A DNA stretch of 64,000 bases from assembly GCF_963675165.1 (NCBI RefSeq), contig NC_087378.1, forward strand, positions 334,562-398,561, written 5' to 3'. The notes below the pieces were generated by a model. It was not told where the DNA came from, searched no databases, and saw only the letters and a list, made by a program, of their open reading frames with translations. Source of the DNA: Halichondria panicea (taxonomy: Eukaryota). Shown here one piece after another: positions 1 to 64,000 of the stretch; the first letter of the stretch is position 1, and the number at the start of each line of letters is the position of its first letter. The position numbers and the translations under genes are program-made.

Positions 1-41
1 TTACTGCTCTCTGTGTGGATAATGACATGCACAAGGTTCAG

Positions 42-2804
42 TTAATGTTTGGGCATGTATTGATGTACAAGTTCATGTAGTCTTTTGTTCTCATCACTCA
101 ATCTGTCCACTTTGTCATTGAGCACTGCAAACTGGTGGGCCAGCCCCTCCTGTAATGAAGGAATAGTTAGTCAGTCAGATACAAACAGGGGAGGGGGTAT
201 GGTGGGTGGGCATGGTGGGTGGGCACACACACACAGGAGGGGGGGGTATGGTAGGTGGGCACACACACACACAGGAGGGGGGGTATGGTAGGTGGGCACA
301 CACATACACAGGAGGGGGGGGTATGGTGGGTGGGCACACACATACACAGGAGGGGGGGTATGGTGGGTGGGCACACACATACAGGAGGGGGGGGTATGGT
401 AGGTGGGCACACACACACACAGGAGGGGGGGTATGGTGGGTGGGCACACACATACAGGAGGGGGGGGTATGGTAGGTGGGCACACACATACACAGGAGGG
501 GGGGTATGGTAGGTGGGCACACACATACAGGAGGGGGGGGTATGGTGGGTGGGCACACACATACAGGAGGGGGGGGTATGGTAGGTGGGCACACACACAC
601 ACAGGAGGGGGGGTATGGTAGGTGGGCACACACATACACAGGAGGGGGGGGTATGGTGGGTGGGCACACACATACACAGGAGGGGGGGTATGGTGGGTGG
701 GCACACACATACACAGGAGGGGGGGTATGGTGGGTGGGCACACACATACACAGGAGGGGGGGGTATGGTGGGTGGGCACACACATACACAGGAGGGGGGG
801 GTATGGTAGGTGGGCACACACACACACAGGAGGGGGGGTATGGTAGGTGGGCACACACATACACAGGAGGGGGGGGTATGGTGGGTGGGCACACACATAC
901 ACAGGAGGGGGGGTATGGTGGGTGGGCACACACATACACACAGGAGGGGGGGGTGGTGGTTAAGGCTGACCTGGAGAGTGAGGAACTGTCTGATCATGTC
1001 CACGGTCAGTCCTCTAGTGTCCCTGTGCACAGAGTACCTGCAGTGTGTGTGTGGAGAGGATTTGTTGGTTGATGCAATATTATATCCTCAAAGTTAGCTA
1101 TCAAAATAGACCCATTCCCATGTTTTTTCTAAAATTTTAGCCTGAAAGCAGTCATTGATTTAAGCACACCATTCAATAGAGCTAATATGAAAGAGCTAAA
1201 AACTGCACTATTACATATGTAATATGCACACACATAAGCAGTGGTCATGGGAGTACAGTAATGTCCTCTCACCACAGCTCCTCAGTGGAGTCCTTGACAA
1301 CCCTCTCCAGGTATTGGGTCTGTACCCCACTGGCCATAGAGGGGGGTGGGGCAAGAGGGGAATCCCCTCTCTCCTCCATGGTAACCTGTGCAGTACAGTC
1401 ATCACTATAGTATACAATATTGATGACAGTACCAGAACTCACAGTCTCAGATGGTACCAGTAATGGTGTCTCTAGGTCAGCACGACTGACATCAGTCACT
1501 GTGTGTGTGTGTGTGTGGGTGTGCGTAGTGTGTGTGTGTAGTTGGTGGGTATGGGGTAGGGATAAGGATGTACTCACCTGTTGCCCTGGTAACTGGCTCC
1601 AATGCTTGTGATACTAACACAGAGTGTTTTAAACGTGGCTCAGGAGGTGGTTCCTGAGGGGTCATGTGACCTGACAACAAGGGACTGCTTGTATCAATCA
1701 GTAATGGGGACTGTCCGATTAATAAATCACCATGACGACCACTGTTTAGGGGGGAGAATATTCCAGCCCCTGAATTACCACTAGTCGTTGAATGAGCACT
1801 TTTGTTTGATTGCAATAGAGGCGTTGCTATTGGCAACCTGGGGAAAGGGGCCTGTACGACACTAGCTGGTGTAGAGGTGGTCAGGGTGTTGTTGGTTGCG
1901 GGGGGCTGACTGATGGTGGGGGGTCTCTGTGTGGGGGGTACTGATGCTGTGATCTTGCCAGCTGATGAGAGGGGCGTGGTCATACTCTTAGAGTCAAGTG
2001 GACTGAAGATACCTGGAGCCGATAACATTGATTGAGATAATGCTGTACACAACAGCTACTGCCATATATTGTATCAACGACTTGTATCTATATACACAAT
2101 ATTAGTAACTCACTCGACATATTCCCACCATCACTGTTGGCTGGTGTAACCATGGCAGAGGCTGTGGGGGGTCCTCTCTTACCACCCCCCTTCATGAGAC
2201 TATAGGGTGTGGCCACCTCCAGTGGAGCCCCTCCCACTCCTCGCTGCTGGGTGACAAACGGTGTCATTGTCTCAGGGAGAAAGGACACATCTTGTCGTGG
2301 CTCTTGAGATGACCTCTGACCCCTGGGTGGGCTCTTGTTGCTCATGCTGGCATCTACAGTGTAGGGGCAGGAACACACAATAGTGATTATCCTGGTGAAG
2401 GGGTGCTTACCTTTAGAGTGTGATCCTCTATCTCTCGAGGAGCTCCTCTTAGCAAGCATCTACAGAACAAACAATAAACAAAAATCTACCAACACACACA
2501 CACTCTTCAGACAAGGTAATGGTTCACACACACACACACACACATTGTGGGCACCTTGAGTGGAGTCTGTGGTGCTATGCGGGTGACTGCCGTCTGGTGA
2601 GCCTCAGTGACTGACTTGGGAGTCTTGAGAGAGCGCAGCTCATACAGGTAGAGCTTGCCTACAGGGGGACACATACACACACTGTACATAGGCTGAACAC
2701 ACACACACACACATACCATCAGTTCCTCCTGCTAGTAAGGTGGAGCCATCCCTCAGAATACTGACAGAGGACAGAGGGGTAGGAGCAGCTATCGTCGCCA
2801 CCAT

Positions 2805-2837
<33 letters not shown>

Positions 2838-3128
2838 TGGGTGGGTATACACAGTGTAGTGTGTGGAGATGTGACTCACTTTCTGGTCTGCAGGTCGTAG
2901 CAACGAATGCACGAGTCCAGTCCAACACTGACCATGAGGATCTTGTTGCTGGGAGTGAAGCTCAGGTCCGTAGCAACATCTACACGGGGACAGAGGTCAA
3001 TGCAAAGCAAAATAGCTCACTTTAGAAAGTCTCTACAATAACAACTTTTGATTAGATGAAATTGGGATCTAAAACACACTCTTTGTGAGGACTACAAAAT
3101 AAAATGTACCAAAATTATTTGTTAAGAC

Positions 3129-3162
<34 letters not shown>

Positions 3163-4310
3163 CTGTTCCCCGCCCCCATACACTACCTGAGTGTTTCGTT
3201 GTGAATGTTGTGAGCTTCCTCTGTGACTCTATGCTCCACAGAGAGACCTCCCCTCCCTCACACACACAGCCGAGGTGAGACTGCTCCATCAGGGACACAC
3301 TCAATCTAGACACTGCCTGTAAGGAGTGGGCACCATCTTAGCACACTGGCTGTTGGTGAGTCTGATGGACCCACTCACCTGAGGAGAGGGTTGGTCTGGG
3401 GTCAGCTGGACACTCTTACCAACACCGGAGAGGGAGTGGAGGAATATGTGTCCATCCTGTCCCCCGGACACCACCAGTTGATCATTGCTTGTAGCCACCA
3501 CACTGTTGACAGCTCCACTATGACCCTGTGTGTGTGTGAGGGAGGAGTGGGTGTGAGGGAGTGTGTGTGAGGGAGTGTGTGTGAGGGGGTGTGTGTGAGG
3601 GAGGAGTGGGTGTGAGGGAGTGTGTGTGAGGGAGTGTGTGTGAGGGAGTGGGTGTGAGGGAGTGGGTGTGAGGGAGTGGGTGAAGTAATGAAGAGATTAC
3701 AAAGTAGATTACTGGAAATGTTTTGATGATATTCTTGTGTTTGAGGTCCCATACAAAGACAGAGGAGTTGCCACATCCACTGGCGAGGTAGCGGCTGTTG
3801 CCTAGGAGACAGCCACAAGTGAACGCACCATCCTCCTGTCAGTGTGTGTGTGTGTGTGTGAGTGTGTGTGATGTATGCGCTGGTTACCACCCACCTTGTG
3901 TACAAGGTAGCTCCAGGTAATGATGTCATCTCTAAAGTCACACACAGCCACTCTGTCCCCACACTTGGGCACCACTGCCAGCTTAGAGTCTGGCCTTAGT
4001 TAAGAGGAACAACCACACACAGTCACTAGGGTAGCTACTACAGTATGTAGGGGAGGGTACTGGAGCACTAGCTACTAGAGTATGTAGGGGAGGGTGCTGG
4101 AGTACTAGCTATTACAGTATGTAGGGGAGGGTGCTGGAGTACTAGCTACTAGAGTATGGTGATGGGGGGGATACTGTTGGAGCTCCATGAGAGGGAGGAA
4201 ATATGATAGTCAGAGTCTGGGAAGGGCTCAGCAGCTCTCTTCCGAGTCAGCGTCTTCTCCTCCCAGAATACCACACTGTTCCGAGCACCAGTCACTAACT
4301 CTGTCATTGC
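42..4310 (-). CDS. NEDD1: NEDD1-like WD40-repeat protein (gamma-tubulin complex recruitment factor); multi-exon gene span
   Basis: Minus-strand exons translate to WD40 repeats, for example VATSNDQLVVSGGQDGHIFLHSL and QEDGAFTCGCLLGNSRYLASGCGNSSVFVWDL. Two segments align to human NEDD1: MVATIAAPTPLSSVSILRDGSTLLAGGTDG and KLYLYELRSLKTPKSVTEAHQTAVTRIAPQ versus VKTLVADTPLTAVDFMPDGATLAIGSSRG and KIYQYDLRMLKSPVKTISAHKTSVQCIAFQ. An S/T-rich middle region follows. The last exon (42-149, acceptor ttacag) encodes EGLAHQFAVLNDKVDRLSDENKRLHELVHQYMPKH*, matching the NEDD1 C-terminal coiled coil (LREENKRLRAHF). The start is assigned near MTELVTGARNSVVFWEEK at about 4310. Confidence 0.6.
175..955. repeat. 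Minisatellite: about 21 tandem copies of a 36-38 bp G-rich unit GGAGGGGGGGTATGGTGGGTGGGCACACACATACACA, in the last intron of the NEDD1-like gene
   Basis: Directly visible periodicity. Every reading frame gives long artefactual ORFs (PPTIPPLLCVCV..., GGMVGGHTHT...). G-runs are on the + strand, which is the non-template strand relative to the minus-strand gene. Confidence 0.95.
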
Positions 4311-4558
4311 ACAGGCTTTGTCTTTTGGGTTTCTCACTACACCACATATTGGGTACGGGTCACCTTGCACATGAAAGATGGGCGTGGCTCATTTTTTGAT
4401 TTTGGGGTTTGAGAATTTGAGCATGCGCAGTATCAAAGTATCAGCCTCGATTTCAAGCCGCCGTGTCTTTGAGTACTAACTACCCTCCAACTCCACACAA
4501 TTTATAACAAACAAAGCAGAGTGAAGGAGCTAACGATTAACAGTGAAGAGTTAGAGAG

Positions 4559-6806
4559 ATGGAGAACAAATTATACTTCATAGTGGTCATTGTGTGTCTA
4601 TTGCAACTGTCCACCTCTGTCATCTTACAGGATACCCAAGGTGAGCCCATCACTCAGTACTGTTGCACAGGCTAGAGCTAAGACAGTCTCCTGTGTGTGC
4701 ATGCACAAGACAATCCATGCAAGGTGTTAGACTGATCACATAATAGTATTGTTAGTCCGCTCAGTACTCAGTAAGTGTTTAGCTGCATGCAAACGTGCAT
4801 AGTTAGCTTTATTATTGCATACTGTATAGAGGGTATATTTCGAGGGTATAAATGTTTGGTTATCGCGGATTAAGCATATACTGCGAACATTTATAACCCT
4901 GAATTTAATATCGCATGCATGCATGCTGCAAAAAGGCTGCTATTCTCCGAAAAATTTAATCCACGAAAACCTTTCTAAAGGCATTTCCTCTACCCTCGAA
5001 ATATATATACCCAACTATATTATATACGGTAGTTAGCTTTAATTGTACATTGGTGTAAAGGAACGCTGGTCTCTGGAATTATCACCTTTTGTGTGTTAAT
5101 CAGCACAAGACACAAGATCAATGCTCCTGTGTTGGGCCAATACACTGACCCCCAGGCACAACACACCACCGCCTTGGGCATCTTCTAATCTCGTTTGACT
5201 ACAACTGTTTTGCATACTAGACCACAAAAGTGTGCATTTTGCACCACAAATCTTGTTATGCAGTCATTGTTTGAGGCCATATATGCCATGGTTTTTTGTG
5301 TATACCCCAAACAACCCTTAAATTGGAATTGGCCTAGCTATTAATCATATATTTCTCTGAGCAGCAGCTGAGGCGACCACAGTGGAGTGTCAGGAGTCAG
5401 AGTACCGAGTAATGGAGGGTCAGAGTGTGCAAGTGTGCCTCCAGTTCACAGGACCACTCTCCATTGATGAAGATGAAGAGAACCTTTTTGTGGTAGCTAA
5501 TGTCTTCACTCAACCTATCACTGCCGGTGAGCTTAATTATTACACTATAATTATACATGGAAATTTGCAATTATTGTACATGTCAATATCTCCTAGCTTT
5601 CTTTTGATAATTATGATTATGATTATTGCACTCTCTCTCTCTGTAGATGTATCTGACTTTGGGGCTACCAATTTGAGCTCCATTATGACTTTCAGTATGA
5701 CCTTTTCCCCTAATACTCGAGGGTTGTTTTCGTTGCCTTGTGTTGAGGTGGTGAGCCGTATGGGCGATGTTCGTGAGGGTGTGAGGGTTGTGATAGCACA
5801 GCAAAAACCTCACGAATCACTCCGCAACTGTACAGTGTATATTAGGGACAAGGGAGAGACCACCACGTCAGGTAAGCTAGTACACTCGTCTCTGTTGTTA
5901 CGTAGAGTTAATTTTGAAGCATTTGAAATAGCATTCCAACGGAAGCTGATAATTCTCCATCACCTAATTTGACAATACCTTCACTGGTTTCAATAATCAA
6001 CAAACTATTGCTGTATCCGGCCTGAACCCTGTACCCTATGTTGTATAAATAAATTTGTTCATTTCCTCTCCTCCTCTGACAGGTTCTACTGAAGTGTCAT
6101 CCACTGGGGGAATCCCCCAATCACAGGGCACAGTCGGTGCTATTGCTGGAGGTGTGGTGGGTACTCTCATTGGATTGGTCGGAATCACTGTCGCCATAGT
6201 AACTCTCGTAGTGATGTTCTGTTGCTGTCACCTAAAGGACAAGAATTTAGAGTAAGTTAATAAATTAATTTCTAATCACGGTAATAATAATTATTTGCTA
6301 TTCTTCCGCAGCTCTGACAAGTGTAGGCCTAAACCAGTGGTATACAAGTAAGTTCATAGTCTAGTCTTCTCAGCTTTAGATGATGAGTGGTCATTTCTAG
6401 CAGGAGGAGTGATTCCAGTGGTTCAGAGGTCGGTGTGGTCACACCCACTAGAAGGGGAGAGCTTGTCGCTGTACCAATGGACAACCCAGTCTACAATGAA
6501 GAAATGCAAGGATATGTGGCAGAAGGTATGCTGTTGATAAAGGTGACCTTAATGGAAAATTATTCACCAAATTTCTTTCTTCCCACAGACCCTCCCCCCT
6601 CCAGTCCAATCTATAGCAATGTATCTCACGAGACACTCCCGGAGGACTATGAGATACCCCTCCCATTGACCAATCAGAATTCAGTCGACCAGACTGCCCT
6701 CCCCTATGAGGTCCCACTGACATCACGTAGCAACTCTAATGACTCAGCAGGAGCCTCGGGAGTTGATCACATGTACCACACACTCGAGACACCACGGAAG
6801 ATATGA
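4559..6806 (+). CDS. Novel type I single-pass transmembrane protein: signal peptide, ~165 aa 4-Cys ectodomain, cytoplasmic tail with NPVY, YSNV, DYEIPL, LPYEVPL and HMYHTL motifs; 7 exons
   Basis: Exon 1 (4559-4640) encodes MENKLYFIVVIVCLLQLSTSVILQDTQ, a hydrophobic signal peptide, with a gtgagc donor. Exon 4 encodes a TM helix, GAIAGGVVGTLIGLVGITVAIVTLVVMFCCC. Exons are phase-consistent with GT-AG introns, and the stop is at 6806. No recognisable family match from memory. Confidence 0.55.
4820..5035. mobile_element. MITE-like non-autonomous DNA transposon (~215 bp) with terminal inverted repeats, flanked by the direct repeat TAGTTAGCTTTA
   Basis: Left terminus ACTGTATAGAGGGTATATTTCGAGGGTA and right terminus TACCCTCGAAATATATATACCC are reverse complements. 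The 12-bp direct repeat TAGTTAGCTTTA occurs at 4800-4811 and 5030-5041, consistent with a target-site duplication. It lies in intron 1 of the TM-protein gene. The termini resemble the elements at 17625-17815 and 30781-30988. Confidence 0.6.
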
Positions 6807-6959
6807 ACTGTCTGAACAATTATTTAGGTACAAATTTATTATCCCCAATTTTTTATGCCCCTCCAATCAAAAGTCCTATATAATGCCGATCTGGAATCTG
6901 CTCCTGACAATGTTAGTCTCGCACAGCCATCCCCGGATGTTTTCTATTTGAACGCTAGG

Positions 6960-7265
6960 TCGATAACAATTTTTAATCGGGGCTGGTGCGAGACTATGAC
7001 AATGTGACTACATGTATAGTGCTAGTGATGACAATCAGCAGAAAAGCTAACTTCGAGTTAAGGCCGCAAGGACATTACTAGCCTCGATTAAAAGCCGGAA
7101 GGAGGCTATTAATATTAATAGCGGGAAGTTGGTTTACTTCCGGAAGTCTATGCACTGAATGGGCTTCACTGAGCTAGCCGGAGAAGACAGAAGATTTGCT
7201 TGTTGTTGGCTACATAGCTGTGACATCCTGGCTGAGTTGGTGTTGTACAGAACAGGCCGCAGGTA
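6960..7265 (+). promoter_or_regulatory. Candidate promoter / 5' non-coding exon of the LDB gene, with a cluster of GGAA (ETS-type) cores including the palindrome ACTTCCGGAAGT
   Basis: GGAA cores in AGCCGGAAGG (7093-7102), GCGGGAAGTT (7121-7130) and the palindrome ACTTCCGGAAGT (7135-7146). A gt donor follows near 7262 (CCGCAG|GTAGAAG). This lies upstream of the first coding exon at ~7691. The inference is from motif content only. Confidence 0.3.
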
Positions 7266-7690
7266 GAAGAATCAACAACAACTATGTGAGCTCAACTATG
7301 AGAAACTAGCGCTAGCTATGAATATTAATAATAGTACTATACCACCTTGACATTGTGCTAGTTGGTTAGCTCAAGTACAAGTGCATCAGACAAGCTATGC
7401 ATTATACATTGTAGAGATTGTGTGTTGCATAAGTTACGGTCATTGGTAGCTAGTGTAGTGAAGGCTGACCCCCTGTGTAGAGTGAAGGCTGACCCCCTGT
7501 GTAGAGGACCCCCTGTGTGACTATAGAGTGAAGGGGACCCCCTGTGCAGTTCGTACCAGCAATGGTTGTGATATTAGTGCAGCATTAAAATTACATAACG
7601 ATTTTCGGTGCCAACCATGTAGTGTCTCAGCCAGGTTTCCACTGTGGGGTGATATAATTAACAGCATGCAATAACCTTGATCTCTGCAGG

Positions 7691-10482
7691 GAGCAACAAT
7701 ACGTCCAGGCTGGTTGGGCCCCCGCCCATCCCGTGGTGCACATGGAGTATGCAGGCTTTGCTGGAGGTCATCCCCCACCTTTCACAAGTCCTCCGGCAAC
7801 CCCCATGACCCCTATGACTCCTGTGACCCCTCACCACGCTTTTCCAATGCCTCAGTACGACTTGCCCAACCATTACAACAGGTACTGTGTACACGCACAC
7901 ACGTTGCTTACTGGTCCATCACAAACAAGGTCCCTTATGCTAACACCGTCTCTTATGCTAACACCGTGCTTGATGACGCACACAACAACTACTTAACTGG
8001 TGGGTGTGGCTTGTTTACTACTTGTAAAGTTCTGTCTGTAGGTTGTGGGAATGTAGTTGTTCTAGACATGCTCTAGTTCATCTGTGGACACTCCCTCCAC
8101 CAGACCTTGAGTACAAGGCCATATCTGGCAGCTATAGCTAGCTAGGACATAAATGTTTGGGTACTGTAGACCATACATGACAGGACTTGTGTGGGGGTTA
8201 TTTCGAGGTTGATTTGCTCAGAGGTCCCACATAGGCTGCTTTGGTTTTCTGGCTGCAAATTGACCTCAATATTGTTGTCTGGTGGTTAGCCTCCTGTAAC
8301 CAACACTTGTATGGCCTGTGGTCACCATGGCAGCAGCTCTCCTGGGGAGAGTAGTTATAATAATAATGTCTGTTAACTATTTGCTTTGCCCTCAGGCTAG
8401 GCAGTGTTGAGATTGCTAGCTTCCATTGCTTGTACAACTTTGGGAGCTGAGAAAGGACTGCCTTGTTATATACCTACATGTACATGTAAGGCTAGTGCTG
8501 TTGTTAGGTGGAGCGTTAAATGCTGGCAAATTGTGTGTCTGTGTTCTAAGTTGATTGATGTGCGGGTCACATGTCTTGTTTCATGTGGTGTCTTCAGAGG
8601 CAATCAAGTGGCAGTGTACAACTCAACACCCTTAACCAGTGTACCCCATTCACCCACTGTAATAGTGTTTGTACATATCCTTAGCATGTATGTCCATGCA
8701 TGGTGTACAGCCCTTTCTGGGAACTGGGGTAACTCGAGATGACTGCTGTGGTACATCACCACATCCCCCCCCCCACACACACACACACACACACACTTGC
8801 TCTGTCCTTGCTCTAGGGCCTACAGTGTACTGTGTAGTTAGTGATGCTATAGCTTTGTTGAAAGATGCTGTACATGTGCTATTATAGTCTGTGTTCATGA
8901 TATGCACCACTGTAGGGTTGCTTTCTAGTGTCTGAGAGCTGTGTAGACAGTTCTAGATACTAACACACTTGGTTGTCTCTACCAACATGTCCCCCAGCAT
9001 GATCTAGCTCACTAACTGTCTGTCTGTCTGTCTGTCTCTCTGGTTGCATGCTTCTCCCAGTGGGCAAGATCAGCCTACTCCTTTGGATGACAGCCAGGCC
9101 CACCTGCCAGCTAGCCACCATCACCACCATGATGTATAGGCCAGGGTCTAGCTGTAGCTGGGGCTGTAGCCAGAACATTACCTGTTTGTGTGAATGTTGG
9201 CTAGTACTCAAATATGACATCATGGTAATGGTACCCACGGGAAGTATTGGATATTTTCTGATAGAGATATTGAGTTTCATTCTCATACACATGTAGCAGC
9301 TGTATATAATCACCATAGTAATCGGTCATACTTGATATATGATATAACCTCCAGTTAACCAGAATTTTCCCACACATTCTTCCATTCCTTTACCGTCCCT
9401 CCCACCCCCACAGTCATCCTCCACCGCCCCCTCAATACACCCCGCCCCCAGACTACAGACTGTTTGCGCTGTGTCAGCACCTTTCCCAGAACGGGGCGGC
9501 CGGCGGACTCAAGGATAGGGACAGCAAGTTCTGGTGGGAGGAGTTTATGAACGAGTTCTTTCATGAGGCGGCCACTCTTGTCATAGAGGTGGATCTGGGG
9601 GAGGGAACACGGAAGTTCAGTGAGTCATAAACTTTCATTATGCATGGGGGGGCTATCTCAGCTCGATCTGTGCACCACACAAGTCCTAGGGTTCTGCGAC
9701 CACTATGGTTGATTGATGGACCCTTGTGGTTATAGTTAGTGAGGGAAAGTTCCAGGTAGACCCCCCTTCCCTCGTCATTGCCATGGTTATACCCTCACAG
9801 GACTGAGTAGGCAATGGATACCATTCTACTTCAAGAGCTTCTTTGAGAATGGAGTGACATCACTGCACCTGTGTCTGGGAGAGGGGAGCAGCACTTATCA
9901 TCAAGGCCTCTTAGAAATGGAGTTCAGGAATACTATCATGGAGACACATCACTCGTCCCCTCAGCCGACAAAGGTGGGTGTGGCTTGTTGTCGTGGTAGC
10001 ATGTGGTGGGGTCCCTATAGATGTACGAGTGTGCTGTAGTGATAGTGTTGGAAGCCATTGTTTGATTTTCAACACAAATCGGTGGTTGTTGATTTTAACA
10101 CATCAGAGCAGTAGCAAGATACACAGAGAGTGTTGGGTTATGTTAATGCATTGTCGTTTGCTTTGTCACTCCTCACACACACACACTCCCCCCTCCCTCA
10201 CACACACACACACACCACACACACAGGTGTGCACCAGTGGATCTCTTATAGTGGACTTTACACTGGAGGAGAAGCCACGAATCATCTCGTGGTATTTCCA
10301 CATCAATGATCACATGGAGTTCGTACCACGGAAGAACACGACTCATGTAAGTCATGTGATCATCTCTCTCCTCCATTACTACATACATGTCCCTGTAGGA
10401 GGAACCAACTGGTGTCCTTAGCAACATCACCTGCAGAGGTTTGCTCCCGGCTACACAGAAACTGCTCTTTGTAAGTCTTGCG

Positions 10483-10524
<42 letters not shown>

Positions 10525-11431
10525 GTCATTTAACTTGTTCTGTCTTGGCTGTATGCAGGAGGTAGGGTTAATGGACTATCAGGAAACACCTCGGTCTGCA
10601 GGTATCAACTCCACCATCGCAGCAGGTACAGTGTATACACTAGTACTGTCTGCTGTGTATGTATACCGTACTGCAGTAGATCATCGATACTGTGTACTAT
10701 AACTTGTGGTCCCTCCCTCTAGTAACCTCGGGTTGTCAGTGGCCATCGTCACAACCTCCCCAGCTCATCTCGATGGGAGGAGACCAGTTCCAGATCACTA
10801 GTGAAGGTACTGTATAAGTGTGTGTGTGTGTGTGTGTGCGTGCGTGCGTGAGGTTTATTGACACTGTTTCATTCATTCGCACAGTTCCCGGGCAACCCGC
10901 TGCTCTGATGAATGGACATGTTCAAGCCGCCCCCACAGACTCTACCATTAAGTTGTCATGTAACAAAGTGACCTCGCCCATTGCCACACCCACTAGCATG
11001 ATGGTAGCCACTGAGGCAGTACTACTGGGAGACACCAGTGAGTATAGTGTACCAGTGTATATACAGAGTACCAGGAGTGAGTCAGATTAAGGATTGGTAG
11101 CCCATTAATTTTAATCATGCTAGGTTGAATGTGTGTACCCTAGTGTTTTTTTGCTAAACCTATCCTTGCATGCTAATTAACGTGTTATTATTTTTATAGT
11201 TGCTTTCTAGCTGTCATAATATACACGGTGTTTTTCACCCGCCCACTCAATGCAGCTGACATTCTGAGTCTATGTGTGGGCGGTGAGGAGCGTAGGATCA
11301 CAAAAGTGCACTGTCAGCAGAAACAAGTCCTCTGTTCACCACATCACAAGATGGACGCCCCCGTGTACTATAACCATAGCAACGTGGGCGCGTGGGGAGC
11401 ACATGTCAAGAGGGAGCAGCTCACTCAATGA
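7691..11431 (+). CDS. LDB: LIM domain-binding protein (LDB/CLIM/Chip) orthologue; multi-exon gene span
   Basis: Exons translate to HPPPPPQYTPPPDYRLFALCQHLSQNG...DSKFWWEEFMNEFFHEAATLVIEVDLGEGTRKF / RLSRQWIPFYFKSFFENGVTSLHLCLGEGSSTYHQGLLEMEFRNTIMETHH / VCTSGSLIVDFTLEEKPRIISWYFHINDHMEFVPRKNTTH. These align to human LDB1 DYRIFELNKRLQN...LWWDAFTTEFFEDDAMLTITF...PKRYTIGRTLIPRYFRSIFEGG.... A candidate LIM-interaction motif, MMVATEAVLLGDTSE, is near 10980-11030. Phase-consistent splice junctions were checked for the first three coding exons. The N-terminal Met is at 7742, or in an upstream exon. Confidence 0.8.
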
Positions 11432-11840
11432 ACACAATCAAAACATCCATCATTAAATTTTTATCTACACTATTCAAAACGCTTAATTGCAACTTTGGCT
11501 AATTTTTATGTGAGCTTTAATTGATTCTTAATTACCTCCTACAACGTGTTGTACGTGCCCCTTGTTAATCACACCGTGAAGTGGCTGTCATAATTATTAT
11601 TATTATTATTGATTATTAATTGTGTTGTGACGATATTGCTATAGCAACCTGTACCAATCAGTGTAGCATGTGAACAGAGAATATGGGAAATATTAGAATG
11701 GAATAAAACAGAATAATAATTATAGGCACAAAACATCTATAATAGTTTATACTATAATACATAGGAGTTCAAAGTTCATCTTCATATTGTAGTGTAGTAA
11801 GAGGACCGGAGGAGAGCCTGCTCTGGAGTCTGCAGGAGGT

Positions 11841-11972
11841 GGGGTGGGAGGGTTAAGCAATGTCTGCAGGAGGTGGGGTGGGAGGGTTAAGCAATGTCAG
11901 CAGGAGGTGGGGTGGGAGGGTTAAGCAATGTCAGCAGGAGGTGGGGTGGGAGGGTTAAGCAATGTCAGCAGT
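11841..11972. repeat. Tandem repeat, ~38-bp unit GCAGGAGGTGGGGTGGGAGGGTTAAGCAATGTCA x4, in the convergent 3' intergenic region between LDB and NCAPG
   Basis: Directly visible tandem copies. Confidence 0.9.
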
Positions 11973-12128
11973 AACCGTATATACACAACAATGATTGAAG
12001 GGCTTCATCATAACAGTGGGCTAACACAAATGCTGGAACTTCCATTTTGCACAAAATTTAAAACTTCATCATGATGTTCTGAAATACATTTCAAATGCCT
12101 ATAAAGTCTCTGTCCACCCACTCACTCC

Positions 12129-14972
12129 TCACCTGTCTGTCTTGGGTGAGGTACGTCGTACGAAGGGAGAGTGTTCCCCTAGCAACGAGTCATCACTGTC
12201 CTCGGAGGAAAACAGCACTTGTTTGGGTTCTTCCTCCTCCAACAGTTTTGTAGCGGCAGCAGTCTTTGACATCCTGGGAGGGGAGGGGGGTTACTAATAT
12301 CTGTACTAATCAGTCTGCTTGTGTACCTGATGGAGGTGACTCTTGTGGGGGGTGCTGAAGGTGGGAGGGGCTCCAAGCTGGGGGGTGGGGTTAGGGACTG
12401 CACACACAATCACTGCACTCACTTTTCACTCTCTGATTCTTCGCTAGAGCTCTCCTCGACCTTTACGACCTTCTTCCGTTTTCCTGCTCCACCTTTTTTT
12501 AATGTGGTTTTGGCCTTAGTAGCCGGGGGAGGTGGTCTCTTCTTAACTGTTGTCTTAGCTGCAGGGACAAGTGTGATTGTGGAACTGAGACAATGGTCTC
12601 ATACCTCGAGGCTTTGGGACACGTCTGGTACCCTTGAGAGGAAGGGGTGTGGTCAGCATGTTCCCAGGAGTCTCATCAACCACTCTGTCTACAGGAGGGG
12701 TAATGGATACACTACAGTTGATATCCCATCACACACACACACCTTCCTCCGTCTCCTTGACTGGACTTAGGTCTGGTGGAGTGACTGCATGACAGATATT
12801 TAGTGTATGGAAGATATTAGGAGACTCCATTATCAGCTTGGGGTTTGAGAATTTGAGCATGCGCAGTATTAGTTACCTTGATGAGAAGGGTAACTCTTGA
12901 TCAGACATTCTCTGAGCTTGTCGATGTACTTTAGGGAAATCTTGTCAGTCACCTCTCTCGTCATCTGCTCACACAGCTCCAGGAGACCCCCTGCATTGCT
13001 CTGTGGGGGTGTGGGTTGTGAGGGTGTGATGGTGTGATGGTGTGCTCCTACCTGATTGGCCGGAGTGAAGGTCATCTGACTGAGTGAGCGTGTGTAGACC
13101 CTCACGTCAGTTGAGGTGGGGTCAGACAGTACAGCATTGGCCACTGCATACGCTAGGTTGCCATGGACACTCTCCTCCTGAAGAGGAAGGGGGGGGGGGT
13201 AATCAATATACATGTAATAAGCAGCAGACAGTATTGCTAACATGTATAGGACAACATGTAGACAATGTATTAGATGTGTTTGTTGCATGCTCTGCATTAA
13301 AATGTTTAAAGAAAAAAGAAAAAAGACAACATGACTACATTTACCACACTCACGTTAGGCTGTGTCGGTTGTGTGAGGTGCATAATAAAGTCAGCCATGT
13401 TGGCTGCGTCTATCTCATAGAGAGGGGAAGTGGGTGGAGCCTCGAGGACGCTGGACAGCACAGGCAGGTACACCTCACCCACACACTCTCTGCAACTCCT
13501 GAGCACATAAGCATAATTATGTCTCAAATGTCTACTATAATTTTCAAGCAATAATGTGAAAAATTGCCAGACCTGTCGGAGGCAGCAAAGATTGGGAAGA
13601 AAGCTCCGAGGGCTGCCCTCAATCTCCCCTCATCTTGTAGCACGGGATTGTACCAGAGCACGAGTAGTTTGGCCAACAACTTCTGACTGAGAACACGCCT
13701 ACTCAGCAATAACTTGGCAATACCCTCTGCAGCCACTTGTGACAGGAGGGAACTCTGCGATCACACGCAGTTATCACATGACATATCACATGACCTCCTT
13801 ACCTCTCCTTCAAGGAAGCTAACCATGATGTTGAGTAGTCGCTTCATAGTGTCACTGGCTTTATCACCACCATCTTCACTCTCCACACTCTCCACACTAG
13901 CCTCACTAGCCTCACTAACCTCACACAAGTCACCATCCACACTAGAGTCTTTGGTCTCGTCTGCTTTCTCATTGGACTCCCCGCTGGCTACAATGTTGAA
14001 AGCCTCGAAGCCATACACATGAAGGAGATCAAACACAATCTTGAGAGCCGTGGCCTGAACACTTTCGTGGTCCACTTGACTGACCTATGTGGGGGGTAAT
14101 GAATGTGTGGGAGGTAATAACGAAGGTAGGGGTAGCACACACACTAAAATGCATGGAAACAAGTAAGCAGTGAGGAGTAAAATGTATGATTGTCAATCCT
14201 TCACAACGTTGTGGACACTGTATCAATTATGATGACATATTGAACCAAAAAACCAAAATTTAAGTTATATAAAAGGGCAAGTTGGATCGTCGTCCGGTTT
14301 CCGTGAAACTTAAAACCACTAAGCCACACCTATTCTTCACCAACCTGTGTATTATCAGGAACCCATAAATAAGATTTAACTAAAGTCTATTTGTGTTGAG
14401 TTCGGCTCCGGAAGTTTTGTGGTCAATTATGGTTTCATTTATGCTTTATGTGGGGGTGGGGTCATGATGTGATAGTCACATGACATGGTGTACCTGCACG
14501 AAGAGGAGGAGGTGGTCTCGTGCGGTACTAACGTCCAATAGGGAGAGGAGGCCGAGACAAAAGAGTGCCATGTCTCGCACATAGGGGGCCACATTCTGTA
14601 CACACGGGATCAACTGGAGGCGACAAAGAGAGAAGACAATCACTCAATGGAGGCAACAAAGAATCACTCAATGTCTATGATACTGGTGATCATTACCAGA
14701 GTGTCCTTGAGCATTCTGAGTGTGGGAATGAGGTGTTGTGGGCGTAACACACGCAGCAGCTCACAGGAGATGGTCAGACACCTGTGGTGAGGGGTTTTAT
14801 TAGAGGGCGGCCACTATACAAGGCTCACCTCAGCAGTGTCTCTGTGTCCTCTTGTGGTTCTGACTGGCTGGCGGGTTGTGAGAGGAGAGTGGTGGTCAGG
14901 TTGAGGGTGGGGTCTACTAGGGTCGTATTGAACGAGGCCCTCAGATCAGCTATCACCTCAATCAGCACCTCC

Positions 14973-15045
<73 letters not shown>

Positions 15046-15475
15046 GTATATTCCTCGATTAAACGCCGCGATTTCAATGGGGATTGTATAGGCCTCGAAT
15101 AATTGTGTGATATAAACTTATGCGATATGGTGGGCACTCGTATTAATAGCATTAGTTTGTATCACACAAAAATTTCTAGCACTAGGGTACTCTTGGTTAG
15201 TACAGATTCACAAGCGCTGACCTGTGCGACTCCTGAGGCCATATCTTGGTCTGCTGACTCAGCAGATGTGGGATGAGAGCAGTGGGGAAGGAAGGTGTGG
15301 ATAGGAAGTGAGATACCAGGTTGGCAAGACAACGTCTGAGGAGGAGGGGGGTAATACATTATCAGTAGAACACACACACACAAGCTAGTGACACTGGTTA
15401 CACACACAAGCTAGTGACACTGGTTACACAAACACATATCATGATGATACATCAGACACGGACATGCACACCACA

Positions 15476-15568
<93 letters not shown>

Positions 15569-15594
15569 ACACCACACATGCACACCACACACAC

Positions 15595-15671
<77 letters not shown>

Positions 15672-16263
15672 ACACACACACACACCACACACACACCACA
15701 CACACCACACACACACACACACGGACAGTTGTAGTAGCTGACCTTCCAACCTCATCCGTGGGGTCAAGCACGGTGAGCATGGAGCACAGCTGTTGAGCCA
15801 CAAACTGACTCTTGAGAGACGCGTCCGTCTCTTCCTGCACCGTCAGCACTTCCTCCACATACCTGCAGGGAGGACAGGTGAGGTATACATAACTGTACAT
15901 ATGAAAATAATAGGGGAAATAGATAATGCTAAATTTGGGCAGCAATAACGGAAAAGGAGATAATAATACAATAATAATAATCGTGAGCCACATTACTCTA
16001 GGCTTTCAGAGACTGATGGGCCATATCATTATCATCATCATACAGCCATGGCTGTTCAATGATGCTACCGTTGCTATACAGCCATGGCTGTTCAATGATG
16101 CTACCGTTGCTATACAGCCAATGACTGTTCAATGATGCTACCGTTGCTATACTATACAGCCAATGGCTGTTCAATGATGCTACCGTTGCTATACAGCCAA
16201 TGGCTGTTCAATGATGCTACCGTTGGTATAAGACCACACTCCACTGAGCACCACACACACACA

Positions 16264-16322
<59 letters not shown>

Positions 16323-18591
16323 CTCTGTAAGTACTCACAAAACTCTGAGGCTGTGGGTAGGATGTCGTCAAGCTCCGCCCCTTTCTCCGAGAGGTAGAGG
16401 CAGAGCTGAGACCAGTAGAACACCTCCTCACAACCAAGCTCCTCATAACGCATCACCTTGAGTACAGGTTTCACCTCACCAGGAGGAGGCACAGGCAACT
16501 GGGGGACAGGAATCATTATCATCAAAATCATTTTTTCGGACTCCCATTTTTAGATGTACATGTATTCTATAGCTCAAAAAGAAGTCTATCACATGACATG
16601 TTTTGATCAGACATCTGGGACTGATCAAAATCTAAAGCTAATGGGGATTTGAGCAACTATCTTCAACTGGGCATAATTTTAGTTTGGATCGCTCATTTTA
16701 AAAACTAACAGCAAGTAACCAGCTCCTAGTGCAGCCAGTGCAATGTAAGGACACTAAATTAATACTCTCACTAGTACTCACTGTGATGGAGAGGCTGGGG
16801 GTGTGGTCACTGGGGGTGTGGTCATCATCCCAGTCCTCTGGTCTCTCGTGGGAGGCGGCCAGTCGTGCTGCCATGCTCGTTATCAGCTCATGGGTTGTGA
16901 AATTGTCAAACAGTTTCCGTAGTGCAAGACCAGCAACCTGAAGAGAGGGGGTGTGGCAAGTCATGAGACTCTGCATTGCAATTATGTTAGTTCATTCAAT
17001 ATTCTATTACTAATCGGCAGTCTTAGGTATATGCAAAGGTGAGCTCCACCCGGCCTCGAGGTATACACACAGCATCTCCATAGAGCAGCCATATAATCCC
17101 TTGAGCCCTCACCTCTGAAGAGCTCTCAACATCCAGTCTGGACAGGAGTGAAATGAAGTCTCCATCGTTAGTCTCCAAGCTCCACTTCCGTAGAAGACCA
17201 TTCACACACGCCTCCTGGACCAGTTCGCTGTCGTCATGGAGACCATCACTGAGCAACTATACACACACAGTCACGACAGGTACAGATATTGTAACCATGG
17301 CAGCACACACCTGGATCCTCTGCTGTATTCTGAAGTGCCTGATACTACATTTCTCGGCCAGACAAAGAAAAGCGTCTCTTCTAATGACCTCCTTGACATC
17401 TCGTGTCCTCTCAATGAAGGCTGGCAATGATCGATCATCAACCTCTATCTTGTTGAGTACACAGCGACGGACCTCAGGGCTTGAGTCAGTTGCCAGTAGT
17501 GACAGGAGGAGGGGGATAACGGGACAGTCAGGGTGTGGTACTTGAAGCCATTGCAGTGCTGACACTGCCTGTACCCTCACAGCTGGAACCTGCACACAGA
17601 GGGGGTTACGGTATGGCCTAGTGTATACTGTATAGCGGGTAATTTTGTTGGTGCAAATTTTTGTATGAACTACCCATTTAGTATTTTAAATATTAGTACA
17701 GCTCAGGATAAGTGACGTTGAATCTATTGCGGTAGAATAATTTCGTAGTTTTAATTTTCGTATGAGCATGAAATATACGAACATTTCCACCGCACGAAAA
17801 TAACCCGCTATATGGTATTCTGAACTGACTAAGTGGTACATAAGTTAATGCATTTTTGAAATTGGCCAATCCCAGCTCAAGTTATGGCCCCTCCCTCATT
17901 GGATGATAAACACACCAACCTTATCGAGGCACCGGTCCAACATGACTTGTGTGATCTTCTCAAGTCGTAGTCCGCCCACAATACAGCTAGTCTCATGAGC
18001 CAGGAAGAGGAGTCTGGACACCAGCTGGCACACACGGAACCTGCAGTGGGGGCAGTGAGTGGGTGTGATTGCTATGACTACCCACCCCCTCACCTGACAC
18101 CCTTCCCCTGAGCCTCATGCAGTGAGAGCAGCTGGTCCAGCAGCAGAGAGAAGAATGACATCTCAGGTTCCCCCTCACTGTCACTGTCACTCTCCTCCTC
18201 ATGGTCTAGGATACATGGGGAAGAAATAATTATGTTGATCTAAGGAACATTTTTTCAATTTGTGTGGGGTGTGCGCGCGCGCGTGTACGTGTGTGGGTGT
18301 GTGTGGGTGTACGTGTGCGGGTGTGTGTGGGTGTTTACCTGACTCTTGCTGTGCAGTAGAGATGGCAAACTTGGCAGTGAGCTCTATGACTCTTTGAGCG
18401 GCAGCCTCACGTTTAAATACCACCAAAGCATTACTGAAGGGTTTGAAATAGGCCTCAAAGAAACCCTCCAAATCATCCGTGTGCTTGTCGTGAAGGCCTC
18501 TCAGGGTCTTGAGCAGTCTCTGATGACTGTGTACGTTGCTCTGTGACTCTTTCAGCACTGCCACAATCTCCTCAGACAGACTAGGCGGCAT
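12129..18591 (-). CDS. NCAPG: Condensin complex subunit 3 (NCAPG/CAP-G, HEAT-repeat) orthologue; multi-exon gene span
   Basis: The N-terminal exon MPPSLSEEIVAVLKESQSNVHSHQRLLKTLRGLHDKHTDDLEGFFEAYFKPFSNALVVFKREAAAQRVIELTAKFA aligns to human NCAPG LLSIKEAFRLAQQPHQNQAKLVVALSRTYR...VMVVYKREPAVERVIEFAAKF. FRVCQLVSRLLFLAHE matches RFRVCQLINKLLG. VPAVRVQAVSALQWLQ...SPEVRRCVLNKI...RTRDVKEVIRRDAFLCLAEK matches VRIQAVLALSRLQD...NPEVRRAVLSCI...RTKDVKEAVRKLAYQVLAEK. LLSRLDVESSSEV matches LLHRLDVENSSEV. LLVLWYNPVLQDEGRLRAALGAFFPIFA matches LILLWYNPVTEEDVQLRHCLGVFFPVFA. The C-terminal exon ends ...SSEDSDDSLLGEHSPFVRRTSPKTDR* with a TGA stop at 12129. Confidence 0.85.
14228..14345 (-). mobile_element. Fragment of a tRNA-derived SINE (same family as 41805-42060, opposite orientation)
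   Basis: CAAGTTGGATCGTCGTCCGGTTTCCGTGAAACTTAAAACCACTAAGCCACAC is the reverse complement of the GTGTGGCTTAGTGGTT(box-A-like)...GTGAAAC...GGCGACGACCCAACTT module seen at 41815-42055. It lies within an NCAPG intron. Confidence 0.5.
14977..15042. repeat. (GT)33 microsatellite
   Basis: Perfect dinucleotide run. Confidence 0.97.
15470..15722. repeat. Long compound (CA)n microsatellite, ~250 bp with CCACA interruptions, in an NCAPG intron
   Basis: Directly visible. It gives artefactual HTHT and CVCV ORFs on both strands. Confidence 0.97.
16044..16215. repeat. Tandem repeat, ~45-bp unit CAGCCATGGCTGTTCAATGATGCTACCGTTGCTATA x4, followed by (CA)n at 16251-16318
   Basis: Directly visible. Confidence 0.9.
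17625..17815. mobile_element. MITE-like element (~190 bp) with terminal inverted repeat TATAGCGGGTWATTTT, in an NCAPG intron
   Basis: Left CTGTATAGCGGGTAATTTTG (17628-17647) and right GAAAATAACCCGCTATATGG (17794-17813) are inverted. The interior is AT-rich. The same termini occur at 30781-30988, and a solo terminus occurs at 29858-29880. Confidence 0.55.
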
Positions 18592-19160
18592 GATTATTTA
18601 AAATTTATTATGGGTTTGGTTAGGATCGTTACAGTAAAATTTTAAATGTCACCTTAAATGTCACAATGATAATGGCTAATTTCAATGAAAGTGAAAGTGA
18701 AACAACTATAATAATAATAACAGGATAGGGCACAACAAAATTAAAATGTAATGTTTCAAGTGTCATGTGTGTCAGTTCCGTTCACTCCATTAATCACAAC
18801 AGATTCGTCTTTTTCCAAGTGCTTTTCAGAAGTAACAAGGCCATTAGTCGACAGAACTATCTGCGGGACTGTGTCATTGTGGGGGGTATCATCACGAGGG
18901 GGTGGAGGTGGGGGGTTTCTAGGTGGGGGATCATCAGAAGGTTCACTAGGATGTTCACTGGGGGGGCCTGTAGTGCTGCAATGAGAAATTGAATGGTCAA
19001 TCATCAAATTAAAAGCAACATTTGTCCTACCTTGATGCTGAGGCTTTAGTTGCTTCAGGAACTGGTTTATTATCGCCTGGGCTGCTGTCTGCTGGTTTGG
19101 CACCACCTGCAACATATATAGTCCACATCTCACAAGCACATATATATGTACCGTAGTTGA

Positions 19161-19288
19161 TGTAATTACAGCGACAGTCTAATTAAACGAAATTCGAAAT
19201 TGTTGGTCATATACCACCATATAAATTCATTTGTTTTATGTACATAGTCTCGCAAAAATAATTATTTTTTGCTGGCGCTGTAATTACA
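19161..19288. mobile_element. Small MITE-like element (128 bp) with 13-bp TIR TGTAATTACAGCG / CGCTGTAATTACA
   Basis: Perfect inverted termini at 19161-19173 and 19276-19288, with an AT-rich interior. It lies in the 3' region or last intron of the Shootin-like gene. Confidence 0.45.
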
Positions 19289-19550
19289 TTAACTATGGTA
19301 TGCATGTATATACCTTGTTGCTATGCATGTATGTACCTTGTTGCTATGCATGTATGTACCTTGTTGCATTCTCCTTCGTTTGAGCTTAGCAAAGAGTTCA
19401 TTTGAGACGGCATTGCCTTGCCCTTGCTTGTCCTTCTTGGGAACTTCAATGGGAGCTCGCTTCTTACCACCTCTCGAAGACTGTGTGAATAATGGACAGC
19501 ATTGTGTAAACAAAGAGCTACTACTCAAGTGTGTGTGTGTGTGTGTGTGG

Positions 19551-19581
<31 letters not shown>

Positions 19582-22500
19582 TGTGTGTGGGTGTGTGTGT
19601 GTGTGTGTGTGTTGTTCACTAACCAACAGCTTTGCCATCTCAGCCATCACGTTGCCAGGCTTTTTGGTGGCTTTGGGAGATGCACTATCATCCACTTTCT
19701 TTAGGTGCACGTTCCCTGAGCGAATACGAGATAACATGTCGGCCAATGGATCTGTCTTCTCCGCTTTTTCTTCAGCCGACACCGGCTTCAGTCTGTGAGG
19801 GTGTGAGGCTGTGATAGTGTGAGGGAAGTGAGAGTGTGACTCACGTGACACTGGTGATGGAGGCTAGTCCAGAGAGAGGACGGGCACCAGCTGGCAAACT
19901 GGACATTGAACCTCCTGAGATCGACGACACACACATTAGTCATAGCGATACAAAAAAACATATACAGTACTTCAAAATTTTGCTTGGTTAAGATTGCACA
20001 AACATTTTTTGAATTACAATTTTTTATACGAACATGCAGTGTACCTGGTGGAGGAGGGGGTGGAGGAGGCGGTGGTGGTGGTGCCCCTGGTGGAGGGGGT
20101 GGTGGGGGTAGTCCACCACCTGGTACGGGCGGGGGAGGTGGTGGAGGGGGTGGGACAGGACCATCAGCACCGTCCACCGAGGGAGCAAAGATGGGCGGGG
20201 CTGACTTCAACTCCTCTATCTTACTCTCCAGCTCAACCACTGCAGCGACACACACAGTGACGCATATGCAATGACATCATAGACGTGATATACACACCTT
20301 TATCTTCAGCTGAAGTAGCTCTCCCTTGCAAACTGTCCATCTCTGCACTCAACATGGCCAGCTTCTCCTCAAGACCTAATTATTATAAAAAAAACAAAAA
20401 CAGATAAAGACACAAAAGTACAAAAAATCAGTAAAAACCACTCACACAAGCTAGTATCAATTGTAGACAAACTACGCAAATGCCCAGACCCACACCCTCC
20501 CCCACACCTTTCTTCTCCTCTGCCAGAGTGTCCTCCTGCAGTGTGTGTATAGTCTCCTCTAAGGCTGTCACTCGCACAGCCTTCTCTTCCCTCTCATTGC
20601 TCAGCTCACGTTGCAGCTCCTCCACCTGACTTAGAGCACTAGCCAGCTGTTCATTGCAGGGAACCTGTTCCATCAAGATAGCACTCTGTCGACGCAATGC
20701 AGTCAGTGTGCTGCGGATCTGGGGAGAGGATCACTAGACTAACATGGTGATTAATACCCAGTGGTGGTAGCTCTAACTGTTCAAATGAAAGAATTGCATG
20801 AGGTTTTTCAGTACATCTTTAGTATGAGCTATAAGCAGAGTGGCTAAACACTGCATGTATGTGGCTATTGGAAAACCATACAATAGAGGCCATCCAAGCA
20901 CATGCTACTGTAACAGCAGGTGATGAGTACCTCACTGGCTTCTCTCTCGGCAGTCATTCTGAGTCCCTTCTCTTCCTCCAGACTACCAGTCACTGCCTTC
21001 ATCTCATCAGTCAGCAACTCAGACACTGCAGGCACGAGTGGAGGGTGATAATGATGTCATAATACATACACCCACACACAATGCTGATTGATGATAACAA
21101 CACAGCACATGTTATATCCATGCATAAAGTGCTGCTTCACTTTTTCTCATTCGGTCGTACTCCTCAGGATTGATGAACTCTTCCTTTTCATTTAGTGCCT
21201 CCTCTAGTGAGTTAAGCTACAGAAAACAACAATTATTTGTATCACCTTGTATGCAATGCAATACACAGATTTTGTTGATTTGAAAACTTAACTTAACAAA
21301 ACTTTAAAGTACAAAACAATGGTACCTTCTCTGACAGCATGGAGTGTTTCCTCTGATTCTCCTGTAGCTGAGCCTCCTTGCTCTGTAGTGCTTGTTCCTT
21401 TGCCTCCAACTCTGCACTGCCCTCCTCTACCGCATTGTTGAGGGACTCCAGGGTCACCTTAAAATCTGCAGGGGTAGTCAGAGTGAACACAGAGTGAACA
21501 CAGGGGGGTAGCTGTAGCACAGGGGGTAGCTATAACACAGGGGGGTAGCTATAACACAGGGGGGTAACTGAAGCACAAGGGGTAGCTATAGCCAGGGGGA
21601 GTCAGAGGGGGTAAGGATTCAAGTTATAACTAGTGTTCCTGCTTGCTGGTATGTGAATCTTACTATATATACAGCCCTAGTTGAATCAGAGAGGAACTAA
21701 GAGTACATTAAACCTTTTAGGGAAGTAAACAACCGATTCCTTGTGTCAACAACACAACTAACTCACTTTTGTTCTCCTCTACAAGCATACTGTTCTCAAG
21801 ATTCAGTTTCTCCATTTGCTGAAATGAGACAATGAATACTTCATAACATACACAGGTGGTTTATTGTTTATGCACACACTGACAGAGTATGCTGCAAATG
21901 TTGCTAGTGAACATACTCACAGCTCTGAGCTCAGGGTTGGCCTTTCTCTCCAACCGCTTCATGCTCACAGAGGCTCTCTTCAATACTTTGTTCTCGTGGG
22001 AAAACTGCACGAGTTACACACACACTGACAGTAATACAGCAATGCATCTCTCTACCACTATCAGGTACATAGCAATACCGTATCTACCGGCATCTAGCTT
22101 ACCTGGGTGGCAATGTTCTCAGCCTTGTTCCTGAGTGTGCTCTCCATCTCCAGCTGCTCTGACAGGCGACCGTACTGATCAAATGCCAGCACAGAAGCTG
22201 CAGAACAAACATCAATCCTCAGTATGTGTACTGTACAGTGTGTGTACTGTACAGTGTATATACTCGACAGGGGTGAGGTTGTGTCATCATTACCATATGT
22301 CAGTGGTTTATTATCATGAGCCAGACACAATAAGAGAGTGTAACAAGGGAAACTGAGGCCCTAAACAAATACTCTAATAAGGTAGCTACAGAACTGAGCC
22401 AGGATTCAATGAAAGAGGTGGAAACCAGTGTGGCCACAACAAAGCCAACAAAACCCCGGGTGTCAAGTAGTTGTTGAATAGTTGAGTGCTGTGCACTTTG

Positions 22501-23256
22501 AAAGTTATTCAACGGAGATTAAAATCCACAAGTTGTTATTATTTAAAGTTGATCAAACAAGTGAATAAAATCACAAAGGACATGGGACTAGCTTGCAATA
22601 ATACCCACGCACTATCTAATCGGACATAAGGCTATTAAACACAGTACACGTACCACACACACACACACGAGCCACTCACTTGTCTTGAGGTTGTCCAGCT
22701 CATCCTCTGCCTCATTTCGTGTCTGCCTCTCCTCTTCCAGCTGTTGCCTAGTACGATGGTGCTGTACAATAGAGGGGGGGGGGGGGTGAGGGGGGGGGTG
22801 AGGGACGGTCTTATAATTATAGAGCTACTTACATTTTCACATTCTTGAGCAAACTGGCGCTTCAGCTCATCAAACTCCTTTATTGCTGCAATGAAAATAA
22901 AGATTGCATAAAAACAATCACAGTTAAAACTAGCCAGCCCTTGTATTATATTCTCTAGTAGCCCTACAAGATTTCTTGTAGAGTTTATGTTTAGAGCACT
23001 ACAGCAGCAGCAGCATGCAGTGTATGCAATACATTGGTGTCTGCAACTGCTCACCTTTTCTACTGAGGTCTTTGAGGGTCTGATAGTTTCTATCCACTGT
23101 CATATACTTGAGCTTGAGCTGATCATAGGACGGTCCAGTGAGTGATGTACTGCTGCCCGGCGGTGGCTTGGGAGGAAGCCTCCGTGGAGAGAGGGAGGGC
23201 TGGTTGTTGCTCATGTCTCTGCTGCCTCTGTGGATATGTCTATTAGCTTTATGCAC
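19289..23256 (-). CDS. SHTN1: Shootin-1-like protein: N-terminal long coiled coil, poly-proline tract, then a KKGVHLRPV-like actin-binding motif; multi-exon gene span
   Basis: Exons translate to heptad-rich coiled coil (AIKEFDELKRQFAQECEN, QHHRTRQQLEEERQTRNEAEDE, LRRQSAILMEQVPCNEQLASALSQVEELQRELSNEREEK...). Then VVELESKIEELKSAPP...PPPPPPPPPPPVPGGGLPPPPPPPGAPPPPPPPPPPPPG. Then EKAEKTDPLADMLSRIRSGNVHLKKVDD, which aligns to the human shootin-1 C-terminal block AVEEMMDRIKKGVHLRPV (poly-Pro, then KKGVHL). The tail ...NELFAKLKRRRMQQ matches ELERILRRRKV. The start MSNNQPSL... is at 23256. The identity rests on the conserved C-terminal block, not the coiled coil. Confidence 0.45.
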
Positions 23257-24029
23257 GCTTCAGTATGCTATAATTATAAAACAAGCATGCATGCACAAGC
23301 TAGCCTAGTAGCTTCAAGGTCAAAAGGCAGTGCAGTGTGGGCGTGTGCTGAGCCTGCGACACACCCACGCACAAGAAATTGTGACGTCATCATTATATTG
23401 GTTCATTAACTTCCACGCATGCACAAACCAGCCATGCCCCTTTCCTGCACCCTACATTATCAGTGCAATCATTAATTTTACATGTACACAACAATCAGAT
23501 ATTACCACCTATAACCTGTAATAAGACCACCTTCCTAACACCTAACACAACTGATCCTCAATTTGTGTAAGCTGCTTCCCCAGGGGGTGCAGGATTAGCA
23601 AGTACACACAGTAGTTAGCACGTAACAAGTCAATTCATAGCAATAAATTATTGTGAGTTTTATACTGTAGAGCAGTCAATATAAAAAGACAGATAAAGAA
23701 GTGATGACTATAGTAATTCTGTAAGCTGATCTCTACAAAAAACAGTGATTCTGTAGTACACAGATAAGTGATGCACATGTATATCAAATACATTCTAATA
23801 CAAAATATGTTAAGTGATAATAAATGTTGGCAATATTTGAATGTGACTGAATGAGACTCCCACTGGGGGAGGTAAGAGATTAAGGTCGCAGTTATAGGGG
23901 TGGGGGTTAGGGAGGAGGCATCAATACAAATACTATATAGACAAGAACAGAGTTAAAAAATAACCTGTGATTTTTGTGCCTGAACCATTCTGAAGTTCTC
24001 TACTTGTGCTGTTTCAATTGATATAAATT

Positions 24030-24924
24030 TTACTTCTTGCGTGTGACAGTCACAATTGGCCTCTTTACATTGTAGTTCTTGCCACTCTCCTTGTTCTCAG
24101 GGCAGTACTTAATCGTGTGGGATTTGTCTCCATTAGCACCACACAGGGGACAAGTGTAGGCTCGCAGCACAGGGCATGTCACTTTGCCCTCAGAGTCTTT
24201 CAGGTAGTGGGAGGTGTAGAAGCTCTCAGACTCGCCATTGTTGCGACAAAACACACATACCTGAAGAAACAACAAAAGGGGTGAGGTGGTGAAGCCATGG
24301 AATCAAAGAGGTGATTATAAGCAGATAGATATCAGTCACCAATCTACAGCATGCGTACAACATAGTAAACATGCACACAGCCATAAATTAAATACAGCTA
24401 GCTAGGTAAGCGATGAGAGGAGTACAAATAAGAAACGATTAACACTGACATACCTGTGGCTTTTTTAGATGAGCTGCAATATTGATAGTGTGTAACTTGG
24501 TATGGCTCAGGAACAGAGAGGGCGGTATGTTGGTCTTAGGTGCACCCATTTCAAAGGGACCTCCCAAAGGGCTCAGCGGTTCCATGTCCATCTCAGAGAA
24601 GGCTTGTGTAGCTCGCACGTCATGGTTGTAGTTGAAGCAAATATCGGCCACTTCCACAGACTCTAGACTGTTGGATGAAAACTCTGAACTGGAGCTGTCC
24701 AAACTGTCTCGTCTGCAGGCATAGCTCTCCTGCTCCTCACTCTCCTCGAACTCTGTGCACTCGTCCAGAGGTGCATTCTCTGCAGCTATGCTCTTGACAA
24801 TGGTGTGGAGACCAAAGTAATCACGGAAAATGTTGAACTCAGTGTAGTTAGTCTCTGAGGTGGTTGCCAACTCCTCCGGCTGCTGTATGCTATCTTGAAC
24901 GTGTAGGGAATCTATCATGGCCAT
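24030..24924 (-). CDS. nanos: Nanos homologue (CCHC x2 zinc-finger RNA-binding translational repressor); 2 coding exons (24454-24924 and 24030-24260)
   Basis: Exon 2 encodes [54 protein letters not shown], the diagnostic Nanos zinc-finger signature (CxxC...H...C and CxxC...H...C). Exon 1 is S/E-rich with the start [10 protein letters not shown].... The intron runs 24261-24453, with donor GTATGT after ...HLKKPQ, acceptor CTTCAG, and phase 0. Confidence 0.85.
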
Positions 24925-25559
24925 TGTAGAGATATTTCAGCGGAGTAAAACAACTTGAAAAACACTGAATTGAAGGTGGCTCACAAAAAAACATTGGTTT
25001 TATGAAAAAGGGGGCGTAGCACAGATTTCTGTTGCCATGCAGCTTTTGGCATGCGCAGAACATGGCGCTTTTCACACACTAGTTCAATGTGGTGTTATTG
25101 TTTTTATTGTGTAAATCAACATTAATTTTTTGCAATGCACAACAATTAAAACAATACCGGTAAGTGATGACAAGCCTTTAACTAACTGTGACACAAAGGA
25201 TAAAATGGCAAATGATCTGAAGTTTTTGTTGATTGACAACTACTCGTATACAGTGTCCACACCTGGAGGCATGCTTGTGAACACAAGAGCTCCTGCTGGG
25301 TCGTGCAACTTTTTTGAGACGAGCTCTTCTCTGATTCTAAGCAACCGAGAGAGCAGTCCACAGCTAGTCAGTCCATTAGGACCACCCATCCTTAGGAACC
25401 GACACATCATAGCAACTGCCTACAGAAAAAATAAAAGAAAAAAAATCAGCAGTAAATAGGTACTGTGTACTTAATCCCTGCAAGCACACGACTTGCTGAT
25501 CAACTGACAGAGGAGTATGTGCTGATGGTAGGACACAGACAGACTATGAATATCTCCTT

Positions 25560-28559
25560 ACCATGTCAGCAGGCAGAGTGCTCACTGTGGAGTTGGGCGG
25601 AACCCTCAGCATTACATAATAGCTGTGCCCTGCAACAAAACAAAACCATATAAGGAATATAAGAACATTAATATCAGATACGCACATTCAAAACTCACAC
25701 TAAATAATATTCACAATGTTATTGATATGGGATGGAATGCAATGACTATTAGAGACTATCCTTGCTCACCTGTGCAGAAGCTATGGTAATACACAGACAG
25801 TAATAAAGAGGCACACCACTCTGAATGGCAACACCCAAATGCTCACTGGGCCGAATCTAAAGGGGCACAATTCAACTACACAAGTTCGGTGTGTTCTGCT
25901 TGGGTTAGCACCACATGCACAAACATTGGTGTGGTAGATAGTTAACACAATGTCTAGGGCCTCTTCCCCAGGCTTGGAATGTAAACACATGCATACAGGC
26001 TGTCAGACCTTTAATGTGGGTGGCCTTTGCCAGTGTCTGGGAGATAGTAGCCTCCAGGGTCAATGCACCACAGGACAGATAGTTAACAGAGGGTTTGTCT
26101 GGGAGAACAACTGGGTTAGTGTCGTCTGGTGTGTCCGTTAGAATGGTCTCTGGTTTTTGTTCGCTGATAGGCAGGCCTTTCTTCAAAGTCTGGTCTGCAA
26201 TGAGGAGACAGTTGTCCCCCAGTCTCTCCTGAAGCTTCTTCCAGCCATCCACATCCTTAGCAGGGAGGTAAAACAGGCATATAAAGTGTAATATTCTGGC
26301 ACATACATCCACAAGGGCTATGTATCAACAACATTTAACAGTATTGGGGACAACCAATAATAAACGGTAGGTAATTGTGTTCCTATACTAATCTACTAAA
26401 ATGGATCCTCGTATGATATCTGTAGACTACACTAAAAAAATTATAATATGTACCAGACTCACTGTATGATGCAAGGGGTCCACATAGCCTAGCAGGCCTG
26501 GGTAGGAGCGCAACAGGTTGGCATAGATAGTGATGACATCATCAGAGCTCTTCCACTGTCCAGCTATCAGCTCATACTTTCCCTTCTCCTGTAGTGGTGG
26601 CAATAGTCATTCACAGAGGTCAACCTTATTACGAAATTAAATGCATTACCCAGACAAGCACAATGCTGCTATGAGAAGGCAGTACCTAATGATTATCAAT
26701 ACACACACCACAGTCTATACACAGCCCAACAGTATTCACGTACTTCATTGTAGAGTGTGTCAGCTCCCACATCCACAATCACGCCCATTCCTTGGTTCAA
26801 CTCAAAGCCGGCGTTACGAGCCGCATCTCGAATAAAGTCCAATCCCTGCTCGGGTTTGTCCAGTGTGGGACAGTATGACCCTGACAATAACCTGCCTTGT
26901 CCTGAACCCTAGAGTACAAAAGAGCTCGATTAAGGACTGAGTACATACTGATATTATAAAATAGCAAGCTATATAACATGAATGTGCCTACCCCATACTT
27001 TCCAGTGAGACACTTTCCCAGTTCTTTGTGCACGGCAACGATCATTTGTATTTGCTCAGGGAAGGGTGCTCCAGGTAATGGAGAGAGACAGAATTCCCTG
27101 AACCTGCACTTCCCACAGCCAGACTGCCCTCCAGACAACACCCCCACTACCGGTAGGGGCATGGTGAACCTGTATGCTTCACCAGGGGCTCTCTTGAACG
27201 TTGTGTCAGGTTGTGATGATGGGGAAGGGGGGCGACATGTCTTGGCTAGGTGTAGGTAGAGGGGTGTGTTTGTGAGACGGGCCCCAGCTATACCTGCAGC
27301 ATAAGAGGCTGCCAATAGAGCACTGGGGTGTAAGCTGCCATCTGTGAGAGGTGAAGATTGACTGATACATATCTGATTAGCAGTAATTAGATGGGCATTC
27401 TCGCAATGAGGTACCTTCAGTTGTGATAGCAGCCAGTGTAGTGTCTACCTCATTCTGTAGAAAAGGGGAGAGCCCTTTGACTGCAGGGCTAATATAATCG
27501 TTAACTGTCTTGGCAGCACTTAGCACAGTAGTGGGTACACTAGAGGCGGTGGATGCATGGCTACTAGTCAACTCCCCAGGGTCCAGATTTGACTTAACGG
27601 GGGTTTTACGGCTGGGGGTCCCACCGCGGGAGGCCCTACTGCGTGGAGACTTATTGCGTGGAGTACCTCTCGGGGACTTGGGTGGAGGTGGTACTGGCTG
27701 GGCCTCCACTGACAAGTCGTACATTTCCAGAGACAAGCTGGTGTTACTGACAAGCTGTGTACATGGAGAGATAGGGGTCACCATTTTTATTACCAGCTGA
27801 TCAAGCATATAGAATACAAGGAAAATTCAGTACAAAAATCGATAATTTGTACACTTAATTACAGTCACCAATATAATGGTACGTGAGGAACTACCTTGTC
27901 CTTCCCCCGGACAGTGCAGTAGAGCTCCAGGTTGAGAGCCTTCTCCCCAGAGGAGTCCAGCTCCTCATACACTGAGAGAGAGGAGATGACAGGGTCTTTT
28001 GATAGACCACGGAAGTAGTCAGACTGTGTGTGTGTGTACGTGTGTGTGTGTGTGGGAGGGGCTGAGTATGCAATGGTATCGTCGTGAAAATGTGATGCAA
28101 TTTCATCTCCTAGGTACTATGTAAGGAAAAGAGAAACAGGTCTTACACATGCTTCCATATGGAGAAAAGGCGTGTTATAGTAATACCCCTCGTCAACGAT
28201 GTTCAATTGCAAAGAGGGCATATATAAAAGATAGCATCTTCTTGTTTATGCGCTCTTATCAATTGCTATTGAGTTGTTGCAGTCGGTTACTACCTGCTGC
28301 TCGTCCCACAAGAACCAGATTATTAGGAACTGTTCTGCTCGCATGCACACTCACCATATAGCCATACACATCCCTCGGGTCAGACAGAAACATCTCATTG
28401 AGCAGTCCCTCCAGCGCATCCTGCACCTTGTGCTCAGAGTAGAAGGCCACCGCTTGCTCCTTGAGCTGCTTGTGTCGTAGCTCAGGGAAGCCTCTCCCTC
28501 TCCTACCTGCCCCCTGCACTGACTTGTTCTGAGGGCTAGGGCTAGGGCTCTCCATCATC
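25560..28559 (-). CDS. ENO4: Enolase-4-like (enolase superfamily, ENO4-type with long N-terminal extension); multi-exon gene span, 3' end uncertain
   Basis: The N-terminus is MMESPSPSPQ...ELRHKQLKEQAVAFYSEHKVQDALEGLLNEMFLSDPRDVYGYM. Enolase-barrel exons PLPVVGVLSGGQSGCGKCRFREFCLSPL (versus the enolase segment [26 protein letters not shown]) and GLDFIRDAARNAGFELNQGMGVIVDVGADTLYNE follow. DVDGWKKLQERLGDNCLLIADQTL matches QDDWGAWQKF...VQVVGDDLTV. SKPGEEALDIV...GANPSRTHR matches SHRSGETEDTFIADL...GAPCRSER. The start codon is assigned at 28559 (MMESPS). Confidence 0.65.
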
Positions 28560-28716
28560 TTTCTGCAGCTTGTTGAACTTTGGCCTCGGCAGCGATAAAG
28601 GTATTCATGACGCAATGTGCTTATTGTCGTGGTAACGATGTTAGGGTACCATGGCAACAGAGTTTGTTTACTGCCCACACACATGGTTGAGTGAGAGTCT
28701 GTAGAGAAGTGAAAAA
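28560..28716. promoter_or_regulatory. Compact bidirectional promoter region: 157 bp between divergent start codons of ENO4-like (-) and CFAP58 (+)
   Basis: The ENO4 ATG (minus) is at 28557-28559 and the CFAP58 ATG (plus) is at 28717-28719. No other ORF lies between them. Confidence 0.6.
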
Positions 28717-31680
28717 ATGGAGGAAAACAAGGCAAAGGCGCAGGGTCCGGGTGATGGCAATGGAAAGACTGAAAACAGTTTCGAATCCTTGGAAAAGGAC
28801 TTTCAAGAGGTAATTACACTAATATAATATTAACCAACATTTCTAACCACCTCAAAACACTTACTGATTTGTGGTTTCACGATCACGTCAGGACACACTC
28901 ATTTAATTTATACCCTCTGCTGTTTGTTCGTAGGTGCTTGCCGAGCTAATGGGGGACAAGAGTTTGGAGCGTTTCCGTATTGAGTATGAGAAGCTCCACC
29001 GTGCACTCAAGAAATCCCACGAGAGTGAGAAGAGACTTATGCACAAGTGCAGAGAGCTCAACTCTGAGATAGTGGCCAACTCTGCTAAAGTGTCTACTGC
29101 TCTCAAGCTATCACAAGAGGACAAATCAACCATCTCCTCTCTCAAACAAGTAAGGCTTGACTGTATACTCACGGTGAGTGCACGTAGTGTGCTTGCTGTA
29201 GGAAATCGAGAAGCTATGGAAGATGGTTGATGCTGCTCATGATAAAGAGGCGCGTGCTAGGGACACTATCAACCAACTCAAGCTGGAGATTGCTAATCTT
29301 ACCAAGCTGGTGGAGCAAGGAGCAGGGCTTGGTATTGGACAGGACTCCAGTGTGGAGGAGCTCGTGAAACAGAAGGAGGAGCTCATCAGTAAGAGAGACT
29401 CGTATCTTGAGGAGATTGTGCAAGTGAGGTCATCTCTATTGTATGTGTGTGTGTGTGATAGTAAGTACATGTGGTGTTGCAGCTTCGTCAAACCATCCAA
29501 ACTGCCAATGAGAGTCAGAAGAGCTCAGAGCACGAGAGAGAGGTGGCTGAGATGAAAGTGAATGAGGTAATGAATGGTTGTACTTGTGTACAACTAGACT
29601 GACTAGTTGCCTACCACACCGTACAGCTACGTGAAGAGATTACTGCCAAGAATCAGGAGATGGATCGTGAGAACAGGCGAAAAGTCAAACTGGAGAAAGA
29701 CCTCAAGTCCACAATAGCAGAACTAGAGGTACGCACTATGGAGGCCAAGTCTAAACAGAACCAAGTCTTGATGGCTGATGAGGAGTACAAGCGATGTGAG
29801 CAACAACTCAGGGAGACAAGGGTGAGTGTCTACTGGTACATAATCAGCTCGCGAAAATTTCCCGCTGTACAGTATATACATTTTGCATAAGTATTTGTGG
29901 TTCCTGTGGGAAGTTTGCTATGCAGCATATGATAGCCATGCAGTTACAATTCAAACCACCAACTATCAGTATAATTATACGTGCATTGATTAAACAAGCT
30001 TCCCCCCCCTCCCTCCCCATATACAGACTCAGTTTGAGCGTACAGTCAAAGACAATGACATCCTGAACCAGCGTTTGACCAAAGCCCAGCAAGACTATGA
30101 GAATCAGCTCATGCAGAGCGACCAACTGGCAGGAGAGAACAGTCAGAAACATGCTGAGCTTAAAATCAAAGAGGAGGAGGTCACGGGACTTAAAGGAGAG
30201 ATAACTCGATTGTCTCGGCTGAGAGAGAAGGTGGCCAGAAACCTGCGCTCTATGGAGGAGCAGAAGATGGAGGTGGAGGGGCATCGGGAGAAGCTCAAAC
30301 AGGAGATTGCTTCCATGGAGAGAGGTACTGTATAATGGTAGTAGGTTGCAAATACTGATTGACTTGTTTGTTACAGAAATGGAGGCTCAACAAAAGAAAG
30401 CTGAACTGGACAAAAAGGCATTTGATGATCTGGTCAGAGAGAGGGACATTCTTACCAAGGTAACCTGTCAACATGTACCTAGCTCTTGTTTCAAGAGAGT
30501 GTTTGTCACAGGGCATGCGAAAGGCTGAGGGTACATCTGAAAAGATGGATCACCTTGTCAAGACTCGGAACCAGGCAATACAGAGACTGCAACAGGAGAT
30601 TGCTGTGAGTACCGTCTAGTGCTGTTCCAGTTGAATCACCTCTCCCATATAGAACTATCGTGAGGAAGCTAAGAAACAGCGGCAGTTGATCCAGAGCTTG
30701 GAAAGAGAGAGGGACCGTTATGGCAAGGACGCGGCAGACGCTCATCAGGGAACCATCTCTCAGGTACTGATATCAATATACTGTATAGCTAGTTATTTTC
30801 GTAAATTTTCAAAGATTTACCTCAAACTTTGAAAATTTAGTGCTTCAAAAATTGGTTTATTTCCGGTATTGAAACCTCTCTACTGTAGGGGTGTGGTCAT
30901 TTGAACCTCAATCCTCAAAATTAAAATCCGCGAAATGTTTAGTTTGAGCAATCTGCAAAGATTTGTGCCTCAAAAATAACCCGCTATGCATTAGCTATGT
31001 AGCTATTGTACACGGTTACACCAAGTACACTGTACTGCACAGATGGAGGAAGTAAAGAGAAAGGAGATGCAGCTGTACCAGCTCAAGAAGCAGATTGTTG
31101 AGATTGAGAGCAAGCTGAAACAGCAACACACCTTGTACGAGGCAGTCTGTTCAGATCGTAACCTCTGTAGCAAGAATCTTATTGAAGCTCGCGATGAAAT
31201 CACTGAAATGAAAAGGAAGCTCAAGATCATGTCCCACCAGATTGACCAACTCAAGGAGGAGATTGCTTCAAAGGTACTGAAACGCACGTACAGTACGGTT
31301 GGTACAAATGCATGTGTTCCACAAGAACCCAGTACTAGCCAACACAATATCTGTAGGAGGGTGCACTGGTGAAGAGCAACATGGACCTGGTACACATAGA
31401 GAGAGACAAGGAGAGCTTGAGTAGTGAACTGTCTGCCAGGAAGCAGGAGTTAGAGACCACCAAGCAACTCATGGAGAACCAGAGGGCAGAGGAGAGGAAA
31501 CTGCGCAAAATCATCTCAGAGGCATCAGCCGAACGGACAAGGCAGAAAAAAGAGCTTGAACAGGTATGGAAAATGCTACTTTACAGTACGTGTGTGTACA
31601 GTTTTACCAATGTCATGTGATTATTTTACATCATTTTATTCACAGTATAATACAGTGTGTTCTAAGCTTGTGTTGCGTTG

Positions 31681-31735
<55 letters not shown>

Positions 31736-33203
31736 GTGATCAATGAGAGGGACATTCTGGGCACTCAGTTGATTCGCCGCAATGATGAGTTAGCCCTCCT
31801 CTATGAGAAGATCAAGATCCAGCAGTCGACTCTGAACAAAGGGGAGATGCAATACTCACAGAGACTAGAGGATATTCGTATCCTCAAACTAGAGATCAAG
31901 AAGATGAGACGGGAGAGAGGAATTCTGTCCAAGAATGTGGCCAACATCGATGACCTCAGGTACACCATAATTAAGAATTTGTAATTATTATTATACTTGT
32001 GAATGCACAGTGTATAATATTATGTAGATTACACAGCCTGCAGTAGCAATGTTACACTGTTAGTACACACTACCCCCCACCCAGACGTGAGCTGTACCAC
32101 ATCCAGCGGGAGTTGCTCAAGGAGCGTACTCGTTGCAAGGCTCTCGAGGAAGAGCTGGAGAATCCTATGAACATCCATCGCTGGAGGAAGCTCGAGGGAA
32201 GCGACCCATCTACGTATGAGATGATCCAAAAGATACACACTCTGCAGAGGAGACTCATTCAGAAAACTGAAGAGGTAAGTATTTGCTATTAGTGTTCATG
32301 TATTCATCCGTCTGTGTGTTGGTGTTTCTAATTATTTGTCTACTGGGTATTTGACTTGAGGTATTTTTATCCAACCTTCGATTTTCCAACAATTGCAGTA
32401 ATGACAGCTCATCTCATCGTAGTGCTTATTTATGATGAACTATCGTTATTAAATGCAATTTGTTGGAAAATCGATTAATTGCTTTCACAGTGTCCATCTA
32501 TTTTATTTACAGGTTGTTGAGAAGGAACTGTTGATTCAAGAAAAGGAGAAGTTGTACATGGAGTTGAAGCAGATCCTCCAGAGACAGCCAGGGCCTGAGG
32601 TGGCAGAGCAGCTACAGATCTACCAGCAGACTCTCAAGGAGAAGACCAAGCAAATGAAGGTGTGTATTAGCATAACTATACTTAGCCTCAACTCCAGTCC
32701 CTTCAACAGTGCGCTTTTCCCTGCGGGCCTGGAATCGAGGCTAAACTATACTCAGTAATAAACTGTGTGCACTACATTATAATACCACCCTGCATAGTGT
32801 ATGGCCTCTGAGTTGAACATGTATGACTCACAAGTGTCAGAGCACAAGATGGACATTGACAGACTGCAGAGAGAGCTACAGGAGGTCAAGAAAAATTACT
32901 ACCTTCAGAAAAAGAAAGAACACCAGAAAAGGTAATTTTTTAAATTAATTTTGTTTTTGTGGGAGATAAAGTACATGCTATAACCAGAGGGTTATAGGTA
33001 CACTAACAATGTACTTCACTTTCTATCGTATCCCAGTATTTCCCTTCAGGCTAATTATCATGTTCCTCTGTTCTCTTTGCTGCAGGGAGCGAGATAGGGT
33101 TCTGGGTCAAGGGCTGGGCCCGCCCATCATACCACTGTCCAAGGCAGACATGCCACGCTTTGCTGGAGGAGGGTTCAACCTCAAACAATCTCAAAAAGCT
33201 TAG
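28717..33203 (+). CDS. CFAP58: Cilia- and flagella-associated protein 58 (CFAP58/CCDC147) orthologue; long coiled-coil protein, ~20 exons
   Basis: Exon 1 is MEENKAKAQGPGDGNGKTENSFESLEKDFQE. Exon 2, VLAELMGDKSLERFRIEYEKLHRALKKSHESEKRLMHKCRELNSEIVANSAKVSTALKLSQEDKSTISSLK, is near-identical in pattern to human CFAP58 EIAKSLVGDASLDRFRAEYEKLFKALKKSHESEKRLMQKCRELNAEILVNSAKVQTALKLSQEDQTTIASLK. Later exons carry NPMNIHRWRKLEGSDPSTYEMIQKIHTLQRRLIQKTEEVVEKELLIQEKEKLYMELKQILQRQPGPEVAEQLQIYQQ (human NPLNVHRWRKLEASDPNAYELIQKIHTLQKRLISKTEEVVEKELLLQEKEKLYMELKHVLARQPGPEAAEQLKLYRR). The last exon ends ...PRFAGGGFNLKQSQKA* (human ...GGGFPLRSTKMTF). Confidence 0.9.
30781..30988. mobile_element. MITE-like element, same family as 17625-17815 (termini CTGTATAGCTAGTTATTTTCG ... 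CAAAAATAACCCGCTAT), in a CFAP58 intron
   Basis: The inverted termini match the TATAGCGGGTWATTTT family. The interior carries two copies of a ~50 bp subrepeat (CAAAGATTTACCTCAAA... / CAAAGATTTGTGCCTCAAAAA). Confidence 0.5.
31683..31732. repeat. (GT)25 microsatellite in a CFAP58 intron, ending directly at the AG acceptor (GTGTGCAG|GTGATCAATG)
   Basis: Directly visible. Confidence 0.95.
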
Positions 33204-33523
33204 ATATCTCATGAATAATTATTATAGAGTGTATTACATTGAACTCTGTTGATTGAAACATTGTACGTTGTACATGTGATGTAAACTGCAGTCATGTGTA
33301 TCACAAAAAAATTAACTAATACAAGTCATGTGAACTAATAAAAAATATGTACATAATAATATTATTTTTATCAGTTCACAGTTTGTGATTTGCTTGTAAA
33401 CAGAAGTGCTGCATTCCCACACCACACACGACCACACTCGTACAGTGACTGCATAATGCATGGGAATTATCAATAAAGGTTTAACATTTCTTGTACTGAT
33501 AAGCTTCTCAATGTGTTAGGCTA

Positions 33524-35075
33524 CAAGCAATGGTTCCACTGTGTGCACCCACTGTACCTAGCAGTGAAGGTTTTGAGGGTAGCTGGGTCAGCCACGTCAT
33601 GAGTGAAGCAAGCACTTAGTGAGAGGGGCTCCAGCTTCCACACGGAGAGTCGCTGGTCCACTGAGGTGGTGGCTACTAGACTGGGACCAAACCAACCAAT
33701 ACCTGTGTGTGTGTGTGGGGGGGGGGGGTTCAGAGTAAAGTAACAGGAAAGCTTGCATAAGAAAGTAACGTGTACAGACTAGGAATGTCCTCACCTGTGA
33801 TGCTAGAAGAGTGGGCGGTGCTGTGTGTGCTTTGAGTGTGGAGGGACATGGAGAGATGTGGAGTGGTGGTTAGGGTGAGGTGGGTCACTGTGAGGGCATT
33901 GTCATCTCCCACTGTCACCACAGTCAGGTGGCCATCTACAGCAATTGATACAAAATTATTATAGTCAGTACAACACCACATCAATAAATCCCAGCATCCC
34001 TGACATACAACAAAGAAGGTACTAGAGTAGGTAACCCTGGAGTAGGTATAGAGCACTAGAGTAGGTATAGAGGGGCTACTAGTAGGTATGGTGGTAGTGC
34101 TCACCTTGGACTGAAGTGATGAGGTCGTTGACTCCAGATTGATGGGCCTTGAACGCAATAACAGACTCCACTGGTATACAACCTCCCATCTCCTCCACTG
34201 ACATACGGCCTTCTGTCTCGAGGCTGTGTAGACTCCACACACACACAACACCGTCTGTAGCACTGGAGAGCAGTAGTGGGGGGTGGGAGGACAGTGGGTG
34301 GAGCTTGGTACACAGGATGCAATGGTCATGGTGATGTAACGAGGGTAGAGGTTGGAAGGTGTGGTTGCCCTCATCGAATATAAACTGCCTGTAGTGCAAT
34401 ACACATCAGGTAAATAAATATGGCAATGCTACCAGAACAGAATAATAGTCTACCTTATAATTCCATCTGAGCAGCCAGCTGCCAGGTAATGATAGGGGGG
34501 AGTGGACAGAGGTAGCGCAGCCAGACTCATCACTCTACACTCAGGCTGACTGTCCTTTGACCTCTGTTTTCGTGAGCCGTGCTTGTTGTGTAAGAACACC
34601 TCCCCACAAAGTTCAACTCTCTCCTTCAGCTCACTAGGGCCACAACCTGCACACACAATAAGCTCTGATATTAGTCTAAAAGGGTCACCACAAGTATGAG
34701 CAAGATGCTTACCGGATGGTATGTTCCAAGCCTTCAAGCTTGCCCTGGCCCCACCAGAGAAGAGCAGCTGGCCGTGGTGTCCTTGTGAAGAGGTTAGAGC
34801 CTTGACAGAGGAGAGGTGGCCAGTGAGGGTAGCTAGAAGTGAGGGACGTGTGTGTGGGGAGGCTGCTACCAGGGCAATGGTACAGTCCTCACTACCAACA
34901 GCCAACAACAGCTCACCTGCAGAGCAAAGAGCATTGTTACTACATTGAGTGTCATACATACATACCAGTGGTGGAGTTAGCATTTAGAATCTCTAGTGAG
35001 AGTGCCTCTCTTCCAACAAAACCAGGCTGTGTGTGTGTGTGTGGGTGTGAGGGTGTGTGTGTGTGTGTGGATGTG

Positions 35076-35151
<76 letters not shown>

Positions 35152-38092
35152 TGAGGGTGTGTGTGTCAATGGTCAAGTCCATACCTGAATGATGGGATTG
35201 GTGAAATAAGACTCCAAACTAGAGGTCCTGAAGCAGAGGGTAGATTGTTTGACATACACAGCATTCATTGTCCTAGTCTTCAAGATCTGTGAACCATTAT
35301 CACACACACTCAACATGTGATAATACTGTATACCTGCTGTATAGAGCTGATGTCATATGACCTATGTCCCCCACCGCAGTTGATCTTGACTATAGGCTTG
35401 TTCTGGGCAGTGCTGTACAACACAAGGTCTGTCTGTAAGTGTGTGTGTGTGTGTGGGGGGGGGGTACTACAGTGTGAGGTGTGGAATCCCACCACCCACC
35501 CACTCACTCACTCACCGTATGGAACCCCACTACTAACATGTCCTCTTCTTGGAAAATCAGATCCTCAATCCAATCCATTCCCTTCACAGGCTGGAGGGCA
35601 ATATTGCTACACATTAGACACACCACACACACACACACATGTACAGTACAGCAGGATAGCGCTGTTAGGGCTGACCTTAAAGTCAATGAGTTCTTTAAGA
35701 TCTCCATCTTTGCTCAGACTGTACTTTCTGCAGCGTCCATTGCGGCCAGCACTGTACACAAAGTCTCCACTCATCTTGAGACAGGTGACACCATTGGGAC
35801 CGTGCACTCGATAAGAGGCTGTTGGTTTGGTGGAGGGTGAGGGTTGGTCAGCAGTGGTTAGACACACCCTGTACACATGTAGTGAGCCTTTCCTGTCCCC
35901 TAGTAGCAGAGTGTCCCTTGTTGAGTCGTGTAGGGCCACAGATACCCAGCGATGTTTAGATGGGGGGAGCTCGAGAGTAGCAAGGGGAGTGGCCATCAGA
36001 CCTTGAGGTAACATCACACACCTCCAGCAGATCTGGGGGGGGGGGGGGGGTCAAGTGTTAAAGGCCATTTTTTTGAGGCCGTTTTTTTACAAAAGTGTGG
36101 GTTATAATTATTATTATTATTATATAGGTGGGGGAAAAGTGAAAATTCAAAAATGTTGAGCTGGGCATACCATCTGATAGAGATGTTAATCATAATGCCA
36201 GACATTGAACCAACAAAACAAAAGTGATGGCTGTTTTTGAGAAAAAAAAAGCGTGGGTCTGCCTACACTGCATTCTCACCACTTGTCCGGCTGGTCCACA
36301 AGAGAGCAACATCTCATCTCCCAACCAACTGAGGGAGAACACCTTCCCAGTGTGAGCACTCCAACACAACTCAGCCGTCACATCTCCTGTGGTCATGTAA
36401 TGAGTGTCAAGTACACAAAGGATGGGTAAGATTGGCTCAGTATGGTGTAGCAACAGATACCTCACCTTGTTTGTCCAATGCCAGCAGCTTTATGCTTCCC
36501 TCCAGACTGCCCACAGCCAGTAGGGGAGAGTGGAGGGCTAACAGAGAGTAACTAGAGAACAGCTGATCCCTTGCCACCTGCCTCCAGACAATAGGGGACA
36601 CATCCACACAAGCAGCGTACAGAACACTATATATGACAATTAGTTCACTAACTGCATAAAAATACAATAATATACTGACCCGTGGTCTGTGTGGCAGAGA
36701 GCCGTGTTGCCATGGAGACAGACAGAACGAGGCAGGTCCTCTGTGGGTAAGTGAGTGTCCCATTCCATCTCTTGTTCTCCCTCTAAACTGAACACACGTA
36801 CACCACAGTCCCCACCACCAGTTGCCTGTGCATGAGGAGGGGAATGGACATATTCCCTAGGGGCTGCTGTTACACACTCACCACTCTCTTGTTCTCTGAG
36901 TCCACGGCCATGCTCCACATACTCCGCCCCCTATGACCCCCCACAGTCCTCACAGCCACACACCTACTCCACACACGACAAGTGGCGTCCTCTCCAATGC
37001 TCACCACGTTGTCCCCTGGTAGTAGTCGGGCGTCCCAGACCCTGGCAGTGTGTCCGTACAACACTTGCACTCCAGCTATTACCTCAACACTAGAGCACAA
37101 CAGAGGCACAAAGTAAGTGCTTGAACTTGTAACTAATAGCTTTTAATTAGCGGAAAATGAAGATTTGGGCCCTAAAACCATCGCTAATCCACATTATTTG
37201 ATAGGCCTTTCAAGGAGCTCCTAAATGAATCCTTGATTTGAAATTGGAAATAGCTCAGCTCAGAAAAAACACCATAGATAGGGTCCATGTACAGTACCTT
37301 TGATGGAGGGTCCAGTCTTGTGGGAGTGTCCACACTCTAACAGTTCTATCATCAGACACAGAGACAAGGGAGCGGCCATCATCAGAGAGGCGCACACACA
37401 ATATCACACCCTGTCAGATCACATGACTTATCAGTTACATATCACATGACCCACCTCATGTCCGGAGAGTGAGAGTCGTACTGGTACCCTGGTAGAGGGG
37501 TCAAAGTTCAGCTCCTCCGATACTGAAAGGTCAACGGTCCACAACAAGATGTGATTGAAGACTGTGCCAGAGATGGCAATGAGAGAGTTGCTACCAGTCG
37601 TTACTAGTCGTGCTGAATAGCTAGGAAATAGCTAAAAAATACATAATTATATGAGAAAAATCTAAGACAAAACATTACTCAGGAAATAGCTAAAGAAATG
37701 CATCATTATCATATGTGAAATCTAAGACAACACATTACTGTATGGTTGGATACAGAATACAGTTGGTCTCGCTGTGATAGTTGACAATATTCACGATGCC
37801 AGCTGCCACACGATACACAGTCACTACGTTGTGTGCAGTGATATAGGAGAGGGTGTAGTTTGCTGGGTCAGCAAAGCTCAGCCAACAGACGTCCAAGAGC
37901 CAATCAGAAGCCTCGATTACAGCAGATACAGGGGTCAACCTGGAGGTCACCAGTTAATGGTTACTGTGAGTGACATAGCTCACATGACTGACCTGAACTG
38001 AGGTGAGCTGTGCAGTTGAATCAGTCGAATGCTCTTCTGCCCGAACACTAGCACTAGTGGTACATCACTCTCATCAATACTGTCGTCAGCTG

Positions 38093-38151
<59 letters not shown>

Positions 38152-38502
38152 GTGTGTGTGTGTATACGTGTGGTGTGTGTGTGTGTATGTGTGTGGTGTG
38201 TGTACTGACACTAGCAACACACCTGGTCGTATGCCATGCACTCGTTTGAAGGGCAGTACCTCCTCCTGGGCTAACAGTGCTCCCTCATCACAGGAGAGCA
38301 GCTTCAGATAGGGACCTTCCCCTGCAACCAGTGCATGCAGTGTGTGCAGGGACAAGTGAGTAACTCACTCAATAATGGATGGCTTATAATCATTACCTGC
38401 TAACAGGAGCTCTAACTGTCCGATGGTAATGAACTCCAACGCGGTGACTGGAAGACAGCTCTGCTTGGCCGTGATCTTGCATGTCTTGTCAACAGTCTCC
38501 AT
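33524..38502 (-). CDS. WDR6: WD repeat-containing protein 6 (WDR6; tRNA 2'-O-methyltransferase FTSJ1/Trm7 partner) orthologue; multi-exon gene span
   Basis: Exon 1 METVDKTCKITAKQSCLPVTALEFITIGQLELLLAG joins in frame (donor GTAATG, acceptor TTGCAG, codon split G|GG) to EGPYLKLLSCDEGALLAQEEV... This reproduces the human WDR6 N-terminus ATSELILLPVTGLECVGDRLLAGEGPDVLVYSL. The C-terminal exon LVATTSVDQRLSVWKLEPL...FTHDVADPATLKTF...* matches human IMVSASIDQRLTFWRLGHGEP...FHVPDVADMD...; the stop is at 33521-33523. Many WD40-like internal exons are present. Confidence 0.8.
35028..35167. repeat. Compound (GT)n microsatellite, ~140 bp, in a WDR6 intron
   Basis: Directly visible. Confidence 0.95.
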
Positions 38503-39756
38503 ACAGTGCAACAACCAAAGAGAGTAGATTTTTTTTTATATTATTTTTTTTCACATTTTGTGGCATATCTTCTGAAGTAAAAGTGATATGATCTATTTGA
38601 GTGCAGGTACTGAAAGTTCAATTATTGGCGCTTCCATTGGACCACCACCTGTTACATCATATGACATCATCACTATGAAATGGCTGTCTGAAGATGTGTA
38701 CCTCCGAAAATATGTTAGGAATAGAAGTAGCTTATTTGTTTGAGTTAAGATCTGAAATTTATTGTGTATGTACCTGACTATATTGCTCATCTTTTGAGCT
38801 TCAACGGAAGTCTGGGCTGCTAGTAAGTTCTGAGAAATACTGAATTTTGTTGTTTTTTGGTGGCAAATATGTTAGGAATACAACTTTTGATTTTATGCTA
38901 GTTAAGGTCTGATTTTTGAGGAGCATGTACTACAATAGCATAGAATTCATCTGTACTAACTTACAGGAGCTAGACAAGTCTCATCTTTGCTAGAGCGGCC
39001 CTTCTTGTCAAAAATGGTGATTTTGCTCCGTTTTGCTACTTTTGCTGACGTATGCAATGATATTCATTGATTTGTGACATCACAAATCATCTTGTTGTTA
39101 TTTGCTACATCCAAAGGTCATGTGATGTCTACCTGCAAATACACAGTTGGTGTTGGTCATTCTGTGTCACAGGGGCGTGGTAATTGAGCTTACTACGTAG
39201 CCAAATCACCCCAAAAGTCATAAAAAGCACTGTTTTTGACAAGATGGGCCGCTCTAGCAAAGGAGAGGCTAGCCTAACTCCTGTAAGTTAGTACAGATGA
39301 AAAGTACACTATTGTAGTACATGCTGCTCAAAAATCAGACCTTAACTAATATAAAATCGAAAGTTGTATTCCTAACATATTTGCCACCAAAAAACAACAA
39401 AATGCAGTATTTCTCAGAACTTACTAGTAGCCCAGACTTCCGTTGAAGCTCAAAAGATGAGCAATATACTCAGGTACATGCACAACAAATTTCAGATCTT
39501 AACTCAAACAAATAAGCTACTTCTATTCCTAACATATTTTCCGAAGTACACATCTTCAGACAGCCATTTTATACTGATGATGTCATGTGATGTAACAGGT
39601 GGTGGTCCAATGGAAGCGCCAATAGTTGAACTTTCAGTACCTGCACTCAAATAGATCATATCATTTTTACTTTAGAAGATATGCCACAAAATGTAAAAAA
39701 TGTGTACCAAAAAAAAAAATCTACTCTCTTTGGTTGTTGCACTGTAGGCCATGTGG
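38503..39756. repeat. Large near-perfect inverted repeat (foldback structure): arms ~38503-39035 and ~39215-39756, central spacer ~180 bp; it occupies the divergent WDR6/DHX15 intergenic region
   Basis: The right arm is the reverse complement of the left arm. For example, ACAGTGCAACAACCAAAGAGAGTAGATTTTTTTTT...CATTTTGTGGCATATCTTCTGAAGTAAAAGTGATATGATCTATTTGAGTGCAGGTACTGAAAG (38503-38610) matches CTTTCAGTACCTGCACTCAAATAGATCATATCATTTTTACTTTAGAAGATATGCCACAAAATG...AAAAAAAAATCTACTCTCTTTGGTTGTTGCACTGT (39645-39756). The mirrored 65-aa ORFs (38593..38790 minus and 39457..39654 plus, MSNI[VL]RY[IM]HNKFQILTQTNKLLLFLTYF...) are a consequence of the repeat. The arms are over 90 percent identical with a few indels. 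Confidence 0.9.
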
Positions 39757-39942
39757 ATGTCATTTATAAACTTGATGACCCTTTACTTTTTCATTCATTA
39801 TCTAATCTCATAAATCACAAGCAAAAATACGACCATTACCTACCACAAGGTACAGGATCATCACAAAGAAAAGTAACAAACTTGCTCCACGTTTCTGTCT
39901 CTGTGGATGAACGTCGAATCACGAAGAGAAGCAGCAATGGCG

Positions 39943-46620
<6,678 letters not shown>

Positions 46621-47144
46621 ACATTGTGTACAATGAACTCTTATATTTGGGAACTTGGGAACTTGTGTTCCAGTCAATTAATTGTCAAGTTGTATAAGTG
46701 CTTAATGATGCAAACATTACATAATTATTACAATAGTATTAAATGATTAATGAAGCACGAATTGCATTTATTTTCCATGTGATGATGAATGCAAGTTTCA
46801 ATAAATATGCGTAAGTGAGTTATTCTTTGGGAAGTATAAGAAATAGTGATTACTAAAAATAATGGCGTACAATAACCAAATTCATGAGTTCTAATTATAT
46901 TCATAGTCATATTTCCCTATTAATTAAGATATGCAAGTTTTTCACTGTCTGTTAGAGAAACCTAATCCATGCATGAGCGGTCGTAGGAAAGAGGGGTTGG
47001 AAAATCCCAGACCATCAAATTCCGATGTTGGGGGTTAAACAAATGAGGATGCTATAAAACAGCTTCTTCTCCAATGTCCTGCACCATTTCAGCATCTTCA
47101 GTGATTATTTATACGACTGACAATCTCAACATTTCAACTCAAGA

Positions 47145-47868
47145 ATGAAGTTCCTTCTCTCCTTCATCGTGGTGATCGTAACCATTGCCATTCTGCCCCC
47201 TCACTTAATTAACGGAGCCCCAACCTCCAGCCCACAGGCACCAGAGGAGGTCAACAAGACACTCAAAGAAGGACTTCTCGTAATGCTAGCCGTGATGGTG
47301 AGTTAATTGTTAGCCATAGTTTCATCTTGTTAATTAGTCCATCAGCGGTAATTTACAATGCAATTAACGACTTGATGTTTTGCATTACAGAAATCCTTTG
47401 ATTCAACAAGAGTCCGAGTGAGGAGCAGCGTTGCCGAGCACGGGATATGTCAGGTGGTTAACTATATCACCAAAGTCACGAGTAACGACAGTATGAGCCA
47501 AAATGAAACAACCAAGTTCTTCCCTAGCAACGACGCTCTCACAGCAGCTGAGAACATACGAAACAACACCTGCTCCTGGGTGAGTATAGTGTTTGCATGC
47601 CCTGAGGAGCTGAAATGTTTATATAGTTTTGCCCGTTTTCTCTCTTGCAGCTAAACTCAATCAGAGCGAACACCATTACGACTTGTTCCAATGAAGCCTT
47701 AGAGCTGCTCTGCACTCACATCAAAATATATAAAGCGATAAAGAGAGCTGACATGGCGACCAGCACTGTGGTGGATACTATCGACGAGTGTCAGTGGATC
47801 AACGCCCACTTCCAAGAGGACAGCCCTGTAAAGGAACGCTTGTGTCATCTATTTCAATGTTCCAAATG
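47145..47868 (+). CDS. Small secreted cysteine-containing protein (3 exons: 47145-47297, ~47391-47579, ~47651-47868); no recognisable family
   Basis: Exon 1 MKFLLSFIVVIVTIAILPPHLINGAPTSSPQ... is a signal peptide with a GTGAGT donor. Exons 2-3 are phase-consistent (acceptors TTACAG, TCTCTTGCAG) and the mature part has 8 Cys. The stop is at 47866-47868. Confidence 0.45.
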
Positions 47869-48978
47869 AACAATAACCAAAAACACTTATTATATGTTAC
47901 TAGGAATTTATTTATTTTAGATATGTAAAACGGAACCTCATGTCACAAATAACCTCCAGATCACTCCACCATACATGCAATGTGTGATAGACCTTTATTT
48001 TTATATTGATAAAAACTTATTATAATTGATACTCGACAATGTTATAATGTACATGCACTGAATGGTCTGGGAAACGTACCGATACAGATCTATATACCCC
48101 CCCCCTATAGTTTAAGAGTAGCAGATATAGCAAACGTATGGTGTAAGAGAATCACTATAGCCTCCTTCACAATTGGAAGTGCGGCCTGGGATAGAGGCTA
48201 GAGAATCACATGAATAAATGCTGCATGCTCGGGAACAGTTGCATACGCCCCTCGGGCTCGAGTTGTATTAGCAGTACAAATAATATAGTCAATAATGCTG
48301 CATGCATGGGAACAGTTGCACGGTTGTGTTTCCCCTATACCCTTATCAAATTCTGCTGACACAACACTGTTATTAGTACCTAACATATACTAGCTAGCTA
48401 GGGACTGAGTGTTCTACTTACTTCACACCAAAAGTTTGTAATGTAACACTTATTGAGAAATAGACCCGTGCATGGACAAAAATGCTGCAGTAAGAAAACA
48501 ACCAATTACTTTTAGCACCTTGCTCTATTAACTAGTACATGTCAGCACATAGTTAGCGTAGGCCTAACACCAGGACCGTGCCGTACTGCAATGAGGTAAT
48601 GACAGAGGCTATATACGGTGGGTGGTCTGTAGCCTGGGGAAACTCTGCATGCATGGGGGTATAGAGAGGCAACAAGAAGGCAAGAGTGCATTGCCGGAAT
48701 TTGAAATAGCTTAATGCGCTAGAATTGGAACTTGCAAACAAGGAAATGTATCATTCCATAGAATAATTGCATCACATATGCACCTATACAGACTGATTAA
48801 GTCATTATGATAGAGTTTTAACACACACTCTTTTAACAGTCCCAAAACTGAAAGATGCATCCTGTCTACAGCCTATATAACACCATGCAGGTACACACAG
48901 GAGAACAACACATCAAGAAACAACACAACCTCTCAACTCAACAGGAACTCCATATAAATTATCATTCTTCACTGCATA

Positions 48979-49542
48979 ATGGCCTCCAGCATAGCCACTA
49001 TTCTCATCCTCCTCCTCGCCTTCCAATCGATATTTGCCTGTGTCAATTGCCAGCAATTTGAATCTGATGTTCTGGTGAGTGTGTGAGTGTGCAAGTGCAT
49101 GAATATACTGCTTAAATATAGATAGAAACCATCATTATAATTATATACATGCATGCATGGATATCAATGATGCACTCGCATTGACCGATGCAGGGACTGG
49201 ATGGAAACATCATAGAAGACACTAACTTTGACCTCATCAAACAAGTGTGCAACCTCCTGGACAATGTTGAGCTTATCCGTACTGCAGAGGATGAGCTCTC
49301 GACCGACCATCAAGCAGTCATTGAAGTCGGGGAGGCTCTTAAGTCCACCATGCAAACCTGGGTGAGAAGCAATAAGCCATGACTACCTATGCATAAGTAC
49401 TATAGCTAGAGCTAAAATAATAGTACCCTGTCTGCAGTTGGATGGTTTCCCCGCTCAACAGGCTGGCGAGCAGGGTACGGAGGACAGACTAGCAGCTCTC
49501 TGTGTTCGAGCCACTGCAGCTGTTAAGGCAACCAACCTTTGA
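48979..49542 (+). CDS. Small secreted protein (3 exons: 48979-49075, ~49192-49363, ~49437-49542); no recognisable family
   Basis: Exon 1 MASSIATILILLLAFQSIFACVNCQQFESDVL is a signal peptide with a GTGAGT donor. Exon 2 is GLDGNIIEDTNFDLIKQVCNLLDNVELIRTAEDELSTDHQAVIEVGEALKSTMQTW. Exon 3 ends ...LCVRATAAVKATNL*. Confidence 0.4.
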
Positions 49543-49953
49543 CTTAATAGATAGTTTTATAGCTCAATTTTTTCCGAGTGATTTTGTACAAAAATTTAAC
49601 AACATACCGTATAGTAATTGCCTGCATCAGTGCATCAAAAATTGGTATAAATGATCATGTTTTTTACTTTTAACACTCACTTACCTCTAATAGTGACCAT
49701 GCAGCATTCTGTTTCAATTAATATGCAGACAGCCATTCCATGACCCACCCACGGGGGGGGGGGGGGGGGGGCTTTCCTGCAGGAAATCCCCGGTGTGTTG
49801 TCTGGCATCATGATTGTGTGTGGGTGGGGGGAGGGTCTAGTAATTATACACTAACTGGGTAGCCGTCGTCCACGTCCACTATACTAGCGCATAGCATGCA
49901 CTGTGGAGAGGAGAGCTAGAGCTGTGGATGCTAGTAATGAGAGAGTTGTGATA

Positions 49954-52427
49954 TGGCTGGTGTATTCAACAAGTTTGTTCACCCGGGCACTGTCAAGCAA
50001 GGCTACCTAGTCAAGTCTCCCCCACTGGACAAGAAGCTCAAGCTGGATGTGAGCAAACATGCTATGAACTCCCATCATGAGATGTTGTGTTCTTAGCTTT
50101 GTATAGCTAGCTGAAGAGTCAATTCCACAAATGGATTGCTGAGGGATTACTAATGCATGTGGTACAAGTTGGATAAGTCTTTATGATAGCGTAGGCCGGC
50201 TTAGGAATAATTATGTACGTACGTTGTACCTATAAAAACATAAACGTATCATAGAGGTGTCTCATTTTATATCAGCAGAAACCTGCTGAATACAGGGAAG
50301 CCCTTTAATAGCTAAACTTAGCTTCATGATGTTTACCATGGTTGCATATGTGTTAACTAGAAGGGAATTCTGTTTGTGGGTACTTAGTGAATCCTTCTTT
50401 CCTGTACATGTAGACTGACTGATTCTTGTGGTTGCTTTGTCCCCCTAGTTATTGGCATAAGCGGTGAATACCTCACTAGCTTCCTGCATAATGCACTAGA
50501 CACAATATTGTCAGCTAGGTAGGAGCAGGAGCCCATAATATAAATGCTCTTATTTATGAGCTCCTGGTAGGAGTCACTGTGTTGATTGTGTACCCGTGAG
50601 AAGCGTGCCTATGGACACACCTGTAGTACCAGTACCCCACACACCTGTAGTACCAGTACCCAGTGTGTATCTGTTTAGGTGTTGCAGTCTCTGCTTACCT
50701 GATATCAATGCTCACTCTGCAGTTTGCTTTAGAAGCTTGTTTGTTTACAGTGGCTTCATGCAGTGAGAAACATTATCCCTCACTGACAAACAAACCATTG
50801 CTAATGGAACTGGATGCATCACGGTATACACCTTGTCACTGGCTAAGTCGGTCCTTCGATAACTTAAACTCCCTAAAGGAATGAATGATTCTTTGGCTTA
50901 AGTAATTTCATAGCTCATAACCATTGTTAGGGTGGGACCACTACTATTCACAATCCAATATTACCATTTTAGTCGTGCCCATTCAATGATGCTTATTATC
51001 CCACACACAATCTTACATGTACTATTTTAGCATTGTACCTCATACGAAGATGCCAGCTGCTGTTTTGTTGTTTTTGGACGACATTATAATCTTGGCTGAC
51101 TGTTGCATGCACATAGGAACAGTTCTGAAATGTGTACATACTTTTGCTAATACTGAGTGTCTCCTAGCAACAGCTGCCATATGGTTATGATAGTCTCCCA
51201 GCCACATATCCTAGCCAGTCCAGCCTTAGTGATATTGTCAGCACTATACTATCCCTCCTTCCTTATGATTATAGTGTTTGCTCTTGTGCAGGGCTGGCGA
51301 AAGAGGTGGTGTGTGTTCACTATCATTGAGGGGGACCCCTCTCTCGACTATTACAAGGACGAGGAACAGGCCTTCAATTCCCTACCCATTAAGAGAATTT
51401 CTCTGCTCAACTGTTACCAGGTCATCTCTGACATGACCCACAAACAAAAGAAGCACATCTTTGCCCTTCACCTGCCAAAGAGAGTCTACTACTTCTCAGC
51501 ACCTTCCCAGTATGTTACATGCACACTAGTACATTGTCATAGCAATGCCGGAAAACACTCCAGCCATTGTTCCACGAGAACAAGTACAGTTTGTAGAAAT
51601 AGAAGGTAACCTCTCACTCAAGAGCGTGGCTGTATTTCTTTCTGTGTTTGCGTATTACTATAAATGTGTTTTTGAATAATTTTAGTCTGTTTTTAGCAAA
51701 CAATGAGTTCTTTAAACATCTGCTGGCCCAGGCTGACTTGTTTATCTTAGTACAGCTAGACGACACAATCGCACACACCTGGATGACCTCACATACCCCC
51801 CCCCCCCATTGCAGTGTTGAGATGCTTGATTGGGTGGACGCTTTTTGTACCAACTTGAAGTTGAGTCACACTGACGGCGGTACAATGCCTGGCACACCTC
51901 CTGCCAGCAAACTTATGCTCGATAATGTAATAGTCTGTCTGTCTGTACATGCATAACCTTCATGTGTAGCTGTGTGTGTGCGCACATTGATACTACCGGT
52001 ATCGATTAAGGCTCTCTCTTATGGCTTTGTATTTCCCACAGAGATCAGCTACCATGCCTGCTGCACATAGCCTCTCTGCTACCTCCCCTATTGTACTACC
52101 CAGATCACGTACCCCCGATTCCCCGCTACCCCCAATCCCAAGATCCCCCGATATCCTCATCCGCCCTCCTCCACCGGGTTTCCCCATACCTCCCACTCCC
52201 CTGGACGTATCCAGTACCAACTCATACCCAAATGTCTCTCCACGTTCGTCCCCCCTACCGAGAACACGATCGATACACTCCTTGACGGGGGGTAAGGAAA
52301 ACGGAGTCTTGTCTGAGGGGGCAAAGATTTCTATTTCAATCAACCCCCCACCCGCTCTCCCCCCGCACAGAAAGAATGCCAAGAGCTCATCAGATGAAGA
52401 AGAAGATGATGATGATGATGATGTAAG

Positions 52428-52466
<39 letters not shown>

Positions 52467-52620
52467 CAGTGTTATAGTGTGTGTGTGTGTGTGTGTGTGA
52501 GATTTCTCTGCTTGATTGACCGACTGGCATATCTGTGTAATGAATGCATGACAGCTAGTTTAATTGTAGTCTTTGTTCAGGTATGCTTGGAATGCAAGGT
52601 TAATGTTTACTCCCCCTCCA

Positions 52621-52679
<59 letters not shown>

Positions 52680-52890
52680 AGCCGCTGTCACCCCCCACAC
52701 CCCCACCTAGACGACTCTCCCCCATCCCCATGTCCTCTCCTCCCATAGCTCTGGGTTTTGATATGGTGAGAGACATTATTGCTGAATTAGAAGCAGGTTC
52801 TTATATTATCAATCTTTACAGGATGGGGATTCCCCCCCTGCCCCACCCCCTCGAATTGTCGGAGGTAGTCCACTGCATAGTGTCACATGA
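49954..52890 (+). CDS. GAB/Dos-like adaptor: N-terminal PH domain split over 3 exons, then Pro-rich/PxxP region with a YxN motif and an acidic run; ~6 exons; short (~300 aa) compared with vertebrate GAB
   Basis: Exon 1 MAGVFNKFVHPGTVKQGYLVKSPPLDKKLKLD plus exon 2 GWRKRWCVFTIIEGDPSLDYYKDEEQAFNSLPIKRISLLNCYQV... align to the GAB1 PH domain [24 protein letters not shown]...LEYYKND..KPIRIIDLNLCQQV. Exon 3 ...EMLDWVDAF is the PH C-terminal helix with its Trp. Exon 4 RSRTPDSPLPPIPRSPDILIRPPPPGFPIPPTPLD...NSYPNVSPRSSPLP...SSDEEEDDDDDD carries a PxxP run and a Grb2-type YPNV. The stop is at 52888-52890. Confidence 0.5.
52428..52499. repeat. (CA)n followed by (GT)n microsatellites in an intron of the GAB-like gene; another (CA)25 at 52628-52678 ends at the AG acceptor of the next exon
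   Basis: Directly visible. Confidence 0.95.
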
Positions 52891-53433
52891 CATGTAGTTA
52901 GAAGTAGATTGTGTGTTTTTGTTTTCGTGTCATTTTGCATTTTGTGTGCTTGTATACAATTATAATAATAGCACCACGGTGCTAACTGCCTTTGGGCATA
53001 TTTTGTTTTACTCATGAAATATTAAATACATATTACAATCTTCGAGCAGTTAGAACTGGGACACACACACAGACAGACAGTAGATCTAAAGATTATCAAA
53101 AGAATACAACCACGCCCACACACATGTCATTCCTTATTGGATACACTTTACTTCTGCCATTACCCGATTGAAGAGTCTAACTCTTCAATCTATGCCCAAA
53201 TGTAGGCAACCACTTATTAGGATTCCTTTTTTTCTCCAATTGAACGCTATGTCGTTCTTTAGAAAAACAATTGAGGCTTGTAGTTGAACATCTTTCAACT
53301 TTAACGACCATAACTTGTAGTGGATGAAGCCAGAGGATGAAGCTAGCTACTAGCTAGAGACAGCTGAGACTCTGAGACAGTATGCGCTATTAAACTAGTT
53401 AACTATCTGAGTCAGTTTGAAAGGAAAGGTACC

Positions 53434-56400
53434 ATGCATGCAGACTGGCTTGTGCTTCTTCTGCTGTTTCTGAGCTACTCAGAAGCTCGCTATGAACCTC
53501 ATATTGTAGGAAAGCAGTATAAACATAGCATAGACACTCACGATACCCGTGCTGTGAGAGTGGAGTTTTGGGAGCCTACGAAGCATATCAACCTGAATGG
53601 AGTTGGAAAGAAAGGAGACTATGTTGTGTTCTTTGGAAGCGATAGCGATAGGTAAATTCATTCCGTTAGCTCCTGTCCTCCATAAAATATAAAGTATCTA
53701 GCTACATTACCATCCAGAATTAAACATTGCCATGTTCAGTGCATCATTGTCCTAGCAGCTTGCAGCTTTTAGCTATTCTATAATGTTTGCAGTATTGTTG
53801 CTAAAAATTTTATAATTTTATGCAGGCCATTGGAGTATTCGTGTGGTAACTCGTGCAAAGTTCACCTCAAGCAAACAAGAATTGGCCTCTCCTCTGTTAC
53901 CGTGAGTGCCTCTGTGCAGAAGCTGTTTGCAGCACCTCCTGCCTCCACTGGGGTGCTGCAACTGTGTCTAGGCCCGGGGAACTTGTTCTGGAAGAGACCG
54001 CTTGTAGCTGAGGCAGACATCTCCTGCATACCGTGGAGTAGGTCATTCCAACCACGGAGGGGAGGCTACATCGTTCAGCCCAACCGCTATGGTAGGTACG
54101 GTGGGGGATGAGATTGTTTAAAGCCGCAGTTTAATACTGTAGAGATTCATGAAAATAATGTACTGGTCTTATTTAGGAGTGTTGAAATTTTGTATTAAGT
54201 TTTTGGCACATCGTAAGTGTATGCAGATCGAGACATACACTTTTTACTGTTTCCTATAGTGGAGGAGTCAGTTGCTCTTGATGTTCACACCTGGTTCATG
54301 ACTGAGCGGAATTATGAGCAAATGAGAGAGAGCGGTGTCACTAATGTATTTGTCCCTCTGTTTGGAAAGAAATACTGGTTACCCATAGTTACATCATTCT
54401 ACCATGGCCACAAATTCAAGAACGTTAAATGCCATTTCAAAAGTTCGTTTGATGCTGAGAGAGTTAAAGATAACCAGAAGAAGACGGAGGACGGTTATTC
54501 TCTTGTGTACAAGTACACTAACTTTGTGAAAGCTGTGGAGGAGAGTTCTGGCCTGTACACAGTGACCTGCTTGGGTATGAATTGGGATGAATTTGTACCT
54601 AGGAATTGGACTGTGGAGCTCTCAAAATCTCTAAACATTACCTTCATCAAAGGCAAGTGTGCTTGTGTTCTACTCAGGGCATATTAAAGTGATACACGTA
54701 AAGATCAATCTTACTCTAGCAGTATAATCAGAATGTCACACCTGGTATAACACTGTACACATTTGCACACGTTTGCAATGTACATGCAACCTCACATTAG
54801 CTGTGTTTCTGCAGGTCCCATGGTGATTATCAGTGGCTTGGTAGGCAACACTGTGTTCTTATCTGACCACAACTCCTTCAATGTCACGCTCTACTCCACA
54901 TCTCCCGTGACCACATTCAAGGTAGAGCGATCTGATGGCTTGAGCTCGGAGGGGCAACCCAGAGTGACTCGGCTGGTGACCCAGAATGCCTACAATCTTC
55001 TGTCAGTGTATGGAGTGGAGATACCGACTGCTGCAGAGGGGATGAGGGCTACCTACACTGTGGCTGTGGTGAACAAGGACGAGGAGTCTGTTAGTCAGAG
55101 TGTGGAGATTGTCAAACCAAGAGGTATGGAGTTAGCTTTGGAAGGTTTTGATAAACTATAATATTACTTATGTGGTACTTGCGTATTACTTGTACGTACA
55201 CTGTATATTTAATTATGATTAATGATTGTCTAGATCTTTTGGGGGGGAGGGAGTTTTTGTAGCTGTACTTTTCTGTTTACCTTATGTGTGTGTGTTCACA
55301 CCACTTGCAGGGATGCAGGTGTCAGTGTATCCAGTGGAGACGATAGCCAGTGAGGGGGATAGAGTGACCTTTGATTGCACTGTGACAGGGGACACCATTC
55401 CGAATATTAAGTGGACTAGGGATTATCAACAGTCTAAGGTAGTGCTGTATCCTTATGAAATGTGTGTGTCAATTTTGTGCATCTCCAGACTACACAACTA
55501 AAGACTGAGTACATCAGTGATGGTAAAGGACTCAGGTTGACTTTCATTAAAGCTAGACAGGAGCATTCTGGTACCTACGTCTGCACTGCCTCTGACCAGG
55601 CTGACACCAGGAGAGCATCTGTGAACCTTGCAGTGTGGCCACGAGGTAAGGCACAATCAACTGGTTTAGTGCTTTGGTGATGTTTGGATTAGAGGGCCTA
55701 TAATCAAGTCAGCCTCTAAAACTGCTCTAGAACTGAGTAACAGCCTCTCTATTGGTTTCCTCCCACTGCAGGCAGCTGGTTGGTTGGTCTCTCTCCACCC
55801 CACCACCAGCAGCACAGTCTCAATATGAACCAGGGGGAGGTGATGAGGGAATGGACATCAGAGCACCCCCCTTTATCCACGTCCTCTATCATACTGGCTG
55901 TCATCATTCTTATTATGGGAGCACTCTTAATGACTGTTTGTGTAGTGGCTGGGGCCTTTTACATCTACCAGTTGATAAGGTGTGTTCTCCATCCCTGTGC
56001 ACATCAATTTTGTATTTTGTACTAAACCATTAATAATTATAAGGCAACAGCATCTTTTTGGACCATTTGACTGCTCATGCTCCTAATTCTACTAGTGCCT
56101 ACGTAATATAGTGCGCTGTGTTATTGACCATACAGGTTGCTGTTTAGTCACTAGCTAGGTGGATTCCTGCATCATAACAATGCTTCTGTTAAGTGTATCT
56201 TCTATACAGCTCACCCCCGGAGGACTTGGACACTCCTCCAGCCCCACCCCCACCAACTGAACAGAGCGATGAAGATCTGTGGGAGAGCGCTGAAGAGATG
56301 TGGGAAATAGTACGAAAGCAAAGTCTGCAAATGGACCAAGTGCTGAAAACAACATCAAAACAACACAACAGTGACAACAAAGATGTCCAAGAGGCAACAA

Positions 56401-56843
56401 AAGACAAAACTAATGACCAGAGGCTATCCGAAGGTGTACACAAATCCAAAAACAAACGAAAGAAGTCAAAAAGAGACCCAACAGATAAAGATATCACCCA
56501 AGAAGATGAACAATCGAGAGACAGGAGAAGACGTAAGAAAGAGAAAGATGGAGAACATACCAAAGCAAAAGAAAAGAGTGAGAAAGATGGAGAGCGTTCC
56601 AAAGCAAAAGAAAAGAGTGCCGATGCTAAACCACGAAGAGAGAAAGATGGAGAGCGTTCCAAAGCAAAAGAAAATAGTGCCGATGCTAAACCACGAAGAG
56701 AGAAAGATGGAGAGCGTTCCAAAGCAAAGAGGAAGGAGAAGGCAAGAGAGAGAGATGGGTCACCAAGATCTCCCAGATCTGCTGAAGATAAGAAGTCTCC
56801 GAGCAAGCAAAAGAAACAACTGGACACAGTCACTTCACTATAA
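53434..56843 (+). CDS. Novel type I transmembrane protein: signal peptide, ~330-aa Cys-containing ectodomain, one Ig-like domain, TM helix, K/E/R-rich cytoplasmic tail with 3 tandem 20-aa repeats; 8 exons
   Basis: Exon 1 is MHADWLVLLLLFLSYSEA (signal peptide). Exons 5-6 encode an Ig fold (DRVTFDCTVTGDTIPNIKWTRD...LRLTFIKARQEHSGTYVCTASD). Exon 7 encodes the TM helix SIILAVIILIMGALLMTVCVVAGAFYIYQLI. Exon 8 is SPPEDLDTPPAPPPP...EKDGERSKAKEKSADAKPRR x3...SPRSPRSAEDKKSPSKQKKQLDTVTSL*. Every junction was checked for phase. Exon 3 uses a GC donor (AAAG|GCAAGT). Confidence 0.6.
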
Positions 56844-57044
56844 TAAATTCTATGTAGCATCATATACATGTACTTGTCACTCATGTTCATGTACAACACA
56901 TCCTCTTATCATAATCAGGTTCATTGGTAATTAATTATCAGCGTGTGTAAAACACATAATACATGATCAGAATTGCTTATAAAAAATAGACACACAAATT
57001 TGAATTTGAATATTGCATACAAAATTATTAAAGAGATGAATCAA

Positions 57045-60922
<3,878 letters not shown>

Positions 60923-61029
60923 TTACTCGAGCTTCTAGAGCAGAACAACTCCTCCACCTTACATGTGGAATGACGTAGAATGACGTTGCTGCTGAGCTGG
61001 CAAATTTAACGCCCACGCAATAGCTCCAC
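60923..61029. promoter_or_regulatory. Very compact bidirectional promoter: 107 bp between divergent start codons of PI4K2 (-) and PSTK (+)
   Basis: The PI4K2 ATG is at 60920-60922 (minus) and the PSTK ATG at 61030-61032 (plus). The interval contains the direct repeat TGGAATGACGTAGAATGACGTTGC (a TGACGT CRE/ATF-like half-site appears twice at ~60973-60990). Confidence 0.55.
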
Positions 61030-62217
61030 ATGGCCACAAACAAGGTAAAGTACAAGACAGGTACATGCTTGTTGCTGCTGATTGGAATTCCTGGATGTGG
61101 AAAAACTACATTTTCAAGATTTTTGGCAGCTCATATGAGATCTGCAGCTCAGTTCCAATGGATTCCAGTAGTCGTTCATTTTGACGACTTTTATCCACCG
61201 GATCAGCGACAACACAACAAAAAATATGTAATTTGCATTCGTAATCATACAAAAATTAATTTTATTACCTCTTTGCAGGACAAGACACACTTTGTAATGA
61301 AGGATGCCCGTCTTAAAATTTTGACGTGCATTGAAAATTTTATCACTCTGAACAATTTAAGAGCTCCAACCGTTTCCAGTGAGTCCTCACAGTCTAGTCA
61401 GATTGCAGAGGCACCTCCATCAGCAGATAGCAGTACTGCAGATTGTTTTGAATTTGAATGGAGAATATTGATTGATTCCATTAGAGAACAGCTGATCCAT
61501 TCTCAAGTTAGAGTTGATAGAGATGGAAGGTATACGTTTGTGTTAATCTTATGCATGTGAGCTAATTGAATTACTGATTAGAATGATCTCTGAGGATTGC
61601 TCAAGAACAGTTGTTTTATTCCTGGATGACAATATGCCATTGAAGAGTATGAGATACGAATACTATCAACTTGCCAGAAAGTGTGAGTGCATAAAACCGC
61701 CTAATTTCACATGATTTGTGTTGAATGTTTCCTATAGACGGAATCGGGTTTGCTCAAGTTTGTGTGCAATGCTCCAGTGAAGTCGCTAAATTGCGGAATC
61801 TACATCGTCCATATCCAATACCTGATTCCACTATTGAGCACATGGAACGGAGTATGGAATATCCGGAACCAGACCAGAATCACTGGGAGAAACTGAGCAT
61901 CTGTATCAACAGTGATGGAGATATCACAATATTTACGCAAGAAGGATGGTATGTAAATTAATTGTCCTTAAAAACTGTATTTTCGGCTGATTTATACCAA
62001 ATTTATGTTGTCTCTCTCATGCAGTGGCAAGGTACTGCCTCTGATTGTGGAAGCACTGTGTACACCAGTGACACCACTGCCTCAACTAGATGCTGCATTA
62101 AGGGTAGGTATATGTATGCCTATATCATCAGGAGTGCATGAATCCTGCTATCATTGTGCAAGCCTTTGTCACGCATTTGTTGTACAAGAATATGTAAAAT
62201 TAGACTTAGATCAATAA
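61030..62217 (+). CDS. PSTK: L-seryl-tRNA(Sec) kinase (PSTK; selenocysteine biosynthesis) orthologue; ~5 exons
   Basis: The P-loop exon is MATNKVKYKTGTCLLLLIGIPGCGKTTFSRFLAAHM... (human PSTK ...GLCVLCGLPAAGKSTFARALAHRL). VVLFLDDNMPLKSMRYEYYQLARK matches LFLVLDDNFYYQSMRYEVYQLARKY. GFAQVCVQCSSEVAKLRN...PYPIPDSTIEHMERSMEYPEPDQNHWE matches GFCQLFLDCPLETCLQRN...PQALPPETIHLMGRKLEKPNPEKNAWE. Confidence 0.7.
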
Positions 62218-62302
62218 TTTATAAGTAGCACGCAAGCATGTACTGACATAATTATAATAACTCAATCAAGTCTATATAGGCTCTACAATCAATAATTAAA
62301 AG

Positions 62303-62617
62303 TCAGTTAGTTGGTGTAGAAATACTTTTCTTCAAGACAGAGCTCTGTTCAACAACAGCTTCAGCTACTGCTACCAATGTTTTCAACTGAGTCAGCTCTG
62401 TGACGGTGAAATGAATGTTGTATGTCTTCTTTAAGAAATCGGATAACTGCATAACGTTAATGGAGTCCAGACCCACTATCCCACTCTCTGCCCCCTCCTC
62501 TAAAGGGATCTCCGTGTCGTCCAACTCCTCTAGGGGGATGGGGATCTCCGTGTCATCCAGCTCCTTTCCCACTTGTTTGAGAATGGTTGACAGCACTTCT
62601 TTCTTTTGGTTTCCCAT
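62303..62617 (-). CDS. Terminal exon of the PKS-like gene: acyl-carrier-protein (phosphopantetheine-binding) domain
   Basis: The translation ...AESGIVGLDSINVMQLSDFLKKTYNIHFTVTELTQLKTLVAVAEAVVEQS... has the ACP LGxDS[IL] motif with the conserved Ser. The stop follows ...KSISTPTN. An upstream intron runs 62618-62836. Confidence 0.55.
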   Translation of the reverse strand: MGNQKKEVLSTILKQVGKELDDTEIPIPLEELDDTEIPLEEGAESGIVGLDSINVMQLSDFLKKTYNIHFTVTELTQLKTLVAVAEAVVEQSSVLKKSISTPTN

Positions 62618-62836
62618 CAGATCTTCACTGCTCTCCTCAACTGTCTATGGACAATGAACTTTTTTTTAGTAAATGCAGTGATTAATATGATTGTACATTT
62701 TAAAGTATATGTATGCACATTGTGTAATTGAAAGCACAGGCCGTACACAGGGTACTGTTGTGAATCAATTGTGGCAGATAAAAGGGAAATTAAGGCTTGT
62801 GGTCTTTGCAAGTCTGTAAGAATGCAATACCAATAA

Positions 62837-64000
62837 TCATACCTCTTTGAAGTTTGGGTTCTGGTTCCATAGAGCCTTGAGACAACTGTCAGTGAGTCCC
62901 CCCTGAGTCCTCATTCCCATTTTGATGCCCAGAGAGGAGGGGGAGGGCGGTGGTGCTCTCTGTGGTGGTGATGTCATGGAATCAGCTGATGCAGTTTGTG
63001 TGACGTAGCCAGACTCGTTGATCAGGGTTGTGTTGTCACTATAAGTGCTTGATTTGTATTTCCCCACTTTGTCCACAAGTGCTCGTAGTGGGTACTTCTC
63101 GTAAAATCGTGGCAGTGTGTGTTCAGGTCCTCTTGATGGCTTCTTAGTACATGACTTTAGTTGGAGGGCATCACTGAGGTTTCTCAACTCCATGCACTTT
63201 ACTCTGATGTATTGCGGGTCGCTCATCTTGGGGGGGCACTCTTTGTGGGCCATACTCATCACAATGTTTTTGTCCGGTAGAGATTGCTCAATCTCGGACA
63301 TTTGTTCAGATGCACAGTTCATTGTAAGGGTCAGTAAAGGTCTAGCATCACCGGTTTGACGTGCAATCATACCCAGTGCCTTGGTAAGAAATGTACTCTT
63401 TCTGTTACTTTCCCCTTTCAGCATGTTGAGGAATGCTCGAGCGTATTTTTCACTCTTGAGCTCTGTTTCGTAATGTACAGGGTGGAAAACTTTCTCCAGG
63501 ACACACGAGAATATACTTATTGAAGGCTGTGAGATAGCGTTTTGAATCTTGTTGATTGCTGGGTAGTTGCCAGACTTGTAGCTCCTGATAAAGTTCATTG
63601 CTTGACATATTTTCATCGCTCCAGCCAGAGACAAGGCTAAGATTTCTCCTATGATGCCAATTCCGCCTGCAATGTTGAATTTTGTTCCTAGAGACATAAG
63701 AAGACTAGCAGTTCCATACAATAGTTGGAAAGCAGCAATATGATTGGTCAACGCATCGAGTTTGAGAAGTGCTTTGCACGCTTGACTTGCTTGTCTAAAC
63801 TTTGGGAATGTGTCTTCAAGTGTTGAGATAGTTTTAGAGATCTCCGATAAATCATGTGAGCTTGACTCTGCCCCCAGGAACAAGAGACCACCCTCCACTC
63901 TGATCATGTGTGGGAGTACTGCATACTGTTGGAGGACAGCTGTAGCGTTGGTGCCTCCAAACCCAAAACAGTTCACGATCGCACATGCCTTCTCGGTAGC
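62837..64000 (-). CDS. Partial exon of a type I polyketide synthase / FAS-like gene (continues beyond window end): ketosynthase C-terminus followed by a degenerate acyltransferase-like region
   Basis: The reading frame is open to the window edge. ...TEKACAIVNCFGFGGTNATAVLQQY is the canonical KS C-terminal motif (SFGFGGTNAHVIL). A region with AT-like spacing follows: LLFLGAESS in the place of GQGSQ, IAGGIGIIGEILALSLAG in the place of GHSLGE (nucleophilic Ser absent), and EKVFHPV in the place of HAFHS. Then comes an ~130-aa S/P-rich linker ending in a splice donor. Confidence 0.55.
   Translation of the reverse strand, partial: ATEKACAIVNCFGFGGTNATAVLQQYAVLPHMIRVEGGLLFLGAESSSHDLSEISKTISTLEDTFPKFRQASQACKALLKLDALTNHIAAFQLLYGTASLLMSLGTKFNIAGGIGIIGEILALSLAGAMKICQAMNFIRSYKSGNYPAINKIQNAISQPSISIFSCVLEKVFHPVHYETELKSEKYARAFLNMLKGESNRKSTFLTKALGMIARQTGDARPLLTLTMNCASEQMSEIEQSLPDKNIVMSMAHKECPPKMSDPQYIRVKCMELRNLSDALQLKSCTKKPSRGPEHTLPRFYEKYPLRALVDKVGKYKSSTYSDNTTLINESGYVTQTASADSMTSPPQRAPPPSPSSLGIKMGMRTQGGLTDSCLKALWNQNPNFKEV

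What the first reader, a model, noticed from the sequence alone, without database searches (positions are those of the whole stretch)
38503..39756. 1.25 kb near-perfect inverted repeat spanning the divergent WDR6/DHX15 promoter and abutting the WDR6 start codon
Two ~530 bp arms over 90 percent identical in inverted orientation are separated by a ~180 bp spacer. The left arm ends 1 nt upstream of the WDR6 ATG (minus strand, 38500-38502), so the WDR6 5' leader is arm sequence. The right arm ends ~185 bp upstream of the DHX15 ATG. The right arm copies the WDR6 leader plus an ATG context (...TTGCACTGTAGGCCATGTGG versus ...TTGCACTGTATGGAG) pointing toward DHX15. Both divergent genes are therefore preceded by the same sequence in their own orientation. 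This is either a foldback-type transposon inserted in a bidirectional promoter or a palindromic duplication of the promoter. Either way it could form a large cruciform or hairpin at an essential locus. The right-arm ATG opens an upstream ORF (39681-40088), overlapping the DHX15 ATG out of frame.
Basis: seen in the sequence. Interest (0 to 1): 0.7.

Follow-up and report, generated by a model that had tools for sequence, protein, structure and literature searches.

The report
Sponge DNA transposon inserted at WDR6 start
The 1.24 kb "palindrome" between the WDR6-like and DHX15 genes is an ordinary non-coding cut-and-paste transposon of the Tc1/mariner type with unusually long inverted ends; it jumped recently into a TA at the WDR6 start codon of this breadcrumb sponge (Halichondria panicea), and other individuals of the species still lack it.

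Summary
The inverted repeat is real. Its arms are 38504-39024 and 39223-39744, 92.4% complementary, around a 198-bp spacer. It is not a promoter duplication or an assembly artefact.

It is a 1241-bp non-autonomous DNA transposon, `CAGTGCAACAACC…GGTTGTTGCACTG`, flanked by a duplicated TA.

- **Empty site:** five other assemblies of the same species (flanks about 99.8% identical) read `…gtctccaTAggccatg…` with a single TA and no element.
- **Dispersed family:** an arm-derived ORF matches 39 ORF clusters on other contigs. The exact 24-nt terminus occurs on 48 further metagenome contigs. 50 of 51 termini abut TA next to unrelated flanks.
- **Full second copy:** a copy at another locus (L006) has the same arm-spacer-arm layout.
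- **Arm asymmetry:** arms cluster by side, not by copy, so the left/right difference was inherited from the source copy.
- **Conserved ends:** only the outer 25 nt are invariant across subfamilies, as expected for a transposase-binding end.

The element has no ORF over 65 aa and no transposase, and no autonomous partner was found.

The insertion separates the WDR6-like coding sequence from its roughly 190-bp shared promoter region and splits a possible upstream start (MTSTWP|METVDK). The effect on expression is inferred, not shown.

Verdict: a new member of a known kind, of low to moderate interest.

The parts
38502..38503 (.). Left copy of the TA target-site duplication. On the minus strand its A is the A of the WDR6-like ATG (38502-38500).
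   Evidence: Empty alleles L009-L013 have a single TA here. 50 of 51 family termini abut TA.
38504..38528 (+). Left terminal 25-nt block CAGTGCAACAACCAAAGAGAGTAGA, the presumed transposase-binding end.
   Evidence: It is the only 25-column block that is fully invariant (25/25) among copies found independently of the terminus pattern. The 24-mer is exact on 48 other contigs.
38504..39024 (+). Left long terminal inverted repeat (arm), 521 bp. It contains a degenerate two-copy internal direct repeat spaced 157 bp apart.
   Evidence: It is 94.9% identical to the left arm of the L006 copy but 92.5% to its own right arm.
39025..39222 (.). Unique central spacer, 198 bp, part of the element.
   Evidence: The spacer is also present in the L006, L007 and L005 copies.
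39223..39744 (-). Right long terminal inverted repeat (arm), 522 bp.
   Evidence: It is 97.2% identical to the right arm of the L006 copy.
39720..39744 (-). Right terminal 25-nt block, the reverse complement of the left terminus.
39745..39746 (.). Right copy of the TA target-site duplication.
38397..38502 (-). WDR6-like exon 1 (METVDKTCKITAKQSCLPVTALEFITIGQLELLLA-G), followed by a roughly 75-nt intron (38322-38396) and exon 2 (…GEGPYLKLL…).
   Evidence: Read directly from the sequence. It resembles the human WDR6 N-terminus (…LLPVTGLE…LLAGEGP…, recalled from memory). Collinear tblastn hits lie further downstream.
39747..39764 (-). Six codons (ATG ACA TCC ACA TGG CCT, with the final T of CCT supplied by the TA) that are in frame with, and contiguous to, METVDK in the unoccupied allele (MTSTWP|METVDK). 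In this allele they are separated from the gene by the element and read into it as a 35-aa ORF.
   Evidence: Translation of empty alleles L009 and L011. ORF 39656..39763(-) MTSTWPTVQQPKRV….
39937..40004 (+). DHX15 exon 1 ([22 protein letters not shown]-). Its ATG lies 192 nt to the right of the element. The exon end is putative.
   Evidence: DHX15 identity of a downstream exon is confirmed against PDB.

Best explanation
The feature is one copy of a dispersed family of non-autonomous, cut-and-paste DNA transposons of the Tc1/mariner (IS630-Tc1-mariner) type in the demosponge Halichondria panicea.

**Structure.** The element is 1241 bp. It has two ~521-bp terminal inverted repeats around a 198-bp unique core, ends in 5'-CAGTGCAACAACC…, and encodes no protein.

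**How it got here.**
- Inferred: a transposase supplied in trans recognised the invariant outer ~25 nt of each end and cut the element out of a donor site.
- Shown: it integrated at a TA dinucleotide, duplicating the TA.
- The target TA happens to be the T of the last codon of a short possible N-terminal extension plus the A of the METVDK start codon of the WDR6-like gene. This lies inside the ~190-bp region shared with the divergently transcribed DHX15.

**Age.** The insertion is recent and polymorphic. Other individuals of the same species carry the intact, unoccupied site. The 7.6% difference between the arms was inherited from the source copy and does not date the insertion.

**Consequence (inferred, not shown).** In this allele the WDR6-like coding sequence is pushed 1.24 kb away from its promoter. 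Any transcript from the native start site would carry a hairpin-forming, AUG-rich leader, or would translate a 35-aa peptide ending in the element. The allele is therefore probably hypomorphic or null for WDR6 unless the element's end provides a start site. DHX15 keeps its proximal 190 bp.
For: 1. **Empty site.** Contigs L009-L013 come from five other assemblies. Their flanks are 99.8% identical to the window and they jump from window 39745 straight to 38503 with a 2-nt overlap. They read gtctcca-TA-ggccatg where the window has TA-[1241 bp]-TA.
2. **Dispersed family.** A chance 65-aa ORF from the arm hits 39 ORF clusters (52-97% identity) on other contigs, none with a Pfam domain. The exact 24-nt terminus is on 48 further metagenome contigs.
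3. **Target.** 50 of 51 independent termini are preceded by TA, with no other flank conservation.
4. **Same architecture elsewhere.** L006 2882-6248 is a full copy (arm, spacer, arm) with TA at both ends, split by two nested insertions.
5. **Arm clustering.** Arms cluster by side: window R vs L006 R 97.2%, L vs L 94.9%, and L vs R within a copy about 92%.
6. **Terminal conservation.** The outer 25 nt are invariant, while the rest of the arm diverges to 73-85% between subfamilies. This holds in copies found without using the terminus as a probe.
7. **No coding capacity.** There is no ORF over 65 aa and no tblastn match to Tc1 or mariner transposases in the window.
8. **Transposases exist in the host.** Tc1-type transposases occur in the same sponge metagenome: the L034 ORF has DDE_3 and HTH_Tnp_Tc3_2.
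9. **Family definition.** The TA target and duplication defines the IS630/Tc1/mariner group (PMC7325037).
10. **Organism.** A window ORF is 100% identical to a contig of JAHZIM01, which is H. panicea sample P_S1 from the Netherlands.
Against: - No autonomous partner with the same ends was found. The only Tc1-type transposase seen (L034) lies outside the adjacent family terminus and has no similar end. Assignment to Tc1/mariner therefore rests on the TA duplication and the end sequence alone.
- The filled allele was seen only in the window and in L008. L008 is identical over 18,468 nt, so it is probably the same individual assembled by another program, and population frequency is unknown.
- No expression data were available, so the effect on WDR6 and DHX15 is inference.
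- 'WDR6' orthology rests on a recalled human sequence.
Confidence: 0.92

Rival explanations
1. Local palindromic duplication of the bidirectional WDR6/DHX15 promoter. The arms would be copies of native promoter or leader sequence generated in situ.
For: The element sits exactly between two divergent genes, so each gene is preceded by the same sequence in its own orientation.
Against: The unoccupied allele contains none of the arm or spacer sequence. The same arms and spacer occur at many unrelated loci with unrelated flanks. The boundaries are marked by a 2-bp duplication.
Confidence: 0.01
2. Assembly artefact, such as a chimeric foldback read or a mis-joined palindrome.
For: Palindromes are a known artefact class. 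The filled allele was seen only in the window and in a contig that is probably from the same reads.
Against: The arms differ at 39 positions plus one gap, whereas artefactual foldbacks are near-identical. Each arm matches the corresponding arm of an independent copy better than its own partner. The arm-spacer-arm layout recurs in L006. The junctions show a perfect TA duplication relative to the empty alleles. A second assembler gives the same sequence.
Confidence: 0.01
3. A mobile element of another superfamily: a true Foldback (FB) element, or a hAT, PIF/Harbinger or piggyBac derivative.
For: Most of the element is inverted repeat, as in Foldback elements. Each arm has an internal two-copy direct repeat (D2). 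No transposase partner was identified, so the enzyme class has not been demonstrated.
Against: The duplication is exactly 2 bp, TA, and TA is invariant at 50 of 51 ends. From general knowledge, FB makes about 9 bp, hAT 8 bp, PIF 3 bp and piggyBac TTAA. The arms are not arrays of tandem repeats (TRF finds none). The ends start CAGTG, as in Tc1-like elements (general knowledge).
Confidence: 0.04
4. The insertion is old and the 'empty' alleles are precise excisions, rather than the ancestral state.
For: Cut-and-paste elements do excise. The arms are 7.6% diverged, which could naively suggest age.
Against: All five empty alleles are identical and have no footprint, whereas Tc1/mariner excision usually leaves a few element bases (general knowledge). 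Arm divergence is shared with another copy and so predates the insertion. The empty allele restores an uninterrupted in-frame ATG…ATG reading frame.
Confidence: 0.03

Closest known systems
Tc7 of Caenorhabditis elegans, a non-autonomous element mobilised by Tc1 transposase (recalled from the literature, not retrieved here)
   Same: It has two long inverted repeats (hundreds of bp) around a short unique core, no coding capacity and TA target duplication. Only the outermost tens of bases need to match the autonomous element. Here, only the outer 25 nt are invariant across subfamilies.
   Different: There is no sequence relationship. The arms here are longer (521 vs ~345 bp). The autonomous partner is unknown, so 'hitch-hiking' on a specific transposase is inferred, not shown. 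The host is a sponge.
Stowaway-like and mariner-derived MITEs, e.g. MADE1/Hsmar1 derivatives (general knowledge)
   Same: They are non-coding, have a TA duplication and terminal inverted repeats, occur as tens or more of dispersed copies, and often sit close to genes.
   Different: At 1241 bp this element is well above the usual MITE size. It is not an obvious internal deletion derivative of a known transposase-bearing element.
Tc3 and other long-TIR Tc1-family elements such as IR/DR elements like Sleeping Beauty (general knowledge)
   Same: They have CAGT-type ends, a TA target and long terminal inverted repeats.
   Different: Those are autonomous and have a second internal transposase-binding repeat in each arm. 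No internal copy of the 24-nt end was found here, even with up to 3 mismatches, and there is no transposase.
Drosophila Foldback (FB) elements (general knowledge)
   Same: The element is dominated by long inverted arms and is predicted to snap back into a very stable hairpin (-550 kcal/mol as ssDNA).
   Different: FB arms are built of tandem subrepeats and FB makes a longer duplication (about 9 bp). Here the duplication is TA and the arms are essentially unique sequence.

Membership tests
Tc1/mariner (IS630-Tc1-mariner) superfamily | Integration at TA with a 2-bp TA target-site duplication (PMC7325037) | tested here: met
   Filled versus empty alleles show TA-[element]-TA against a single TA. 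50 of 51 independent termini abut TA.
Tc1/mariner (IS630-Tc1-mariner) superfamily | Terminal inverted repeats that serve as transposase recognition sites | tested here: met
   The terminal 36 nt are perfectly inverted (I4). The outer 25 nt are invariant across diverged subfamilies. Binding itself was not tested.
Tc1/mariner (IS630-Tc1-mariner) superfamily | Encodes, or is mobilised by, a DD(E/D) transposase with paired-type HTH DNA-binding domains | tested here: inconclusive
   The element has no ORF over 65 aa and its arm ORFs carry no Pfam domain. No transposase lies within any variant sharing the ends. A Tc1-type transposase exists in the same metagenome (L034) but is not linked to these ends.
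Tc1/mariner (IS630-Tc1-mariner) superfamily | Mobility as a discrete DNA unit (cut-and-paste) | tested here: met
   There is a precise presence/absence polymorphism within one species, and copies sit at many loci. Excision was not observed.
MITE (Stowaway-like) | Miniature size (typically under ~800 bp) | tested here: not met
   The element is 1241 bp.
MITE (Stowaway-like) | Non-coding, TA duplication, multiple dispersed copies | tested here: met
   At least ~50 ends were seen. The true copy number in the genome was not measured.
Foldback (FB) elements | Arms composed of tandem subrepeats | tested here: not met
   TRF finds no array within 38504-39744. There is only one degenerate two-copy repeat, 69 nt at 74% identity and spaced 157 bp apart.
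Foldback (FB) elements | Target duplication of about 9 bp (general knowledge) | tested here: not met
   The duplication is exactly 2 bp.
IR/DR-type Tc1-like elements | A second, internal copy of the transposase-binding repeat within each long arm | tested here: not met
   The 24-nt terminus, allowing up to 3 mismatches, occurs only at the two ends.

The most novel reading that the evidence does not exclude
The reference individual carries a young, possibly rare, natural promoter-trap or knock-down allele of the WDR6-like gene (a tRNA-methylation cofactor). The element splits the original start region (MTSTWP|METVDK), and either silences the gene through a 520-bp hairpin leader that could feed RNAi, or supplies a new start site from its own end. 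Separately, element copies in two Halichondria lineages are more alike (96.7%) than their host DNA (about 91%). That could mean the family moved between lineages recently, by horizontal transfer or introgression, and is still active in sponges.
Probability: 0.15. Interest if true: 0.45.

Novelty: new member of a known kind. Interest (0 to 1): 0.25.

Why it matters
- **Annotation.** The reference sequence at this locus is an insertion allele. Gene models, 5' UTRs and promoter analyses for the WDR6-like gene and DHX15 drawn from it will not represent the species. The true intergenic region is only about 190 bp.
- **Transposon activity in sponges.** A base-precise presence/absence polymorphism shows that a TA-targeting DNA transposon family has been mobile very recently in a sponge. 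Transposon activity in this phylum is little documented, and no description of this family was found.
- **Dating.** Divergence between the two arms of a long-inverted-repeat element cannot be used to date an insertion. Here the asymmetry is inherited from the source copy.
- **What it is not.** Nothing here points to a new mechanism.

Tried and rejected
- **Concatenated junction query.** I searched the protein collection with junction and flank ORFs joined together, hoping to find empty-site contigs in related species. 8000 candidates were collected and none scored.
- **Exact look-up of junction ORFs.** Nine of ten junction-spanning or flanking window ORFs were absent. The tenth, the 62-aa ORF at 39861-40049(-), gave the decisive contigs.
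- **Autonomous partner, by tblastn.** Only L034 itself matched, and it is not linked to a family end.
- **Autonomous partner, by shared ends.** I checked the interiors of contigs that share only the ends (L014, L018, L033, L043, L050, L058). They hold host genes (Muskelin in L043), an ORF with no Pfam hit (L050), or nothing recognisable, so these are truncated ends or solo arms.
- **Autonomous partner, by fuzzy terminus search.** No terminus-like sequence lies around the L034 transposase.
- **Confirming WDR6 against solved structures.** Only generic WD40 hits came back.
- **Provenance of VSKX/VSKW, ERZ23495531 and SRR32026487.** Nothing was found.
- **Literature on sponge Tc1/mariner MITEs or an H. 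panicea repeat annotation.** Nothing specific was found.
- **Bacterial promoter/terminator scanner.** Not used, because it does not apply to an animal genome.

Full report
**1.

The repeat finder and a gapped BLAST self-alignment both recover the inverted repeat. The arms are 38502-39024 and 39223-39746, 92.4% identical over 524 columns with one gap.

Reading the ends base by base gives the anatomy:

| Part | Coordinates | Length |
|---|---|---|
| Left TA | 38502-38503 | 2 bp |
| Left arm | 38504-39024 | 521 bp |
| Spacer | 39025-39222 | 198 bp |
| Right arm | 39223-39744 | 522 bp |
| Right TA | 39745-39746 | 2 bp |

- The outer 36 nt are perfectly complementary (I4).
- The 24-nt end CAGTGCAACAACCAAAGAGAGTAG occurs only at the two termini. 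Shuffles of the window give 0.00 expected matches.
- No other large inverted repeat exists in the window, and there is no other copy of the arms.
- As single-stranded DNA the element is predicted to fold into one long hairpin of -550 kcal/mol.

**2. Surroundings and organism**

- **WDR6-like gene.** The exon beginning at the minus-strand ATG 38502-38500 (METVDKTCKITAKQSCLPVTALEF…LLAG|EGPYLKLL) resembles the human N-terminus.
- **DHX15.** Its exons run on the plus strand from ATG 39937 to about 46596. One exon gives DHX15/Prp43 as best matches among solved structures at E=3e-38, ahead of DHX8 and DHX16.
- **Limit on the WDR6 name.** A single WDR6-like exon ORF gives only generic WD40 matches, so that name is less secure.
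- **Species.** A 177-aa exon ORF is 100% identical to a contig of GCA_022599525 (JAHZIM01). A 90%-identical version occurs in SRR15711137. JAHZIM is the metagenome of Halichondria panicea specimen P_S1 from the Netherlands (PMC9666466). SRR15711137 and GCA_020423245 are H. panicea data from another study (PMC8994243). The window is therefore from the European breadcrumb sponge, and the second data set is a related lineage that is about 91% identical in this gene region.

**3. It is a dispersed repeat, not a local duplication**

The protein collection stores ORF calls from raw contigs, so I used a chance 65-aa ORF inside the arm as a probe.

- It matched 39 ORF clusters at 52-97% identity on different contigs, none with a Pfam domain.
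- **L006** (a 456-kb contig) carries a full copy at 2882-6248. It has left arm, spacer and right arm in the same order, interrupted by two nested insertions, and TA at both ends.
- **L005, L007, L062 and L063** carry partial copies or solo arms. Wherever the terminus is present (L007, L062, L063) it abuts TA; the L005 copy lacks the terminal ~50 nt.
- An exact-match scan of metagenome contigs for the 24-nt end found 48 more contigs. Most end about 100-250 nt inside the element, as expected for a repeat that breaks short-read assemblies.
- Over all fetched loci, 50 of 51 termini are immediately preceded by TA, and positions -3 to -12 show no conservation. The single exception (L043) is a 30-nt end fragment next to a host Muskelin gene.

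**4. The empty site**

Of ten junction or flank ORFs looked up by exact sequence, one was in the collection: 62 aa, window 39861-40049 on the minus strand, 115 nt from the right end. It sits on ten contigs.

- **L008** is identical to the window over 18,468 nt with no mismatches and contains the element. It is probably the same individual assembled by different software.
- **L009-L013**, from five other assemblies, match the flanks at about 99.8%. They pass directly from window 39745 to 38503 with a 2-nt overlap.
- Base by base, those five read `…caacagtctcca TA ggccatgtggatg…`, where the window has `…tctcca TA [CAGTG…CACTG] TA ggccatg…`.

This is a precise 1241-bp insertion with a 2-bp TA duplication, polymorphic within the species. 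There is no excision footprint, so the empty alleles are most simply the ancestral state.

**5. Arm asymmetry is inherited**

If the insertion is young, why do the arms differ by 7.6%? I aligned arms from several copies.

| Comparison | Identity |
|---|---|
| Window right arm vs L006 right arm | 97.2% |
| Window left arm vs L006 left arm | 94.9% |
| Left vs right arm, within either copy | about 92% |

At the 39 sites where the window's arms differ, the L006 right arm carries the 'right' state at 33. The family therefore propagates with arms that had already diverged, and arm divergence says nothing about the age of this insertion. It also argues strongly against an assembly artefact.

Several subfamilies exist: window/L006/L005, L007/L063, L019/L050 and L032/L046, at 78-88% identity to each other.

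**6. What is conserved**

I used only copies found without the terminus as a probe: the window's two arms, L006's two arms, L007 and L063.

- The first 25 columns are invariant (25/25). L062, not part of that alignment, carries the same exact 24-nt end.
- The next 25 columns have 8 invariant positions, and the rest of the arm has 12-22 per 25.
- This is the pattern expected if only the outer ~25 nt are needed for recognition by a transposase.
- No internal second copy of the end exists, even with up to 3 mismatches, so this is not an IR/DR-type arm.

**7. Classification and mechanism**

- TA target duplication is the shared hallmark of the IS630/Tc1/mariner group (PMC7325037). Ends starting CAGTG are typical of Tc1-like elements (general knowledge).
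- The element has no ORF over 65 aa and no similarity to Tc1 or mariner transposases, so it must be mobilised in trans.
- I did not find the partner. Contigs sharing only the terminal 30-70 nt are truncated ends next to host sequence.
- The one Tc1-type transposase encountered (L034, with DDE_3 and HTH_Tnp_Tc3_2) lies about 2 kb outside the neighbouring terminus and has no related end.
- So the TA duplication, the inverted ends, mobility and the lack of coding capacity are shown. The enzyme class is inferred.
- The closest analogue I know is C. elegans Tc7 (long inverted arms, unique core, only the ends shared with Tc1), recalled rather than retrieved.
- It is too long to be called a MITE. It fails two Foldback criteria: the arms are not tandem subrepeats and the duplication is not about 9 bp.

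**8. Likely consequence at this locus (inference)**

- In the empty allele the two start codons are only about 190 bp apart, so the promoters must overlap.
- There the WDR6-like frame reads TAA-ATG ACA TCC ACA TGG CCT ATG GAG…, giving MTSTWPMETVDK. The target TA is the T of CCT plus the A of the second ATG.
- In the filled allele the duplicated TA preserves the METVDK ATG, but it is now preceded by transposon sequence. The upstream ATG instead opens a 35-aa ORF that ends in the element (MTSTWPTVQQPKRV…).
- A transcript from the original start site would therefore carry a 1.24-kb leader that can fold into a ~520-bp duplex. Alternatively, transcription would have to start inside the element.
- Either way WDR6 expression from this allele is probably reduced. 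No expression data were available to test this.
- DHX15 keeps its proximal 190 bp. It matters only if transcription starts in the right arm, and it crosses the putative exon 1 donor near 40004.

**9. Verdict**

This is an undescribed family of a well-known kind, caught as a recent polymorphic insertion at a gene start.

Its main practical value is as a caution for annotation of this locus, and as evidence of recent DNA-transposon activity in a sponge. Interest is low to moderate.

Noticed in passing
window 204-959: A G-rich minisatellite with a 37/75-nt unit (GGGGGGGTATGGTGGGTGGGCACACACACACACAGGAG), about 20 copies at 92% matches. It explains the GC of 0.58 and GC skew of 0.43 in the first kilobase.
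   Followed up: no
window 46006-46407: A 48-nt tandem repeat, 8 copies, in a DHX15 intron. The unit begins with the last ~19 nt of the preceding exon (GACATCAAGCCAGAGTGG, encoding DIKPEW), so the exon's 3' end has been tandemly copied into the intron without the GTGAGT donor.
   Followed up: partly
L006 3562-4795 and 5244-6156: Two nested insertions interrupt the L006 copy of the family. The first is a 1.23-kb element with 34-nt inverted ends (TAGCATAGATAGTAGAGGGAAGGGATTGGAAACA) sitting in the spacer. The second is a 0.9-kb insertion in the right arm.
   Followed up: partly
L034 430-1391: A Tc1-type transposase ORF (DDE_3, HTH_32, HTH_Tnp_Tc3_2; 26-36% identical to Sleeping Beauty) in a sponge-metagenome contig. 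It lies about 2 kb from a terminus of the family but outside it. There is one frame break, and no related ends were found.
   Followed up: partly
L005 4751-5238 versus window 38553-39039; L002-L004 versus window 33706-35067: The element arm from the second 'H. panicea' lineage (GCA_020423245) is 96.7% identical to the window's left arm, while the host WDR6 region from the same project's reads is only about 91% identical. On this single copy the transposon is more similar between lineages than the host DNA. This could reflect recent transfer, introgression or sampling.
   Followed up: no
L005, L007, L019, L050, L062, L063: Many family members are solo arms or half elements rather than full arm-spacer-arm copies. 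That would fit frequent deletion of one arm in a long palindrome.
   Followed up: no
L008 (ENA ERZ26868619 ctg13089): The contig carrying the filled allele is only 19.6 kb and is labelled 28.6x. Other contigs of the same assembly that carry family copies are 0.4-2.2 Mb and labelled 94-168x. It may be a haplotig or a minor genotype, which would hint that the insertion is heterozygous or from a minority component.
   Followed up: no
window 38397-38502 (exon 1, codon 30): The empty alleles L009 and L011 (the two translated) encode Ser (GQSELLL) where the window's filled allele encodes Leu (GQLELLL). This coding SNP could tag the two alleles in expression studies.
   Followed up: no
window 38095-38203, 35028-35166, 15467-15722, 42480-42590: Long (GT)n/(CA)n microsatellites lie in the introns of the WDR6-like gene and DHX15 and elsewhere. 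The array at 38095-38203 is where the short-read contigs of the empty allele stop.
   Followed up: no
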